In this document: positions 1-64,000 of the stretch, piece after piece | Layout of the letters: the number at the start of each line of letters is the position of its first letter | Position numbering within the stretch: position 1 is the first letter of the stretch | NCBI GenBank assembly: GCA_904063045.1 | Contig: CAJFCJ010000005.1 | Location: 2,970,165-3,034,164 of the forward strand | DNA: 64,000 nucleotides | Direction: 5' to 3' | Source: Dimorphilus gyrociliatus | Lineage: Eukaryota > Animalia > Annelida | Translations under genes and position numbers: made by a program | Notes under the pieces: generated by a model | Seen by the model: only the letters and a program-made list of their open reading frames with translations | What the model was told of the DNA's origin: nothing | The model's database searches: none

Positions 1-1
1 A

Positions 2-931
2 GCAAGATACCATAAGAAAAATCTCTTTGGAGAGAGATATTTCAATACACCAAAGCACACAGATATATCATTTTTCTCCACGCCGTTCGGTGTTGTTGGA
101 AATTTCATTTGTTTCGACGTAGTTTTCCAAGAACCAGCAATAGATCTTATAGAAAAACATAATATTGATATCGTGGCCTTCCCAACTGCTTGGATGAATG
201 TTCTACCATTTTATTCAGCAGTACCATTTCATTCATCCTGGTCATACGTTATGGGAGTTTCATTCTTATCTTCCAATCTTCGGTTTCCTCCAATGAGATT
301 CTCCGGTAGTGGTATCTATGCTCCCGATGGTGTTAAAGTTCATAGAAATGACGATACGGTATTCGATGGAAAACTTTTAGTTAGTGATGTCAAAAAAGGA
401 AGAAGAAATATTATTTATCACCAAAAAATTGAATTTAACGGATTCGTTTCATCCGAAGAGACTTTCCAGTCACAAGTCTTCGGAGATAATTATACAATGT
501 CCTTACTCCCTCAAGAGGAATCTTCTGGAACTGTTAGAGTTTGTAATAATGGACTTTGCTGTAAAATTGACTATGAAAATCGAACAAAAACTGAGAAAGA
601 TAAATTCGCTTTGGGAGTATTCAAAGGCATGCACTTTAAGGAAGGAACTTACTATCTGGAAATGTGCCTTTTATTAAGGTGCGCAGACTATAATGACGTT
701 TCGTCCTGTGGCCAATGGACAGAAGAATCAAGTACAAAATTTGACTACTTGAATATTCAAGCAAACTTGACATCAAGATACGCCTTCCCAGTCTATGTAT
801 CAGAAGGTATCAGCCCATCAAGCGGTGACTGGTCCTACGACGGATACAGCCTGATATCAAACGGAGCTCAGAAACCACTTTTAACGGCTGGTTTCTATGC
901 TAGATGTTTCGATCTCGATCCAGAGATTTAG
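2..931 (+). CDS. Vanin/biotinidase (pantetheinase, carbon-nitrogen hydrolase) family protein, 5'-partial
   Basis: The frame is open from position 2: ARYHKKNLF (catalytic Lys) ... FICFDVVF (catalytic Cys) ... VAFPTAW, followed by the vanin C-terminal base domain (NGLCC, YYLEMCLLLRC). It ends ARCFDLDPEI* with no hydrophobic GPI tail, which is biotinidase-like. Confidence 0.92.
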   Translation, partial: ARYHKKNLFGERYFNTPKHTDISFFSTPFGVVGNFICFDVVFQEPAIDLIEKHNIDIVAFPTAWMNVLPFYSAVPFHSSWSYVMGVSFLSSNLRFPPMRFSGSGIYAPDGVKVHRNDDTVFDGKLLVSDVKKGRRNIIYHQKIEFNGFVSSEETFQSQVFGDNYTMSLLPQEESSGTVRVCNNGLCCKIDYENRTKTEKDKFALGVFKGMHFKEGTYYLEMCLLLRCADYNDVSSCGQWTEESSTKFDYLNIQANLTSRYAFPVYVSEGISPSSGDWSYDGYSLISNGAQKPLLTAGFYARCFDLDPEI

Positions 932-1097
932 ATTAAATCATGAACAAGAAAAGAAGAAGATTTTTTATTACATAAACAATTAGATTTATATATCAATGAA
1001 TCATTTTTTGAAGAAAAGATATGCTTATTCCTAAATTTCTTATCTCTTTGTATTTATTATAATATTTTTACACGTTATCTTCCTCTTTCTATGCTTA

Positions 1098-3374
1098 TTA
1101 GTAGATGACGCAACTTAGCATTCTACCAGTTTGATCTGTTTGAAATTGAGTCGGTCTCATTCCCGAATTTTTTGGACATTTAAATTCAGAATAAAAATAA
1201 TGACTATTTTGCAAAGTACCAACAACTCTTTGCATTGGTGGTGTAGATGATGATTTTGCCCAAATATTAAACACTTTCTCGGGTATATAACTACAAAAGT
1301 TTTGAGCAAATCCTAGAAAAAACATCTTATCTGACGTCATATTTAAACCGGGTAGAACTTTTAGGCTAATTTTTCTGTCACTAATCGCTTTTTTATAAAC
1401 GGATCTCGATATTTTTAAGGCTTCATGGTCTAAAAGTGCTTCTTTCCATACATTTTCACCATGTAAGTTTACTCCATATCGAGAAAAGTTACTATATTGT
1501 TGAATACAGTATCTTATTGAGGCTGTTAATCTGTCAACAATTCTTTGACTTTCGAAAAGTCCTAATGATTGAAGTATTTCATTTGTATAGGTCCATACAA
1601 AACCTCCGTATAAAAGGGCTATAGCATTTCCACTTTCAACGTAGTACGGCTCTCTTAAGGCGGCATAGCTAATAACTACTCTACGTAAGTTATTATCGTA
1701 TCTTATCTCTGCTTTTGTGCTAACTGGCATATCATAGTGATCCTCTAAAATGTAATCCTTATCATTTTTCCTTTTAATTTTATCACCTTCTTTACGCCTT
1801 CTAACAACAGTCGAAGCAATTAGAAATTCTAGCAAAGAGTCAAATTCATCACTACTATCAAGTATCTCAGTATCAAAGAGTTTTACTAAATACGGTATAT
1901 TGAAACGATTTCTTAAAGGTGTAATTATCGGTGGTTTAATACTCCCTAATTTCCTTTTAAAGAAACCTTGTAAATCTCTAAAAACCCTATATCTATTGCG
2001 TAATGTATTTATAATTTCTTTATTAATTTCCCTACTTAAACGTTCAATATGTAAACGTTTAGATTCCCATGTAACTCTATCGGATGTTTCGAAATAAAGA
2101 TAATCTATTAATTCCGGAAAGAAACTTTCCGCAAGTCCAAAGCATAATAAACCAGGATCATTATTCGTTGATTGAACGTTGAATGTTTGAAATTTTAATA
2201 AAGTACGCCATTTGTATATAAATTTCCATGCAATATATTCTTTAACATCGTCTATATTAGTATTATTTAAATATTTAAATAAACGAATTAAAAAATCTCC
2301 ATCATTTGTAAAAAGTATTTTCGTATTTAAATCGAAATCTTTTTGAAAGACATTTTGTAGGAAGTTGTAAAAGTCGAAGGTACTAGAAAGATTAGTTTGA
2401 ATATTTTGAATAGTTTTTAAGTGATTAGGAAGTTGTTCATTTCCCATTTTATAGATAAACTTAACTAAATTTTTCTCAAATTTCCACATTCTTTTAATAT
2501 ATTCATCCGCTCTCCATAATTCGTCTGCCTTCCATATTCTACTCAATATTACTTTAAACATATAACTATATCTTTTAAAGTGTTTATCGTCATTATAGTA
2601 TTCTGTTTTTCCTAAAGTTAGACCCAAATTTTCGTTAATAGTCAATACGAACTCTTCTTTAGAAGCGTTACTAACTAATTTAGGCCCAATCTTAAAAAAG
2701 GCATCAATACCAATTTTATGACTTTCGCTAAATAAAGATAGGAGAACGTTAAGTCTGTTATCTAATTCTTTTATCATCTTATTATCAGCTAGTGGGCAAA
2801 CTGTGTTTAGGAGATCTTTTGTAAAATAATGGCCTGTCTTAAACTGATACAGGAATCGCATTTTCTTAATATATGTATCAATAGGTTCGTCAATTTCAAC
2901 ATGAAGATATTTAAACAATACTGGGTTAATACACAATTTATAGGATAAGAAAATCCTGGATTTATGAAAGAAATTCCTAAATTTCTCTCTCTTATTTGAA
3001 AAATCCCTGCAAGTGTCAAAAAAATTGCGTATATAAATCATAAAGTTGAAATTGATCATTTCAGAATTAAAATTTCCAAATGGATTTATAAAATCATAGA
3101 CTTGAGTCATTGCCTTTAATCTTAGACGCTCTTTTGGTGTGTAGAAATCAACGAATTCTGGCGCAATCATGTTGTTCTCCCAATTTCCGCAGGCATATTG
3201 GTAGAAATCATCACAAGGATCTACGTCAAAATCCATTTGTTCTAATACATAACTTGCTCTAATTACGCATTCTTTCGTAAAGCATTTCCTCTCTTTTGTA
3301 CATTGATTAGGTGAACAAATATTTTCTTTGATTAAAGAAATGATTAAGAATGAAAAGATTAAATAAAATTGCAT
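1098..3374 (-). CDS. Intronless, probably secreted M13 (neprilysin/ECE-like) homolog lacking the HExxH zinc motif
   Basis: 758 aa ORF with an N-terminal hydrophobic signal, the M13 signature CxxxECV...MDFDVDPCDDFYQYACGNW, and C-terminal MFFLGFAQNFC, RVVGTLQNS..F...FKCPKNSGM and CVIY. The HEITH position reads NEILQ. Confidence 0.9.
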   Translation of the reverse strand: MQFYLIFSFLIISLIKENICSPNQCTKERKCFTKECVIRASYVLEQMDFDVDPCDDFYQYACGNWENNMIAPEFVDFYTPKERLRLKAMTQVYDFINPFGNFNSEMINFNFMIYIRNFFDTCRDFSNKREKFRNFFHKSRIFLSYKLCINPVLFKYLHVEIDEPIDTYIKKMRFLYQFKTGHYFTKDLLNTVCPLADNKMIKELDNRLNVLLSLFSESHKIGIDAFFKIGPKLVSNASKEEFVLTINENLGLTLGKTEYYNDDKHFKRYSYMFKVILSRIWKADELWRADEYIKRMWKFEKNLVKFIYKMGNEQLPNHLKTIQNIQTNLSSTFDFYNFLQNVFQKDFDLNTKILFTNDGDFLIRLFKYLNNTNIDDVKEYIAWKFIYKWRTLLKFQTFNVQSTNNDPGLLCFGLAESFFPELIDYLYFETSDRVTWESKRLHIERLSREINKEIINTLRNRYRVFRDLQGFFKRKLGSIKPPIITPLRNRFNIPYLVKLFDTEILDSSDEFDSLLEFLIASTVVRRRKEGDKIKRKNDKDYILEDHYDMPVSTKAEIRYDNNLRRVVISYAALREPYYVESGNAIALLYGGFVWTYTNEILQSLGLFESQRIVDRLTASIRYCIQQYSNFSRYGVNLHGENVWKEALLDHEALKISRSVYKKAISDRKISLKVLPGLNMTSDKMFFLGFAQNFCSYIPEKVFNIWAKSSSTPPMQRVVGTLQNSHYFYSEFKCPKNSGMRPTQFQTDQTGRMLSCVIY

Positions 3375-3707
3375 CTTTTCTTTGTCAATGTTTATTCTGT
3401 TTGCTTATTTATTTCTTTTCTTTTTTAAGGATAATTTCTCATTTTTCTTTATCACATTCAACAAAACGTTTTATTTTAATGCGTTTGTGTTAATTTTTAA
3501 AAATAACTGTATATGTCATACTTTTAAATCGTAGGTCAATTGATAATCACGAACTTGACTACTTAGAAATTTGTCTTGATAACCTATATGTACACTTTTT
3601 CAAAGCAAATATCTCTTTTGAGCCAACTTCTCTTTTGTTGCGCAATAGTGTACATGTTGTTCACAATTGTCGCTAGATGGCACTTGGTTTGATGAAATAG
3701 TCTATTT

Positions 3708-3718
3708 CAAAATGGCGG
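3708..3718 (+). promoter_or_regulatory. YY1-like motif (CAAAATGGCGG) overlapping the ATP5MG start codon
   Basis: Matches the YY1 core AAAATGGCG. Short motif, and partly forced by the ATG-GCG codons. Confidence 0.3.
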
Positions 3719-4271
3719 GTGCAGTTGCAAAACTCGGTCAAACAATAGTTGGAAGTGTACCAAAAGTTACTGCTTGTTAGTATATATAGTTTGCTGTAAA
3801 TTAAGGATTAAGTGTTTTTTTTGTTATGTATATATTTTGAATTAAGAAATTATTGAAATTGATCGCTGTTTTTCATAAAGTTTTTGAGTAACCTCTGCTT
3901 TTGAGCGATATTTAAGAAATCATTCCATTTCAGTTGCAAAGCCGCGTCTGACTACCTTCTGGCAATATGCAAGAGTTGAATTAAGACCACCAACACCCGC
4001 TGAAATACCTGAGGTATCGAAAGGTTTAACACAGTTGATCAATAGCGCAAAGAGCGGTAAATGGAAAAAATTTACCGTCAAGGTAGTATATGTCATTCAG
4101 GTCATTGACTAAAAATATTCAAACAATTTTTCTTATATTTAGGAGGCTACAGTGAACACTTTAGTAGGAATAGAAGTGGCGATGTGGTTTTTCATTGGTG
4201 AATGTATTGGTAAAGGTTCTCTTGTTGGATACCAGATTCCAGGCGCATGTCATTTCGATGCCGAATTATAG
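3712..4271 (+). CDS. ATP5MG: Mitochondrial ATP synthase subunit g (3 exons: 3712-3775, 3934-4082, 4143-4271)
   Basis: The spliced translation is MAGAVAKLG...AKPRLTTFWQYARVELRPPTPAEIP...SGKWKKFTVK|EATVNTLVGIEVAMWFFIGECIGKGSLVGY. Introns are GT-AG and in phase. This gene is not in the ORF track. Confidence 0.95.
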
Positions 4272-4714
4272 ACATAACAAAAAAAAAATGAAAATACGCG
4301 TGAATTGTTGTAAGACAGCAGCTATTAGGATTAAATAAAGTTATTGAAAATATTTAAGTGTATGTCCACATATTTTTCGCTTTTAAATGAAGCAAAGCGG
4401 AAATTAAGAAAAGCAGAAATTAATACTTTTTTTTAGTCTTGAATAGATGCTTAAAACAATAAACAAAAGAAACATTCAAATGAAAATAAAGAAGAAAAAA
4501 CAAAATTAATTTTAAAGTGTAAATATACTATATAACAAGATTATTTGAAAGAACGATATATGAACGCAAGAGATGATTAGGGACATGAGACAAATTAGTG
4601 TAATTTCAATTAGAATATCTTTTAAAAGTATTTTTTTTTAGAGTTTTTTTTGTTTTTTTTTCACATTGGAAGAAAATTGAATAGGAATTCTTTGAGCAAA
4701 ATTAAAAAACGCTT

Positions 4715-7700
4715 TCAAACAACAGAATGTTCTTGGCAAATAGCCGCCAGTTCTTTTGTAAATTCTTCTAAAACAACAGCACAATATACAGCGTTCTTAG
4801 TTTTGACTGATTCCATTGCATCCATCCCCAATGTAGATTCTACCGATTGACGACGAGGGAAGTTAGAAAATCCTTTGTCTTTATCAGAATTTCTTTGAGT
4901 TTTAGGCGATATTTTCGTCTTTAACGAAACTAATCGTGGCTTTCCTATAATAAAGAAGTAATTGGCTTGACATTAATAATACAGAATTCATATACCTTTA
5001 TCATTTATGATTGGCTGTGATGGCAATTTAACACTATCAGTTTTATTGGATTTCAATTTCCTATGTTCTTCGTCACGCCAGCTCAAGAAGCGTCTGGCTC
5101 TTATCATTAAATGATTGAAATCATTTATATTACTTGCGAAATTCTCAATCTTGTTCTTGACGCTTATCAACACCTGTCAAAAATTTTTACAGGAACGTAA
5201 GAATATATTACATATAAGTGTATCCGAACGTATTGTGGTTTATAATCACCTGCGTCACACTCCTTATTGTAGGTTGAAATACCAAATTAGGATTTAATAG
5301 GAGCGATCTTAATAACGGTTGAGGGAAAATAGCCAAACGAGCGATAACACCAGTAAGCACCAAATTTACGTATAGTGAATTTTGCATCATTGTATCGAGT
5401 TTAGACATTATGGCCGACAAGAAAGGACCAAGAGTAGGAGAGTCTAGGGCGGATGCAGGGTCATAAACTAGATGTGAGGGTATCTCTTGTGAAATTTTTG
5501 CATTGGAAGCCTCGATATTCGAATCATCACACACAACAACGGAGGGTTTTTCGAAAGCATTTCCATTGATCTCTCTCTGCAGCAAATCTTCTAGTTCTTG
5601 AATGGATTCATTAATACTTCGCTGACGAAAATTTTCTGGTAATTTCAATGCATCAATACTTTTAATAAATGAGTCTAAATCTGTCAAATTTAATTGTGAT
5701 AGCGTTTCCATTTCCACTTCATTTTCATTTTTTATATCGTTTAATTCAATTATTGAATTTTCAGTGCTATCATCTTGACAGTTCAGATCAACAGGCATAG
5801 CTATAAATTCATCAGGAGATGGATCTTCTCCGTCGTACTTATATTTCCATTTATCACAAGCTGCTTTACATTTTTGTAATTTCGTGCTAGCTACCATTAA
5901 GTAATCGGAATAGGAAGTTTCAAGCTCCCCTAATTGATTTCCTGTTGCTGAATCCGTCGAACTATTGATAAATGAAAAAGAAGGAAAAAAAGATAACTTA
6001 ATAAACATTTAGAATCAATCATTTATTCTTCAAAAAATCTTCAATAATTAATGAAACAAACCTAAACGAATTATTCAGACTGTGAATAGAATCATTATCA
6101 TCATCTGTCGTTAATTTAAAGAGAGGGAAACGTATCCTACTCGTTTTTTGAGGAGTATTATACGTCGGTGAGTCGTAAGTAAGGCTTGAGAGAATTGCAG
6201 GAAAAGAATGAAAGAATAAAGAAAAAACCAGTGTTAATTATTAGTTGGCAAAGTAGCATAGATGAAAACTTATATATACTATATTTATAAACATAGCATA
6301 TATGTTTAAACAGTATGAAGCGAAAGAATTCTTTCTCTTAAAGAGAGAGATGGTTTATGATCTTGAAAAACACCTACCTATTATCAAAACTTTCGTTGAA
6401 ATTACAAAATTTCTTCCTCTCGGCTTTGAGATCAAGAAACTTTCTCGCTGACGAACCGTACAAATCTAGGTCTCTCACGCATAATTTTTGACTAACCATT
6501 ACATGTCTACACGGTATAAGATATCTGTAAATAGTAAAAAATATAGTTAATGTTTTGATAAGAATAAAGTAGTATGTTTTATGAATTAAAGAATAAATGA
6601 ATGATAACCACTACGTACTTGAAAATCAAATGAAACATACATTCTTCTGAATTCAAATCTATTAGTGTATGGAATAGATTTAAAGTTACTTGGCATAACT
6701 GTAAATAAAAGAAAGAGAGAAAATAATCAATTGAGATGATAAACGATCAAAGAAATAGACAAAAAGACATGTTCTTTTAAACAATGATACTTGAAAAATT
6801 AGTAAATAACTTGAAATATTTACTCTAGTTTGACTATTAATTCTCCTAATAAACGATTCCAAAATGGTTGTGTCGTCATGCTTTTCGGTTAGAATAAACT
6901 TGATAAATCCTCTTAATAGAGCTGGCTCGCTAAGTTTTCTAATAAACAAATCTAGATAGGCGGTTGCTGCAATCACCTCCTCAGATGAATTCTGTAAAAG
7001 AGAATTATATGTTCACTTAATGATTCTAAGTTTTAAAATGTTTTAAATATTCACATATAATAGTATTATTATTATTATACAATATACAGTATGTACAATA
7101 CATTAACATTCATATTTCACGTAAAAGCAAACATATATAAAAGAATCTTTGTGCAAATGAAAATAAAATGAAATTCAAAATAATTTAGTTGTGTAGGGCT
7201 TTAAAAATAGAAACCAACATCCCCAAAATCGATATAAAATAAAATCAAAGCATATAGCGTGATCAATATTCACATCTTTTATATCTTACGAACACATGCA
7301 AAACACATATTTGTCTTGTATTTAGCGCATATTTTTTTTATGAACATACCCCACAGTAAGATTCAACTACAGATGACGGCAACTTTGATCCATCCTGGGT
7401 TTGTCAGTAGGCAAATAGAAATGATGAAGAATAGGTTATTGATATTATAAGGATAAGATCAAGGTTAATATCAACAAATAAAAAAGAAGAATATTGAAGT
7501 ATTTAATGTCTACAAATATGTATATACTGTAAATATATATACATACGAAACTTTCCCTATACAACGCACCATAGGACATAACAAAAAAGATACTATACTC
7601 CATATAAAATTAGCTTTATTAAAATCTACAATGCATTCTTGTATAAGAATTAAAAAGAAAAAAAACCAATCCAGTACTTTTCCCGCATTTCTATATGCAA

Positions 7701-7832
7701 ACCATACAGATATAGAAATTGTACATAAGTATATATACAGTATGTATATATATATAAATTTATATATACATGCTATTTATATCAATACTGTATGCACATT
7801 ACCATATCTAATCTGAATAAACATATCCACTA

Positions 7833-7869
<37 letters not shown>

Positions 7870-9845
7870 TACTGTATATCTCATTATACATTTGGATATA
7901 GAAAATAAAATATTCTTCATATGTACGTATACAGAAAGAAAATAGGGGAGGAAACAAATAGGAATATAGCTATAGTTAATGTTTTTGTTATTTCAATTAC
8001 CAAGAAAATGTTAAAAACTAAGAAATAAATAGCATTAGCATGTTTTTATGCAAAATAAGAAATAATAATATATATTGAAAATATATATTCATGCGCTAGT
8101 TTCTTTTTTATAACAAAAGACCTACCACATTAATCATAGGAAAATGATCATATGTATTATCCCATGTCAACTCTAAGTCAGTAAAGTCAAAGTGCGCATG
8201 CTGTTTTATGAATATATTGAAAACAACTGAAATAATGGCATATAGGAAAAAAAAATAATAGGTTAAATTTTCTATTGCATGCTTCTTACCAGTAAATCTG
8301 GGAAGCGTTGAATAATAGTGTCAGGCCATGGATCCTGTTTTACAGGTTAATTACATACTCTAGGTTTTATCTCACATGTTTGTCACGTTGTTTTTATAAT
8401 TCTTTATATATTCTTAATATAAATTTTTTTAATAAAAAGAAAATACGCTTAAATTTTCTACATTCTATGATAATTTTCTTTACTTTCTAACGTCAATAAT
8501 TTCGATATTTTTTATACAATTTTGTCTTTAAAGTTATGTGATCAAATTCTTGGTGAAATTTTGTGCAAATAGAAAATCAATCAGTTTAAAACAGAGGAAT
8601 AGAAACACTATATAGTGAAATAGAAAGCTAAGTGTGTTAACGGAGAGATATTTTTGTTTTCTAGAGTTAAAGAAAATCTTATAGACTTTTTTTTAAAATA
8701 TCCTTTTGTGTTATTGAAAAAAACAATTTTTTTTTGAATAGAGATGTACTATATATATTACTGTATATATAAATTACCTGATGGAGTGCTGGTCCTAATA
8801 CTGGTACGAGAAAACCATCATATATATAATTTATTAGTTCATTCTTTATAGAAGAATGAGCGACCTGAAATTTATATTATATGTTAAAAATGTATTGATT
8901 TATTATTTTATACAAAATTATACTATTTAGATATTATCGTACCTGAACAACTGCGTTACAAAATTCTAATGAATTGAGAATCATTGATAATTCTGCAATC
9001 TCTGAAATATCTTCATTTGTTAGTTGATACCAATCGTCGTAGGGAACATCCAATTTCCTTGGTAATTCCGAATAGAGACCACTAAGACCAGTAGCCAAAA
9101 TTGGGCAGAAATCCGATTGTTTTGAGATAAAAAATCCGATTTTAGAATCATTGACGGATAGTGACATGATAAGCAAAAGCGAATCTCGAGCTTGCTGTCC
9201 AACGTCTCCGTCCCTATGAACATATTTTGTTAATAAGGTTAGGACAAGGAAATTAGAAGATGTGCGTTGATCAAATAGAAGAGCGAGTAGTTCGTCATCT
9301 TTCTTTACGCATACACACAACTGGTGAACTACGAGCAATAATTTCTTTTCAACATCCACATTTTCTTCATTACAGCAACCGCTAAGTAGTCTAAGTAAAG
9401 GGCGAAGAACGGCAATACGTTGGGAAACAATAATGTCTGAAATTGTTATCAATTCATACAATTTCAGCTGTTGTAATTTAAATTTATCCCTGAAATCAGC
9501 AACAACCAAAGTCCAATCAACCATCTTTTCCAATAGTTGTTCATTAAATAAATACTGTATCACAATTTTTTCAGTAGTAATTACGTCTTCTGCTATAAGG
9601 TTAATCATCTGATGGAAGTAATGGAGACTAGCCTCAAAATCTTGCACATTTGTAGAATTTTTTCCATGATGTTTTTCCATCAACTGTTCAGCTTGCGACC
9701 AATGAGACTTAAATACCTCCAATCTGGTATCAGAATCAGCCATCCCATCCTCTTCAACAGTTGTACCCTGAGGGATCGGAGGAGGTTGATCCTGATTAGA
9801 TTGAGATGGCAAAGTCCTCGAAAATAATTTCGATAGTAGGCTCAT
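4715..9845 (-). CDS. FHIP1: FHF complex subunit HOOK-interacting protein 1 (FAM160A/FHIP1-like), multi-exon
   Basis: Exons encode FKSHWSQA, YVHRDGDVGQQARDSLLLIMSLS, CPILATGLSGLYSELP, LEFCNAVVQ|VAH...GFLVPVLGPALHQ, AATAYLDLFIR, LCQVTLNLFHTLIDLN, YLIPCRHVM, YVNLVLTGVIARLAIFPQPLLRSLLL and the C-terminal NAVYCAVVLEEFTKELAAICQEHSVV*. Confidence 0.92.
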
Positions 9846-10767
9846 ATTTTAATTTCTATTATATCTTGCCATAAAATATATGTCTAAGGAGCCAACAGAA
9901 TGGGCGGATGTTGTCCACTTGAATATAACTTTATCGTTCAAAAATAGATAGATCTGTTTTAGTGAATATAATAAAATCAATGTTATTTTTGTATAAATAA
10001 ATAATGCAGTTTTATAATAATATTTAACAATATTGAAAATTGATATTCTATTAATAACTGTTTTTCTTATTCTCTCTTCTCGTGAAGTTCTAACAAGACA
10101 TCGCTATAGATAATGCAAATTACATATTTTTTCACATTCTTCTGCAAGGCAGCTGGATATTGTTAACTAATCCCTTCAAATGTCTAGTTAGCATGTTGTA
10201 AACAATATTACCTTCACTCGAAAGCTAAAGGTCAATATTTTGTTAGTATCACATTTAAATTACTAAACCCAGATTTTATGTTTAATACCGAAAATGCTGA
10301 TTGTATATGAAAACTAAATCAAACATTGATGACATTAGGTTTTCTAGAAAACAATTTCTTATCAACTTCAATAGGGTGTATTGTGTGATAGAATAGTAGC
10401 TGTATTGTATATTAGATTTTGTTCATTTAACCATATAAAAACACTTATTTTGTAAAAAACAACTTTCTATTACTTTTAAGAGCACTTAAAATTTTAAGTA
10501 TTATTTAGTTTTAGTCTTGATTTGCTTTAAAAGCCTGCGTTAGATGTTATAGATTGAACGATAATATAAAATTGCTTCAATTATTTTTTAGGATTGAATA
10601 CATCAAAGATTGTTTCGAAATCAAATGAAAAAGCAAAAAAATTGTGTACAAGGTAATTAACCTACCTTCACTATTTTGCAAATCACTACTTTAAAAGAAG
10701 CTGCTCTTACGTAACAGAGGGTTGAAAATTGATCAAGAATATACCACACGCCATATTTGTCTTGTTT

Positions 10768-10792
10768 TATCACGTGATACCTATCACGTGAT
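10768..10792. promoter_or_regulatory. Two tandem TCACGTGA (CLEAR/M-box-type) E-boxes upstream of LAMTOR1
   Basis: TATCACGTGATA (10768-10779) and ATCACGTGAT (10783-10792), about 125-150 nt upstream of the LAMTOR1 ATG. Confidence 0.6.
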
Positions 10793-10916
10793 CTACCGGT
10801 CAGAACCGATCAATACATGATGATTTTGTCATATGATGGACTTCAAATATTAATTGAATAACTACTATATTTGATTTATATTACATAAAAAAGCGCAACA
10901 TATAGAGCTTAGGAAA

Positions 10917-11698
10917 ATGGGCTGTTGTTTTGGTAAAGACGATGACAAAGCAAACAATGTAAGCTAAATATGAAACTGGCTCTTTTGTCCATATTTCACC
11001 TTATTCTTTATTTTCGTTATTTATTATAGGAAAATCAAAATAACGAAACTAGTCGTCTTATCAGCGATTCATCATGTGAAAATGGTGGAGTTAGAATAGA
11101 GTAGGTTGAAATATGTTAGTTGTTTTATTGATAGCTAAGTCTCAAAACTTTTGTAGTGGGTATGACACTTTCTTCCCAGGAGATGAACAATCAGCGTATA
11201 ACAGAATTGTAACTCAAGTATCCAAGTAAGAAATTCGTTACAACTTTTCCATAAAATCTATATTTATTAATGTCATAAATAATTTCAGGGATGTAATTGA
11301 TGTGTCGTCACTTCACGCTCCATCTGTGGAATATTCTGACATAGCCGATAGAGAAAAACATTATAAGTAGGTATTTGGTTACAATATACGTAATACATTT
11401 TTGTATCCTGATAAATTGCAGGCAAAAATTGAATTTGGCTCTAGGAGGAAGCTTTAAGAAAAAGCATTCTCTTATTCCTGGATGTAAGGATCCTTATGCC
11501 CTGTTGTCTGCCCGAGTAATTAATTTTACAGACTTGAACATGGTATGTTGAAATTAAATTATAAAAAGAATAGATATTTTAATAAAATATTTTCTGCTTC
11601 AAAAGATTCAACAAGCGGCTTTAAACACAAATGGTGCCGTATCTGATATTCACATAAGTCATAAAGAAAGTCTAGTTGTACCTTTCACCGTTCCATGA
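10917..11698 (+). CDS. LAMTOR1: Ragulator subunit LAMTOR1 (p18), 6 exons
   Basis: MGCCFG lipidation motif, ETSRLI dileucine signal, GDEQSAYNRIVTQVSKDVIDVS, and C-terminal IHISHKESLVVPFTVP*. All five GT-AG introns are phase-consistent. This gene is not in the ORF track. Confidence 0.93.
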
Positions 11699-11889
11699 CA
11701 GTTCTCCGAAGAGGCAATTATTTGATATTAATTGTTAAATTTTATTAGGAATGCCTTTACTACAAATAAATTTTTACTTAAAATTCAAAAAAAAATACAG
11801 AAAATGTAGATAAACATAATTGGGCATTTATGTTAATAAAATTCAGATACACGTTTAACCGATTCCATCTACAACTGATAGACTTACAT

Positions 11890-14068
11890 CTAATCATCTG
11901 AAATAGTTTGCTTCGCAATAGCTAACTGGAATACAGGTACTAGGAGTTTCAGAGCGTCGCTAGCATATCGGCCACTATTGGAAGCCTAAAACAAAAGGAG
12001 AAGGGTTATATATTAATTTTAGTTTTCTTTATTTTTACCTCGAAATAGACGCTTGTTATGAACGTATTTAGGGAATCATTCTCGTCCTGATTTATGGATA
12101 ATAATTTATATTTTGAATATATATCGAAATTTATTAAATCAATGACTGACCTTGCAGGAGTTCAAATTTTTTGCGTACTGGTTAGATAGAATACCAAATT
12201 CGGTATTCATCAATTTTGAGATTCTATAATCATTAGCAACCCTTTAATATAATATTTAGTAATTTATTTAAATTAACTTACAAGGAAACGCTCTCTGCAC
12301 CGTCATTATAGGCTGAGAATTCTTCGACTTTGTTCGATGCGAGTACTTTTTGTGCCACTCGATGATAGAGAATGATTACGCGGGCTGTTAAATGGGCCAG
12401 ATTGCTGAGAGCTTGCTTATACATATCCTAGGAAAATATATATAATAATTATATATAATTGCGCAAAATGGTCCTGTAATCAGAAATGATTAGAGACGAA
12501 CCTTACTGTCGACACTTTCACCTTTAGACAATGAGATTTCGTCTTGTGAAATTCTACTTCGGAGGCTAACTTGTAACTTAAATGAAAATTTTTTTAAATT
12601 ATGCTGAAATGTCATCTCGGAGTGCTTACATCAGACAACTTGGACAATTCCTCATCAACGCTCAAATTCAAAGATTGTAGTAATGTAGCGTTCTGCCTTA
12701 ATAGTGTCACAAAATCGTGTTCTTCATCAGCCTTCTCTTCATTCTCTTCTTCATCGCCTGATAATTCGAATTTTGATGTTATAGATTCGAATTGATCGCG
12801 AAATTTCGAATTGGATAGAACTTGCAATTTCTCTAGTTGACATTCACTTTGATGGGAGAGCATTTCTAAAGCCTCCAAATTTACCAGGCCTATATATATA
12901 AATGTTACATTTATATATCAATTTTCCCATTAAACGCTGTACTAACCATTAAATTCATCAAAAAGGAAACTATAATTCATCTCTTGGTCTTCTCGAAACT
13001 TTTCCTCATGAGAGATATTATCGTCGGCAGTTTGCTTGGCTTCACGTAGAACCTTATGTACATATTTAATGGAGTGTTTCGTTGAAGGTGAATGTAATTA
13101 GGTTAAAAACCTGGGATAAGCTTATCTTGTTTTTTTGTAAAGTCGATTTTAAACCATGTTCACCTTCGGCAATTGTTTCATATGTTTTCTTGCCAATTGT
13201 TTCGAGAACATTTAAACTACCACTCACCACTGTTTTGGACTGAAGAAAATATCTTTTACATATAAGTTTAATGACTTTTAACCGATTTCTTACTGTATTC
13301 TCTAAAACATTAGTAGCTTTACCAACAGCAGATGTTATACCAGACAGACCCCACGAACCCCAGCTACCCCAGGCATTATTATCTTTCTTATCAGCCTCTT
13401 TATCATCAACGTTTGCTACTTCTTGCTTATCTTCATCTGTCACAGATGTTATGTAAGACATTAAAGGAACTTTAAAAAAAGTGTACTTACTTTTATCTCC
13501 TGTTTCCAATCTCTGAGCCAATTCCTCTGCAGGTTCTGCACCAAGGGCTGTTTCAGCTGTTTGCATAACTGTATTGAATCCATCTCCTGTTGATAGATTA
13601 TGAATTATTAACTGAAAAGTTACTAGTTTGCATAATTAAATACAAACCAACAGCACCAGTAAATGTATTGACGGTTGTTGAGGCTGTGGTAAGTAATTTA
13701 CTTTTCCATGATAGCCAACCAGTCTCTTTTTCCTTTATAAAATAGAGCATATGTAAAATTTCTCAGATAAAATTTACTAAAAAAAGACTTACTTGTTCAT
13801 TTATCTTATCGAATAGTTTTTTAACATTTTCTTTGCTTTCAGGATTATCAATGTCTTTTCCTCTGTCGATAGCTGGTTGAGGCGTAAAATCATCCTCTGC
13901 TGTAGCTTTGGCTTCTGCATTAGGTTCTTTTGGAAGTTCTTTTTCTGGTTCGGATACAGGTTTTTCAACTGCTTTAGACTTGTCCGCTATATCCTGCTTT
14001 ATGGGTTTAGATGTCTTCGATGAATCTTCATCAGCACTTTCGAAAGCTTCTTCATCACTATCCGACAT
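11890..14068 (-). CDS. FAM114A2: FAM114A (Noxp20-family) protein, multi-exon
   Basis: Starts MSDSDEEAFESADED and contains WGSWGSWG, GSLNVLETIGKKTYETIAEGEHG, EALEMLSHQSE and the C-terminal ASNSGRYASDALKLLVPVFQ. The A1 versus A2 paralog assignment is not resolvable. Confidence 0.85.
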
Positions 14069-15626
14069 TCTACCGATTATAAAAAAATATTTTGTTAATT
14101 TTATAAGCGTATCTTTGTGCAAATACAAACTTGGACACGTGGAATTCTGTTTTACGCGATTACAAAATTTGTGTACGAAATCTTTCAATAAATAGATTGT
14201 GTCATCTACGCATGCGCAATTTCTGCCTAAAATAAATGGTAACCGGTTTTCTAAACCGGTGCTTAAACGCGGTAAATCTAATTTGTTCTGTAAATGACCG
14301 GCCTTACCCAGTATACACAAATATTGATCTTGTAGACAAATCAATTGGACATCGTCTAAAAAAATTGCTCCATTCGTTTTCTTTTCCCGACCAAAAACCA
14401 ATAACTTAAAAAAATATATGTTAAGGTTAGAACTTGTTAGAAAGTATTAATCTTGGGTCTGAATCAACAGATATCTAAAAATAGGTTTATTAACATTTCT
14501 ATATAACTGGGAGAAATTTTGTTTTACATAAAAAATACCCAAAAAAAACTAAATTATATCAAAAGTTATTAAATAGGTAATTGAAAATCAAAACAAGCGC
14601 CTCTTAACAAGATTCGTTTTAGCATATTTTTTTTATATAATATAAATAACTTTATATTTATAGTAAAAATCCAATTGATTTCTATCAATTTGAAATGTAA
14701 TATCAACTGGTAAATTAATTGTAACAATAATAATTACAATAGTAGGAAAAGCAAACAGCTATTCTTACAAACTAATCTATTTTTTTAGCTTTCATTTAAA
14801 AAACTATTTCGTGAACTGAAAATAAATGAAGAAGAAAAGAGTAATGAATACTTTTCTTTAATGTATTCTTAAGTCTTATTAAATTTAAAATGAAGAAAGA
14901 AAACCCTCTCTTTTAAATGAAAGCTATTAAATAATGGAATACATTTTTTTCTAGTCTTTTATAAAAGAGCTTGTTTTTTAGAAGAAAAAAAACTAAATAT
15001 AACAACAATAACAGAAATACATTAACCCCTCTCATTGAAAGTTTGTTATGGAATTTTAAAAGGTATATAAGCCTATTACTCATTTTTTTTACATAGTTTG
15101 TTATTCTATTGTTTTTTTTGGTGGAAATAATTAATAAATTTTAATTAGATACTCTATTTATATATTTTAATAAATGATAATTACTTTTTAGAGTAAAAAA
15201 TCTCTAAGCTAAGGATGAAAAAGTAATACTTTAATTAGTCTGACATCTAAACGTAATAGAAGAATGTAACACAAAAAAACAGTTTTGTCACTTTTTCCTT
15301 ATCTATCAATTTTATTGTCCTAATTGCGTAACAAGGTCACAAAAAAATCATTAAAAAACTCATTAAGAGATTTAATAGGGAAAACTAACGCCAAAGACAT
15401 CATAGGCAAATTGAATTAGTATATATTATTAGAAAGTAGTTTATTGTGTCTGTAGGCTAATAAAGATGAATAGACCAGCAATAATCTTTTCAAATATCAC
15501 ATTTCCTGATGAAAGTTAGAGCAAGTGAAGACAAATCAAAAAAACTCTCCATTACAAAATATCCTCTCATTGTCTATTTCTTATTCTGATATCAACTGTC
15601 CTCTTTCTACTGTACCCCCCGTCCCT

Positions 15627-15632
<6 letters not shown>

Positions 15633-15660
<28 letters not shown>
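15633..15660. repeat. (TC)n microsatellite
   Basis: Perfect dinucleotide run of about 14 units. Confidence 0.95.
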
Positions 15661-15663
<3 letters not shown>

Positions 15664-17044
15664 ATCTCCTTCTTTGAATATTTCCTTATTCTTTTCTTTC
15701 TATTATTTAAAAATATAATGTTTAATAACGCATTAACATAGTTATGTAACAAAATATCATAAATATATTACACAATATTGTTTTTGTTTGTAATAATACA
15801 AGTAATCGAATTAATTATTAGACATTAGTTGAACGGTTTTTAATGTAAATTAGTTATTTTATATTGTTAAAAATAGATATAAATTATATTTTATCGTCTA
15901 TTAACGTGTTAACTAATGTTTATGTGTTTAACTTGCTGATTTAGATTTATTATTAATTGTACAAAATTCTTATAATGGGTAAATATAGCATAACATATTT
16001 ATAAATTATGCCCTTATCCAGGGGTTTCTTTTGTTGATGTAGAGAAGTAGAAATTATTTGATGGAATTACACTCGACTTAGTTAGCTTCCTTCTAAATTG
16101 TCTATAATGACTTTTACCGCAGAGTCCAGCTGAGTATTACATAATTAGTTAACGAAGTCTTGTAATTTTTTATGCGGATTGCATATGTAAAGGAAAAGGA
16201 GAATCGTTTTTCTTCGCCTCCTTTGAAATTATTTAGCACACTTTGAATGAGTATAGAAATACTGTACACATTTTACATTTGCTTTTATAATTGTGTTAAT
16301 TATATCATAGTTCATTATAAATATCAATAATTCTTTCACTTTTTAAAAGAGCATATACGTATTTTCCCATATTTTAGCTAAATAATGATTGTCTAAAATG
16401 TATTATTCAAATTATCCTAACTTTGTATTAGGCAGTTAGCTAATTAATTGTACATTAAATTTGCTAGTGCACGTAATGTTCTCATTTGTAATTAAAGACA
16501 GATTTTACTGAAATTGAAATTTATTTAAAATGGATGAAGCTTGTATGATTAGCCTAAAAGCTAACGTTATACGTTTCGCTTTTGTTCGATGCCCGTAGCA
16601 TAGGCATAATTTGTCGTCTGCTAAGTCTAAGTCAATGTTATGAAAAATATCTCGGTCGAAGTAGTTCTCTTTTTCCGGTTTTGATCGGGGTTTGAATGGC
16701 ACCCTATATTAACAAATACTACATTGAAAAGAAGTGGAACAGGGAACCATACAGAACTATTTTACACTACGGTATTAAGGAGCGCGTAGACTCACACAAA
16801 GCTACGTTTGAGACTGGGCACGATTGTAAAACAGTTGTGCGGACAAAACGAAGTCGGCAGCAAAACTGGATCGATCGACGAATTTCGTCGTGCGATGATT
16901 CATTGCTAGTATTCGGGATTATATTCATCATCCTCAATCTCAAAGAAGACAGCAACAAGCTAATCAAAGTGTAGCACTATGAATTCTTTGTAGCAAAAAT
17001 ATCGCCCCTACTGTTTGAGAACTTTCCATAAGCCAAAACAGAGG

Positions 17045-20000
17045 ATGGACGAGACAGCTCTTAACGAATTATTAGAATGTTCTGTTTGTCTAGATAGACT
17101 GAATGCTTCAAGTAAGGTTCTTCCATGTCAGCATACGTTTTGCAAACGATGTCTGGAAGAAATAGTAACGGCGAAAAAGGTGCTAAAATGCCCAGAATGC
17201 AGAACGCAAGTGGACGTGCCTATTGACGCTCTACCAACAAATATTCTTTTAGTCCGACTGTTAGAAGGTATCAAAACGTCAAAATATACACCACAAACAA
17301 CGCAACCTCAAAAGAATGGTATAAAAAACAAGAATTCCATCACCACCAAAAACGCTGCAGTAAGTAATCATATAAGCATTTTGCAGTAACATTGTAGTGG
17401 GATAGTTGATCGTACTTAACAAAAGCTTATACAGTACCCCACACCTGGTATTGCTTGGGGTTTAAATTTAAACTTTCCTTACTTAGCCTATAGGATTGTT
17501 TTTTTTTTTTGAGACTATTCACAAGTGAACCAACCTGGCCTTTAAAATTTTAGAACGGTAAAGAACGTGTTTTCTTTTACTATCAGAACAATACTCGATT
17601 TTTTATGTTCGCTAAGATTTTTATCACCATCACCTTGAAAAGGTTCGATATGAAATTTTACGGCTAACGGCTCTAAATTCTGAAATATTGATCCGTTTAA
17701 GCTCGTTCTGTAGACAAAGGATTGCCGTCTAGTAGAGGGAAAATTTTCTTTTAAAACCTTCTGTGTACGAGATCAATTGTTTGTTTGTTCAGAAAAAATA
17801 TGCTGCTTTCGGTGTTAATTGACTACTAGAAACTGTTTGATGTTGAAGAGTAAAAGGTAGCAGGGAGTAGAAGGTCACGGAAAAAATTAGTCAACTTGAA
17901 ATTTTTTTTGCAAAAGTTGAGTTCTTCTTTTGAACGGAAAAGCAGCCACAAAGCCTATAATTAATTCAGTTTAGTATTGGTTAAGTGGCCGCTATGTGAC
18001 AAGAATGAAATTGACAGAGGACATTCCTGTTTGTAATTTTATATTGCCCTTGCGTGGCATGTCTTCCATATGTCGTAGTAGAAAAAGGGATGTGGGGGGG
18101 AAAGGGTGAGAAACTGTAGCAAATGCTAGTTTGGCACGATATATTCTATGAGATTCTTAATCTTTAAATAAAAAGACAATTATTCGTTCATTGTCCAATG
18201 CTAATTTAAGTATTAGCAAACCGTTTAACTGTTACCAACAATGACGTAATTAAACTAAAGGAACCTTAATGGCCTTAAGTATAAAATTTGTATTTAACTA
18301 GGTGCACGAGAGATAGAGGTCAACAACAAGTCGGGTTAATATTATAATTTTATTAGCTAAACTATTGCACCTCTACAAAAGGAAACACCTGTTCATACGT
18401 GTGCTAGTTCAGCTAGCTATTATTTGTACAAAAGTTTTTCTTTATAAGATTGCGATAGAGACCAGTTGGATTAGGCGACAGCTAATTCCACTTAGCATTC
18501 CTCTTGCTTAATTGAGCGTTTGACAGAGATTGGAATTGGAGGAAAATAATTGCGTTGTGATCAGTAAAATAGTCTATTATCCGTGATGCACATTATCCTC
18601 AGGGAATCGCCAAATTTCCTATTTCCTGCGAGGTGGTCGCGTTTTTTATTCCGTACCCATCAAAGAATATAAAAGGCTTAGAGGATAGAAATCAAATAAA
18701 CCGTAAACAAGTTTATCGGCGCTAAGGGACCCAGGAGGATTGAAATTTCTTCTTTTTTCTGGATTTACATAGCTATCATTGCTAGCCAGATAGCCTTAAA
18801 AAAAATTCATTCACTGTACCTGTTCGTAATATTTACAGAATTACAATGTAAATACAATAGTTGTTTATAAAAAAAGCTAATTTTTTTATTTTTTAACCTA
18901 TAGGCTGCCGTCACTTCGTCTATATCAACCGGAACACCATGCGCTAGGGCATTGTACAACTATGAGGCCAAAGAAAACGGGTAAGCTGCTGATAATAAAA
19001 ACTATATAGTAGCTTTTGACACTAACAAGCCGTTGTTAGGCATTGTAACAAAATTCTGATGACGCTTAGCTCAGAAGTGGTTTATGACGATGCACTAGAG
19101 TAGTATCGTTTAGACGTTTCCGGTTCATAGACTAGGAAATATTCGCGTGCGACGGGGAATACGTTAATTTTGTGGCCAAAGATGAGACCGATAAGATGGA
19201 TTATGCAATTTATTCCGCAGTATGCTTTCGCCTTCGGAATTTTCTTTATCTCGTTCTGGACGATTGAGTGAATTGCCGAAAGCAGTAAGCACTTGAAATA
19301 TTATCGAATGGTCCAAAGTAACTCTCTTTTTCTGGCGTTAAGTGTTGAGAGAGAGAGAAGGAAGAAAATGGGAAAGAGTAGGGATTTTGATAAGGGGAGT
19401 CAATTTATTAGAGAAGCTCTGACTTTGAGACAAAAAGAGAGTGATTCTTATTAATGGCTTTAGAAAGGAGGCGCAAAGCGTGAAAAGAAATGTCGAATCA
19501 CATCTACTTAGTATTCAATCTTCGTGTTCGACCGAGCTGCAAACTATTCGCGGCAAATGATGTATTTTTTTTTCTTTCGTTATCCACTAGCTGTTTACGC
19601 GATGCTATCGCGGTTTTTGGCTAGCTTCCATCAAACATTCGCTTTTCTAGTCGGTGTTGAAAGGCATGTAAATATTTTCCCTTTCATTCATTCTTCCTTT
19701 CTAATAATTGCAGAGATTTGTCTTTCAAGAAAGGCGACCATATTATTCTCAAGAGGCAGATTGATGAGAATTGGTATCATGGTGAATTAAACGGTAAAAC
19801 CGGTTTCTTTCCCGCCACTTACGTTCAGGTGCCTATCGATAATCAATTCTTTCCCTTCTCTTATTATACACTTGCCTTTCTTATATAATCGACAGGTTAT
19901 ACAGCAGCTCGCCCCTCAGGAACCGCCTCGGGCAAAGGCTTTATATAAATTCGATACGCAGGACGAGAACGAAGATTGCATTACTTTCGAAAAGGTAAGT

Positions 20001-21814
20001 TCATCGCCATAAAAAAGTATTTGAATGAATATTAAAATAGCGCGGTATTTTCTCATCGAAGATTTCAACAATAGAGTTGATTAGCACAGGCGTAATTAGC
20101 CATTGTATTTATTCAGCGATATTTGCATAGCACTGGCTTTACCACATATAAAACTCTTTTTATAATACTTCCATACTGCTAAAATAACCCCATTTGAAAT
20201 AGCTGTATAATAGCATAGATTGAGTATGATGATGTTTGCAGTGTGCACAAAAAAAGTAGGTCAGTCTGTTGATGACACAAAGGTTGAACTTAATTCGGTA
20301 ATGCCTGCAGTTTGATTTGTGGTTAGGCGCTAAATTACCGTCAATATCTATATTTAGATAATTATATGTACGATAAATATACTGTATCTATCTTTCTTTT
20401 TTTTAAGAATTTATTGAATTTTCTTGTATTTTTCGTTTTATATTTTATTTGATAAAATTACCTTTTCACTAGGACGAAATTATTCAAGTAATTAGGAGGG
20501 TAGATGCAAATTGGGCCGAGGGAAAATTAGGCGATCGTATCGGCATATTTCCTCTGTGCTTTGTTCAGCTGAATGAAGCTGCAAGATGGCTTATAGAATA
20601 TCACGAAGTTGTCCAGAATTTGCACGCCTCTCCACCTTCCAATCATAATCAAAACGCTACTGCTTTAAGCGAGTCAATCCAATCCAATATTAGCCAGCCG
20701 AATGTTCTTTCCTGCAATCAGTCATCGTTGGTGAATTCTACGCGTTCAAACAAACGTCATTCTTGTACGACATTTCCTGCCTCATCATCCTCTCAAAGAC
20801 ATTCGGTTAATTATAGTTCAACTTGCGCTTCGCCAAAATCTTCATCGTCAGCCGTCTACGTTGCCCTATACTCATATAAACCGGCCAATGCGGACGAATT
20901 AGAATTACGTAAAGGCGAATTTTATGGCGTAATTGAACTTTGTCAGGACGGATGGTGTAGAGGTTATTGCATTCGTACGAATAAGTATGGAGTTTTTCCG
21001 GGTAACTACATTCTTCAGACCGCCCGTCAAGCCCGGCCGGCCAAGAGGTCGCAATCCAGTCCAGCTAAACATAGAAATTTCCCAAAAACGAACGCAGTAA
21101 ACGTATTGACAGAAAGTGGTGCAACTAACAGTCCCAGGACGGTCACTCATACCAGAACAATTACGAATGTTACTCAAGCGCAAAATAGGGCACTACTGAC
21201 AAATACGACTACGGCTTCCAATTGTACGTCGAGATCTTCACCTGTTTTAAGAAGATCGATGGCAGGTCAGGTTGTTTCTATAGTCTCACCTTCCCAATCG
21301 GCTACTCCAGCTGCTAAAAGTTCCTCTTCAAAGGATAAAACTGATCGATTGAATGGTTTAGTGAAGAGATTGACGAAAAAGAAAACGAAAGATGTCCGTC
21401 CGGAAAATGATAGACGGGCTTCTACTAGGTTTGATATTAACATAACAGATAAAATTCCCAGTAGTTCTATTTATTTCCTCCTTTTGGCAGCTGTTTAGAA
21501 GAGCCGCTAATTCCTATTCCTGTACCGTCCACTAGTAAAAGTGAGGATCAACCGACTCAACCAGCAAAACCAAAGGCTTTAAGAGAACGGTTAGCCTATT
21601 TCCCAATTAATCTAAAACAATACATTAATTCATTAATTTTCATAGCTATCGTTGTATTGCACCTTATCCGGCTCAAAGTGGTTACGAAGTAGAATTAAAG
21701 GTCGGTGATATAATCTACGTTCATCGTAAACAAAAAGATGGCTGGTTTAAGGGAACTTTACAAAGAACCGGAAAGTCAGGCCTGTTCCCGTCCAATTTTG
21801 TCGAAAAGTTCTAG
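17045..21814 (+). CDS. SH3RF1: SH3RF/POSH E3 ubiquitin ligase (RING + 4 SH3), 7 exons
   Basis: RING: [11 protein letters not shown]...[13 protein letters not shown]...CPECR. SH3-1 is split over exons at ~18904 and 19714-19828 ([14 protein letters not shown]|DLSFKKGD...ENWYHGE). SH3-2 is RAKALYKF...[12 protein letters not shown]3-3 is YVALYSYKP...DGWCRG, and SH3-4 is YRCIAPYP...DGWFKG...[11 protein letters not shown]. Confidence 0.93.
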
Positions 21815-22200
21815 AAATAAATGATAAAGAGTTTTTATTTTTTTATTTTCCTTTTTTCCATAGATTATACCACTGGTGCTCATTTTTATGTCAGAGCTCT
21901 TTTATATATGTGTATATAAAAGTAATAGCAGTTTGTTTTTTCACCACTCAACTGTTTGTGTCCTCATTTTTACTTGTCTGTCTATCTTCTCTCGTCAAAT
22001 AATTATAATTAGCATTAGATTCAAACATTTGTGCTGTTTTTGTATAATAAATAAGAACAGACTTGGCTGGAACAAGATTAGTTAAACAAGAGAGAAGCTA
22101 TTATTTATACTTTATTGTGTGTGTGTCTGCGTAAAATGCGTTTAATTGATATTCACAACAAGGATATATAGTTAAGTCGTTCGTATGAATACAAGATCTT

Positions 22201-25200
22201 TTACATTATCTCTGCTCTTTTCTTATTCAACACGTTCTTGATATAGTATTCGCCTGCTTTGTAGGAAGAACGAACCAGCGGTCCTGATGCTATATAAGCG
22301 AAACCCATCTCAAGTCCGACCTTTTCCCAATAGTTAAACTTTTCTGGTCTAACATATTCTTGAACTTGTAGATGACGCTTTGTAGGTTGCATATATTGAC
22401 CGAACGTGACGACATCGACGTCAATCTCTCGGAGATCTAAGAAAAGGGCGGCAATTTTTTAACAATTTATTACTCAGTGGGTCATTTTCATACCATTCAT
22501 CACGTCCAAAATCTGTTGATCCGTTTCACCAAGGCCAAGCATAAGGGACGTTTTCGTTAATATACCTTTTTGAGCTTTCTTAGCGTGCTCTAAGACCCTC
22601 ATTGATTGGTCATAATTTGCTCTAGGGTCTCTAACGTACTTTTGCAGATGTTTTACAGTCTCTAAATTATGAGCGTAAACGTCCAAGCCTGCTGAAGCAA
22701 CTAGCCCTACCAATTCCAGATTTCCACCAAAATCCGGCGTTAAGCACTCAACAAGTATATTCGGTTTACTGAGTAAGCACAATAATTGGATTATAATGTA
22801 AACACAGTTAGAGATTTCCTACTTTTTCTTAATCTCCGTAATCGTTCGAGCGAAATGTGCCGCACCACCATCGGGTAAGTCTTTATATATGAAAAAAAGA
22901 GTCTGAATGATTGAGTAAAAAGGAGGAAAGGAGAAAAAAAGTATTTTTTCACAATACCGTCTCTATCAACCGAAGTAATTACAATATAATCCAATTCCCA
23001 TTCAGCTATCGTTGCTGCAGTATTAGCTGGTTCGTTAGGATCTAAAGGCGGCGGTCGCCTGGAAGTTTTAACGGAACAAAAGCGGCAGGCTCTAGTGCAG
23101 CTTTCGCCCATAATCTGTTATAGGATATCTATTTTATTAATTCTATTTATTTGTAATGAAAACATTCATTCAAGTCTTTTTAATAGGTGGGAAACAGTGT
23201 TATTTAAGGTTTTTATTCGTTCTTCGAGATATTTAATCTTATTGATTTCTTCCGACTTTGCTATTGCCTTTATTGCTGCATGCTGTTCCAAGTTGCACGA
23301 CGATTTGATCGGTGACAGATAGATGTCATTTTCGTGCGATTTATTAGACTCATTGATTCCGCATAACTTTTTAAAGATTTTCATTACAAACGTTGTTGTG
23401 AAACAAATTAAATTTAGAGGTGGAGGGAGATAGGATTTCATACTATATTCCCGAACTAAACCCATCATTTGGGACATCCAAATTCTCTTCGAATCTTGTT
23501 GGACTTTTTCGAATGTATGGGAGAATATTGCTATGAGTAAATTTATCAATAATATGTTAACTATTATCATATAGCAAACAACCCAGGCAATAATCACATA
23601 ACTAACGTTTGAATCATAATATTTATTCATCCTCTCAATATCATTACTTAAATTTTCGACATGTAAATCACCAAATATTCTCCATAAACCTTCCTTAAAT
23701 GGTACGCTTATTGAGCTAGTAGAATTACTGTCCAACTTGGGAACGTTTCTCATCAAAGCGGCATAAGAAATGCCAAAGCTAACGACGAATATCATAAAAA
23801 TTACCAGAAAGTGCATAAGATCTCGAATAAGAACTGCAACGGCTAAAATTCTAGGACCTAAATTATGTTTAACATGCGCAAATCTAAGAAGGCGTACATA
23901 AAATAGTATAAGTGTTAAGCCGCTACAAAATCTCAACCAAAATTCCGTTGCTAAACCAACTTTTAACGTATAGGTTAACCAGAATAAGAGAAGCATGGAA
24001 AAATCTAGAATGTTCCAGGTATCTTTAAAATATTCTTTTAATTTATAAGCATGCGTTTTAACTACTAAAAGATGTATGATTCTGTTTGGCCACATTTTTG
24101 TTACATCATGTAATTCTATCTCGCTAGTAAAACCATGACAATAGGCTGTTATAATTTGTTTTAATTCTTCTGCACTTAACCCAAATACCCAAGTAATTGT
24201 TATCCATTCAATTGATGATACAGTGTCATCCAAATCAAACATGACAATATACGTATAAAAGATCAATAGGATAAGAAAAGATACGAAATCAGAGGCTAAC
24301 TTAAAGATTGGTGATGTATAAAAGGCTAAAAGCTTCTTTCTAATATTATTTTCCAAAGGATACGCATTAATCCGATTCGAGCAGGATTCACTTTTTTGTT
24401 TAATATCCGAAACATCCAAAAAATGTATAAAGAACGGTGCAAATATACAAAAAGGGAAAAAGAATAAAATCCTATTAGTCTCTTGGTTAACTCCACCCAT
24501 CCACTTACTCTGAATAAACGTCTGAACGGCTGAGTGTTCAATAAAAGATCTTAAGTCTGCGCATTCGGCAAGGCTTAAGGCACTTGTAGTCTTACTGAGG
24601 TCAAATGGAACGAAAGAAACTAAATGTTCGTATGCTTTAGTTCTACTATTCGAATATATTTCTGAAAGGGTATCGACGGCTAATTGTTCAAAAGTATTAG
24701 AGCTATGTAATAATTCCTTTGCTAAAATAGTTTCCGATAATCGTTGGCATCTTTTAGATAGCTCTTTAAATAAGATCGATGAGAGAAGAGAAGCGACGAC
24801 TGTATTAGAAGTTTTTGTAATCAAATACTTAATTAATTTCGTGTTGTGGGTGAGGATAGCGTAAATCAATAAATCCCAAACGGCCTTTTCTTCTGATTCT
24901 TTATAGTCTTCATAGGTAGCTGTATGAACAGCCTTCAAATATTTCTCACAAGTCACGGCTGGCTTGTAAATAAATTTATAAGAACTACCTAATAAACTAT
25001 GTATGATAAAACTGATCAAATAAGCCACGTTACGCTTATCACTCTTTAATAAATAGCTTGACCCTTTGTAATATTGATATAAAATTATTCCAATACCATC
25101 TAATTTCGTAAGATTGACGTATAATTCTCTATAATAAGTAGGCTCTCTCTTATTATAGCTACAATATGAAATTCTCTTGCAGAAAGTCTCATTAATGAAG

Positions 25201-27257
25201 ATATGAAGTTTCTTTTTCCCTTGAATCTCTCCAAATGATTAATAACAAAACAGTCGCTCTCTAAACTATGATGTTCTAATTGTCCAAGGAACTCTATAAC
25301 TTGCTCAATACCTTGATTCAACTCGGAACAAATTTTATCATTTAGAAAGGAAATTTGATCTTTATTTAACAACCATTTGATTGCCTCTTCGGTTTCCTTT
25401 ATCTTATCACTTATTCCCAAGTTAATACTCTTCAGACCTTCTTTGTAGATGGAATATATCTTATTGGCGATTAGACCTGAATTTTCTACAACGAGGACAT
25501 ATGCTTCCGATTTAAAAGCTCTAATTAATTGTTTATTAGTATTTTCACGCCCTTCAATTATCAAATGAATTACCAATCTAGAAGTCATCTTCAGGTACAC
25601 TTCTACTTCTTCTCTTAACCTTTCTTCAATATCATTACCTTGGCAATTAATTACCAAATCATAAAACGAGGCTTGTAGGTTCGTTTTAAAATCATTTTTT
25701 ATGCAAAATATTTTGGTTTTTTCCGACCCGATAATAGAACTTTCAAAAGATGGAAGTGACCCATCGCAAAAAATCCATACAGATCTACTAAAGAACTTTT
25801 TCATAAATTCAGTAATAACTCGTGAAACTTGAACATCTGTCAATGATCCACTAAGACTTATACAAACTTCCGGTAAGATACCTTTTGTAAATCTTTTAGC
25901 TAAATATTGACAAATATGAAATGGAAAGAATTCAGTTTCGGATACGGATATTTCTAAATCATTTGTTATATAGTTATTACCAAATATAAATTTTAAGAAG
26001 TCTTCATGTCTATCCTCGTAAAACTCATACGAACAAAAGCATTCAAAGAAACGTATGCAATATTCCTTGTTATAATCTCTAGCGAATCTTGTTAAATAAT
26101 CTTTTAATTCTTCTCTTATTAATTTTAACTCTACTAAATTATTATTATAAAATTTAATAACTTGCTGAATTTCACTAGACAGGTACCCTTTGAAATTTTC
26201 AAAGCAGTTGCAAAATACTAAACAACCAATATAAACCTTTAAACTGTCTACATTATCGTTATCAGAAAAAGAGGAGAAGCGGCCAAACTGATCTATAACA
26301 TATAATTGCCAATCGGTATAATGATTCTCCTCTGTTTCGCCATAGATCAGTCGATCCAATTCATGATGATTATAAAAATTTAACGACATATTCGATTTAG
26401 AATGGTAGTAAGAGTAAAATTGTCTCAAGGCAAAATATTCAATACTATCAAGGATCAGAACACATTAACATTGAAATACAACAGTTTAATACTTATATCA
26501 ATAAGAATCTCGATTTTGGCGCGTATGTTTAAAATATTTTAAAATATTACAAAAATTATAATAACAAACTAAATACCATAATAGTAGCAGTGGCAGTTTT
26601 GGACTCTCCCCCTCCCCAGCATTCTCCGATATTGGGACATTTAGCTTCTTCACAAACCTTTTATAAATTGATTAGGCTTAATAATTAATGTTATAATTTT
26701 CTTAATATTAATTTATATTTAATATTTCTGAGTTTTATTTACCGTAGCTAGTTTTACATTTCTTAACCCTTTTTTAAGGTTATTATAGCTTTTTCCCATT
26801 GGTATTTTCGTCTTAAGCCATGGTGGTAATTTCAATCTGTACAGTAGTGAATAATTGTTTAGAAGGATAACACTTGTAATAGTAATAAGCAGGGTTATTG
26901 CGTCACCTTTTTCCTCCTTTTTCTTTTATCAAGTTTTCAGTATATTGGGTACTAGCACTACTCTGTTCAATAAAATCTGATAGACCAGGTCCATTAGATA
27001 GTTTTTCTTTTTGGGCAGAACTTAAAGATGATGTGAAGCGATATTTATTCTATAAGTTAATAATTTTATTCGTTATCGCCCTCTCATTTTTTTAATATTA
27101 CCCCTCTACCCGTTTACTTTGTAGTTTAAGTCAACTTCATTTAAAGATATATTAATTTTATATCAGTTAGTTCAATTGATAGACTTACAAGTATGGGTAT
27201 GGATGAGTTTAAGAGATATTTTTGGCCACCACTATTAATCGTCCTTGCAAAAGCCAT
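22201..27257 (-). CDS. LIAS: Mitochondrial lipoyl synthase, multi-exon, with a 3462-nt intron (23115-26576) hosting a nested gene
   Basis: Exons: [10 protein letters not shown]... | ...NGPGLSDF... | [12 protein letters not shown]... | [27 protein letters not shown] (ends 26577) | [16 protein letters not shown] (starts 23114) ... [45 protein letters not shown]. Both Cys motifs are present and the splice junctions are in phase. Confidence 0.96.
23166..26389 (-). CDS. Intronless divergent TRPM-like cation channel, split by one -1 frameshift (functional gene, assembly error or pseudogene unresolved)
   Basis: The 5' ORF has TRPM MHR motifs ([35 protein letters not shown]). The 3' ORF has [32 protein letters not shown], hydrophobic S1-S6, [21 protein letters not shown], a TRP box-like IWMSQM...LPPPLN and a terminal coiled coil. 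The first ATG is at 26389, and the restored length is about 1074 aa. Confidence 0.85.
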
Positions 27258-27555
27258 AATTACCAGTTTATACAGACGAAAGTTTCTCCAACTAATAGCA
27301 GACGATTGCGGTTATGCAGATATTACATTCAATTTGTTATTTAAAAAATATTTAAATCTATTATCAAATTCTCTAAAATTCCTTTGCAAAACTATACAAG
27401 AAGATATCAAAAAAAGAAACTGTGATTGACATATTTAAAATCAAGAAAAATTGATTTAAAGTCACGCTTGATAGATACTCATCCGATCCATCTCAAACTA
27501 GCAAAGCAATTCGGATGTTGGAATAGTATTTAGTTTCATAAATTAATAAATAATA

Positions 27556-30207
27556 ATGGCCAGTGAAGAGGAAAAAGTTAATATCATTCAACTGAGCTTG
27601 GATTTAATTGAGGAATACGAGAAAACGCCCTCGTCCTCTTTGATAACTGATTATATAGACAATCTGCTGAATAATCCCGCTATTGATAGACAAATCCTTC
27701 CAGACTTTATTGAAGGTAGCTGTTATTTTTAAAAGTTATATATTTTGACAATGTTTATAATTAAGTTGTATAAAAGCGATATTTCATTCAATGATAATAT
27801 GATTCAGAATGACTAAGGAATGAGGCAAAACGAGAATGATACGATGACGAGTATCTTTTGTACTCTTCCGGCTATCTATTAAAACTAATTAACGTTATAC
27901 ATGAAAATAATCTATTACTTTCTATTTTATCATAGAAATGTCATGGATTAACGTAACGAGACCGATAAAGAAAGAAGATTTTGCTGGCAAATTGCTTATC
28001 GTTGATTTTTTCACTTACTGCTGTATAAACTGTATTCACATACTGCCTATCCTGAAGGAAATTGAAAAAATTTGGGAAAAAGAAAATAATATTCAAGTTA
28101 TTGGCGTTCATTCAGCCAAATTTCCAAATGAAAAACAATCTAAAAGCGTTATCGATGCCGTTCAAAGATACAACATAGAACATCCCGTATTAAATGATAG
28201 CGAAATGCGTTTATGGTCGGAGATGAATATTAGCTGCTGGCCAACTGTTGTATTATTTTCGCATGACCTAAAAGCTTTATTATATATTTTTGGTAAGATT
28301 AATATAAAATCTTGGCATAGCCTAAGCTAAATATTATTTTTAATTAAAGGTGAAAATCATGAAAATCTCCTTAAAGAATTTATTAAAATAGCTTTTAATC
28401 ATTTACAACTACGTCATAATGTTACTCGTCAAATACCTGTTAAAGTGGACTATATATCGAGAAAATCTTCCGACTTGTCTTATCCGGGAAAAGTTTTCGT
28501 AGACGATGAGTACATTATGATAAGTAATTCCAGACGTAATAAGATAATCATCACAGATCATTTGGGTTCCATAAAGGTATTGATAATTAATTGCTTATCA
28601 TTGCTCCTATATATTAAATCGTTTGCGATTAATTAATGGTAGCATCACATCGGATCCGGATTAAATGGTGACAAAGACGGAAATTTTCAAACTTGTTCCT
28701 TTTCCAATCCTCAAGGTTTGGTTAGACATGGAAATGTGATATTTATAGCAGATACGGGGAATAATAAAATTCGAAAGGTTTGTCGAGATAGCATAATTTT
28801 CATGATAAGACTTGTTTTCATATCGTATATTTAATATAGATAAATTTAGATTCGGGAAGAGTAACGTCTCTACCAAATTGCAAAAAGTTTGGCAAATGTT
28901 CACCATGGGATTTATATTTAACAAAAGACTATTTAGTTGTTGCAATGTCGGGAATCCATCAGCTTTGGGCTTATACTTTAAATAATTGTGTAATTTTAGG
29001 AGAAAATCTTAGAGAAAATTCTTGGTGTCACTTGTGCGGTACTGGAGAGGAAGGTGCTAAAAATAATCTCTATCCCAAATCGGCTACTTTAGCACAGCCA
29101 TCAGGCGTAACTGTCTTCAATGATCTAATTGTCTTCGCCGACAGTGAAAGTTCTTCCATTAGAAGTTTTTCTTTACAAAATGGATCTGTAAAAAATATTG
29201 TTGGGGGCGATATAAATCCATCAGTAAGTAATAAAAAAGAATTTTTAACATAGAAAATCAATTTATTCTCTGATTATTAAAAAAATATATCATTTTAGAA
29301 TTTATTCGCTTTTGGTGACATAGACGGAAAAGGTCAAAAAGTGAAATTACAGCATCCAATGAGCGTTTCAGTCAGCAATGAAAAAAATATTATTATTGCC
29401 GATAGCTACAATAATAAGGTTCATATTTACCCAACAAAAAAAAAATATCATTCTTACTATAGTAACAAATCAGACGTTTAATATTTATTTTCTTTTATCT
29501 TTATCTTCCTGTTCTAGTTAAAAGAAATTGATGTAAAAGAAAGAGAGTGTAGAACAATCGATATTGAAGGTTTAAACGAACCTGGCGGCTTATCGGTTTA
29601 TAAAGATCAAATTTTTATTGCCGATACTAATAATCATTGTATTAAAATTTATGATAAATTAACAAAACAATTGGAAAAGGTGAATATTTATTTAAAATAT
29701 GACTATTTCTTCATTATAACAAATTATACTCTTTTCTTTTGAAGATGGAATTATCAGATGGTTTAAATAATAATAAAAGATTAAAATTACCTCAAAAGAA
29801 TACAAGAAACGTCAATTTAGGATCTTTAACTGTTAAAAAAAATATTAAAATGTGCTTTAATATTCAATTATTTAATCATGAATTGAATAAGGATGCACCT
29901 AATATGTGGAGTTTAACTACAAAAGGTTTACATTTTTACTTTGATTATTAATAAGTCTATTTTTAAGTTATGATTATTTGCTTTAAAAATTTTAGGATCT
30001 TCAAAATCTGGAACCTTGGAGCATGTTCAACAAGAATTAAATATTCGTTTAGATGGAGAGGATAAAATTGATTTCGAAATGGATACATTATTGTATTTAT
30101 GCCATGAAGGAGCTTGTGAGCTCTACGGTTTATCATTTACAGGAACTTTAAATGTTCTTGAAGAAACTGGAAGAGATAGTATTGATCTTCATTATTCGTT
30201 TGCATAA
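27556..30207 (+). CDS. NHLRC2: NHL repeat-containing protein 2 (thioredoxin-like + NHL beta-propeller), multi-exon
   Basis: GKLLIVDFFTYCCINCIHILP, IGVHSAKFPNEK, ISCWPT, YPGKV, IADTGN, AMSGIHQLW, LAQPSG, FADSESSSIR, LQHPM, LNEPGGL, YLCHEGAC. It is head-to-head with LIAS, with 298 nt between start codons. Confidence 0.94.
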
Positions 30208-30754
30208 TTAGAGTTTATCCGTTAAATACTAAAACAACTATTATGATTATTTCTTAAAAAAGCTTGAATTTTTTAGATTTAGTTTTTAAATACTCAAGCT
30301 GAGCAATAAACAATTAGATCTCTATTCCGTCTTATAACATAAGTATTTCTTATGGATATTTGTTTGTCCACTTGGAAAATACATTCATTCCAAGTTGACT
30401 TTTAGAATTTTTAAAAGTAAAAACTAATGTTTTAGTTTTTATTTAAAATATTTAGGTCGAATCTTTTTGAATAAATGCTTTAGGAATTTGTTATTTGTTT
30501 AATAATCAATTTAACAATATTTAACGAATAGAATTCGAAAACTTAGTATTGAGATTGAAAATATTACAGTTGTTTTTCTACATTTGGAATATATTTCCTA
30601 AACCAGTTTACCTGACCGGAAATAGCTGTATCTCAGTTAGCAGACGACGCATAAACAACATTCCTGAGGTTGTTCGAATTCAATATTCGGAACAACTATA
30701 TTTTCTTAAAAATTCCAATAATTTACTTTGTTCAAGCCATAAAACTGTAGCAAA

Positions 30755-33250
30755 ATGTCTACGGAAAAGTTAAAATATATTATAAGCCAGCTGTCTCAGC
30801 CACCTTTCAAGAAAACGTACAATATGATTAGTTTCAACAACTTGGAACCTTTGCAACTTCTGCAAGTGGTATCTGATGTTCTAGCTGAAATAGATTCACA
30901 GGTTGGAGTATACAGCATGGAATAACTATATCATAATTCCTATTATAATAATCATGTTATCAACAGCATAATGTAGATATTCGAGAAGAAGCGGCCGAGG
31001 ACACAGCTATAAGAATATTTAATTTTCTTAAAATTATGAAATATAGGCATCCTGGTGGAGAGGAAGAACAGTAAATATAGCATAGTTCTTATTTAGAGTA
31101 AATTTCAGTACATTTTTTATTTTATTCAATCAAGATCAAGATTTAGACAAGGGCTTGTTTCTGGTGACAAACCTATTATTTATGTTATCCTGGAATGGTT
31201 ATTATCCAGAATTGATGACTTGAAAAAAAGAGCTTATCTGGCAAAGTACTTGGTTAAAATTAACATTCCCCCTGAATTTATGCAGGACGATGAAGTAACT
31301 GATTTGTTTACGCAAGTAAGAATTTAGTTTTTAAAGAAAATATTCATTTTCCTTTCTAAATATAAAAATTACGAAATATTATAGTATTCAGCTTACATGG
31401 AAGAGTTTAAAGAAATTCATAAACAAGTTGAACAGCTACGATCCAGTGGTTTTAATACTGATGATATAAAAAGGGATATTGCGAGTATGGAGGATGAAAA
31501 GGAGCAATTAATGAGAAGAGTTGATAAGCTAAAAAAAAAGGTTGAAGGGGCACCAAACTCTGGTCCAATGTTGGCCGTTGCCCGTAAACTTCATGAAGAG
31601 AAGGATAGAGAGGCTAAATTAAATCAGCAAAAGTTAGAAGAAAAGAATTTGGTAAATAGAAAAACTTCATTTTCTATGTTAAATAAATAAAATATATCGC
31701 TACAGCTGATACATTGCGATCAACGAATAAGCAGGCTCCAAAACCAATTAAAGGATGCTCGACAGACATCAATTGGAGCAACTCCTCAATGTTTGTAAAA
31801 TAATTTAAAGTTACATCTTTCGAATCATAAACTATGTGTATAAATAGCTCTACTGCAAAGAATAGAAGAAGAAAATAAGACAAATACTTATTTAGTTAAA
31901 GATAAACTACCTAAGGAAATATCAATACTGAAGAAGACAGTTAACGATTTACAAAAAGTGGTATCCGAACCAGCCATGGGTCAATCAGATTTAGAAAATA
32001 TAAATAGACAAATAAAGGAGACTAATGCTGAAATCAATCAATTGATTGAAAAGAGAATGGTATCGGGTGACCCACTTGATGATAAACTATCCCTTTTTCG
32101 ACAACAGGTTCATTTATATAGCCTAATTATATATTTCCTCCTTTATTCATCTAAAGTTTATTCGTTTAACTTTATAGGCAGCTATCATTGCTAGAAAGAA
32201 GGAAACAGCTGCTGAAAGCCTTAGAGAAGCGAGAGAAGAGATTCATTCGGCACAAATTGAAATAGAAGAAAAGAGGAATCTTTTAAATGCCAATTCGGGT
32301 GAGGAGGTCTTAAAGGGAGATGAGGTAAAGAATAAGAGATTAGTATTCAAAATTTTCAATAGCTAATCCTTGAAAATCTCCAGTTCAAGCGATATGTGAA
32401 TAATTTGAGAACCAAGAGCACTACTTATAAGAAAAAGAGGGCCGAACTTGCAGAATTAAGATCTGAGCTGGGAGTTCTTGGTAGAACGGAAGAAATTCTC
32501 AAAAATCGTCATCATGATATTCAAAGGCAATTGGGAAAAATTGAAAAAAAGCATGGTGTTTCGGGATTTAGAGAAACTCAAGAAAAATTGGAAAACATCT
32601 CAGGTGCCAAGCAAGAAGTTGACGAAATGAAGGGGAAAACTTTGGAAGATATTTCTGTTATGGTCAAAAAGTTTAATAACAAAATTGCTGAAAAGAAAAA
32701 TAGTCTAGCTCCTATTATAAAAGAACTTAGACCTTTGAGACAAAAAGCTCAGGAGATGCAAGCAGAGCACGATCAGCATAAGAGAGTTTATGATACACAA
32801 GCTGCTGGATTCGAAAGTAATAGATCAAAGTTGGAACAAGAGGTTAGAGCTCTAAGAGAAGAGTGTTCAGCAGAAGAGTCAAGATTGCATTATTTGAATA
32901 TCATGCGAGAAATAACAAGTTCTCAGCAAGAACGTATAAACGCCGAAATGAAATTATATACTTCTAGTAATATGCAAGAAAAGAAGAGATCTCTTCGCGA
33001 TCAGTTCACAAGAAAGATCCAGGATCAGGAAAATCTTGGTAAAAGTTTAAGGGAGAAGCAAAAATCCATTAAAGAAGGACATAGTGGCAACTTGAATCAA
33101 ATGTCAATGTGGAGAGATTTTCAAAGGATAATGGATATGAAATTATCCTTAAGTGGTCTAGGGTCTGGAGATGGCTCTGGACAACAGTCTGGATCGAAAT
33201 TCAGTGCAACTGAAGCGGACGCGCTGGCTGCAGATCAATTAGTTTTGTAA
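30755..33250 (+). CDS. IFT81: Intraflagellar transport protein 81, multi-exon
   Basis: N-terminus [47 protein letters not shown], then [40 protein letters not shown], and [13 protein letters not shown]. Confidence 0.96.
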
Positions 33251-33411
33251 TAGATTATTTAACTTTACATTGTCTTAAGTCCCTTCACTTTTTTCGTTAT
33301 AATATTTTATTTTATTCATAATTATTTATAATTTATATTATATATTTCCGTTATTTTTTATTCATTTATCTCTCACCAAACGTCTAAAATACACGCGTTT
33401 CAAAAAGCAGT

Positions 33412-34568
33412 TTACGAAATGTTTGAAAACTGAGTAAAATATGGGGGTTGGTCGTCCTCTGTTATACTTTTTAGGGTATCGAATGGAGACGTTTGTGGGA
33501 CGTAGGGATTCGATAAAGGATAAGTTATTGGATTGCATCGTTGAGTAGGATCATTTAAAAATGGCCATTGGTCATTTCTCCCTTGACTCATTCTTCCAAG
33601 GGTAGCCGGATTGGGCTGAGGATAATATGACGTTTGTGTAGATTGTCCTTGATGGGTAACATAACCCGGATAAACTGAGGCTATTTTTATAGTAAAAAAT
33701 GTTAAGAAATATCTTAAATTGTACAAAAATTTGTTGTTAAATAGTAAACATACCCATAGAACTTGTATAATAGTATTTCCTCATTGGGCTCTCCTTCTTT
33801 CTCCACTTGGCACGGCGATTTTGAAACCAGACTTGAACTCTAGCTTCATTTAATCCAATTCGATTGGCAAGATCTTCCCTAGTAAAGGCATCTGGATAAG
33901 GAGCTTTTTCAAAAGCTCTTTCCATTTCTTCCAATTGACCTGACGAAAAAGTCGTCCTATGTCGAGTTTTCTTTTTTTTAGTTTGTTCTTCTTTAGTTTC
34001 AACCATTGAAGTATCAGAAAAAGAGTTACTATTAACGAATTGATTCGTATTTTCGTTCAAACTGCTTGAACAAGTTGAAAATACGCACTGCGTAGGTAAT
34101 ATAAGTTTATTGTTGGCGTTAGGATCCTTATCATTACCACCTGTTACTCGTTCAATTTTATCCAGTTTTACCCTTTGATCACTATCAACTGAAACTTAAA
34201 TATAAGGGGGTAAAATGACGAAAGATTATATAGCGTAATTCAAAGCAAGGGGGTATAGAAATTGTGAAAAAGTAAAAAGAAGTATATACAATATACTGTA
34301 CATAAACTTTATATACACATATCATGTGCATGCAGTTTGTACAGTAAATATATATTTATGTACAATATATACAACATATGTATATACAGTCTATATTCTA
34401 TATATGTACATATTTACATCATACAAACAACACATAAACAGGATATTTATATAAATCAAAATAGCACTTACCACTGTTTAATAGCTGTTGTTGTCCTTCG
34501 TCAGTTAAGATATCATCTATTCCGTGAGGAGTGATTCCTAGCGGACCGAGTATTGAATTATCTGACAT
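33412..34568 (-). CDS. repo: Paired-like (Q50) homeobox transcription factor, Repo-like, 3 exons
   Basis: Homeodomain [67 protein letters not shown]. The APYPD signature and flanking KKKT/PxRK resemble Drosophila Repo, recalled from memory. Exon 1 (34568-34472) is [21 protein letters not shown]..., and the introns are phase 1. Confidence 0.7.
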
Positions 34569-37141
34569 GAGGCCAAATGATCAAAAGAGTTAATTCTTCT
34601 TTATTCGATAGAATAAAGGGATAAGTAAATAATGAACAAGCTAACACAAACTTTGCATACGCAAGTGTACAAAACGTACAATATCCGCAATGTAAAATGA
34701 TTGGACAATACTACGCGTGCAAGTTTATAAGTAATGACTTATTATAATTGTAATTATAATAATAAAAGTAATTACGATCTATAATCATTGTTAAGAGTTG
34801 ATTTGTATAAATTGTGTAGTTACTTTCATTTTGTGTAATTTGGATCAATTGTCGTATAGTGGTATTAGATATAGGTATAATTCCTTATCCGACAGAAACA
34901 GATCGAGGAGAGAGGGTGATTTTGATAGAGCAATAGGAATATATACAGATATATATATATATATATATACATTAACATATATAGAAGAGAGAGAGAGAGG
35001 GGGGAGAGAGGGAGAGGAATAATAAAACATATTTATATATATATTTATGAATACTGTATATTAGAAAATATCCGTAAATGTTTCTAAACAGTATATCTTT
35101 CATCTTTCCATTAGTTTGTTATACTATATTTTTTCTACAAAAGGAAATCAATATTCAATTTAAAAGAAATTAAATATAAGAAGTCTTAAACCGTTTGATT
35201 GTTTCTTTACCTATAATAATAAAATAAGCACGAAAGTATATTTAAGCCTGTATATTCAATATTTTAATACTCATATACATATACAGTACATATTTTATTT
35301 CATTTCTCCTAAAGTCACCTACATATTCACTTTCATCCCATTAGCGTTAAATAAATTAATGAAATGGTAGATAAAATCCTTCCAGTTTACTGTTATTTCT
35401 TTAAATTTCAGAAAAAAAAGAATTCAATTGTCCCTATTTCTACATTCTTAACACGATGGCTTTATCAGGCCTTGTCATCATCCCTTTCTTTCTATGTATA
35501 TTTGTATATATAATATATATACTGTATATAGTGTATAGTATATAGTAGATATAAATTACACACAAATGGTCACATACACATATACACACCACTCTTTCTC
35601 TCGTCTGCATCCCGGATAATTATTTAATCACATTTTAATATGATACCCACATATATTCTAGAAATAAATCATTTTTGAAATTATTATCAATAAAAATACT
35701 AAATTATTATTACTACTACTAATTTAAATTCTTATTTAATGTTGAAAATTTGATGCTCTTCAATTCAGTAAAATCTTTAAACTAAAGATATATTTAATAC
35801 CGAAAGTAGTGTATTACATATTTTTGTTTGTATATGTAATTTATGATCTAAATACAGATATACACATGTAGATATATACTTTGTATATTAATATATTTTA
35901 TTTTATAGACGGTTCATAGATTACGAAATTATTAATAATTTAAATATTAACATTGTGGGTTAAACTATGATAATATCTTTAGTATCATACTAAATTAATC
36001 TTTCCCCTATTATTTTCTCTACTACATTAGTATTATCATGTTTTTTTCTCAATTTTTATCTCTTTTCAGACTGAACAAAATTTTAGTTGGTCCCTGTTTT
36101 TGTTTGTACCACTTCTTTTCTTGCAGGATTTGCAGTATGAATAGGATTTAGCATATTTAAAAATATGAGTTCCATTTACATGGTAAATCCGTTGGGCAAT
36201 TTTCCTTTCATGCTTTCACAATATCAAGTAGTAATTCATTTTAAACTGTTTATTTATTGTATAGAAAAAATATCCATCAACAGAGTTGTTTTCTTTTCTA
36301 AATTTGTTTGAAAACTTGCAAATCTTTTAAATGTAAAATTATTAATAAATCAGATATATTCTGATTGTAATACTATGTAATTTTGGGCTAATGGTAAGTT
36401 CAATCAGAAATATAAATCTTTATAAAGTGCACTGTACCAATAAATATATTTATATAAGTTATATAATATACAATTCATGTACTCTTGTAACAGTTTTAAT
36501 AGATATGACAACGTTTACAAATTAACTATTGGTTTTAAAAATAATGCCATAAAATGATTATTGTATTTTTTATGAGTTCAATTATTTTTAAATATAGCTT
36601 CTTAGAATTATATGATAGGTTGAAAATAATCAATTTTATCAGCGAAAAGAACCTCATTTCTAGTCTTTAAAAATATGTATTATCTATTAGAAATTATCGC
36701 TTTTCCAGTTACCCAGCCAATGTTGATTAAACTATTATTAAGTTAAATCAATACCCAGGTTAAAATAAGTACCTTTCGTATTGTCCTTTAATAAAGATTT
36801 CTTCGTAATGTATGAAACTAATTATTAATAATTGTGCAACATTCTCCTCTTACAGATGCACTCAGTTTAATTTTTTGTATTAACCTAAATTCTTTATCGA
36901 TTAAATTAGAGAAGACTATGACAAAAAATGGCAGAAGAAGGTTTATGAATAGAAAAAAAAACCTATTAATATATTATATATTCCCTATAATTACATCAGA
37001 CATCTTTGATCCTGAAATAATAAAAAGCATCTATATTTTAATTATGGCAAAGCGTATAAGAAAAATTATTCTTTGATATAATTAGAGAAACTTGTCTGTA
37101 TTAAACAAAACTATTAGTAGCCTTATGGTAAGAATGCTACA

Positions 37142-37929
37142 TCAACAAGTAAAGTCTACCAGATGACTTATAGTTGACACGTTATCTTTTTCACGTCGTT
37201 CGTATACTCTTTTGATACCTTTATTGTTTCGTAAATTCTCTGTAGTCTGGCCAAAACTTTCCCAAAGTTCATTGAATCTATTAAAAGTGGAAAAAGTATA
37301 ATTTTTATACAGGCCTAATATTATACACACCTAGATATGAAACAATCTACCAAGTGTTTTTCAGAACTAATCATAACATTCTCATGATTACCTATTACAG
37401 CTGTTCTTGTCCAGTTAAAAGAACCGTTAATAACTGTTGTATCATCAACAATAGCAAATTTATGATGCATAAAAAATGAAGATGAATCGAATCGAACAGG
37501 TATTCCTCTTTTAAAGAATTTTATAATTTGAGAATTTGTAGCTCCTTTCATCTCTCCATCTGTTATTACGCGCACACGAGCCCCTCTTTTATGAATTAGG
37601 CATACAATATCAGTAAGTTCTGGTGAGCATATAGCATATACGCATATATCAAGTGTGTGCTTAGTCATCATTAAAATTTCTATTAGTTGAGAGAAAGATG
37701 AATGTTCATGACTAAATCCACAAGCCACATTTGAACAGCCTCCAGGATTAATTAAGTTAAGTATACAGCATATCTTATTATCTGGAAAGAATATCACTCT
37801 AGTAGATGATTCAGATTTGGATTTCTTTCTTTGTATTATTGCTTTATTAATAATCTTTATCAAACCAAGACTGGAAGCCAAAACTATGGCGCAAGATCCT
37901 AAAGTCTGAATAAGTCTTTTTGGGAACAT
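37142..37929 (-). CDS. PLD6: Mitochondrial cardiolipin hydrolase / zucchini nuclease (PLD6), 2 exons
   Basis: N-terminal hydrophobic anchor, CCCH-like C..C...C...H segment, LDICVYAI, RVRVITD, HKD motif MHHKFAIVD, GSFNWT...NHEN. Exon 2 begins RFNELWESF. Confidence 0.93.
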
Positions 37930-38207
37930 TTTCCAGATTTAAAGTAGCAATCTTCAAAGATTGTTAAAAGTTCTATGTTTTATGACGATGTAACTTTCTG
38001 TCAGCTCAATTTGTCTTCGAAATTCAAAAACTATCAAACTGTAATAAAGCAAGCCTTTATAAAAATTACAACTCTAAACATATATATTAATACTTGTATG
38101 ATACTTTATACGATGGAAGTATTCTGGTTATTATATAAAAGTAGTACAGACTCTGTGAAATGTTAAGTAGAGTATCATAATGGATGAAGAAAATATTTCA
38201 AAACGTC

Positions 38208-38217
38208 ACCGGAAGTG
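38208..38217 (+). promoter_or_regulatory. ETS-type motif ACCGGAAGTG in the divergent PLD6/THAP-ZF intergenic region
   Basis: Exact match to the CCGGAAGT ETS consensus, lying between two divergent start codons. Confidence 0.4.
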
Positions 38218-38865
38218 GTAGTGAAATTTGAGATAAAGTAATACTACTAAAATATCTTTACTGATTAAAAATAAAAATAGTCTTTGATGCTGAAGTTATA
38301 TCTATATGTTACAGTTCGAACAACTACATTTGGGAACGTGGTAATTTAGTATTTTAACGGACAAGTTATAGTTTATGTGATTATGTTTATGTTCACTTTT
38401 TAAGAACTAAAGGTGGCGCTTCATCTTGAAAAATTTAGCGGGAAATACATCTAAAATACTCTTTGACGTTGAGTTCTAGTCGTTATTATTGAATATGAAA
38501 CTACTAAGTAACTTACATTTGTTTAACTATAAAAAATTGTTATTTTGTATATTATGAGAGCATTTGTTAAAACACATGTTATTATAAAAAAATTTCACAC
38601 GAAAAAACTGCTTCTAACAAAAAATTTTCACTTAAATAAGTAATAGCTATTAAACTCACTGTTCTTAATTTCTTTAATGAAGCATTCTTTAACTTCTACT
38701 TCTAATTAGTGTGATAGAAAATTAAGATAACTTTTCTAATCTATTTGTAGGAAAGTGCATATGGATAAACATGGACACTGAACTGAGGAAATTCCACTTT
38801 TGGGAATCAGTTTCAAAATATACAAATGATTTGAAGAAGTATTAATTAAAAGTCTACGCAATATA

Positions 38866-41503
38866 ATGTCTTATTGCGCTTTTGCTGGATGCAAGACAGC
38901 TATTAGAGCTGGAAAAGAACGCAGCAACTGCGGGGGAAGGTTACACTGCTTTCCGAATCCTATTACAGATAGAGATCGGTTATATTCTCATATTATCGCT
39001 CAGTACAACTATTGTAATTTCTTCAACATTTTAGGTGCCATCAATGGGTGCAAGCTAGTGGCAGAAAAGATTTAGCCGAAAGATTGGAAAATAATCCTAA
39101 AAGCTTATCTAGTTTGTAAATTTTCTTTTATTTAAGTGATTAAAAACAACTATTTTATTAAATATTGCTTTTTTGTATGATATAGTAGAGTGTTTTCATT
39201 TTGTACCTGCTCAGCTTAATATTACACTCATGCATTTCAGAGCTACGTGCCTGCTCAAAGCACTTTACAAAAGATCAGTATAATTGTCCAAACGAATGGC
39301 TAACTAGTCGTCTTAAACGAAACGCTCTTCCTTTTTCGATTGTACCAATTGCAAGGAATCGGGTGAAAAGGAAACTCCAGTCTGAGAAAAAAGAAAGCTC
39401 CAGGGTTGTTGTATTTTCGGAAAAGCAGAATAAATTAGTATTTAAACAGAAAGATATAAGAAACACTTACAAAATATTATTATTCCAAAAGTAATATTGT
39501 TAAATAAAGCTATATGTACCGTATATTAACCGTATATATCATATTTCATATTTTCTCTAGGTATATGCGTTCATTCGCGTGCTCTTGTCACTTAAATAGT
39601 ATTCAACGATTAAGGCGTACGATAAAGGAAGAGAGAGCTAAAAGGGTTGAAATTCAAAGTAAAATGCGTGAGTTTTATTAAATATGATAGTTATTTTTCA
39701 TTATACGTTTATCATTCTCTATAGATACAAAATTCCATCGTTTAAAAGTCATTGACGTTAGGAATTCCTTTAATAAGTGGAATGATCTAAAACAACATGC
39801 TGGAATGGAAAATGATGCAAAATTTTGTGAATATTTATTAAATATGTATGAAACTTTTACTGGTTATAAATATTTTGAAGCTGAAAGTGCGCTCGTTGAA
39901 AAAGATAGGTATTGTCTCGATTGATAATAGATGTTGCGTCATTGAAATGAAATATCTACAAAATTGATAAGCAGTGTTTTTGCTTCTCTCTTTATCTTAG
40001 ATCGGATAATGGGTGGCTGAAAGATATACCTCTAGATATTGAACCAATAGAAATATCTTTAAATGAGAACGATTGCCAAAGGCCTAGCATCGATAAGAAA
40101 AAAAGGTTAATTAAAAAAAAATCAATACTTAATAAAAACGAAAGTATTGTTACAAGGAAAAGGATACACTCTTCTCAACTCGGTAATAAAACCATAAAAT
40201 TTTATTCCTTTGATTTTTTTCAAAAGAACAATTCAATTCAATAATTATATATTATTTAATCTTTATATAATATTGTTAAATTGAATTTCTGTATAAAAAG
40301 TATTAAAGCGTTAAATCGAAGGAATATATTTAAGTAGAAGTAAATAAACATAATTTAATTTTGAATAATTTAAATATTGACGTTGTAGAATGCTCTGAAT
40401 GCGATAATACGTTTGAAACTGAATCTCTTTTAAATGAACACATGTTGAAAACTCACTCAAAACGATTAAAACTTCGAAAATTACCAAATCTATTTAAGAA
40501 ATTGGAAACGAAGAAACCATTGTTTTTTTTATGTGAGTTTTGTGGTCAACAATTCTTGGAAAAGCGGAAATATTGGGAACACAAAAGTCACCGGCACGTC
40601 AGACGTAAAATTGTAAAATGTCATTACGAAGGTTGCGGTATGATAATGACAAATCATTCTCTAAGCAACCATATACGATTAAAACATAGTAAAGAGGAAC
40701 GATATCAATGTATTTATTGTGGTCAAAAGTTTAAGAGAGGAGATTATTTGAAGAAGCATGAGATTACAAATCATACTAAGGAATATCCATTTACATGCGA
40801 AATTTGCCAATGTGGATTCTTTCACAAGAGTGAAATGGAGAGACATAAAAAGAAATCTCATTTAAACTCTGATGGTATAGTTCAAAATATTTTAAATAAG
40901 AGGCCGAATCGTAAGCCGAAAGGTGATGATAATCTCAAACCTCATATTTCAAAGAATTTAACAGAAGTACACTTACGGTGTGCTGTAAATGATTGTACTT
41001 TTATTTCTGAATTAGTAAGCGACATACGAAATCATTGTAAACATAAACATCTCTTAGCTGATTCAGAGGAAGTGCTAATCCGTTGTGCGGAAAGCGGCTG
41101 TAATCACGTGACTAGGACAAAACCCTTACTTTTACAGCATCATAACAATAAACACTTTACGTATAAGTCTTGGGTTTGCCAATTTTGTAATAGAGTTCTG
41201 AAGACGATTACCGCCTACGAATGTCACGTAAGAACGCATACAGGCGAAAAACCTTATTGTTGCGAGGTCTGCGGTAATACGTTTACCCAATCATCAACTT
41301 GCTATGGACATGAGAGAAAAGTGCACGGCTATCATAGAACAATTAGAGAAAATGTGAAGAATAGATACGACAAAATAGTAAAAGAGGACGAGTCAGATCA
41401 AAATGGAGATAAACGAACTTTCGAATCAGCGGAAAATAGTGATTCTAAAAATAGAACTTTAAAAGAAGGAGACGTTTTGGTTGAGGAAATGTCAATGTCG
41501 TAG
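38866..41503 (+). CDS. THAP domain + nine C2H2 zinc finger protein, multi-exon
   Basis: The THAP C2CH domain is assembled from three exons: MSYCAFAGC...LHCFP...|QWVQASGR...|LRACSKHF...RLKRNALP. Phase-consistent exons (~39561, ~39724, ~40000) link it to the final exon, which has 9 C2H2 fingers including a HTGEKPY linker. Confidence 0.85.
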
Positions 41504-44270
41504 AATGCTGTTTGATTATATTCTTTATTCCAATTTTTTCTTCTCCAATTGTATTCTAATAACAATAATGTCAATAACCAAAAAACTATACGCGCAAAAA
41601 TTTCACCTTTCTATTAAAATACAAGGGGAAGTTTTCTACTTAACTAATAGCAGAAGTCATCAACCTGATACGTTGTATTTTCAATATTTTGATATAGAAG
41701 AATGAATTAGATAGATAGTACATCTGGACGTTTTATTCTTTTAATTAAATATGAAAATATAGATACAAAATAGTATTAAAAAAAATCTCAGTCAAAACTG
41801 TAAATTAAGTCGCAACGGAAGTGATAACATTTTAAACGGTATACACTGTATAGAAAAAAAAAAGATTGTATAAAGCTGAATCAGCAGAACGTGATGATAT
41901 TGATAACACTTTCTCTTCCGGAAGGGACTATTACAAGAAAAAGTTGTAAAGCATAATTCGTTTGTTCTACTAACCAAAAATAGAATTGGCTAATAAAGAT
42001 GGCATTGTATTTATATATATATATATAGATATTTCCTCTTATGCTTCCTATGTATTTCTACTTAAGAGGTGGCTATCAAAAAATTTCTTCAACATAAAAT
42101 ATGATAGTGTTAATATTTTCTTCTCTTACGGTTATTTTATTATTAATTATTTGACAATTTGAATAAGGGTAATAATAGTATTTCGAATGTTATATGAAGA
42201 AGCTATATCATGAGACTTATGGTGTCCTATTTATCAAATAAAGATAATATAATAAAAAGAAGAATCATAATCATCCTATCTTCCACCACTTTTGCCCCTG
42301 GATAATCTATTGGTCTCATGGAGCCTACTCAAGAATAGAACACTCGGAATGACCTTTCAAATGAGTACGAACACTCTTGTGTACTTACTCCAGCTGTAGA
42401 ACGCACTTAAACCTCCAAACTCCTCCCTGACTCGGCCCCTCCCCTCTCTCCTTTTTCCATTCCAATGCCTATCATCTTCTTTGTTTATGACTGCACTTAC
42501 CCCATAAGACATCGACCCTGTTCGCTCATCCTTCATCTTTAAAGGGTAATGCTCAACCGGAGAATATTCTGTCCGTTTATGCGTCTAATCCGATTATATG
42601 GAAACAGTTATTACAAATAGAAAAAAGCTTATCGAAATAAACTTTAGAGAAAACTTTTCTTTATTCTTTTATAAGAGCCTTTCGTTTGTTTTTTAGGAGT
42701 TGTTCGCACTTAAAACTAGAAAAAGGGCAATACTTCTAAACACCGGTTAAGCCTATAAGGGTGAAACACTTGACAGAGTGAGAGAAAACATTAAATATGT
42801 TCACGTTTTTCAATTATCCTATCAATCTTTCAGCTACTCTCTCAGCGTCTCTTATTTACAGCCTTTCCCTATCTCTTTACTCCTTTTTTTCTATAAACCT
42901 TTTCCGTTTTTATCAAAAGAGGCGATCTTCAATACACATTTTTCCTTTCTTCATGACAAGACTAGGCGTGGGCGCGTCACAAAAACGTTTATATGGCGGT
43001 ATGAAAACAGATTGTTTACGTTTCACAAGGACGCGAACAAGTCATCAAGTTTAATTCGAGTGTATTATCGATCTTATCCTTTGATAATCCGAGAAAAACA
43101 AGTTTTCGAAGGCCTACATATATCCTTCTCTATATATGCACGTGTATAATATATGTATGTTAAAGAATTTTGTGTGTATGTCTTTTCTTTAAACAATCAG
43201 CACATATGGTAGTCGTAGAAGTAGTTCGTCCTCTTTCAATATCAGCTTGTGTAAAGTAAAAACTGCGTACGTGATATTGATAATAAGCTAATCTTTGATT
43301 TCTTTTATTTTTTTTAAACAAAAATAATTAGAAAAATAAATCAAATAGCGCTTTTTCCTCAAATATCAATAACGACAGAAATATGAAAGGAGAAGATGGA
43401 TAAAGAAGGGAGAGTTAAAAACTTAATTAAATTAATAATTTGTTCAAAAAGGGATAGTAAAAGAGTTAAAGGTCTCTTTTAATCATACATCTGTGTGCTC
43501 TGTGAAACATATGTAACCTTCATTCGCAGACATGATGTCTGTACATATATAAACATGTTAGAATTTATGTACACGATTTAAATATTGTTTAATTTGAATA
43601 AATACAAATCGAATATTTTTTCCGTGGTTTGTCTGGTGAAAGTCTGGCTTTTTAATTGAGATAGTAAAAAGGTTTATCTAAAAAAACCTATTATACATTA
43701 TCTATATATAAGGATTTATTTCTTTTAGGTTCATTTGATGTAAATTTAAAGATCAAAGTACTAAGATCGTAAAAATTTTGTGAAGGCCTTATTTTTTCCT
43801 ATTGTTCTAATCTTTCAGATAAGATTAAAATATAATAAAAAACTGTGATGCAATTCTTCCAGTTAAACAGTAAAGCCTAAAATAGGATCTAACCTTATAG
43901 GAAATAGTTATTTATAATTTTATTTAACTATTCAAAGACAATTGAATAGCTATACCGGTTGTGTGATATATATATATATGTATATATATATATACTAATA
44001 TATGTAAAAACTATAAAAAGCATCCTAATATCTACATGTATATATGGTAATATATACATATATTAATTTTCTATCTTTTTTATTAAAGTATTACATAAAT
44101 ACATTGTACAATATAAAAAAGAGGAAGTCCTTATACTAGTATAAATTCATCTCACAGTTAAGTGACAAAAGAAACTAAAACAATATATAAATATCGACTA
44201 GACACAAGAAAACGAATACAAAATTTAATTCTTTTATTGTTTCTTCTCCTCCTCCTGCTCCTGCTCCTCT

Positions 44271-44308
44271 TCATCATCATCATCATCATCATCATCATTA
44301 TCATCATC
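44271..44308. repeat. (CAT)n trinucleotide microsatellite
   Basis: About 12 CAT units with one TAT interruption. Confidence 0.9.
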
Positions 44309-44749
44309 GCTATCTTCTACTTCTTCAAGATTTTTGTTTGACAGTTTTTTTTCTTCTGTTTAAATATTCACAAAACAAGAAAAAGTCGAAAGTTATAGGC
44401 AAAACATAGAAAAAAAATGTAATACGTCTCATCATTATCATCATCATTGTCATTGTTATTTTTTTTATCAATTTTATCATTCAATAATTTTTTTTCTAAT
44501 TATGCAATTTTTTTTATCCGAGCTCACGTTCCTCTATAACTGTCTCTTCAAAGGAAAACATTTCATAAGTAGGATGATAGTAGGAAAGGGAAAGATTTCA
44601 TCTTTCAAATATATACTGTATATATATATGTATATATATATAACAAAGAAACGGCCCATTTTTATATTATTTTGTATATATAGTTTAGCTTCTTTTCATA
44701 TAAATAGGTAGATATACCATAAATACTCTTCTTGATGACTTGAGGTTCA

Positions 44750-45154
44750 CTAGTCTTCTTCTTCCAAGACCGGAAGAAAATTTGAACTCTTTCTCCTGAC
44801 TGTATTTGTTAAATTTGAGAGATATTGTTGCCAGTCTGCCGCCTCATCTTCATCTGTTAGAAAAGTTAGTGGTGGACCATCAAATTTCACTGGAACTATT
44901 TGAAAACCAGTCTTTTGGCTGTTTACTCTACAATTTTTCAAGCTTATACAGCCAATATCTCGACCAATTAGTTTATCCTGGCTGACTACAGCATAATTAT
45001 CAAATTGTGAGGCGTAAATGTTCAATCTAACTGGAACACTAATAAACTGTTTGCCATACGTACGACAAGGCTGTAATAGTGTAAATCTTCCTGTCTTCTC
45101 GGGAGATCCAACTCCAATTTGCTGAGAAGTTGTTGTGTCAATCTTCGTTAACAT
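44750..45154 (-). CDS. Small single-exon protein with a PH-like fold signature, uncharacterized
   Basis: 134 aa ORF of non-biased composition in a GC-enriched island. GCISLKNCRV...FQI...LTFL..EDEAADWQQYL matches the PH-domain C-terminal beta strands and Trp helix. It ends RRKSSNFLPVLEEED*. Confidence 0.6.
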   Translation of the reverse strand: MLTKIDTTTSQQIGVGSPEKTGRFTLLQPCRTYGKQFISVPVRLNIYASQFDNYAVVSQDKLIGRDIGCISLKNCRVNSQKTGFQIVPVKFDGPPLTFLTDEDEAADWQQYLSNLTNTVRRKSSNFLPVLEEED

Positions 45155-45604
45155 TCTTTCCCGTTATGATTCGATCCGCCAAATGAAAAAGTCAGGAAAC
45201 GTCCTTATTGTCTTCTGACAGTAATTTTTTTGAAATTTTACATAAAAATCTTGAGAACTATTATGATCTTCGGTAACCTCGCCTCAAAGTGGCCTGGACA
45301 GAGTACAAAAAATAACTTCTTGTATCACTTTTTTTTATAAATATATATGCTTAATTTGTACTCTACTGCCGACGATTCGATGCGAATATAACCGGCTAGT
45401 AGAGAGCGCCGCTTTATATACGTCTGGCGCATTGGAATATAGGCCTAACATAGTAACCTATTACGACTATTTCGCTCTTTAGATATACATATATACTGTT
45501 GTACATTTCATCTACATGCACATTTACAATACATAGTATTGTATTTTTTGAATATATATATATATATATATATATGTATAAGTTGTCCTTATATAAAATA
45601 TAAA

Positions 45605-45638
<34 letters not shown>

Positions 45639-46400
45639 TATATACAATACTAAATAAAATTCACTCATGATTTAATATTAATAGTATATCGAATACAATT
45701 ATTAAATAGTTAGAGATTCTAAATGTATTTGAATTCGTCAAGAGAATGTAGAATATGTTAAACCGGAAGCTAAGGAATCTATTAAATATTGTTTTAGTAT
45801 TTAAAATTTTAATTGAAGTAAAGTAAAATGAATAATTCGCCTAGGCTTTTTTTGTATACATGCTGAAGAGCGTCAGGGGGGTCATTTAGTACGTACTCTT
45901 CTTAGTATATTTTGTCAGTCTATATGGAAACTTGGAAACTTACTCAACTGTACAAGGTCAACTGAATTAAACTTTTAGATAAGAGTTAACTTTTTCCGGA
46001 AAAATGATAATTAAAACATGACGTAATTATTGCAATGATACCAGTCGTTATTTAAATGTGCTTGTTTTTTTATACCACGAAATATCATATTAAAACTCAT
46101 TACGTCATAAATTATTCCTAGTGGTCATACGTGCGTGTTATTGTGTATAGCACTCACTGTTAGTTTCATGTATTAATAAGAGTAAAAACAACAGACAAAG
46201 CAGTATAGGACTAATTATTTGTTGTTGAATTCTAAACTGGCGTCCACAAATGACGTTTTATTTACTTGTTTATACTTTTTACAGCTAAAAATAGATTAAA
46301 AGTTTGCTACTTTTTTAATTTACGAGCTATTATATCAAGGTTGATTGAAGATTGAAGAGTGAGAAAATAGATTGCGAAAAATATAAAAATCCAGGTTTAA

Positions 46401-46406
<6 letters not shown>

Positions 46407-46444
<38 letters not shown>
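46407..46444. repeat. (AG)n microsatellite
   Basis: Perfect run of about 19 units. Confidence 0.95.
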
Positions 46445-46445
<1 letters not shown>

Positions 46446-48541
46446 AAGAGAAAAAAAGCGGCTATGTACTGGTTCTTTTACTATTGCTGTATATCCTAGA
46501 TTAGCTTTTCCAGAGAACTATCCTGGGAATCACACAACAAAGATTTGTGAAAAAAATATTTTATTTTAAAGAGGGGATATAACCTTTTACAAGACACTTA
46601 TGGAATAGTCTTACTCGTTGAACATTGGTCACACGTGCAGTTTGTATATATCACTTGTAATAATACCCTTTTACACTATCTTTTCTTCAACAAGATATAA
46701 AGTTTACATTATGATTTATATATCTTGATAAGTACTCATGATATTAGTAAATACTTCCTCCCGCATTATATAATTAATTACTAATACATCTTCAAGGTGA
46801 GTAGTGTACTACAAGTGAAAGGAGAAGAAAAAAAGTAGATCATGTCCGTCTAAGGCTCAGTAGCAATTGCACTCAGAATCAAAATAAACAACTGTTCTCC
46901 CCTGGATTTCTCTTTCTGACTCATTTTTTGTACTTTATTGAACGCCTTTCTCAAAGTGATGATTTAGCCAAAAGTTCAAACAATAGGCCTAGTTATAAGA
47001 AAAGGTTGATAACCTGGTCAGCGGGAGTCAATACTGACAGAGGATAAGTAACCGGAAAAGGATTAAATTATTGCAAACTGTGGGCGTTTGTGTCAATTGC
47101 ATATTAAAAATGGATACTATTTATATGAATACACACTGTTTTATCTTGTTCTATTCCTTAGTGCAACGAACCCGGTGTCTGATATTAGTTTTTGACTATT
47201 TCTGAGTAAGGCAGCTATAGTGTTTCGCACTAGGTACCGTTATGGTCTGGACCAGGGCGATGAGTACTAGACTGCAAATCTGCAATGCTTATCTTATTTG
47301 CAAAAAGAGTTAGTTGTTCTGCACTAACGATTTTACGAATGAGGCAGTAAATTGAATTCGAATGAATCAACTGTGTGAAACAAGCAGGGAATGACTCGAA
47401 TGTCTTGAATACGTCATTCAATCTAGTCTATTTATTCATATTGTGAGGAGTAGAAAACTCTTTATCAAACGTTTCATAAACAATTATTAATCTGCTTAGT
47501 CATGTCTAACTAGCAAACAACTTTTAGATATAAGAGAAAATGGATTACGGCGAGTCGACGTTTCCTTAAGACGTCGACCCGTTAAACCTTATTTTCTAAG
47601 TTGTTTACTTGTACATAATAATATTAAATACCAGGTATTTGTCAACTTGGCCAACTGAACAGCCAATCTAATTGGATAGAAAAGGGGTCAGGCATTGATG
47701 TTTGGGCAAACAACAAGGAAACAAAATATTTGTCCAATATTGAACTCAATTGAATTTTTATAATCATAATTATTTGAACTTAATATAGGATACAAGTTAC
47801 ATATGGCAAAGTGTACAATAGAAACTGTAGAGTAAAATCCGTAAAATCTTATTGTTGTTTAGTTTATATCAAGGTGTGTGATGGAGAGAAAGAGAAAGAG
47901 AGAAAAGAGATTGAGCGAGAAACGAGGGGAAATGAAAATGTATACGATATTTAGTAAAGGCTAAAAGTTCAAAGTCTAAAGGAATCATTTTATAAATAGT
48001 CTAATAGCAGTTTATTTCACTTGAAGAGACCTTACAGAAGAGTTTTTTTTTTCTTAAATAAGAGAGACTGTTCCCTTTCCGGGATAATTTTCATAAATGC
48101 ATAAAGATACATTACACTATTTATCAACTTTTTATAAGGTTATTTACATAGAAGAAAAAAGTAACTTTATAAAGAGAAAAACATATTCAACAGTGTACGT
48201 CCGATACAATGTCTACTGTGAATATTGAACTTATCCGTACATGCATATTATACAAAGCTTTATTTTAAATTACTGCTTCTATTATCAGTAAGTGAATTAT
48301 AATTATTATGATTAAGAATTAGTAAAGAAGAGAGAGAGTGTGTGAGAGAGACTGGGATAAGCAAGAGAGAATAGAAAGAAAAATAATAATAATTCGTTTG
48401 TAACAGGAAGAAAAAAAAGTTTCTTTTTTTTATTTTACAAACAGAAACTTGATTGTTACTCGCCATCCTCTGTGCCTTATTAGAACAAATTGGTTTAGAA
48501 TGTCACCGACTTTGAAAAAAAGGATGGCTGGTTTTACTTCT

Positions 48542-48578
<37 letters not shown>

Positions 48579-50931
48579 AAATACAGTATATATTTCTTTA
48601 TTTATTCCCAAAATTTTAGCTTTTCTCAAACAAACATGTTTCAGTGAAAAAATAGATGGATGTAATCACAAAGTTATTAACTTTTTGTCTTCTATATAAG
48701 ACACGTTATTAAAGTAATCTAATTTTATCCTATTTGTTATTACGGTATTTAAAAGATTTCATAAGATATCAACGAAAATGTCGAAATTAGAGTAAAAGAC
48801 GAAAGCGAAGAGACGTAAAGACGTTAATAATGAAAAAGCATATAATATTGGTAAATAAATCTAAATGGACAAATCATATATAATTCATTTATATAATACT
48901 TTAAGAAAGCTTCAAGATAAACGATATATTGTAGATTGTGTTGAGAGGTTGAATATTAATGAAACGTAGAAAGTAAACGATAGAAAGGAGAAAGATAAGT
49001 AAATTAGAGAAAAGGTTAAATCTCTTTTCAATGAAGAATCTAAGACGCATAAAAAAGAACTCTACTTTATAATAATAAACATATTTTTTTGCATCTTTTT
49101 TTTAGTATACGTTTCAATATTCGGATGGCTAATACTACTAAACTTCATACCACGCTATTGGTGTTAATTAATTATAAAGTTAATATAAAAATTTTTGGTG
49201 TTTTATTGAAAAAAAAAAGGGAACTAAGGAAGAAAGAAAAAAAGAGAAAGTTTATCTTTTATCATAGAAAAAACAATAATAATATAAACAATTTTTATTA
49301 ATATAGTTGTATTTATAACGGACACTATTGAAATATTTTTTACTTTGGAAAAAAAAGTTGAAAAAAAAGGAAAAACAGATGAAAACAAAAAGAATGAAAT
49401 AAACATCTAGTACAACAATTCAACAATTGTAACGAGAGTTCTATAAACACAAATAAATATTTGTTAGTTGTACCTTTCTAACAATGGGGAGAGTTTAAAT
49501 TTCAAGAGAGATAAGAAACCAAAAAAAAGAGAAAAAAAAAAAAAAAGATAAATACAATTCAATAATCGAGAAAAGTATTAAAAAAAAATTATGAACATAT
49601 GTCTAAGCTATTCAAAAGTAAAATGTATTTATATAGGTATATATAAATATTTCTAAACATTAAAATAACATATTTATCAGTATTAATATAAAAGAAATTG
49701 CACAAATTATGTTTTTCTTCTTTTCATATATAAACAATATATTTTCTAGTATAATTGTTCAGAGCAACTGTATATACTTGTATATTTTATAATTACTATA
49801 ATAATAGGAATAATCACAAAATAATTTTTCATCTACGTAAAAACAGAGAAGTTCATCTTCTAAACTAATAAAAAAGGAAGTAATTCCCTTCTCCTTTCTA
49901 TTTATTTTTTCACCTTTAAATAATTAATTAGTTTATTAACCCCCTTTTATAGTCCTAATACAGTTTGGTTTATATCGAGTAGAAAAACAACATTGAAAAA
50001 AAAAATAACATTAAATTTCTTTCAAATGTATTTGGTATACTAGTTTTTAAAGAAGTATAGTTATTTACTATCATTATATGTATATTGTACTTGAATAAAG
50101 TGTATAGATATATATTTTCTATATAATCTTTATTTCTTATCTACTTTTACATCTATTCTAACAATTTTACAATAATATTAACAATAATATAAAATATTTA
50201 ATGATTCAGTTTTTTAAACAAAAATCAAAGATAATAAATAAATCGGCATTTATTAAAAAGAAGCCATTGTAAATGTGTAAATACGAGAATAAACTCTTCT
50301 TACTCCTTTCTTACCTATATAGTAAAACATATAAATATTTTAATATGTATATCTACATATGATCTCTGATATTAACGCCATCTATTTTATTGTTTCATTA
50401 TTTCTTCAGGATAAAACATGAAAGGATTTGATTAGATAAAAGAAATATTTCATATTTTTAAGCGAAAGTCTAAATTAGTAAAAATGAATAGGTAAAAAGG
50501 TATACGTGCGTTGAAAGTTCACCCTCCCCCGATTATGCTTTTATTCATTCTTTGATAGAAAATTCTGTTGGCTAACACAATGCATTTATTAAATAAAAAG
50601 AAAGGAAATTATTGATTTCAATGGAAAATTAAAAAAAATTAGTTTAATGATATTTATTTTAAATAAAAACATAAAAAATCTTATATAATAACCTGGATGA
50701 ATATTGCATCTTTGCTATATTGAATTTTATGCAAATGCAAAAAGACAGATAGTTGAAAATCATAGATATTGACATTGTTTATAAAATTTTGCAAAATATA
50801 GGGCTATTAGATAAGTAGTGAATCTCTAATAGGTGAGTATAAGTTCAAAGCTAATAATAATAACAATATTTAACTGATTATTCAAGTAGATTTTCATATC
50901 AGTTTGATGAGTAAAAAGTGTAAAAGAAAAT

Positions 50932-50934
<3 letters not shown>

Positions 50935-50976
<42 letters not shown>

Positions 50977-50990
50977 TGTGTGTGTGTGTG
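50935..50990. repeat. Compound (AG)n(TG)n microsatellite
   Basis: About 20 AG units followed by about 8 TG units. Confidence 0.95.
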
Positions 50991-51312
50991 TTTATGTATA
51001 GCGATTAAAAGATAAGACTATCTTATTATTGTTATAAGCAATTGTCAAAAAAGGAGAAAGTTAGTTGAATAGAGAAGAGAATTTTTAAAATGTCGATTAA
51101 ATAAATTATTTAGAAAGTATGTTTTGTTAATCAAACAATTTTATATTATATAAATAAAGCGGGGACAAGAAATGTCTTTTTGAAACATTAGTATTTTAAT
51201 AATTCATATATTAATTAGTAGTAATGAAAGCTAAGTTGTTTTCTATTTGTAATTAGAAACGAATAAATATAGAAAATGTAAGTCAAGGTTATGAATTGTG
51301 TATTAAAATTTC

Positions 51313-51613
51313 GGCTGGGAGCTTGGCGTACTCCTGTAATTCGAGCTACTTCGAAGGCCAGATTTCGGGACGATTTGAAATTGGGATCCCTAACAGGCAG
51401 TGTTCTATGTCGATCAGACGTCCGAACTAAGCTCGGCATCGGCATGGAGTGACTGGCGGAGGCTAGTCATTCCAGGTCGTCTAAGGAGGGAGAAATCGAT
51501 CGAGGCCTGAAAAGGAGCAGATAAAACTCCCCGTGTTGAACAGTAGTCGGTTCGCGACTGTGAATAGGCATTGTCTGTTAGCCCGATTAATATAGTTGGA
51601 CTGCTGTCTGTAC
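51313..51613 (+). ncRNA. RN7SL: 7SL RNA (signal recognition particle RNA)
   Basis: About 300 nt, colinear with metazoan 7SL: Alu 5' GCTGGG...TGGCG..CCTGTAAT..AGCTACT, then CTATGTCGATC...TCCGAACTAAGCTCGGCATC, CCAGGTCGTCTAAGGAGGG, helix 8 CCT-GAAA-AGG-AGCAG, CAGTAGT...CGCGACTGTGAATAG. It is followed by a T run. Confidence 0.95.
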
Positions 51614-51621
51614 TTTTTTTT
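51614..51621 (+). terminator. RNA polymerase III terminator (T8) of 7SL
   Basis: Eight consecutive T residues directly after the 7SL 3' end. Confidence 0.85.
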
Positions 51622-52481
51622 AATTTTTTTCCAATCTAAAAAATAATTCAAGCGGTTGTTTATTAAATTACCTAAAACGGATTATAGTTGGTAATTATCT
51701 CGGGGTTAATCCACTTAATTTTTTTTTGTTTTTAAATAATTTAATAAAAAGGCAAGAGAAAGTTTATTGATCGATTTCCAGATAAAAAGAGAGTTTATCT
51801 TGACAATTTATTGAATTAATTTAAAAATCATAGGTTATATGGAAATAATTGTAAGCGATTGTAAAGATTACTAGGTAATTGATAAGAATCATTTTTATCC
51901 CTTTCAATAAATAATCTATTAATAGCTGTAAATTTTGTATTTTTAGAATAATTTTTATATTGTTATATGATGGCAATTTACTAAAATTTTATTAAATCTC
52001 TATTAATAATCCTTTATCCTTTTTTAAAATTTATAATTTGACTAAACTACGCAAATTCATTGACCTAAAAAATATCTTCTGTACTTCCTCCACAGAATAA
52101 GTTTATTTCTTTCACTTACAAATAATTAAACATTTTTTCTATAGTTTCCATCCTCTTTTTAAGTTTTTTGACAGAAAGAAAGCTTTTGGACTGTATTCCT
52201 TTTACTACGAATATAAAAGCTACATCTTAAAAATAATCAATTTCTATTCTATTTGAAGAAACAATGAAATTTCTTAGAATTTAATTTTCACCTGTGAACA
52301 GACTGTGCTTGATGGAGAAGGTTTAAATGTTTATAGTATTTTCTAGGTAAAGATTATAACAGTTTATTCGAGAGTTACTTTTAATAGATAGCAACCTTTC
52401 AACACAGCTTTCCGTTTATATACAATATATATATAGTATATAGTTGTCTACTTATTTATTCAAATCACAAAAAATGAAATC

Positions 52482-53504
52482 TCAAAATTTACAACATTCA
52501 AAACGTACAGCATTCAAACCAGTCCTGTCTATAGTAAGGACGTCTATAGAGATTTGTGGGTTAATACCGCAAACTGCCGAATTTTTACTGCAAGACGACG
52601 ACCAAGGTCCCCATTCTCCCTCGGAAAGTCCTCCAGGTGGATGTACTTCAACAGTTGCTTCGTGAGGGTTCAGATGGCTTCTACACCTGAATTTGAAATC
52701 AGTAGCGCCATAATCGTCGCTGAAAGGTCCTTTATACGGAACTAGTCTTACTGCAAAGGCTACCATGTACATTCCATCAGGACAATAGCTTGTACCATGC
52801 CAGATTCCTTCGTTAGCATTGCCAGATTTAACACTTGTACCAGTAGTATTATCGTAAGGCCTTTTACATTCTAATCGAATATTGTTCAATGCGGTCTCAT
52901 CTCCACCAGCAGGATCAACTCGAAGTTGTATACCGTTGACAAAATAACCATGAGAACAATATTTATAACCTTGTCTTTCTCCAAATTGAAGAGTATTTGA
53001 ATGTGTTAATTCACTAGAAATTTGAATTCCATTATTAATTGCACAAGTTATTCCAGAATAGCCTCCAATACAAGAACATGTGTACTCATTCACTTTCTCA
53101 AATCTTTCTATACACTTTCCAAAATTCAAACATGGGTAGCTGTTACAAGGAGTTTCTTGACAAACTAGTCCGCGAAATCCGTACCATTTATCACAAATTC
53201 CTCTATTAAAGCAATTTGAAGTACTGACTTTGTTAAATGTCTTAAATGTATTTTCTGATGAAGAATTACAAGAAGAAAATCTTTCTGAGTGCAAATAGCA
53301 CATCTTATCTTTTGAAATCGTAGCAGACAGACAATTTCTACAGTTTGAGCAAAAGCTTAAACATAATAGCTTACTATTTATACGAAAAGAATGAAAAACA
53401 GAATGAAAAATATCGTTAGAGTAACAATACTGTTTAAAAATGAAATATGGATTTGAAAAAAGTGAAGAAAAAAGAGAACAAAGTAAAAGGAAAAATATCT
53501 TCAT
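52482..53504 (-). CDS. Secreted PAN/apple-like + EGF + VMO1 (vitelline membrane outer layer protein I, beta-prism) protein, paralog A
   Basis: Signal peptide, Cys-rich PAN-like segment and EGF (CNSYPCLNFGKC...YTCSCIGGYSGITC). VMO1 repeats: GIQLRV...GDETALNNIRLEC, AFAVRL...DDYGATDFKFRC, GEWGPWS..C...AVCG, DRTGLNAVRFECC. Confidence 0.88.
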   Translation of the reverse strand: MKIFFLLLCSLFSSLFSNPYFIFKQYCYSNDIFHSVFHSFRINSKLLCLSFCSNCRNCLSATISKDKMCYLHSERFSSCNSSSENTFKTFNKVSTSNCFNRGICDKWYGFRGLVCQETPCNSYPCLNFGKCIERFEKVNEYTCSCIGGYSGITCAINNGIQISSELTHSNTLQFGERQGYKYCSHGYFVNGIQLRVDPAGGDETALNNIRLECKRPYDNTTGTSVKSGNANEGIWHGTSYCPDGMYMVAFAVRLVPYKGPFSDDYGATDFKFRCRSHLNPHEATVEVHPPGGLSEGEWGPWSSSCSKNSAVCGINPQISIDVLTIDRTGLNAVRFECCKF

Positions 53505-53712
53505 AATTAGAAGAACTTAAGACTTTTACAGGTAAAAGCTATAGGTAAAAACAACATGACACATATGACTTTCAAAAAGTTAATTGATCTTCAATTTATA
53601 TAACAGTTACTCTTTTATGTGAATTGCCTAGCACGTCACCTATAAAAGAACATTATATGTGGCATTGTGGTGCCATCTAATGTATTTTCTTTTTTCAAAT
53701 ATATAGTAACCA

Positions 53713-53940
53713 CGACAAAATAAATTAAACGCTCTAAACAGAAAAACGAGAAGAGAAAGATTCTCCATTAGGCCTATAAAACTTTTTCTTTTGCCTCATA
53801 TTTATTTTTATCGAACCACTAAAATATATCTTGAAGTTTGCATGTAACAGATAAAATAATTTGGGCGATAACCTTCTGTTTAACTTTCAGAAGAGTCTAA
53901 AAAGGTCTTTACTGTTAGGTATAGAAAAAAGTGTATAGAT

Positions 53941-53990
<50 letters not shown>

Positions 53991-54977
53991 AGGGAGGGAG
54001 CGAAAGAGTAAGAGAAGAAGAAAGAAAAGAGTAAAATGATGAAATATAACGTTATGAATTTGGGAGAAATCTTCGTATATCGTAGTTATATTTTGAAAAG
54101 AGGACGGATGTTAGATAAATGAAAAGGTATTTAAATAAAAAGAGTCTCGTAATAATGATTAATAAGGCAAAAATATTATAAATTATTTACCGAAATCCGC
54201 TTTAGTTAATGTAATTCGAATACAAAATTCAATTTAAAGACAAGAAAATTCTATTGGTTTTTAGATTATTTGGCTTTATTGTAGAAAAGAGACGAATATA
54301 GACGCCTCGTAGCAAAGAGAGAGAGAGAGAGAGGGGGGAAGTGTGAGAAAAATAAAGAGGAAGAAGGAGAAAGCGACTGAGAGGGAGAAAAACAGAGTGA
54401 GAGAGAGAGAGAAACAGAGAGAGAGAGAGAGAGAAAGTGAGAGACAAAAATGTGTAAAAAGGAAAGGCAAACAAGGGTAAAATGGAAGACACTCAGACCA
54501 CACAAACCTGCTCAATAGCGTCTATCGGTCAGTAGTTGTAGTATAATTGTTCGACCGTATTTGATGGGACTTGGTATCAAGAGGATAAATGTCAAGTAAA
54601 TCCGTTATTTTCGACCTATTACTCTAGTTGGGGCGATTTCTTTATTCTTCCAATGCAACATTTTTACTGATATTTCAAGGCGAAACATTTCAAGTTTCAT
54701 TCTTAACGCAATATAGAAATACAGAAACTAGAGGACACATTATCTATAGGAGAAGGGGAAGTGGGTGAGAAACAAGGACAAAAATTGAGTGAGAAAAAGA
54801 ATGAAAAGGATTGAAAGAAAGTGAAAACGAAAGAGAACATAATATATAATAGACGTAACGCATAACGAATAAGTGAGAAATAGAATATTCTGGGAAATGA
54901 GGCCTTAGAGATTCGACCTCATTTGGAAATGTTCAATAATTGTAGTTCATTTTGAAGATGTTGAATATAAAAGTGAA
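53713..54977 (+). repeat. Local duplication, copy 1 (pairs with 59010-60277)
   Basis: About 170 nt of diverged homology, then 53884-54977 identical to 59190-60277 except for AG-run and G-run lengths. Confidence 0.95.
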
Positions 54978-55425
54978 ATTTCCTCTTCAGAACAATTGAA
55001 AAACTGAAGGTGTTCACACTACTAAATCAATTAAAATTAGTTGGAATTACCTTCTTATATAAATAAGAAAGTAGCTATTGGTAAAAGTATCAATAAGAGT
55101 CATGTTTATTAATTTTTGGTTTAAAATATAGTACAAATATTCCAATTTGATACTTGTCTGTCACTAGTTTAATAACATAGTGGAATAATTGTAATAAAAA
55201 CTGTAACTTTAAGTTATATAATACGAATTCTTTCATATAAATGCATAGTTGTTTTTCTAAGGAAATTATAAAAAAAAACTTTACAGTTTTAAATCTTTTA
55301 TTGTATTGTTTCATTTCAATAGTAGAGTCATCTTTCTTCTGCGTCATTTGTATTAGTATTAAAACATCATAACACTCTTATAGCCATATTACATGTTATA
55401 GTATTTAAATGTAAGCTTTTCTTTT

Positions 55426-56240
55426 TTAATCAATATAATTGATAAAATCTGTATTTAAGGTACAAACAACTGAGTTAAGAGTTGCCACTCTGCAATAAAA
55501 AAAATTCAGTTTGGCAATAGCCAATCCACCCTCCGGCTCTTTTCCGACAAGTTCACTCTTACGATTTCTACAGCTGTTACATTTTAATATTTGTAACAGC
55601 AGATGTGCTCCCTCTATATTTGAAAGCCTCTCCATAAGGTTTAGATCTAATTATGAAAGCTGTTAATAAACATTCCATCATGAAAAAAAAATGACATTTT
55701 TCACCAATGGCTTCTACTGATTTGATCGGTGAACCTAGGTCACTGTCGTATGGTCTCGGACAAGGTGATATTGCATTATTTATCGTTGTATTACCTTCTT
55801 TCTCAGACTTAAACCAATATCATCAACGAAATAACCATATTTACAGTAAATAGATCTATTCTTATCACGAAATTAAACACGATTATTGCAAGTTAGCCCT
55901 TTAATTATTGTCTGCTATTGTTAATTAGAAAATTAACTCCTGAAAGCCTAATAGCAAAAGTTACATTCATTTAAAAAGCTTCATTCGACTTTCTTTAGTA
56001 AAATCAAAGGTGAAATAAGAATTGAGTTGAACAAAAATTGTATTGGCACAAAATTTCCATCATAAATATTATATCGTAAACACAGTATATGTCTTCTTTA
56101 ATATGTTCTACTTTCCGTCGGTAAAACAATATGAAGCGGTAGCCTTGTTATTGATCTTGAAATTGTTTTTCTTTCAGACTATCACATATGTTTTTCACGA
56201 AAGAAAAGCATCGTCCATCATTTAAATAAGAAACTAAGAA
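55426..56240 (-). pseudogene. Decayed third EGF-VMO1 paralog
   Basis: Frameshifted and stop-ridden remnants, colinear with the flanking paralogs: YLNDGRC (EGF), FRDKNRSIYCKYGYFV, NTTINN..CPRPYDS, LTAFIIRSKPY, SAVTNIK, KC...KEPEGGL...NSVVC. Confidence 0.75.
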
Positions 56241-56580
56241 ACAATTTTTATTTCTAGTAAAAAATTGAAAGTATTTTATATTCCTTTTTAGTGGGAAATA
56301 CGTCAAATACAATTACATTTAAAATTTAAAGGTAAAGTATAACCGTAGCAAAAGCAGGGTTGGACACTATGGGAAAAGATTATGGAAAATAACAATATAA
56401 ACTATGTAAATGTTTGTTTTTAATCTTAATCATTTAATATTCTTTTATCATATGACAATTTAAAAGAAACTTGTTGATATTCTACATTTTCTCCACTAAA
56501 ACATACATTTTAGTATCTCTTTAATTAGCCAATTTGTTCAAGCAAACATTCAGTTAAGTATGTTTATACTTGACTTCGTT

Positions 56581-57687
56581 TTAGAACGTTTTGCTAAAGT
56601 ACGAGCAACACTTTAATTTGACTTCATTTAAACCTGATTTGTCGGCACTCGATGACTCTATTTTAGTTTTTACACCGCAGACTGCTGAAGTTGAATTGCA
56701 ATTTTCAGACCACGAACCCCAGATACCGTTCTTTAGACCACCCTGAGGGTGAATTTCTATGAAAGTATTATTGACATCTAGAAATTTTTGACATTTAAAT
56801 TTAACATCAGTTATGGCATTATCATCTCCAAGTATTCCTTTATATGGTGAAGCTCTAACACGAAATCCTACTATAAACATATTCAACGGACAAAAGGTCT
56901 TACTAAACCAAGATCCTTCGCCAGTAATACCAGATTGAACATGATCACCCTGTGTATTATCGTATGGTCTTTGACATTGTAGCCTAAGATTATTCACACC
57001 TGTATTATCTATCCCTCCAGTTTCAACTCGTAATTGTATACCATTAGCAAAGTAACCGTGATCACAGAATGCAAATGGATAAACGTCTCCAAACTGTACC
57101 GGATTATCGTGGGTTAATTCTTTATCAAATTGCCTACTAGTAGTATTTAAGTGGCAAAATTTTCCATAATAGCCTCCTACACAAATACATTTAAAGGATT
57201 TCTGATTACCCATCCTATGACAATAGCCAAAATTCTGACAGGGATTCGGTAGACAAACATCATGTTCACAATCTTTTCCATAATAACCTGGAAAGCAGTG
57301 ACATGTTTTTCCAAAAAAGTCATATTTCCCCCTCTTTGTGCAATTTGACTCAAAAATTTTAATATAAACTTTATAGGTCTTCACAAGCATAGAAGAACAA
57401 GAGGGTACTTTAGTTTCATGAAAAAAGCATTGCTTGTCAGAGGAGTAAGTAACTGCAAAGCATTCTTTATTTCTTGAACAAAGAATAAAACATCGAAATT
57501 CGCTTTTCGAAGGAAATGAATTAAAAACCGAAGAAGAAATATTTCCGGTATAGCATTTAAATGTAAAAATATGAGAAATATCTGCCTTGACAACATAATA
57601 AAATATAAAAATCATGATAAACACAGCAGTCATAGCTAAAATGTAATGCCAATGTCGACGGATATGATCTTTAACATGATCAGCCAA
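56581..57687 (-). CDS. Signal-anchored PAN-like + 2 EGF + VMO1 protein, paralog B
   Basis: N-terminal basic stretch then a hydrophobic helix (RRHWHYILAMTAVFIMIFIFYYVV), a PAN-like Cys pattern, two EGF domains (TCHCFPGYYGKDC; CLPNPCQNFGYC...CICVGGYYGKFC) and a VMO1 domain (GIQLRV...DNTGVNNLRLQC, GDDNAITDVKFKC, DKSGLNEVKLKCC). Confidence 0.88.
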   Translation of the reverse strand: MADHVKDHIRRHWHYILAMTAVFIMIFIFYYVVKADISHIFTFKCYTGNISSSVFNSFPSKSEFRCFILCSRNKECFAVTYSSDKQCFFHETKVPSCSSMLVKTYKVYIKIFESNCTKRGKYDFFGKTCHCFPGYYGKDCEHDVCLPNPCQNFGYCHRMGNQKSFKCICVGGYYGKFCHLNTTSRQFDKELTHDNPVQFGDVYPFAFCDHGYFANGIQLRVETGGIDNTGVNNLRLQCQRPYDNTQGDHVQSGITGEGSWFSKTFCPLNMFIVGFRVRASPYKGILGDDNAITDVKFKCQKFLDVNNTFIEIHPQGGLKNGIWGSWSENCNSTSAVCGVKTKIESSSADKSGLNEVKLKCCSYFSKTF

Positions 57688-59009
57688 GGATTATAAAGTA
57701 TACAATAATTAACATTCATATTTCATTAAATTGTGAATTAATAAAGGCTGCTAATGGCTTTATACTTAAATAAACACTTTATTCATTCTTCTTTCTCTCC
57801 AATATTATTCTTTATATCTTTTGCGTCTAAATACAAATATTATATATTTCCAATACACAGCTATACACATTGCTACAATTTCAGTTTTAACTATTCAATT
57901 ATCAATAATGAATTTAATAAAATATGTACTCTATGTCGCTTTTCTTTCTGTGAACATTAAAGTTATTTTAATTATTATGATATAGGCGGTTGGAAATTCA
58001 ATTACATCGTCAGCTACTATGGTAAATAGATTTTTTTTATATGTAATAATGATGGACGAAGGTCTCTTCCTTTTTCTATATATTTAATATAAAAAAGTAG
58101 GAATATATGAATGTCTCAAGATATTATATTACTTTATTATATATATTAGAGACTAGGTATAAGTAGCTGTTGATTTTTATTATATATAATATATTAGTAG
58201 TTTTAAAAAAGACGAAGCTGAACGAATAAATTTTATACATAGAAGAAAAAATTAATTCTATTCTCAGCAGAATAAACTAAAGATATATATTAATGTCAGA
58301 ATAATATTAGGTTTCAATCAGGAGAAACATCGCCTTACAAAAAAGATATTATCTTCTTAAGATATTTAACAGATTTCTCTCTCTCTCTCTCTCTTTCTCT
58401 TTAAATGTATTTTCAAAAGAGAGAGATTAGATACATTTAAAAATACTTTCAAATTTCATTTTCATCTTATAAAAACTATAAAAATTATGACGAAAATAAC
58501 ATTAAATATCATTATTGTTAACAACAACATTAACAAAAAATACGAAAAGTGTATATCTAATTTACATAATTAATTTTGTTAATTAATTTTAATTTGCTGA
58601 TTAATTGAATTTCAGGTAAATCTTCACGTTTCAAAAAGAACTTTCAATATAAAAAAAGATGTAACCTCTAAATGAAAAATTTCATTTTATTAATTAGAGT
58701 ATATGAGAAAATATTCACTAAAATAAAAAGAGTAGTATGCTAGTATATTTAATCTCACTATTATAGTTTCAAAAAGGATGATCATATATTTTAAAATTAT
58801 CGTATTATTATGTAATATACTGAAATTTCAAACTATAAATCTTCATTAGAGCTTCCTATTTGCAAAAATCTAATTTTCCATATATTATATACTTCTAAAA
58901 TTATCTTTTCAATTTTTCATCTCGTACTAGAACGCCATCTATTTCACTCTTTTGGTTTATACACCGAGTCTGCATAACTGCTAATTTTAGCCAATTGTCC
59001 CAATTTCCC

Positions 59010-59246
59010 CGACAAAATAAATTAAACGCTCTAAACAGCAAAATGAGAAGAGAAAGATTCTCTATTAGGCCTATATATTCTTCTTTTTTCCTTTTATGCA
59101 TATCCTTTTATTTTTAGCCACTAAAAGATATCTTACGAAGTTTGGCCATGCGATAGATAAAATTATTTAGGCGATAACCTTCTGTTTAGCTTTCAGAAGA
59201 GTCTAAAAAGGTCTTTACTGTTAGGTATAGAAAAAAGTGTATAGAT

Positions 59247-59288
<42 letters not shown>

Positions 59289-60277
59289 AGGGAGGGAGCG
59301 AAAGAGTAAGAGAAGAAGAAAGAAAAGAGTAAAATGATGAAATATAACGTTATGAATTTGGGAGAAATCTTCGTATATCGTAGTTATATTTTGAAAAGAG
59401 GACGGATGTTAGATAAATGAAAAGGTATTTAAATAAAAAGAGTCTCGTAATAATGATTAATAAGGCAAAAATATTATAAATTATTTACCGAAATCCGCTT
59501 TAGTTAATGTAATTCGAATACAAAATTCAATTTAAAGACAAGAAAATTCTATTGGTTTTTAGATTATTTGGCTTTATTGTAGAAAAGAGACGAATATAGA
59601 CGCCTCGTAGCAAAGAGAGAGAGAGAGAGAGGGGGGGGAAGTGTGAGAAAAATAAAGAGGAAGAAGGAGAAAGCGACTGAGAGGGAGAAAAACAGAGTGA
59701 GAGAGAGAGAGAAACAGAGAGAGAGAGAGAGAGAAAGTGAGAGACAAAAATGTGTAAAAAGGAAAGGCAAACAAGGGTAAAATGGAAGACACTCAGACCA
59801 CACAAACCTGCTCAATAGCGTCTATCGGTCAGTAGTTGTAGTATAATTGTTCGACCGTATTTGATGGGACTTGGTATCAAGAGGATAAATGTCAAGTAAA
59901 TCCGTTATTTTCGACCTATTACTCTAGTTGGGGCGATTTCTTTATTCTTCCAATGCAACATTTTTACTGATATTTCAAGGCGAAACATTTCAAGTTTCAT
60001 TCTTAACGCAATATAGAAATACAGAAACTAGAGGACACATTATCTATAGGAGAAGGGGAAGTGGGTGAGAAACAAGGACAAAAATTGAGTGAGAAAAAGA
60101 ATGAAAAGGATTGAAAGAAAGTGAAAACGAAAGAGAACATAATATATAATAGACGTAACGCATAACGAATAAGTGAGAAATAGAATATTCTGGGAAATGA
60201 GGCCTTAGAGATTCGACCTCATTTGGAAATGTTCAATAATTGTAGTTCATTTTGAAGATGTTGAATATAAAAGTGAA
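59010..60277 (+). repeat. Local duplication, copy 2 (pairs with 53713-54977)
   Basis: Same orientation as copy 1, offset by about 5.3 kb, with a near-identical 1.09 kb core. Confidence 0.95.
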
Positions 60278-62738
60278 GTTGTTTCTTTTGAACAGTTTAT
60301 TCTTTAAATATGGTTACGATTGTAGAGATTTTTTGGTTAATGGCACAAGGAGGCAGCTGTTTCATAAAACGAAAGAGAAAACTGTATCGATCTTAAACTG
60401 AAATGAATTTAAAGCTTTAAAGCGGAGCAGATAGAGATAATGTTAATCTGTAATCTGTTCCCTGAATGAATTAGCATTGTAAATATATTAAAAAAATTTT
60501 TTCTATGCACTAAAAGATGAAGAGAATAAATTAGTCTGTGATATGCATATACTTTAAAAAGAGCATTGATTGTTGTCTCTTTTAGTTTAAGTGTTTTTTT
60601 GGCTATGGAAATGAAAAGAGATAGAATACTTAAATATAAGAAAATAGTATTAAAAATTTAAAGATCGAATGAGAATGTATTTTTCCCTTTTCTATTTATT
60701 TTAACCAATAAATGAATTAAAAATAGATAGGTGAGAGTATAAAATTTTATCTTCATAGCAGATAAAGAACGTAAATGGCGTGCAATAGAAATCTTAGAAA
60801 GGAAGATGCAAATGTAGAAAAAGAAAAGAGTCAACTGTATCCACTTTGATCGACTATCGCGAAAGAATCTTTTACTTACGGAAGACATAAATTATAGAAT
60901 AAGGCAAGCAGAAATAAGAGAGAAAAAGAGAGAGAGAGAGTAAAAGAAATGACTTAAAGTAACTTTTATTTAGTGCAAAGTGTAAGGTATTAAAAATATT
61001 TATGAAAGAAATATTAATTATAGAGGCGTTAGTGTAAACTCTTTAATATATTTCTTCATTTTCACAACTATATTTACACTTTCATTACTCTAGACTTATT
61101 TTATCTGGGTAATACTAATTAAATTTTCGTACACAAAAGTAAATACGCTGCGCAGCGTTTGCTGATACTAAAGTACACGTTATAAAAATCTGGCTTGGTG
61201 CATTCTCGATGCAGTCGTCAGCAAAGTATGGGGAGGGGCGCTTGTCAATGAACCGTCTACAGTTTTTCAAATTTGGAAACTTGCCTACAGTATGTTTCCT
61301 TTTTTATAACATTAGACTAGTTAATTTGTATTGAAGTAGTATTTATACTCAGCTATATATTTTAAATATTGATTTATTCTTTATTAATAATCTGTTTATA
61401 ATGTTTATTTTTCTGTTTTTTCTCTGTTTAATTATCTTTTGTCTTCTTTCCTAAAATATGTTAAATAGAGAAAGAGAGAATGATAAAATTCTGTCTACTT
61501 TGGCCTATGTAGGTATTTTACATAAGTAAGCAGAAAATGTCAACTTAATACAATTAACCATCTCCGATTCTCAACGCTTAAGGTGTCGATGCCATGACAA
61601 CATGTATGTCCTATAGGCAGTGCATATAGTCTTTCGTTTATTTTGTAGGAAAATCAAATTTATGTTTCTGTCGTGAATTTCGTAGTTGAAGAGAAAAGAC
61701 TTTTATAACGTAGTTTTACCTTTGCTTTAAAGCGTCTAAATTATTTATAGTTGATATATAGTTATTTAAAGGCAAATACTAGGAATTCATAAATGTAGAA
61801 AGAGAGAAACAAAGAGGATGAAAGCGAAAAAAAAAGTATGTATAAAAAAAAAAGATGTTAACCAGAAAAGAAAGGGAGAAAAAGCTATTGGCTAGTTTGA
61901 CGGGATTGTATCGATTAAAATCTGTTGAATTCGGGCCAACATCAAAGCGTTTCCGATTGAATTTCCGTGCATTGCTCAGCAGCGGATTTCTCGGCTGAAT
62001 TATTCCTAATTTCGATCTTACAAAGACCCGTCCAAATGAATTTACGCCGAATACGAAATTTGATGACTACTGACTAATTTATTTCACTTTGGTTTGTATT
62101 GTTTGCTATACTATAAAATCACGATTACTACTCTAATATGGTAGATGTCAGCACAAGTCTTTGCAGAACATAATCCTATTTACCCCGCCCCTATCTAATT
62201 CGCAATTTCAGCTGCTTTTGTAAATTAGTCCTCCGGCCAAAAGATATATAAATAATAGAAATATATATATATGTCTATATTTATATATATATATATATAT
62301 ATGCATGCTTTATCTATATCCATATCAGTACTTATTTTATGCCATTTAATATGTCTTTTGTATATTGAAAAAACTTGTACATATATCATCTTAAGAGCAT
62401 ATTTATACCGACATAAAACCCCTATAAAGCGTCATTAAGAAGAAAATATTAATCTAACTCTAAATAGGTCAATTATTCTCTTCCTTTAATGATTAATAGA
62501 ATTTATTACCTCTCTTGCAGGAAAGATACCTAATAAATATTAAACTTACTGAATGATTTTAATTAAAGAAAAAGCAAAAGTGAAGAAGTTTTAGGCTATA
62601 AATGAGCTAATAAGAAAGAGTCATAGAACATATATTTATTATTTGAATTTATAGGACAAATATTAAAAGAATATGTTTATCCGCCTAAGTATCTACAGTA
62701 TATACATATATTAGAATATGTGTGTGCATGTGAGAATT

Positions 62739-62774
<36 letters not shown>

Positions 62775-64000
62775 TATCATTGTGTGTGGAGGTTGTTCCT
62801 TTTAAACTGTTTATTCTTTGGCAAGACTAAAAAGAAAAACATAATCTCGACTCTTTGGTGTGTGTTTGACATGTTTTATCTGATTTCTTTAAGTGTTATT
62901 ATAAATAACTTGCACAATATCTTGAGAGTGAAAGAGACAAACAACATTTAGACGTCTGTCCATAGGCATATTCCTAGCGTAAGGACAAATAAAAGCATTC
63001 ATAGATTGATATAAAGATTTTTGTTTTAATTATTGACCTATTATCAGGAAATTCAATGAAATCAAATAATGTTACATAATTGATCAATATCCAATGAGCA
63101 GATTCGAAGAAGTGGAGATATTCCAGGCAGATGACCTGGTACATTACTTGTTGTGTATTAATTTAAAAGCTAAAGTAGAGTATTTGTTAATAGAGATAGT
63201 AACAGATTGTAATCAAGATAAGTAATTAAAGATTTAAATTAGTGTTATAGCTATGGATTCGCATGAGTGTAAATGCTTAAATTTTACATCTGTTACTTTT
63301 AGAAAAGTTGATGAAAATTTTATTGATGTGAGTTATCCTTTCGCTTGTCTTTCTCTCTCTCTCTCTCTCTTGAGAAAAAGTCAATATGCTGTATATTTGC
63401 AATTAAGACTAAACTAATGTTGTGAGTATTTCCTTATTTTGAAGTTTATTTAATTTGGTAGTCAGCTCTTCCATCAAAAGTTCAACTTTTTAGCAAGTTT
63501 ATAATTAGATAATAAAATTACAAAATCAGCTTAAAATAGTGAAAATAGATAGAAGCAAGAAGCTTATTTTAAAAATGAGAAATATACCATTAAATAGTGT
63601 TTTTTTAGGAGAAAATATCTTAAGATTTACTCTAAATAGTCTAATTAAATTTGATGAATGTAATTATTTTCAAAATACTAAATTTCCCAAAGTGCTTTTA
63701 TACTTTTACTATATATGTTGGACAATTAACTCTAAATTAACCGCAAAGTATAAATTCCCTTTGCGAAGATAAAGAAAGCAACAAATATATAACTCAATTA
63801 ATCTGCTCATTCTTCAGCGACACTTCTTCTACTCTTTCATTTATTTCCTTTAGAAAGGAGAGTAAAAACAAAAAATATATCAATAAATTGAAAATCATAT
63901 TGATTTTTTATAACATGGTTTTTTTTGTTTTTATAAAAAAAAATAGTATGCAAGTTAGATAGAATTTTCTTTTAAATATGGTTAAGTAAATATAAATTGA

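Follow-up and report, generated by a model that had tools for sequence, protein, structure and literature searches.

Protein-coding genes can lie nested in the introns of other genes. KTI12, a compact single-exon gene, lies wholly within one intron of the housekeeping gene TXNDC12, and the host is spliced across it (PMC3192792). TRPM channels, which are divided into the alpha, beta, beta-like and gamma clades (PMC13143021), are represented by solved structures of the TRPM2 chanzyme (8srj/8sr7), Nematostella TRPM2 (6co7) and human TRPM2/4/3/5/8. The genome paper of the annelid Dimorphilus gyrociliatus mentions neither TRP channels nor the locus described here.

The lipoyl synthase gene LIAS of D. 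gyrociliatus carries a TRPM-like gene in its fourth intron. The window analysed is a stretch of 64,000 nucleotides (contig CAJFCJ010000005.1, positions 2,970,165 to 3,034,164), and its own numbering is used throughout. The gene in the intron is probably an old nested member of the TRPM family that was long kept by selection and is now being lost.

The host gene and its fourth intron

LIAS is a single-copy gene of eight exons on the minus strand of the D. gyrociliatus genome. Scored exon by exon rather than as a joined spliced protein, it gives four collinear exon matches to the lipA model TIGR00510 (model positions 43-301). The RNA joints are those of contigs from one RNA-derived run (Logan).

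27189-27257, minus strand: LIAS exon 1, coding part (ATG at 27257-27255; donor fixed by RNA joint 27049>27189)
26907-27049, minus strand: LIAS exon 2 (RNA joints 27049>27189 and 26836>26907)
26743-26836, minus strand: LIAS exon 3 (sequence and RNA joints; 26655>26741 read with a stated +2 shift)
26577-26657, minus strand: LIAS exon 4, 27 codons, auxiliary-cluster motif (TIGR00510 positions 43-69, RNA)
23115-26576, minus strand: LIAS intron 4, 3462 nt, GT-AG, phase 0 (RNA joint 23114>26577)
22958-23114, minus strand: LIAS exon 5, radical-SAM motif CTRACRFC (sequence, TIGR00510, RNA)
22823-22880, minus strand: LIAS exon 6 (RNA joints 22880>22958 and 22768>22823)
22494-22768, minus strand: LIAS exon 7 (RNA joints; TIGR00510 positions 119-233)
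22201-22436, minus strand: LIAS exon 8, coding part (TAA at 22203-22201; RNA joint 22436>22494)

Intron 4 separates the exons of the two cysteine motifs, CX4CX5C in exon 4 and CX3CX2C in exon 5. The splice sites named in the original prediction are borne out. Exon 4 ends with ...TATATIM (last base 26577), followed by the donor GT at 26576-26575, and the acceptor AG at 23116-23115 precedes the first base of exon 5 at 23114, in phase 0. The junction of 26577 with 23114 is present in an RNA-derived contig, together with seven other GT-AG joints. The remaining LIAS introns are 54-139 nt long, and the median intron of the genome is 66 nt (PMC7854359). In a distant, unrelated eukaryote, a GT-AG intron of 53 nt lies at the identical codon boundary (ATATIM/LMG). 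Because of this short counterpart, intron 4 is old, and the insertion of a gene into a pre-existing short LIAS intron, as had been proposed, is supported.

Two open reading frames within the intron

TRPM-like sequence on the LIAS strand fills positions 26389-23166, and its ATG at 26389 lies 187 nt from the host donor, both as predicted. The whole had also been taken for an uninterrupted, intronless coding region of 3224 nt, a description that does not survive. The first open reading frame (ORF1) stops at a TAG (25102-25100) and the channel part continues in the -1 frame (ORF2), and RNA shows an optional intron in ORF1. Both ORFs fall inside one host intron that LIAS demonstrably splices out.

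26390-26576, minus strand: spacer of 187 nt from the LIAS donor to the nested ATG (sequence; under RNA contig 25981-26606)
25100-26389, minus strand: ORF1, 429 codons and TAG, putative divergent SLOG-like (MHR1/2-type) N-terminus (sequence)
25900-25980, minus strand: optional ORF1 intron ("exitron"), 81 nt, GT-AG, in frame and open (RNA joint 25899>25981)
25128-25294, minus strand: frame-break zone (alignment with the related species, codon usage, RNA contig)
25214-25220, minus strand: G_GGA_AAA heptamer in the ORF1 frame, candidate -1 slip site (sequence)
23166-25238, minus strand: ORF2, -1 frame relative to ORF1 (homology from 25127; TGA at 23168-23166)
23115-23165, minus strand: tail of 51 nt from the nested stop to the LIAS acceptor

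ORF2 contains MHR4, six transmembrane (TM) helices, an FGD pore motif, a TRP helix (IWMSQ) and a C-terminal coiled coil, and its first ATG encodes the Met just ahead of S1. The six-TM ion-transport domain matches PF00520 in Pfam (E=9e-16, residues 249-513), and the MHR4 region ahead of it matches PF25508 (E=8.5e-16) and aligns to residues 622-848 of TRPM2. Alignments with the solved TRPM2/4/3/5/8 structures reach E-values down to 8e-50. The IFGD pore and the IWMSQ...REY TRP helix align with FGEL and (V/L)W..Q of the paralogues, and also match the S5-TRP region of the solved channels.

ORF1 may be the barely recognisable SLOG-like N-terminus of the same TRPM-family gene. Its best Pfam match is LSDAT_prok (E=0.082, 12.6 bits, under the cut-off of 25.4), and nothing was found in Pfam at default thresholds, among PDB sequences or by word search. 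All of its Atlas feature matches, which serve as leads, belong to "SLOG in TRPM" clusters (0.83-0.85), and hhalign aligns it collinearly to the N-terminus of the paralogue P0001/P0002 (E=0.039). AlphaFold2 of ORF1 alone gave a mean pLDDT of 35.7 and was unusable. HMMER against 1.84 billion proteins matched just two fragments, both from the pseudogene of a related species. The optional ORF1 intron has a spliced joint depth of 15.7 against a depth of 37.1 for the unspliced contig, and the peptide that it encodes is conserved in the related species.

The flanks of the nested ORFs offer a few leads from motif matches. The spacer holds an E2F-like TTTGGCGC at 26515-26522 (plus strand), which occurs five times in the 64 kb, and a TATA-like TATAAG. 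An own promoter in the spacer is possible; the corresponding spacer of the related species is 181 nt long and contains TTTCGCGC. The tail contains AATAAA at 23151-23146 and 23138-23133, and this tail is not conserved in the related species, whose nested stop is lost too. Rfam has no match within intron 4. A scan for bacterial-type promoters and terminators was set aside as irrelevant to an animal.

None of the public protein models contains ORF1 or ORF2. TRPM-like genes have undergone a large expansion in the D. gyrociliatus genome; this expansion is poor in introns and for the most part unannotated.

Conservation and decay in a related species

The same synteny is found in a related species, where the nested gene lies in the same LIAS intron, which is 3143 nt long there. 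The exon 4 peptide of LIAS is identical, and LIAS and both splice sites of intron 4 are kept. The nested copy itself carries 13 stop triplets, its alignment has about 65 gaps, and some 130-180 nt are missing from its TM region. The P0001/P0002 paralogue is intact in that species.

Comparison of the two copies gives dN/dS values of 0.26 for ORF1 and 0.22 for ORF2 in their true frames and of 0.6-1.25 in shifted frames. The pS of the nested gene (0.49-0.54) is like that of the LIAS exons. Because dN/dS is as low as 0.22-0.26 in a frame-specific manner, the nested gene has long been under selection. In simulations, both ORFs stay free of stops in less than 2% of cases once neutral substitutions exceed 0.02 per site. 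The lesion in D. gyrociliatus must be very recent, the interval since then being at most about 0.01-0.02 substitutions per site. Like a unitary pseudogene, the nested gene shows a presumably disabling lesion in DNA and RNA, and its orthologue has decayed in the related species. A dN/dS near 1, also expected of a unitary pseudogene, is not seen, the values of 0.22-0.26 being a long-term average and not a post-lesion rate.

Origin of the insert and its RNA

In the original prediction, the insert was a retrocopy of an intron-rich TRPM gene that may use the LIAS promoter or arise by alternative processing of the LIAS pre-mRNA, which would couple a channel to a mitochondrial housekeeping gene. The same-strand orientation, the near lack of introns, the 187 nt from the host donor, and a host intron that is old and short elsewhere all agree with such a model. 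However, no A-run was found after the nested stop and no direct repeats pair the two flanks of the insert, so that a poly(A) tract and a target-site duplication are both missing and retroposition is unsupported, although age could have erased both. The premise that TRPM genes are rich in introns also fails here. The closest paralogue in D. gyrociliatus and several further ones are single open frames of about 790-1320 amino acids. P0001 is annotated as a one-exon protein of 981 amino acids and matches G000 with 100% identity over a single open frame; other TRPM-like paralogue frames have 1038, 1047, 1321, 855 and 788 amino acids. An intron-rich parent is therefore not indicated, and because the nearest paralogues share the lack of introns, this lack is no evidence of retroposition. 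A processed retrogene has lost the introns of an intron-bearing parent; no such parent is seen among the paralogues inspected, and the nested gene has an optional intron.

Two RNA contigs, 23086-25900 and 25981-26606, cover the insert and extend unspliced over both LIAS splice sites. The insert RNA is of the same strand as LIAS, and at least some of it is continuous with exons 4 and 5. Bin arithmetic gives zero RNA depth for the small upstream LIAS introns 1-3. Because Logan depth is a single figure per contig and the LIAS contigs extend into neighbouring genes, depths were not used to rank LIAS and the nested gene. Intron-retaining or read-through RNA has been described for nested genes (PMC3192792), and the insert RNA may likewise result from intron retention or read-through; we infer that it is largely host-derived.

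The RNA links the insert without splicing to exon 4 on one side and to exon 5 on the other. Of the proposed borrowing of LIAS expression, this part stands and is compatible with co-transcription, whereas functional coupling is unsupported. Intron-retaining LIAS RNA meets a stop six codons into the intron, and the channel would therefore be a distant downstream cistron; published analysis has excluded operons and trans-splicing in D. gyrociliatus (PMC7854359). Moreover, genome and RNA contigs alike place the channel half out of frame, and in the related species the nested gene has decayed, yet LIAS and both splice sites were kept. Taken as a whole, the retrocopy and coupling model is unlikely.

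The frame break

The RNA contigs carry the same frame break as the genome, and the contig 23086-25900 has neither an indel nor a joint in the break zone. In this zone D. gyrociliatus is 152 nt longer than the related species, a difference that is unpolarised in a two-species alignment. The related copy has one continuous frame across the 152-nt gap, which also fits an ancestral gene needing a -1 shift. Codon-usage likelihood places the break at about 25160-25120, and the lesion would most likely be a surplus of 8 nt at 25135-25128, a position that rests on a five-residue match and about 4 nats of codon-usage likelihood. A hidden Markov model (HMM) built from nine paralogue ORFs could not place the break because only the ORF2 frame matched. 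One of the "paralogue" ORFs, L023 (756 aa), is not TRPM-like, and its match to a segment in the ORF1 frame (z=4.9) was discarded. A 200-nt segment of the break zone is single-copy in the genome and is not a repeat or mobile element.

Because the break parts the SLOG-like ORF from the channel ORF, the main RNA predicts a 429-aa N-terminal fragment only. The break presumably inactivates the nested gene. Counting against loss, both ORFs are fully open apart from this single break, and function could persist by means of recoding, a rarely used splice, or an intact allele that segregates as a polymorphism.

Cellular genes of animals very seldom use programmed -1 ribosomal frameshifting, which weighs against it here; it is typical of viral gag-pol genes, with PEG10 among the animal examples. 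Such genes combine an X_XXY_YYZ heptamer with a downstream -1 ORF, and the nested gene does so as well, the canonical heptamer (AAG GGA AAA, 25222-25214) lying in the ORF1 frame and ORF2, which opens 18 nt upstream, being precisely in the -1 frame. Slippage at G_GGA_AAA (25220-25214) would keep the gene alive as a SLOG-only protein with a minority of full-length channel. This would agree with two ORFs that are otherwise intact despite the decay in the sister species, and one 152-nt deletion over the slip site would explain the continuous frame there. The -1 frame peptide past the heptamer resembles residues 383-395 of P0001, but most of this stretch pairs, in a much stronger alignment, with sequence further downstream. 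In contrast to known frameshift genes, the nested gene has no stimulatory structure 5-9 nt downstream (MFE -16.5 kcal/mol, z=0.19; first stem at least 20 nt downstream), and the heptamer segment is not conserved, being absent from the related species. Furthermore, codon usage puts the break elsewhere, favouring the ORF1 frame down to about 25150-25120, and the related species aligns in this frame just before 25136. Frameshifting at the heptamer is quite improbable. It is distinctly improbable that the break is a design in which recoding within 25240-25100 yields mainly a stand-alone SLOG-like protein and, in smaller amounts, a full TRPM channel, both possibly from intron-retaining LIAS RNA.

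A rare splice of a length of 2 modulo 3 within 25330-25040 would restore the frame and give a minor mRNA for the full channel. The region contains 54 GT..AG pairs of the fitting length class, such as 25311>25127 with a good donor, and the nested gene already has one optional intron. However, none of the 54 candidate joints is present in the RNA contigs, in which the 81-nt optional intron is recovered at comparable depth, and the best donor meets an AG two bases too early. Such a splice is very improbable. That misassembly or sequencing error accounts for the insert or its break is hardly credible, because the related species has the same nested arrangement in independent assemblies (identical contigs from separate runs, the arrangement on one 17-kb contig) and the RNA contigs match the genome without an indel and span both borders of the insert.

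A nested gene probably being lost

According to the preferred reading, an old, essentially single-exon TRPM-family gene would lie on the LIAS strand within the ancient phase-0 intron 4, with LIAS spliced across it. The nesting would predate the split of D. gyrociliatus and the related species, and purifying selection would have kept the gene for most of the time since then. Loss would now be under way, the related copy being a heavily damaged pseudogene and the D. gyrociliatus copy carrying one very recent break. On this reading, the locus holds an ordinary nested gene that is being lost and provides no new coupling of a channel to mitochondria.

If this reading holds, the locus records in a clean and datable way how a nested gene comes and goes in a compacted animal genome: insertion into an ancient short intron, long selection between the host splice sites, and independent loss in two related species with the host untouched. 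It would also mean that lack of introns is no proof of retroposition where the nearest paralogues are intron-poor too, and that RNA over a nested gene is no proof of functional coupling to its host.

Comparison with known systems

The nested gene shares its architecture and lack of introns with the single-exon paralogues of D. gyrociliatus, with 31-34% identity over the channel half. The paralogue alignments, unlike the nested gene, have no frame break, and the paralogue HMM could not align the paralogue N-termini to it. With the solved TRPM structures it has MHR4 (PF25508), the six-TM domain, the FG(D/E) pore, the TRP helix and the C-terminal coiled coil in common. However, it comprises only about 1080 codons and lacks a NUDT9H domain or kinase tail, its N-terminal SLOG-like region falls under every curated threshold, and its coding sequence is split by the frame break.

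A parallel in arrangement is KTI12 in TXNDC12, likewise a compact guest in one intron of a housekeeping host that is spliced across it (PMC3192792). The LIAS guest differs from it in lying on the strand of its host, with 187 nt separating it from the donor and 51 nt from the acceptor, and in decaying in two related species.

A nested TRPM-family gene in intron 4 of LIAS

The TRPM-family gene nested in intron 4 of the lipoyl synthase (LIAS) gene of Dimorphilus gyrociliatus is genuine, old and on the same strand as its host, and it is on its way to loss. The host animal is a miniature annelid with a published genome of 74-78 Mb and a median intron of 66 nt (PMC7854359). LIAS is single copy on the minus strand: in the whole genome, the NCBIfam lipA model TIGR00510 matches four collinear exon blocks at this locus and has no match outside it. 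RNA evidence was taken from Logan contigs of one public 2017 run behaving as cDNA, placed on 22000-27400, where they contain eight joints, every one GT..AG and on the minus strand. The RNA joints and the sequence together give a LIAS model of 8 exons and 371 codons counting the stop, from ATG 27257 to TAA 22201.

LIAS features, all on the minus strand
27049>27189, 26836>26907, 26655>26741, 23114>26577, 22880>22958, 22768>22823, 22436>22494: LIAS joints in the RNA contigs
26657-26577: exon 4, with the CX4CX5C motif, terminating in ...TATATIM
Between exons 4 and 5: intron 4, 3462 nt, GT-AG, phase 0
23114-22958: exon 5, following intron 4

The remaining LIAS introns are 139, 70, 85, 77, 54 and 57 nt long. 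The original prediction had intron 4 exactly right in length, phase, splice sites and position between exons 4 and 5, and the 26577/23114 junction on which it depended is found in the RNA contigs as joint 23114>26577. In a Logan contig of an unrelated eukaryote (L033), the boundary between ATATIM and LMGDTC holds a 53-nt GT-AG intron, so intron 4 is old. The contig with LIAS exons 1-2 continues 2.2 kb upstream toward a divergent thioredoxin/NHL gene, and that with the LIAS 3' exons continues 1.4 kb into a convergent SH3-domain gene; either the neighbouring transcripts overlap LIAS at both ends, or the unstranded assembly merged them.

The same arrangement exists in a related species known from Logan assemblies of four runs, which is clearly distinct (LIAS exon 7 protein identity 91%). 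A 17-kb contig of this relative has identical three-gene synteny, donor and acceptor, with an intron 4 of 3143 nt, and its contigs from separate runs are identical over 5 kb. RNA contigs of D. gyrociliatus span both borders of the insert. Misassembly, one of the two refuting outcomes named with the original prediction, is thus excluded.

Domain organization

The coding capacity of the insert is divided between two open frames, and the eighth RNA joint falls inside the insert, not in LIAS.

Features of the insert, all on the minus strand
ATG 26389 to TAG 25100: ORF1, 429 codons, N-terminal half
25980-25900: optional intron inside ORF1, 81 nt, GT-AG, seen in RNA contigs
Open from 25238, homology from 25127, TGA 23168-23166: ORF2, channel half

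ORF2 contains TRPM2-like/MHR4 (8.5e-16) and ion-transport (9e-16) domains and matches the solved TRPM2, TRPM4, TRPM3, TRPM5 and TRPM8 structures from MHR4 through the TRP helix, with values down to 8e-50. Its FG(D/E) pore motif, TRP helix and C-terminal coiled coil align with those of paralogues, and it has no ATG until a Met just upstream of S1. ORF1 gave no significant match by domain, structure-sequence or word searches, and HMMER against 1.84 billion representative proteins returned nothing except fragments of the relative's copy. Three weak leads agree in suggesting that ORF1 is probably a very divergent SLOG/MHR1-2 domain. Its top sub-threshold Pfam match is 'SLOG in TRPM' (E=0.082), and all of its neighbours by language model fall in SLOG-in-TRPM clusters (0.83-0.85). 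In hhalign it is collinear with the N-terminus of the TRPM-like paralogue pair P0001/P0002 (E=0.039), the ORF1 signature being paired with IFIIKGSGQIADILA. P0001 is an NCBI-annotated TRPM-like protein of 981 aa, 100% identical to an uninterrupted open frame in the D. gyrociliatus assembly. A single-sequence structure model of ORF1 was useless for domain assignment, and none of the public protein models contains ORF1 or ORF2.

The otherwise single-exon nested gene bears one optional intron (25980-25900), with a spliced depth of 15.7 and an unspliced depth of 37.1, so that splicing accounts for about one third of contig depth. This intron, an open stretch that keeps the frame, encodes a peptide retained in the relative and therefore behaves as an exitron. 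The claim of a whole, intronless TRPM-like gene therefore stands as to a same-strand nested TRPM-family gene, but not as to its wholeness, given a break in the reading frame, nor strictly as to its lack of introns.

The frame break

ORF1 stops at TAG 25102-25100, the channel half sits in the -1 frame, and the two frames overlap across 25238-25100. An RNA contig (23086-25900) spans this zone with zero indels, other letters or joints, indicating that the break is present in transcripts too. None of 54 possible frame-restoring GT..AG pairs is used in the RNA contigs. The break-zone segment is single copy in the genome and hence is not a mobile element. Between ...EQVI (25295) and ELYVNL (25127), D. 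gyrociliatus exceeds the relative by 152 nt (2 modulo 3), and the relative's reading frame is continuous over the gap.

At modest confidence, a small indel of recent date is the probable lesion: the relative would have lost 144 nt in frame, and D. gyrociliatus would carry a surplus of 8 nt (25135-25128). Just upstream of 25136 the relative aligns in the ORF1 frame (IIRESLL versus VIRKSLF), and a codon-usage likelihood favours 25160-25120 as the break position, by about 4 nats over the heptamer G_GGA_AAA (25220-25214, minus strand) with paralogues added to the training set. This heptamer is the core of the alternative, in which one 152-nt deletion in the relative took out a -1 shift site inherited from the ancestor. 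In its favour, the heptamer has the canonical form and the frame of ORF2 is precisely -1, but downstream RNA structure is lacking (z=0.19). The -1 peptide past the heptamer is similar to a stretch of P0001; that stretch, however, is mostly covered by a stronger alignment further downstream.

Selection and decay

In the relative, the intron's orthologous sequence is 72-78% identical in nucleotides to that of D. gyrociliatus and has its start codon comparably placed, at 181 nt from the donor. Translated in the frame of D. gyrociliatus, this copy is a wreck: it shows 13 stop triplets and some 65 gaps in the alignment, most of them not multiples of three; about 130-180 nt of the transmembrane region are absent, as is the stop codon. 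A different TRPM-like paralogue forms one unbroken 979-aa frame in these assemblies, so the damage is specific to the nested copy. By the Nei-Gojobori method on gap-free codons of the two species, pN/pS is 0.215/0.544 for ORF1 (omega 0.26) and 0.158/0.492 for ORF2 (omega 0.22). A frame offset of one or two bases lifts omega to 0.6-1.25, and the LIAS exons have an omega of 0.05-0.11 at similar pS. Because omega is low in the true frames only, both halves were coding and selected through most of the period after the two species separated. In simulation, 0.02 neutral substitutions per site leaves both D. gyrociliatus ORFs stop-free in 1.5% of cases, so the frame break is either very young or tolerated.

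Transcription of the insert

By bin arithmetic on the RNA contigs of the one run, depth is exactly zero in LIAS introns 27188-27050, 26906-26837 and 26742-26658; the run thus contains no detectable genomic DNA or bulk pre-mRNA. The insert is covered throughout at depths of 44-86 by contigs that end 29-30 nt within exon 4 (26606) and exon 5 (23086). Such ends mark k-mer graph branches between spliced and unspliced forms, so molecules joining exon 4 to the insert and the insert to exon 5 exist; contigs of a single run do not resolve where molecules start or end, or one molecule from another. Retention of the long intron fits this RNA, and long-intron retention is reported to be more frequent in D. 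gyrociliatus (PMC7854359). The interference reported for nested genes (PMC3192792) and a nested transcript with overlapping ends fit as well. LIAS RNA retaining intron 4 meets a stop after six intron codons, and the genome authors excluded operons and trans-splicing in this animal (PMC7854359); the channel would thus be a remote second cistron, and the proposed coupling of channel and LIAS finds no support.

The 187-nt spacer that precedes the nested ATG contains an E2F-like octamer, TTTGGCGC, at 26515-26522 (plus strand), with TATAAG about 20 nt on; the motif occurs 5 times in the 64-kb window versus 2.5 expected. The relative carries TTTCGCGC and TATAAAAG in an otherwise poorly conserved spacer (contig L027, ~6485-6500). 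Going by these motifs, the region may act as an intronic promoter or enhancer. At the other end, 51 nt containing two AATAAA hexamers separate the nested stop from the LIAS acceptor. The hexamers (23151-23133, minus strand) precede the opening base of exon 5 by 18 and 31 nt, in the stretch that must contain the host intron's branch point and pyrimidine tract; the relative, with its dead nested copy, conserves neither.

Origin and TRPM-like paralogues

Retroposition into the intron, as originally proposed, is unsupported at this locus. ORF2's stop is followed by no A-tract, and no direct repeat pairing the insert's two flanks was found. After a dS of about 0.9, such hallmarks would be gone anyway. 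The closest TRPM-like match in the genome (34% identity) is itself a single 1038-aa open frame; further single long frames have 988, 1047, 1321, 855 and 788 aa, one being annotated as a one-exon protein. Intronlessness is thus common to the nearest paralogues, and the data agree just as well with a gene that had no introns to begin with and was inserted by whatever mechanism.

The genome has at least 30 TRPM-like matches, and many of these are uninterrupted frames 790-1320 aa long.

Examples of TRPM-like loci in the D. gyrociliatus assembly (G000)
C1:2385381, C2:4057103, C2:4064614, C5:292153, C5:479759, C9:610052, C45:8202

In L023 (G000:C45:5500-11500), a 929-codon non-TRPM-like open frame adjoins a TRPM-like one. 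The TRPM-like set of D. gyrociliatus has the look of a large expansion poor in introns. In a 2026 survey of how TRPM genes evolved, in which this species was not included, molluscs and hemichordates are reported to have up to eight of them (PMC13143021).
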